11,993 bases of DNA. Source: Candidatus Heimdallarchaeota archaeon. Its GTDB lineage: Archaea > Asgardarchaeota > Heimdallarchaeia > Heimdallarchaeales > Heimdallarchaeaceae. Below the pieces are notes generated by a model. It was not told the DNA's origin and made no database searches. It was given only the letters and a program-made list of their open reading frames with translations. This document shows positions 1-11,993 of the stretch, piece after piece. Positions within the stretch are counted from its first letter, which is position 1. Every line of letters begins with the position of its first letter. The stretch covers positions 1 to 11,993 of the forward strand of contig JAAFKJ010000066.1 of the NCBI GenBank assembly GCA_021399395.1, read 5' to 3'. The position numbers were made by a program, and so were the translations under genes.

Positions 1-638
1 ATCCCTTTCCCATGATCCTTGATAACAATCGGTTGATTCCCGAGGTTATCCACAAAGGTCACAAGATTGGTCATCCCTAAATCGATCGCTCCCTTACGTT
101 TGGGTCGGTGTCTTAAGTTTGGAATGGTCTTGAGATAGACCAGTTCTATTGTATACCCTACTTGTCGGGGGATGATCCTCACCTCTCGCAGTTTGGTACT
201 AGCGGTCAGTCTTGTCTTATAGTAATATTCTACTTTCTTCGGTAATACTAGCCACCCGTTCCTTATCTTCGCTTGTTGGTTGCTAAAAATAGCCACCACC
301 TCTCCATCTTTAGGTTTGTAGTTTGGGGGACGAGGTATAGCAAAGAACAAGTCAGGGTTATTCTTCCACTCCTTGAGAGCCCGGAAATAAGCTTTCCAAT
401 TCCTACAGAGGAGTTTGAGGGTGTGTTGGGCTGTATGAACTGGAAGAACTTTGTAGCATTCTTCTGGTTGGAGAAGGGTGTTGAGATCATAATAGAACAG
501 GAGCTTGTTCTGCTGGTTGAGGGAGGTTTTGATAAGGAAATTCGCTCGATTATAGAGATTCTTAACTTGATGACAAAGCTTGCTTAAGGCTGTATGATAA
601 GCAACTTCTATACATTCCGCTCTTACTACTTGTGTCAT
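1..638 (-). CDS. tnpB: IS200/IS605-family TnpB RNA-guided endonuclease, 5' part (runs off the window start)
   Basis: Manual translation from ATG at 638 (GTG at 641 possible) is open to base 1: MTQVVRAECIEVAYHTALSKLCHQVKNLYNRANFLIK...LPVHTAQHTLKLLCRNWKAYFRALKEWKNNP...PRPPNYK...REVRIIP...YTIELVY...KGAIDLGMTNLVTFVDN. It has the typical TnpB N-terminal NLYN/WKAYF/PxxPxYK motifs and the RuvC-I AIDLG motif. Absent from the ORF track because the stop codon lies outside the window. Confidence 0.93.
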   Translation of the reverse strand, partial: MTQVVRAECIEVAYHTALSKLCHQVKNLYNRANFLIKTSLNQQNKLLFYYDLNTLLQPEECYKVLPVHTAQHTLKLLCRNWKAYFRALKEWKNNPDLFFAIPRPPNYKPKDGEVVAIFSNQQAKIRNGWLVLPKKVEYYYKTRLTASTKLREVRIIPRQVGYTIELVYLKTIPNLRHRPKRKGAIDLGMTNLVTFVDNLGNQPIVIKDHGKG

Positions 639-659
639 CACTAATTTAGCAGTATTTTC

Positions 660-670
660 CTATAAAAGCT
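660..670 (-). promoter_or_regulatory. Putative TATA box for tnpB (probably a leaderless transcript)
   Basis: The minus strand reads AGCTTTTATAG about 22-32 nt upstream of the ATG at 638, the archaeal TATA-to-start spacing. Confidence 0.4.
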
Positions 671-891
671 CCAGTAATATCTGCCACTGCGCATAAGTTC
701 AGAGTGATGGTTAGTACATTTAACATGACAACATGACAAATATCTTTCATAACTGAAAATAGCTACTCGTCTGAAAAGAATCTTCTAAAACTAGTTACAA
801 CTTACAAAATGAATATAAGTAAGCCCTTTTACACAAACATAGACTATAGTCAAAGCTCGTCTGTTGATATGTTTCATAAAAGGATTAAACT

Positions 892-2994
892 GTGATACAA
901 ATGGAGAACAATCTTGTATCAGATACTTTAGAAGAATTTCTACTACTACTAAAGAACAATGAACTTGTGGATAGTAGAGAGAAGAAGAATATAATTCTAA
1001 AGATAGCCAGTTCAATTAGAAACTCATTAGATCCCGCAATCATTCTTGTTTCAAAGTATAGTTCAGAGAACTTGAGTCTTATTCCATTTTGTTTAACAGA
1101 TGAGCATTCAAAATTTGATGACGTGGAAATAGAGATTGATTTCTTTGATGATAGTAAGGACCCATTTGCAGAATCATTTAGTGGATCTGAGCTTACTTGG
1201 GCGACTATTGATCAAATCCCAGATAATTATGATTATAAACGTGTTTTTCAAGAATTAGAAGTAGTTGACATCATCATTTCTCCATTGGTTATTAATGATC
1301 ATAATATTGGAGCTGTTGTTGTTCTCCTTTTCGAGAATACTGTTAGATACAATAAAGAGAAGTATATAGAAATTGTAAAAGAATCAACAGTTTTAATTTC
1401 TGATATATTAGCCTCATGGGCTAATGAATATCTTGCAACATTAAAGCAACACCAAACTGATTTGATTGTTGAAATGTCTAATTTAACACTTGAAACAACC
1501 GAAATTCAACTAATCCTTAATAGGATTTTACCCAAAATCAAGTCTGAAACTGGAATAGAATGTATGGGCGTTTTCTTAAAGGATATCGAAGAAGTTTCAC
1601 TAATTCAGCATATAGGGTTAAATGAAGATATAATTCAATATTATAAATCTCCAACTCTTGATATCTCAAGTTTACGTTATTATAATACCTCTAACAAGAT
1701 TGATGAAGTCAGTTTTGCGAACTTAGATGAACAGTATGGTCTGATTCTACCCATTGGGTCAATTAATCTGATGTTTGGATTCCTATTAGTAATTTCGAAC
1801 TCTCAAGAAAAACTATCTGAATCTAATATTCATTTTCTTAGAATAATGGCGAATCAACTATTTTTGACCCTTCAAAGAAAAAGATTACTTGATGATATAC
1901 AACAAATAACTCAAACCTCAGAATTTTCAGCTTTTCCAGTAATGTTAGCTGGAAATAGATTCGAAATGATATATCTTAACAAACAAGCTGAACAAACATT
2001 CAACTTGACCCATGATGAAAGTGTTGGATTGAAGTTAGATCATTTACTGAATCTAGATGCCGATAAAGCAAAGTTGATGCTACAAAAAATACGTGAAGTA
2101 ATTGCCAATATTGCGAAAGACACAATGAAACTAGAAATTGAAATTTTCCAAATGGGAAATTATGATACACGAACTTTCTTTGTTCAAATGTCTCCTACAA
2201 TAAACAACCTAACTGGAGAATATTGCGTAGTTCTATCACTTGTAGATATATCAGAAGCAACAAAGCTTCAATCAATCGCAGAAGAATATTCGAATCGGTC
2301 TAGAATGTATTTGAATGTTCTTACTCATGACATCTATAATATCCTCTTTGGGATATCAGGATACTATGAACTGCTTAAAGATAATATTCCTCAAGAAGAA
2401 GATGGAGTCTTAGAACGAGTTAATACTTTGGTAAAAAGAGGAACATCTATAGTACAGGATATTAGGCTACTTTCAAATGTTTTAGATGTTTCAAGTGCGG
2501 ATGAGTTACACTTTGTTCCTCTTAAGATGACAATGTTAAGAGTAATAGAGAAGGCAAAGGAAGAGTTTACTCAAACCCTATTCAACGTAACTATTGATAT
2601 TCCAAATATGATCAAAATCCATGGTGGAACTTATCTGTACGATATGTTTTACTATGTGTTAGTTAGTCTAGCACAAAAAACTAGTGACTCTAAAGTTATT
2701 ATAGAAATAACTGGGATAGAGATAGTTGATGAAGAAGGAAATGAATTTTTTGAAATCGATATAATTGATAAAAAAGGAATTCCACCAGAATTAAGAGAAG
2801 AAATTCAAAGAGCAATAGAACAATCTCCTTTCGATGAAACATTGAGAAAACACCTTGGATTTATGATTGTTAAAGAGATTGCTAAAAAATACGCATATAT
2901 TCTAAAAATAGAAGATAAAGATTCCAGTGATTGGACAAAAGGGTTTGTAATTAAAATTATTATGCAAAAATCTATGGAAATAGAAAAAGAGTAA
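892..2994 (+). CDS. Cytoplasmic GAF-GAF-PAS sensor histidine-kinase-like protein with degenerate HATPase domain
   Basis: GAF-like segments (IISPLVINDHNIGAVVV; LILPIGSINLMFGFLLV...FLRIMANQL), PAS-like segment (IYLNKQAEQTF...VGLKL...LVDISE) and H-box LTHDIYNILFGISGY. The C-terminal DKKGIP and HLGFMIVKEI are remnants of the G1 and G2 boxes. No TM helix. Start is GTG 892 or ATG 901. Confidence 0.8.
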   Translation: MIQMENNLVSDTLEEFLLLLKNNELVDSREKKNIILKIASSIRNSLDPAIILVSKYSSENLSLIPFCLTDEHSKFDDVEIEIDFFDDSKDPFAESFSGSELTWATIDQIPDNYDYKRVFQELEVVDIIISPLVINDHNIGAVVVLLFENTVRYNKEKYIEIVKESTVLISDILASWANEYLATLKQHQTDLIVEMSNLTLETTEIQLILNRILPKIKSETGIECMGVFLKDIEEVSLIQHIGLNEDIIQYYKSPTLDISSLRYYNTSNKIDEVSFANLDEQYGLILPIGSINLMFGFLLVISNSQEKLSESNIHFLRIMANQLFLTLQRKRLLDDIQQITQTSEFSAFPVMLAGNRFEMIYLNKQAEQTFNLTHDESVGLKLDHLLNLDADKAKLMLQKIREVIANIAKDTMKLEIEIFQMGNYDTRTFFVQMSPTINNLTGEYCVVLSLVDISEATKLQSIAEEYSNRSRMYLNVLTHDIYNILFGISGYYELLKDNIPQEEDGVLERVNTLVKRGTSIVQDIRLLSNVLDVSSADELHFVPLKMTMLRVIEKAKEEFTQTLFNVTIDIPNMIKIHGGTYLYDMFYYVLVSLAQKTSDSKVIIEITGIEIVDEEGNEFFEIDIIDKKGIPPELREEIQRAIEQSPFDETLRKHLGFMIVKEIAKKYAYILKIEDKDSSDWTKGFVIKIIMQKSMEIEKE

Positions 2995-3010
2995 TTGAAG
3001 TAAATATATA

Positions 3011-3280
3011 CTACAATCTTGTAACAAAAGTCATCTGAAAAGAAGAAATTTCTTTTATAGATTCAAAATATGCTTCCAACTGATCTTGAGCACCATCAAC
3101 CTCTGGAATTATGAATTGTCCAACAATTCCAATCAACCCAAAAAATAGCGGTTTGTGTTCTGGATCATTTTGCATTTTAATTGCCTCAGGAAGGTTACCC
3201 CTAACTTTTTTTTCTAAATTATCTGGAGTTACTTCAGCTGATTCTGGCCTTAGTTCATATACTAGTAAGACTTCACCCAA
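3011..3280 (-). CDS. ef1b: Archaeal translation elongation factor 1-beta
   Basis: 89 aa, MGEVLLVYELRPESAEV...PLFFGL...D.LE...V(T)RL matches aEF-1beta. TTG start preceded by a GGGTGA RBS, and it sits downstream of DUF1610 as is usual in archaea. Confidence 0.93.
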   Translation of the reverse strand: MGEVLLVYELRPESAEVTPDNLEKKVRGNLPEAIKMQNDPEHKPLFFGLIGIVGQFIIPEVDGAQDQLEAYFESIKEISSFQMTFVTRL

Positions 3281-3293
3281 TTATTTCACCCAC

Positions 3294-3476
3294 TTAAGGA
3301 CCTGTAAAGTTGCATTTAGGACACACATAGTCATTTCCAAACAATCTACATTTCTTACATCGAACGATCATTACATCATTACAATTAGGACATGAAAAAC
3401 GTGTATCTCCTTCTTCGCTTGGACTGATTATCTTGTTACAGGAAGTGCATCTTGGCATACTTATTATTTTACTCAT
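3294..3476 (-). CDS. Small Zn-ribbon protein, DUF1610 / HVO_2753 family
   Basis: CTSC...F.CPNC...I.RC.KCR...Y.CPKCNF.GP pattern with four CxxC, and the conserved pairing with EF-1beta. ATG at 3476 (GTG at 3485 alternative). Confidence 0.92.
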   Translation of the reverse strand: MSKIISMPRCTSCNKIISPSEEGDTRFSCPNCNDVMIVRCKKCRLFGNDYVCPKCNFTGP

Positions 3477-3520
3477 CGTAACCACTTAATGATTATCTAT
3501 ACAGTTACGTTTTGATTGAT

Positions 3521-3535
3521 GTTTTAAGCTTTTTG
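3521..3535 (-). promoter_or_regulatory. BRE/TATA promoter for the DUF1610-ef1b operon
   Basis: The minus strand reads CAAAAAGCTTAAAAC (purine-rich BRE followed by a TATA-like box) about 45 nt upstream of the ATG. Confidence 0.5.
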
Positions 3536-3720
3536 AATTAACCCATTTTCTTTATTTTTCGATAAGAGGCTATTTACTGATTTGCAGATATTTATCGAAA
3601 TCGATTTTTTTGAAACTTATAAGTCTGTTCGAACGAAATTATCACAAAGATTATAATTGCTATTTGAACATCTTAAGTAAGAGGAATTACAATACTTTCA
3701 TCATTTAAAGGAAGATTTAC

Positions 3721-4872
3721 ATGAGCGGTTTTTCACCTACATGGACAAATAAGGGAAGCGACAAATTAAGATCACTTCAAACCATTAAAATACTAATGAA
3801 TGCAATAGAGAAAATTATAGTTTCTTTAGATATTACTAACAAAGAAACTGAACAAGTTATGATTTCAGCCATTGCCGATGTTTTTCACACCTATTTCACT
3901 CCGAATAGAGATCTTTCAATTGAGGAACAATTTGATTTGCTTGTAGAATCCTTGGGTTGGAAAAATATTACCATAGAAACAAAAGAAGATAACGCAATTA
4001 TTCAATTAGGTGCAAATCGTTTTATAACTTCTAGCGCTGGATCATCACCCTATTTATTGATAGTATCAGGAATGATGAAAGCTCTTGGGTACCTTCTTTT
4101 TGAATCAGATGTTAGAGTTGAACAAATTCCAAGCCAATTCGAATCTCAACAATTGCAGATTATCGTACAAAAAATAGAACAAGGTATCCCATCAAGTAGT
4201 ATTGTATCTAGTGAAGTTTTACCATCTACTACAACAAACCAGTCTCAAATGTCTCAACCAGCAGCCTCTTCGTCACAACCAAGTCTATCAACTGAAGAAG
4301 AAGAGATAAAAGCTAGCATTGATCTTAATCTTGAAACAGTTTTCTCTCCAATTTTGAAAGAATATCCTGCAACTATGATCCTACCCATCTTCCATAAGGT
4401 CCTAGGAGAGATTACTACTACTTTCTTCAGTGATATGGAAGATTCGAGTGTTAAGAAAGCAAAAGCTGAGTTTAACGATCTACATGTACTCTTCTTGATA
4501 GAATTTCTATTGATTAATATCAGAGATTCTGAACAAGATATGAAAGAGATTTCTACAATGATTGGTCAATATGTAACAAAGGCATTGCAAGAAAAAGCAT
4601 CTGAAGATTTAAGGAACTATCTGCCACCTGATATAACTTCAAGTGTCTCAAGAAAAGTCGCTTATGTTGAATTTCCAGCAAGAGGATATTGTACATATGC
4701 TCCTGGAGAAAAATGTGTTGAAGGAAAACGCGATTTGTGTGATTTTGTTTTACACATATGGGGAGGCATGTTACAGACATTAATTCCAGAAGTGAATTTC
4801 AAAGTTGGTGAAAGAATTCCAGCAACACGTAGAGGAAACTTCTGTCTGGTAGAGTTTCTAAAAAATGATTAA
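3721..4872 (+). CDS. Hypothetical protein with two V4R/TRAPP(Bet3)-fold-like domains joined by a Ser/Thr/Gln-rich linker
   Basis: Domain 1: LGWKNITI...IIQLGANRF...PYLLIVSGMMKALGYLLF...VRVEQ (V4R pattern, no Cys). Linker about aa 156-195 (SSSIVSS...TTTNQSQMSQPAASSSQPS). Domain 2: MIGQYV...CTY...LCDFVLHIWGGML...RGNFCLVEF (Cys-containing V4R pattern). Recognised by pattern only. Confidence 0.6.
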   Translation: MSGFSPTWTNKGSDKLRSLQTIKILMNAIEKIIVSLDITNKETEQVMISAIADVFHTYFTPNRDLSIEEQFDLLVESLGWKNITIETKEDNAIIQLGANRFITSSAGSSPYLLIVSGMMKALGYLLFESDVRVEQIPSQFESQQLQIIVQKIEQGIPSSSIVSSEVLPSTTTNQSQMSQPAASSSQPSLSTEEEEIKASIDLNLETVFSPILKEYPATMILPIFHKVLGEITTTFFSDMEDSSVKKAKAEFNDLHVLFLIEFLLINIRDSEQDMKEISTMIGQYVTKALQEKASEDLRNYLPPDITSSVSRKVAYVEFPARGYCTYAPGEKCVEGKRDLCDFVLHIWGGMLQTLIPEVNFKVGERIPATRRGNFCLVEFLKND

Positions 4873-4874
4873 GG

Positions 4875-4890
4875 AAAAAAAGTTTTAAGC
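4875..4890 (+). promoter_or_regulatory. BRE/TATA promoter for the 4923 gene
   Basis: AAAAAAAG-TTTTAAG about 34-40 nt upstream of the ATG at 4923. Confidence 0.5.
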
Positions 4891-4922
4891 CCAATCCCCT
4901 TTGATATCCTAAGCGTGATACA

Positions 4923-5387
4923 ATGGGAAGACGAGTTGTAAAGAAAGTCTATAAAAACACTTATGCTAGAGGGCAAAGGGATACTAAGGAATTTGAAGAT
5001 AGATATCAAGTAAAAGTAGCACTAATATCAATGAAGGTATTAGAAGATAGAGATTTGTTTGGAAATGAATCTGAATTATACTTCCGAGTTGGGTTAAGGC
5101 CTAATTACAGCGGTAGAATTCCAAATAGAGGAACAATAAATCTTGAGAAAAATGAGGTTTATCAACCACCTGATGGGTTAACTCTTTATACTGAATTTAG
5201 GGACGCACCAAAAGGAGGAGTGGTTCAAATACCATTCCATGTATTTGAGAGAGACCCTGGGAAAAATGACGATATAATTATTGATCATGAAATTGCTATT
5301 CCTTTGGGATCATCTGATTACAAAGTAATAAATCAAAACTCTATCAAAGTTAAACTCAAGCTATCAGCACTAAAATCAAGGTATTAG
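4923..5387 (+). CDS. Stand-alone C2-domain-like beta-sandwich protein with a basic N-terminus
   Basis: VKVALISMKVLEDRDLFGNESELYFRV resembles C2 loop 1 (D..G.SDPYV.V). FHVFERDPGKNDDII resembles C2 loop 3 (V.D.D....DD.IG). Terminal strand IKVKLKLSA. The ORF itself is clear, and the fold call is by pattern. Confidence 0.65.
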   Translation: MGRRVVKKVYKNTYARGQRDTKEFEDRYQVKVALISMKVLEDRDLFGNESELYFRVGLRPNYSGRIPNRGTINLEKNEVYQPPDGLTLYTEFRDAPKGGVVQIPFHVFERDPGKNDDIIIDHEIAIPLGSSDYKVINQNSIKVKLKLSALKSRY

Positions 5388-5416
5388 GTTTTCGACTAAT
5401 ACCATATCTTTTTTTG

Positions 5417-6637
5417 TTAACTTAACAAGAATTTAAAACCTGTTTTAATGAAAAATGGCCATAGCCTGAAGTCAGACAACAATCTGTAAACAATCTTCTT
5501 CTGATTATCTACATCTCCTTTTTCGGAAATTTTCTTCTTCAATCTTGGTTTATTAAGAACCTGAAGCAAATAATCTATCTCTTTATCAGTTAAAATATTC
5601 AAGTAATTGCGTACATATTTCATAATAGACAGATTAAAGCGTAGTTCCTTTTTCCATAGTTTGGGATACTGTGCTAAGAATCGTCTATCATAACGGTTCT
5701 GTTTAATAGCATCACTTGCTATCTTCCCCGCAAATTGAGCTGCAATTCCACCAAAAATAACTCCCCCTCCAGTTGTTGGTTTTGTTTGACCTGCTGCATC
5801 ACCAACAACTAGAACATTATCAGTATAGGTTTTCTTAATATAGGAACTTAGAGGTATGGCGCCATTCATTTTTTTAATGACCTTTGCATCTTTAAGCTTC
5901 AACTTAGCACTAGGGTGCTCCTTGATAAAACGTTTCAAATAATAGCTCGCTGGTACTTCTGTTGAAGCTAATCCAACTTTGGCAGTGCTCCCATCTATAG
6001 GAATTATCCAGCTAAAAAAACCGGGTGCAAATTGCTGATCTTGATATAGTTCGACATAATTTGGATCAATATTTTTCAAATCTTTCATAATATACATTGA
6101 TGTAAAAACAATTCTATCTCTCTTAGGTGAAGGAAGACCTACTTGCTGATTGAGTTTAGGAAACCTTCCTTCCGCAAGAATTGCTATAGAACTGACAATT
6201 TGTTTGTATCCACTGTTCTTTCCTAGTTTCAGATTCAATGAGTTATTGTTTCTTTCTAATCCAACTACTCGTGATGATAATTGTACATCAACGCTTGAGT
6301 CTGTAGCTAAATTGTAAAGATATTGATCAAATTTAGCACGATTGACCACATATGCTGTCGGTTGTTTTTTTTCAACAGTAAATGATTTACCCGAAGACGA
6401 ATAAATTGTTGCACCCTTAATGGAATCATTTTGGATAACGTCTGATGGCAAGTTTGTTAAATCTAAATCTTGTAATCCTTGAATACTCAATAATCCAGCA
6501 CAATGCTCATGAAAACCTATTTTTTCTTTAGAATCGAATAGAAGAACACTATTTCCCTCTTCAGCTGCTTTTCTTGCAGAAAGTAATCCAGCAGGTCCTC
6601 CTCCAACAACAGCTAAATCGGTTTTGGGAATATTCAC
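5417..6637 (-). CDS. Geranylgeranyl reductase family FAD-dependent oxidoreductase (likely digeranylgeranylglycerophospholipid reductase)
   Basis: Rossmann VVGGGPAG, CAG motif, R..FD..L, APGFFSWIIP (PxxYxWxFP variant), VGDAAGQTKPTTGGG. 406 aa, GTG start. Confidence 0.9.
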   Translation of the reverse strand: MNIPKTDLAVVGGGPAGLLSARKAAEEGNSVLLFDSKEKIGFHEHCAGLLSIQGLQDLDLTNLPSDVIQNDSIKGATIYSSSGKSFTVEKKQPTAYVVNRAKFDQYLYNLATDSSVDVQLSSRVVGLERNNNSLNLKLGKNSGYKQIVSSIAILAEGRFPKLNQQVGLPSPKRDRIVFTSMYIMKDLKNIDPNYVELYQDQQFAPGFFSWIIPIDGSTAKVGLASTEVPASYYLKRFIKEHPSAKLKLKDAKVIKKMNGAIPLSSYIKKTYTDNVLVVGDAAGQTKPTTGGGVIFGGIAAQFAGKIASDAIKQNRYDRRFLAQYPKLWKKELRFNLSIMKYVRNYLNILTDKEIDYLLQVLNKPRLKKKISEKGDVDNQKKIVYRLLSDFRLWPFFIKTGFKFLLS

Positions 6638-6716
6638 ATTTTACAAAATAAGGTTACATTGAAAAACTGTATGATTATTGTGCACATCTTTCTCAGAAAC
6701 AAATTGTTCTTTTTTC

Positions 6717-6983
6717 TCATGCAGTGTTTATACCAGTCAAGATTTTTTGTATCTTAGCTTTTTTAGAAGATTTTTGATTTTCTTTTCTGATATGATTTTC
6801 TACAGTTTTAGAATTGAAATTCAAATCCAAACTGGTTTGGTACTTTGTCTTCATTATTAGAAGAATTCTACCACAATTACTACAAATTATTTCAGTCGCT
6901 GAGAGATCATAGTTTACTGCATCAAAAACAGGGCTAAACTCTTTGCATCTTGAACAATAAATTGAGTTAAGTTCGTAAAGCAT
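6717..6983 (-). CDS. Small Zn-ribbon protein (two CxxC) with basic C-terminal tail
   Basis: 88 aa; IYCSRC...IICSNCG and a Lys-rich C-terminus. Co-oriented with GGR, about 80 nt upstream of it. Confidence 0.65.
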   Translation of the reverse strand: MLYELNSIYCSRCKEFSPVFDAVNYDLSATEIICSNCGRILLIMKTKYQTSLDLNFNSKTVENHIRKENQKSSKKAKIQKILTGINTA

Positions 6984-7122
6984 TTCATCAATTCCCGCTT
7001 ACATAAGCTCAGTTTCAATAAACAAATCTCAATTTCAGTTTTAAAAGAGGGTAATATAGAGAGAAATATGTAGGGGATATTGAATCTTTATAAATAGTTT
7101 AAAAACAACTGCAGTTTTTAGA

Positions 7123-7794
7123 TTATCGGGAGGTTGTTTGGATGTATTTTTTCTGTTTATCTTCCAATCGTTTGATTCTTAGTAAACCTTCATAGTACCA
7201 GCTAACCACGGTTCTATTCATATATTTCATTACTCGTTGATGAATCATACCTTCCTCTTCTTCTTCTCTATTTAAAACTAAATGAGTGTCCGAACCAAAT
7301 ACGATAATTTCCTCAGACATTGATGTTCTTTGGAATCTGAATATCAAACATTTTTCTTTTGTTCCCTTATCTATACGGTATCGATATGCTTTTTCCCCAT
7401 TATTATTTATGTGTTCAATGATAGCTGTAATCAACTCACCGTTTTTCATGTCTTCAATTTCTTCTTCCTCTTTGTTAATCAAATCAAAATCATGTCGAAT
7501 AGGTTCTACATCTGATAGCTGTTCTATTAATCTACTTTCAACATAAGCTCCCCTGTCCTCGAATATTTCCCATGAGTTTGCTATTTTCTCGGTCTCATAG
7601 TAATATACTGACTCGGTTTGTGGGCTATAGGTTATTTTTTTGATTCCGTTAGGGTATATCTTTTCCTTTAGATTAGGAGAAAGATTTTTTTGATCATCTA
7701 TAACAGAGTTGAAAGCTTCTAAATAACTCTGGGTTATATCTATTTGTTCAAAATCTGAATCATCAGTGTGATATTCTGTTTTTAGACTTTTCAC
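7123..7794 (-). CDS. Hypothetical protein
   Basis: 223-aa open frame in AT-rich DNA with a natural acidic soluble composition. GTG start preceded by AGGGT. No motif recognised. Confidence 0.75.
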   Translation of the reverse strand: MKSLKTEYHTDDSDFEQIDITQSYLEAFNSVIDDQKNLSPNLKEKIYPNGIKKITYSPQTESVYYYETEKIANSWEIFEDRGAYVESRLIEQLSDVEPIRHDFDLINKEEEEIEDMKNGELITAIIEHINNNGEKAYRYRIDKGTKEKCLIFRFQRTSMSEEIIVFGSDTHLVLNREEEEEGMIHQRVMKYMNRTVVSWYYEGLLRIKRLEDKQKKYIQTTSR

Positions 7795-7849
7795 ATTAAC
7801 ACCCTATTTACTTTCAATAATCGATTTATTGCAATAATTCTATCTTTAA

Positions 7850-7867
7850 TTGGGTAAATATACCCAA
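7850..7867. promoter_or_regulatory. Perfect inverted repeat TTGGGTA-N4-TACCCAA, candidate transcription-factor site
   Basis: 7-4-7 palindrome in the divergent intergenic region, about 55 nt upstream of the 7794 start. Confidence 0.4.
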
Positions 7868-8041
7868 ATATTTTCATTTTCTATGTTTAAAATAGATATA
7901 TCTTATAAAATGAATAAGTATCATCTACGCAATATCTACGAATAGACCTTAAGCCTATTTTATTGATTTCTTAGAAGAGAATTTACCACTTAAGAGAAGC
8001 CATATTACGAATTAAAGCCCCTACATTGACTCCTGAATAAA

Positions 8042-8139
8042 TTACACATTTTTGTAACTTAAATACAAAATGGTAACATTTATATATAGTCTTATGAATA
8101 CTTACATGGAACTGTAAGTTTCACCATGAAGCTGTAAGT
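8042..8139 (+). promoter_or_regulatory. Operon promoter (TATA TTTATATA, 8079-8086) flanked by TTACA-N6-TGTAA operator-like palindromes
   Basis: TTACA-CATTTT-TGTAA at 8042-8057 and ACTTACA-TGGAAC-TGTAAGT at 8100-8119. Direct repeat CATGGAACTGTAAGT (8105-8119) / CATGAAGCTGTAAGT (8125-8139). Confidence 0.65.
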
Positions 8140-8158
8140 CATGGGTAAGGTGTTAAAC

Positions 8159-8287
8159 ATGAACCACGAAGAAACACTCAAAACTTTGGATCAGGAGATC
8201 CGCAGATTAAAAGATGAAATGAACTATCTTGAAAAAGCAAGAAGGTTAGTAAGGAAGAAACAAACAAGTTATGAAATTTGTTGGTGA
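8159..8287 (+). CDS. 42-aa coiled-coil microprotein (not in the ORF track)
   Basis: MNHEETLKTLDQEIRRLKDEMNYLEKARRLVRKKQTSYEICW*. AAGGTG RBS just upstream, clean heptad pattern, and its TGA is embedded in the GGTGA RBS of the next gene. In-frame ATG at 8141 is an alternative start. Confidence 0.65.
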   Translation: MNHEETLKTLDQEIRRLKDEMNYLEKARRLVRKKQTSYEICW

Positions 8288-8292
8288 TACAG

Positions 8293-8511
8293 ATGAGAGA
8301 AAATAACTATGATGAACACATTGAAAGTTCTTTAGAAAACATAGTTGATGATATTAAGGAATCAATGAGGGTTCTTGCTAAGGATCTTAAGAGATCCATA
8401 AAAGAAATGTTAGTAGATTTAGATGAAAATCTATCAGAGCTCCGCGAAGGCTTACAAGATACATTTGAATCCGATTTTGATTCAACTCCTGGGAGGGAGT
8501 TTTATGATTAA
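8293..8511 (+). CDS. 72-aa acidic amphipathic-helical hypothetical protein
   Basis: ATG at 8293 follows GGTGA (8283-8287), which fits better than the track's TTG at 8278. MRENNYDEHIESSLENIVDDIKESMRVLAKDLKRSIKEML... The next gene starts 14 nt after the stop. Confidence 0.75.
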   Translation: MRENNYDEHIESSLENIVDDIKESMRVLAKDLKRSIKEMLVDLDENLSELREGLQDTFESDFDSTPGREFYD

Positions 8512-8525
8512 CAAGGTGATAAAAT

Positions 8526-9836
8526 ATGTCAAAAGATAATGAAATAAACGAATTGAGAGAAGAAATGGAAGAACTAAAAAATATAATTAAAAATCTTGAA
8601 AAAGCCCAATCAGAAGCTTACAAAGATTTGGATGCAGAAGAAGAGGATCACGTAAGAAAGAGATTGGAAAAAGATATTAGTAAGATGGAGAGAGAGAAGA
8701 GGCGATTACACAAAGAGTCTCTAAAACGAGAAAGACCAGACAAACCAGACAAACCAGAACATCCAATAGCCTTTCTTGACGATTTTCAGTTTGAATTTGA
8801 TACTGAAGAATTCAAAGAGAAACTCAAAGATTTGAAGAAGAAAGTTGAGAAAGCAACTAAAGAAGGAATGAAAACTGCTGAGAAAATTTCTGAGAGAATG
8901 AAAAAGGAATACAATAAATTTCTAGAAGTTGAAACTGATCGAATAACTAAATCTTCAGGACTCACTGATAAAGAGTTCAAGGAAATAAGGGATGACATCA
9001 ACCACTCCAGAAAAGATATTGATGAAGCTCAAAAAGTTGTTGAACATGAAAGAAGAAACGTCGAAGCTGTCAGAAGAACATCTTTAGGTATTCGTCGTAG
9101 ACTTGAAAGAGCCTATAGAGAGAATGACTTAGATAAACAAGTCGAAATAGAGAGAGAGTTGAAGGACAACGAACGAGATCTTATAGAGGCTATGAACGAT
9201 TTAAGCAATACAAGAGGCATAGTATCTCAAACAAAAAGAGAGTTTGCTAGATTACAAAGAAGAGCAACAAAAATACATTCTGCTCAAAAGCATAAAAATG
9301 TAAAAGTTATAAGACCTACAGATTTTGATGTTGATGGCACAATAAGTGAGTATGTTACTAAAGTAGTAGATTCAGTAGGCAAGAACCTTGAATCATCACT
9401 CAGAACTGCTTGGGGAGAAGGTAAGAAAGGAATCAAAAAAGTGATTACTATTGATGATAAAGGTGATCTTAAAGGAACTATACTTTCAAATGGCAGAGTA
9501 GCTTCAAAAGTTTTAGAAGAGTTTTACGAAGAAGCATCAGATTTGCTTTCAGCTTTAGGAGATAAAAATCGTCTTATGATTCTTAAAATTTTAGAGCTGT
9601 CTCCACAGTATCAAAAAGAACTGTCAGAAGATACAGGACTAAAAGGTGGAACATTCAAACACCATACTGATATCTTGCAGGATGAGAATTACATCACAAG
9701 AGAAGCAATTAGAGGTCGCTATTTAATAACACAGTTAGGTTTAGAAGCACTCAAGCTTTCTGAGATGATTTATTTAAGGAAGAAACAGTTAGAAGAAGTC
9801 GATGAAGACGAAGGAATAGATATAGATATTGATTAA
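8526..9836 (+). CDS. Long coiled-coil protein with C-terminal ArsR/SmtB-type winged-helix DNA-binding domain
   Basis: About 250 aa of E/K/R-rich heptads, then LLSALGDKNRLMILKIL...YQKELSEDTGLKGGTFKHHTDILQDENYITR...GRYLITQLG (ArsR wHTH), then an acidic tail. AAGGTGAT RBS. Confidence 0.85.
   Translation: MSKDNEINELREEMEELKNIIKNLEKAQSEAYKDLDAEEEDHVRKRLEKDISKMEREKRRLHKESLKRERPDKPDKPEHPIAFLDDFQFEFDTEEFKEKLKDLKKKVEKATKEGMKTAEKISERMKKEYNKFLEVETDRITKSSGLTDKEFKEIRDDINHSRKDIDEAQKVVEHERRNVEAVRRTSLGIRRRLERAYRENDLDKQVEIERELKDNERDLIEAMNDLSNTRGIVSQTKREFARLQRRATKIHSAQKHKNVKVIRPTDFDVDGTISEYVTKVVDSVGKNLESSLRTAWGEGKKGIKKVITIDDKGDLKGTILSNGRVASKVLEEFYEEASDLLSALGDKNRLMILKILELSPQYQKELSEDTGLKGGTFKHHTDILQDENYITREAIRGRYLITQLGLEALKLSEMIYLRKKQLEEVDEDEGIDIDID
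8735..8758 (+). repeat. In-frame 9-bp tandem repeat (ACCAGACAA, about 2.7 copies) encoding PDK-PDK-PE
   Basis: ACCAGACAA ACCAGACAA ACCAGA is visible directly. It encodes a Pro-rich hinge between coiled-coil segments. Confidence 0.7.
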
Positions 9837-9853
9837 TTTTTGGAGGAACCAAA

Positions 9854-10525
9854 GTGAGATTAACTGTAAAAAACCGACCCCTGAGAACAACACATAGCTT
9901 CGAATATACATTCGACAATAAGCACGTGAAACTTTCAATATCTAAAAATTCCATTCTTCTGCCAGTGTTTGATGAAAACCAAAATAGACAGATAGGTTTT
10001 CTACTTGACGGTCCCATAGGGATAATCGCTGATTTACTTGTTCATACTAAAGAAGGAGCGGTAGGGGAGATTATAGAAGATACTTATTCAACAGCTCTTC
10101 TCTTCCCCGTCCAGCTTCCATTTCTTACAAAAGATCAAGTAAAAGAAATCCCACCTTTAGAAGAAACGGAAATTTATGAAGAAATTGTAAATAAATACAA
10201 GAGCCAAATTAAACGAGAGGATTATGTTACATATGAAGAGAAGAAAGGAATTATGATCCAAACCTATGATCCTGCTTCTTTGTGGTTTATAAATAAAGAT
10301 TCCACCTTCATGGTTGGGTCAGAAGAGATTATTGCGCGAAGAGGAGAGAAACGATTAATTTGGGTTGCTAAAGATTCTTTTACAACTGTAAACCGAACTG
10401 GCCAAATTCATTCTACAACAGATTTGTTTTCAATTAGAAAAGCTCGAAAAACCTTTCACAATATTCTAGATGTACCCCTTGCATTGATATTTTCAAGTTT
10501 GGGTGAAGTCTTTACTTCCTTCTAG
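9854..10525 (+). CDS. Hypothetical beta-rich protein, fourth gene of the operon
   Basis: 223 aa, GTG start with GGAGGA RBS, 17 nt after the regulator. Its stop overlaps the convergent MTase stop (CTAG). Confidence 0.8.
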   Translation: MRLTVKNRPLRTTHSFEYTFDNKHVKLSISKNSILLPVFDENQNRQIGFLLDGPIGIIADLLVHTKEGAVGEIIEDTYSTALLFPVQLPFLTKDQVKEIPPLEETEIYEEIVNKYKSQIKREDYVTYEEKKGIMIQTYDPASLWFINKDSTFMVGSEEIIARRGEKRLIWVAKDSFTTVNRTGQIHSTTDLFSIRKARKTFHNILDVPLALIFSSLGEVFTSF

Positions 10526-11508
10526 AAACCCTTTTTTTTCTTAAGATTATTTTTTATTTTTTCTGCAATTCCCCTAGATACTATTGGAGGGACTGATTCT
10601 CCCACTTGATTAAACATTTCCTCTACAGAACCCAAGAAATGAAAAGAATCAGGATAGGTTAGCAGTCTAGCTTGTTCTCGGATTGTTAAAGGACGATTTT
10701 CAGTAGGATGAATGAATCTCGATTTACCCATAACTGTTGGACAAACATCACTTTCATCAAGTTTTATCCAGTTTCGAAACTCCCCTTTTGCGCCTCCAAA
10801 ATGAACAGCAGCATCCCCTTTTCTCATTTTGAAAGCTTTACTTTCTGCTTGTTTAGCAAAGGGAAGGATAAAATGCCCTTGATAATCATTAGGATAATTT
10901 GGTGATGGTAAATCACCAATAGCACTACTTACTGTATGCACTTTTCGAGAAGGTAGATGCAATTTAAGATTTGATATGAACACTCTCCGTCTAACACTTG
11001 GACAACCATGTTTCTCTGCAGAGATATAATTGAAATGAATCTTATCATGACCGATGGTACTAAACTCTTCTTTGATTATACTTTGTGATTCCTTTTCAGC
11101 TATAGGGATGACATTTTCAATTATAAAGAAATCAGGTTCTAAGTCACCAATAATTCTTATAGCATGAAATATCAAATCACCTTGTGGATCATGATAAAAC
11201 CGTTCCCAGGGAGTTTTCATCCTTCGAGGATTAGCGGAGGTGAATGGTTCACAAGGAGGAGATGCCAATACTACATCGATTTTATCTTGCACATGTTCAA
11301 TAATTTTTAAACTATGGATTTTCCTTATATCATTTAAAATAACTTGGGAGTTTGGAAAATTCAGCTTATATGTATTAGCTGCAGTTTCAGTTTGCTCAAT
11401 AGCAAGTAAGTCATGAAATCCTAACATGTGAAAACCAAGGCTAAATCCTCCAGCTCCAGAAAATAAATCGATAAAACTATAGGATTTAGAAGTATTGCCA
11501 GTTTCCAT
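10522..11508 (-). CDS. dcm: C5-cytosine methyltransferase (Dcm family), orphan
   Basis: Motif I DLFSGAGG, motif IV SPPCEPF (catalytic PC), motif VI ENV, motif VIII PSVRRRVF, motif IX RPLTIREQARL, motif X QVGESVPP. GGTGA RBS. Confidence 0.92.
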   Translation of the reverse strand: METGNTSKSYSFIDLFSGAGGFSLGFHMLGFHDLLAIEQTETAANTYKLNFPNSQVILNDIRKIHSLKIIEHVQDKIDVVLASPPCEPFTSANPRRMKTPWERFYHDPQGDLIFHAIRIIGDLEPDFFIIENVIPIAEKESQSIIKEEFSTIGHDKIHFNYISAEKHGCPSVRRRVFISNLKLHLPSRKVHTVSSAIGDLPSPNYPNDYQGHFILPFAKQAESKAFKMRKGDAAVHFGGAKGEFRNWIKLDESDVCPTVMGKSRFIHPTENRPLTIREQARLLTYPDSFHFLGSVEEMFNQVGESVPPIVSRGIAEKIKNNLKKKKGF

Positions 11509-11566
11509 ACTATCACCAATTAGAGGATTCGGTGTTGTTTTTGTTTATTATAATTAACTGTTAGAA

Positions 11567-11645
11567 TGGTGGGGCAGGCAGGATTTGAACCTGCGACATC
11601 CGCTGTGTGAGAGCGGCATCATAGGCCGTGCTAGATCACTGCCCC
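11567..11645 (-). tRNA. tRNA-Val (anticodon CAC), CCA encoded, no intron
   Basis: GGGGCAG/CTGCCCC acceptor stem, anticodon arm CCGCT-CTCACAC-AGCGG, T arm GCAGG-TTCAAAT-CCTGC, ACCA end. Confidence 0.97.
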
Positions 11646-11708
11646 TAAACACGGGATGATTATTGAAATATTATTTATCTCTTATGTTTGCATCTTAAAA
11701 CAGAAATA

Positions 11709-11928
11709 ATGCTCCCGAGGTTAACTCTAAACATCATATTTAGGGAATTTCCCACATCAGTTAGTTGAGCTCCTCAGGAGCAACTGTTGTCCACCAGGGT
11801 TGCCCTTACTTCATTGTGTAGAGTCCTACTCTACTCCATAGGAGCCCGTTGGTAGTCTTTGGCCTTTTATTTGCACCTTCTTTCCTAGTTAGCTATCGCC
11901 ATCTCTAGAAAGTCCTCGATAAAGGCAT
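11709..11928 (-). ncRNA. Unassigned structured non-coding RNA candidate (~215 nt)
   Basis: About 46% GC (99/216 counted over 11711-11926) in AT-rich surroundings. No sizeable ORF, at least 8 helices, several of which need G-U pairs that form only on the minus strand. BRE/TATA-like AAAAAAG-TTCAATAT upstream and a U-rich tract downstream. No known family recognised. Confidence 0.6.
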
Positions 11929-11993
11929 AATATAACTCACTGTATCTATATTGAACTTTTTTGTCTAAGACTAATAGAGAGAAGAAAAGGAGA

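Follow-up and report, generated by a model that had tools for sequence, protein, structure and literature searches.

The window, a stretch of 11,993 nucleotides from a Heimdall-group archaeon, carries on its minus strand an RNA of about 225 nt (11926 to ~11700) which, with a probability of roughly 0.88, is a three-hairpin archaeal box H/ACA guide sRNA and a diverged ortholog of Pab40/Pf7/Pho40/Afu4 (= HgcG, RF00064). The observations behind this reading are homology, a structure backed by covariation, guides that do not vary, complementarity and encoded protein partners. The original prediction had described a discrete, structured, non-coding minus-strand RNA, and the region bore this out when compared with shuffled sequences: the minus strand reached -71.6 kcal/mol (z -3.07), which none of 200 shuffles equalled, relative to a z of -1.21 for the plus strand, where 24 of 200 shuffles were as good. 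The G+C content, predicted at about 46%, was 44.6% over 11703-11926 against 34.3% for the genome, and, as predicted, no ORF of at least 60 aa overlapped the sRNA region, which was touched by four ORFs only, of 22-35 aa.

RF00064 (HgcG/Pab40) matched the locus over its full length on the minus strand (model positions 1-276 of 276, 43.3 bits, E 1.1e-10). As this score falls short of the curated gathering score of 77 bits, the sRNA was missing from the default Rfam scan of the window, which reported the tRNA alone; a profile search of the genome's contigs with RF00064 also missed the locus, a false negative of the prefilter, and returned an unrelated match of 11.8 bits instead. In the alignment the lower stems, boxes and guide cores corresponded motif by motif, with three motifs in the same order, and RF00064 also matched the loci of eight of nine relatives at 36-52 bits. 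The first ~57 positions of the RF00064 model are promoter and not RNA (PMC4652768), and the match here likewise spanned the promoter with those positions. A significant Rfam hit had been named as a refutation of the original prediction, and in substance one was obtained, although below the gathering score; RNase P, SRP, rRNA and C/D sRNA had rightly been set aside. The parts of the locus, and its neighbour, are as follows.

11947..11965, minus: BRE/TATA-like promoter block, GACAAAAAAGTTCAATATA, centred ~26 nt upstream of the first base of hairpin 1 and kept in 24 aligned homologs
11862..11926, minus: hairpin 1, with covariation at pairs 21:55, 32:41 and 34:39
11926-11921 / 11867-11862, minus: hairpin 1 lower stem
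11920-11913, minus: hairpin 1 5' guide AUCGAGGA, UCGAGGA invariant in 20/20 sequences
11912-11907 / 11881-11876, minus: hairpin 1 upper stem CUUUCU/AGAAGG, pair 21:55 being UA in 10 sequences, UG in 6 and CG in 4
G11905 A11904 vs G11884 A11883, minus: hairpin 1 K-turn, with a 3-nt bulge (11887-11885) and closing pair G11903-C11888; G-A positions invariant in 20/20
11901-11890, minus: hairpin 1 tip stem-loop
11875-11868, minus: hairpin 1 3' guide UGCAAAUA, GCAA invariant in 20/20 sequences
11858..11860, minus: ANA box 1, AAA, 15 nt below the top of pocket 1
11793..11856, minus: hairpin 2, an atypical, branched domain, with covariation at 96:134, 98:131, 99:130, 105:119 and 108:116
11856-11853 / 11796-11793, minus: hairpin 2 lower stem, of ambiguous register
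11852-11843, minus: hairpin 2 5' guide CCAACGGGCU, ACGGGC in 20/20 sequences
11842-11837 / 11810-11804, minus: hairpin 2 upper stem
G11836 A11835 / G11812 A11811, minus: candidate tandem G-A pairs of hairpin 2, with a 5-nt bulge (11817-11813)
11834-11818, minus: hairpin 2 tip hairpin
11803-11797, minus: hairpin 2 3' guide GCAACCC, CAACCC in 20/20 sequences
11785..11787, minus: ANA box 2, ACA, 15-16 nt below the top of pocket 2
11710..11782, minus: hairpin 3, three upper-stem pairs switching between AAC/GUU and GGU/ACC
11782-11772 / 11720-11710, minus: hairpin 3 lower stem, with compensatory changes in more distant genera
11771-11765, minus: hairpin 3 5' guide AGCUCAA, GCUC invariant
11764-11760 / 11732-11727, minus: hairpin 3 upper stem CUAAC/GUU(U)AG
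G11758 A11757 vs G11735 A11734, minus: hairpin 3 K-turn with an adjoining U-U pair; GAU and AUGA invariant
Within hairpin 3, minus: tip stem GGG/CCC, supported by covariation
11726-11721, minus: hairpin 3 3' guide AGUUAA, GUUA invariant
11708..11710, minus: 3' box position, AUU here and not ANA, 15-16 nt below pocket 3
11697..11706, minus: T-rich tract UUUCUGUUUU, a predicted archaeal terminator; oligo-T lies 3' of the RNA in most homologs
11570..11645, minus: tRNA-Val(CAC), a neighbour outside the sRNA (Rfam 58.4 bits; ARAGORN)

The three-hairpin structure comprised 54 pairs, with 96.5% of cells paired across 21 sequences, relative to 41-54% for slid controls; eleven pairs showed compensatory changes, and the observed covariation score was matched by 0 of 500 shuffles. 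Each of the three units consists of a lower stem, a pocket and an upper stem, and ~6-7 pairs above its pocket each has tandem G-A positions that never vary. According to PMC7991803, the hallmarks of archaeal H/ACA RNAs are pocketed hairpins, a K-turn or K-loop with tandem sheared G-A pairs ~5-6 pairs above the pocket, and an ANA (ACA) box 14-16 nt below the pocket top. The hairpin 1 K-turn stands 6 bp and one A-A above its pocket, and that of hairpin 3, with a 3-4-nt bulge, 5 bp and one U-U above; hairpin 2 would be K-turn-like only, because its bulge is modelled at 5 nt instead of 3 (AGU/UGA invariant). In box 1 the first and third A are invariant in homologs, the middle position taking A, U or C, and the ACA of box 2 is invariant in 21 congener sequences and AUA in one more distant genus. 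At the box position of hairpin 3, homologs carry AUA (G008, G015, G005, G002), AUU (G000, G017 and others) or ACU (G007, G004, G020), with an AUA 3 nt further on in many. The guide cores, that is, the bases predicted to pair with rRNA, were present in 20/20 sequences from 5 genera, and the adjacent pocket bases varied.

Of the helices proposed originally, covariation supported GCCUUU/AAAGGC, UGGC/GCUA, GUAGAGU/ACUCUAC and the GGG/CCC of the hairpin 3 tip. The helix CUUUCUAG/CUAGGAAAG had been placed in the wrong register, pair 21:55 favouring CUUUCU/AGAAGG, and the local hairpins GCUCC-UGA-GGAGC and CUAAAUA-UGA-UGUUUAG gave way to the lower and upper stems of hairpin 3, which pair over a long range. 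Neither CUCC/GGAG nor GGG-CAA-CCC is conserved in its pairs, CAACCC being an invariant single-stranded guide, and the proposed long-range CGAGG/CCUCG helix, which joins a guide strand to a stem strand, found no support. The closing stem CUACCA/UGGUGG is one of two possible registers.

That the RNA belongs to a new class, as a ribozyme or RNP scaffold whose likeness to H/ACA RNAs arose by chance, is very improbable: the sub-threshold Rfam score and the atypical, branched hairpin 2 would fit it, but the RF00064 alignment is full-length and significant both here and at eight of the nine relatives' loci, the modular H/ACA features occur three times over, and chance would hardly make invariant pocket strands complementary to known pseudouridylation sites. 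The RNA is of a known kind and not a new class. Among the functions first suggested (ribozyme, RNP scaffold or orphan guide scaffold), the guide scaffold survived; the guide is not an orphan, because rRNA targets could be assigned to it, and the ribozyme option is without support.

A search for homologs by blastn found the sRNA in 23 of 24 congeners at 73-94% identity, and a model built from it (R1) matched 29 of 30 other genomes of the host's family, in 5 genera. R1 found no full-length homolog in 16 genomes from three other families of the order (one partial match, 25 bits), nor anything in a search with laxer filters of 5 of those 16, which indicates that this sequence form was not found in the genomes searched, and no more. 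A mobile or repeated, MITE-like element, which had been named as a possible refutation, has next to no probability; no evidence in support of it was found, and the sRNA is single-copy in its own genome (other blastn matches were chance ones of 14-60 nt) and occupies one syntenic position, beside tRNA-Val, across the 5 genera.

The BRE/TATA-like element of the original prediction proved to be a conserved block in the aligned homologs, followed by a spacer of ~20 nt which varies among them, after which the conserved RNA start begins; the T-tract at the other end is likely, from its sequence, to be the archaeal terminator of the sRNA. As had been proposed, the RNA appears to be independently transcribed, from its own conserved promoter block, upstream of the tRNA-Val(CAC) on the same strand. 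That it is a functionless 5' leader or co-transcribed precursor piece of this tRNA was considered, the tRNA lying same-strand and 3' in 21 of 22 loci, within ~45-70 nt in 20 of them, and was judged to have scarcely any likelihood. The T-tract follows the RNA, the sRNA-tRNA spacer holds a separate conserved BRE/TATA-like motif (AACAGAAAAAATAAATA-like) ~25-30 nt upstream of the tRNA, the sRNA is retained in a genus in which the tRNA is ~870 nt distant (L067), and loops invariant and complementary to rRNA would be needless in a leader. Metatranscriptome contigs of 157-190 nt, 90-99% alike and falling inside 11717-11915 (4 runs, 4 studies; relatives' copies), attest to presence in RNA libraries only, without ends, strand or proof of transcription; DNA carry-over or read-through is possible, because one of these contigs extends into promoter-like sequence.

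A guide of this kind is expected to pair with its target in two parts around an unpaired U-N, with at least 8 bp and at least 3 on each side. No LSU or SSU rRNA was found in the host assembly, and targets were therefore read from the rRNA of congeners, the scan covering LSU rRNAs and one SSU rRNA (G014). Hairpin 1 is predicted to target the U aligned with E. coli 2496, beside the peptidyl-transferase centre, by the 11-bp pairing UUGC-UA-CCUCGAU (4+7); shuffled guides equalled its score once in 500 trials and twice in 300. With the upper-stem register first proposed, the hairpin 1 pocket had no convincing target; the target became unique once the register was set by covariation. For hairpin 3 the predicted target is U1915 (E. 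coli numbering), in the helix 69 loop, by the 10-bp pairing UAAC-UA-UGAGCU (4+6; score equalled six times in 500 trials and twice in 300). The best site of both hairpins was unique in three congener LSU rRNAs and in the LSU and SSU rRNA of G014. The most likely target of hairpin 2, again judged by complementarity, would be U2586, the third U of GGGUUUAG, which lies between helices 90 and 93; there GGGUU-UA-G(A)CCGUUG gives 12 bp (5+7) with one mismatch. A pairing of 7+4 bp is the other option for this hairpin, and the A loop (U2555/U2554) is the less likely candidate site. Statistically the hairpin 2 target was indecisive, with 24 of 300 shuffled guides as good and two or three sites in competition. 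All three target sequences were identical in the 10 family LSU rRNAs examined (10/10), as invariant as the guide cores.

A related possibility, which we consider improbable, is that this is an H/ACA-type RNA one or more of whose hairpins have other or extra substrates (the A loop for hairpin 2, tRNA, other RNAs), or which acts mainly as a non-catalytic chaperone of rRNA folding. The sites competing for hairpin 2 do score similarly (A loop 31 points, U2586 29, in G014, G002 and G005), the 3' box of hairpin 3 is degenerate in the host, and motif 2 of Pab40 was retargeted by a single base substitution, as reported in PMC2377435. Against this, the unique best sites of hairpins 1 and 3 agree, at the level of domain V and helix 69, with the experimentally assigned sites of the corresponding Pab40 motifs, and three of 10 family rRNAs (G017, G021, G041) have A in place of the A-loop U, with the hairpin 2 guide unchanged. 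A more far-reaching suggestion, speculative and rather unlikely in our view, is that of an archaic triple guide which predates the Euryarchaeota/Asgard split and was kept in the Heimdall group, its hairpin 2, with a K-turn variant of 5-nt bulge and a 5' pocket strand of 10 nt, being a dual-specificity module for U2586 and the A loop. If so, the lineages in which the A-loop U became A would have lost one of two modifications.

The assignment as a three-motif H/ACA guide was compared with known systems. The Pab40/Pf7/Pho40/Afu4 RNAs (Thermococcales, Archaeoglobus) likewise carry three H/ACA motifs per transcript in the same order, and the guide cores CGAGGA (motif 1) and AACCC (motif 2) are common to RF00064 and the sRNA here. 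PMC2377435 places the action of Pab40 motif 3 in stem-loop 69 and that of motif 1 in domain V, and it assigns Afu4/Pf7 motif 2 to an A-loop-equivalent site or to a site pseudouridylated in Haloarcula. Motif 2 of the Pab40/Afu4 type is described there as atypical: its 5' pocket strand is long and its folding ambiguous, oddities which hairpin 2 shares. Hairpin 3 agreed with motif 3 at helix 69; hairpin 1 agreed with motif 1 (P. abyssi position 2588) as to domain V and guide core; and hairpin 2 fitted both sites considered for Afu4/Pf7 and not site 1932, which is specific to Pab40. In contrast to the Pab40 family, whose hosts are euryarchaea, the sRNA here comes from a Heimdall-group Asgard archaeon, is AT-richer, scores 43 bits against the gathering score of 77, has in hairpin 1 a true K-turn with a tip stem-loop instead of the K-loop of the Pab40 consensus, differs in the interior of hairpin 2 (7-bp tip hairpin, 5-nt bulge) and has AUU as its 3' box.

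Haloferax volcanii sR-h45 is, according to PMC7075261, an H/ACA sRNA of two stem-loops, of which SL2 guides helix 69 and SL1 guides the modification of the third U in a UUU run that lies between helices 90 and 93; the first two U's of the run pair with two A's of the 3' pocket strand of SL1. Hairpin 2 offers this SL1 geometry, and hairpins 2 and 3 have the order and predicted sites of sR-h45 as described, in which G-A pairs also lie outside a strict K-turn and hairpin 1 has no counterpart. SL2 is described there as leaving UVUN unpaired, with two U's modified; only the U1915 equivalent is predicted for hairpin 3, because here, unlike in SL2, the second U is paired. Eukaryotic box H/ACA snoRNAs, as PMC7991803 presents them, share the RNP chemistry and the 14-16 nt box-to-site ruler but consist of two hairpins, carry H and ACA boxes and lack a K-turn, whereas here there are three hairpins, each with tandem G-A positions. 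According to PMC2377435, eukaryotic large rRNA too carries pseudouridines at the sites of Pab40 motifs 1 and 3. Rfam detected no homology of the sRNA to any eukaryotic snoRNA family.

The protein partners expected of such a guide are encoded in the same genome, all above curated cut-offs: Cbf5 (TIGR00425, 406 bits), Nop10 (PF04135, 60.8 bits), Gar1 (PF04410, 35.7 bits) and two L7Ae-family genes (PF01248, 91.5 and 62.6 bits). RNP assembly and the modification itself are what we infer for this guide: its own BRE/TATA promoter would drive the sRNA and the T-tract end the transcript, L7Ae would dock on the K-turn of each hairpin, and Cbf5-Nop10-Gar1 would hold each lower stem and ANA box. Both single strands of each internal loop could then pair with 23S rRNA on either side of the unpaired U-N, which would place the unpaired U in the Cbf5 active site, to be isomerised to pseudouridine.

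In the literature searched, no description of H/ACA guides in Asgard archaea was found. The analysis gives a testable annotation for an RNA overlooked by standard pipelines because it scores under the Rfam gathering threshold, and it predicts that three functional centres of the LSU (helix 69, the vicinity of the peptidyl-transferase centre and the segment between helices 90 and 93) each carry a pseudouridine in a lineage, the Heimdall group, which is thought to be close to eukaryotes. It suggests that the Pab40/Afu4 architecture of three motifs, along with its targets, is far older and more widely spread than the Thermococcales seed of RF00064 implies, and the annotation of that family would gain from the inclusion of these sequences.

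The candidate RNA (sRNA) on the minus strand upstream of tRNA-Val, running from 11926 to about 11700, belongs to the box H/ACA pseudouridylation guides; it has three hairpins and is a diverged ortholog of Pab40/HgcG. A default Rfam scan reports the tRNA only, and a scan of 11500-11993 with an E-value threshold aligned RF00064 (HgcG RNA = Pab40, box H/ACA) full-length, model positions 1-276, to 11703-11983 of the minus strand at 43.3 bits (E 1.1e-10), under the gathering score of 77 bits; no other Rfam family came close to this score in that scan. RF00064 also matched eight of the nine relatives' loci tested (36-52 bits, full-length every time), with no match at E ≤0.01 in the ninth, L051. The first ~57 positions of the model are unstructured and are placed upstream of the real Pab40 transcript in the relevant section of PMC4652768, which is why the match here extends into the promoter. 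A profile search of the window's whole genome with RF00064 missed the locus and returned an unrelated match of 11.8 bits; as cmscan scored the locus at 43.3 bits, negatives from the genome-wide route are untrustworthy for weak RNA matches.

Features of the sRNA locus
11926-11862, minus strand: hairpin 1, lower stem 6 bp, upper stem 6 bp
11856-11793, minus strand: hairpin 2, upper stem 6 pairs and one bulge, lower stem short and able to pair in either of two registers
11782-11710, minus strand: hairpin 3, lower stem 10-11 bp, upper stem 5 bp
11570-11645, minus strand: tRNA-Val(CAC), same strand as the sRNA
10522-11508, minus strand: C-5 cytosine DNA methyltransferase, 328 aa, downstream of the tRNA (PF00145, 160.6 bits)

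The fold of 11697-11962 supported the orientation proposed at the outset, with the minus strand at -71.6 kcal/mol (z -3.07, equalled by 0 of 200 dinucleotide shuffles) versus z -1.21 for the plus strand (equalled by 24 of 200). As predicted, no ORF of at least 60 aa overlaps this region, and only four ORFs, of 22-35 aa, touch it. G+C over 11703-11926 is 44.6% versus 34.3% for the assembly (2.8 Mb in 201 contigs), in which blastn found the sRNA as a single copy rather than in a multi-copy, MITE-like distribution, the remaining matches being chance ones of 14-60 nt.

RNAalifold gave 50 pairs, 8 with compensatory changes. A refined structure of 54 pairs in 9 helices, counted on a MAFFT alignment not fitted to the structure, was paired in 96.5% of cells versus 41-54% when partners were slid by 1-3 columns, with changes on both sides in 11 pairs (60 cells in total) and a covariation score matched by 0 of 500 shuffles. 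By alignment position, clear covariation was seen in the upper stem (21:55) and tip stem (32:41, 34:39) of hairpin 1, in the upper stem (96:134, 98:131, 99:130) and tip hairpin (105:119, 108:116) of hairpin 2, and in the upper stem of hairpin 3, which alternates between AAC/GUU and GGU/ACC; the lower stem of hairpin 3 has one-sided changes within the genus and compensatory changes in more distant genera. Several helices drawn from the single sequence did not survive: the upper stem of hairpin 1 in its original register, CUCC/GGAG and GGG/CCC across CAA, two local hairpins within hairpin 3 and the long-range CGAGG/CCUCG pairing.

In PMC7991803, archaeal H/ACA guides are defined by a pocket-bearing hairpin, with the K-turn or K-loop 5-6 nt higher up and the ANA box 14-16 nt away from the site; guide and target pair over 8 bp or more, no fewer than 3 of them per side, and leave a U-N unpaired. 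Hairpin 1 has the pocket strands AUCGAGGA and UGCAAAUA, a K-turn (invariant GA/GA, 3-nt bulge, closing G-C) and an AAA box (invariant in its outer two A's) 15 nt below the pocket. The pocket of hairpin 2 lies between a long 5' strand, CCAACGGGCU, and 3' GCAACCC; its invariant AGU/UGA could form tandem G-A pairs, but the bulge is 5 nt, and it carries a tip hairpin of 7 bp and an invariant ACA box 15-16 nt below the pocket. Hairpin 3 has pocket strands AGCUCAA and AGUUAA, a U-U pair with invariant GA/GA, and a GGG/CCC tip stem. Its box at the canonical distance is AUU in the window's genome, not ANA, which is a real deviation; four congeners have AUA and three have ACU at this position, and many copies have AUA three bases later. 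From Majumder et al., the AUU box need not abolish function. The predicted rRNA-pairing bases (UCGAGGA + GCAA; ACGGGC + CAACCC; GCUC + GUUA) were present in all 20 sequences from 5 genera, and pocket bases adjoining these cores varied; the guides are the most conserved part of the sRNA.

No rRNA was found in the window's own assembly, and LSU rRNAs were taken from 10 family genomes and SSU rRNAs from 3. Sites were scored by a simple rule: contiguous pairs flank an unpaired U-N, and 0-2 guide bases may stay unpaired where the pocket meets the upper stem. Hairpin 1 had a single outstanding predicted site, UUGC-UA-CCUCGAU (11 bp, score 28; runner-up 17-19), and the best site for hairpin 3 was UAAC-UA-UGAGCU (10 bp, score 24; runner-up 21). 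Among 500 shuffled guides for each hairpin, 1 reached the hairpin 1 score and 6 reached that of hairpin 3; with mismatches tolerated, 2 of 300 did so for each hairpin. Alignment to an annotated E. coli 23S gene copy for numbering placed the hairpin 3 site at U1915 in the helix 69 loop and the hairpin 1 site at 2497 of that copy, a C in E. coli. In standard numbering the A-loop G is G2553 and the central PTC uridine U2585; judged by these, domain V of the copy has a +1 offset, and the hairpin 1 site would be standard 2496.

Pab40, in the account of it in PMC2377435, has three motifs. Motif 1 acts on 23S position 2588, which belongs to domain V (with in vitro activity, in vivo detection and conservation in eukaryotes), and the target of motif 3 is position 2016, part of stem-loop 69. 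In the RF00064 alignment, hairpin 1 CGAGGA and hairpin 2 AACCC stand opposite identical consensus letters. From the shared guide core and domain, we infer that the hairpin 1 site would be that of Pab40 motif 1. One genus (sRNA loci L063 of G045 and L064 of G046) has UG instead of AA at the end of the hairpin 3 5' guide, which would leave the second U of the helix 69 loop (aligned with E. coli U1917) unpaired and recalls the unpaired-UNU arrangement of H. volcanii sR-h45 SL2, which modifies two U's.

The target of hairpin 2 is ambiguous among sites. Candidates were the A loop (standard U2555, pairing as GGGGUUGU-UC-GCCC; score 31 where the U is present), standard U2586, which is the third U of GGGUUUAG and pairs as GGGUU-UA-G(A)CCGUUG (score 29, 12 bp with one A-G mismatch), and a site near the 3' end (score 28, absent from one genome). 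As shuffled hairpin 2 guides reached 29 in 24 of 300 cases, the score alone cannot decide. We prefer U2586 over the A loop as the putative target because its pairing takes the whole invariant ACGGGC and that of the A loop GGGC only, and because its sequence does not vary among the 10 rRNAs, 3 of which have A in place of the A-loop U with the guide unchanged. U2586 also has the geometry established by experiment for H. volcanii sR-h45 SL1 (PMC7075261): of three U's, the first two are paired by two A's and the last is the one modified. Muller et al., moreover, expect motif 2 of Afu4 and Pf7 to act at this site, a pseudouridine in Haloarcula and Halobacterium; the same passages (PMC2377435) mention an earlier proposal for Afu4 motif 2, an A-loop-equivalent site.

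The three family LSU rRNAs with the altered A loop, L028 (G017), L029 (G021) and L078 (G041), come from two genera and have UGUAC instead of UGUUC; in the alignment an A stands against E. coli standard U2555. This position is generally very highly conserved. The LSU rRNA matches L028, L029 and L080 (G017, G021, G046) span 4136-4428 nt versus 3373-3578 in other members, on a model of 2987 positions. The additional 680-870 nt precede helix 69 and could be introns or large insertions.

The proposed blastn check found one sRNA homolog in 23 of 24 same-genus genomes (73-94% identity) and none in 16 genomes from three other families of the order, except one 29-nt match. A covariance model, R1, built from 21 full-length copies gave matches in 29 of the family's 30 other genomes, across 5 genera (three matches truncated by contig ends), the one missed being 78% complete. 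In the three other families R1 gave nothing full-length, with one partial match of 25 bits, and with laxer filters it had no match in 5 of their genomes. The BRE/TATA-like element first noted upstream is conserved as the block GACAAAAAA(G/C)TTCAA(T/G)A, followed by a variable spacer of ~20 nt and a conserved GCCUUU start, the layout that an archaeal BRE/TATA promoter lying ~26 nt upstream of the start would be expected to show. Most copies have a T-tract 3' of the sRNA, and the spacer before the tRNA (11646-11696 and in relatives) holds a conserved AACAGAAAAAATAAATA-like motif 25-30 nt ahead of the tRNA, probably tRNA-Val's own promoter; the sRNA and tRNA-Val thus look like separate transcription units. 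In 21 of the 22 loci tRNA-Val(CAC) stays linked downstream in the same orientation, within ~45-70 nt in 20 of those. The window is an entire contig, so the gene upstream of the sRNA is truncated at 11993. Just upstream of the sRNA in the closest relative (G021), on the same strand, lies a class I Trp/Tyr-type aminoacyl-tRNA synthetase gene (L003:401-1468; PF00579, 144 bits); the window contig ends before reaching its equivalent.

The genome encodes Cbf5 (TIGR00425, 406 bits), Nop10 (60.8 bits), Gar1 (35.7 bits) and two L7Ae-family proteins (91.5 and 62.6 bits), all over curated cut-offs. Five RNA libraries share a few words with the sRNA stretch, and four of them, from four studies, were aligned; all four gave short contigs of 157-190 nt, 90-99% alike, inside 11717-11915, none covering the spacer, and one also had a contig on the tRNA. 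The match of a 204-nt RNA-library contig stops at 11927 and the contig continues into sequence resembling a relative's promoter, so the signal may reflect DNA carry-over or read-through. These contigs give at most a weak hint of expression in relatives. No account of H/ACA guides from Asgard archaea turned up in the literature searched, and the sRNA is of some value because default Rfam annotation overlooks it.
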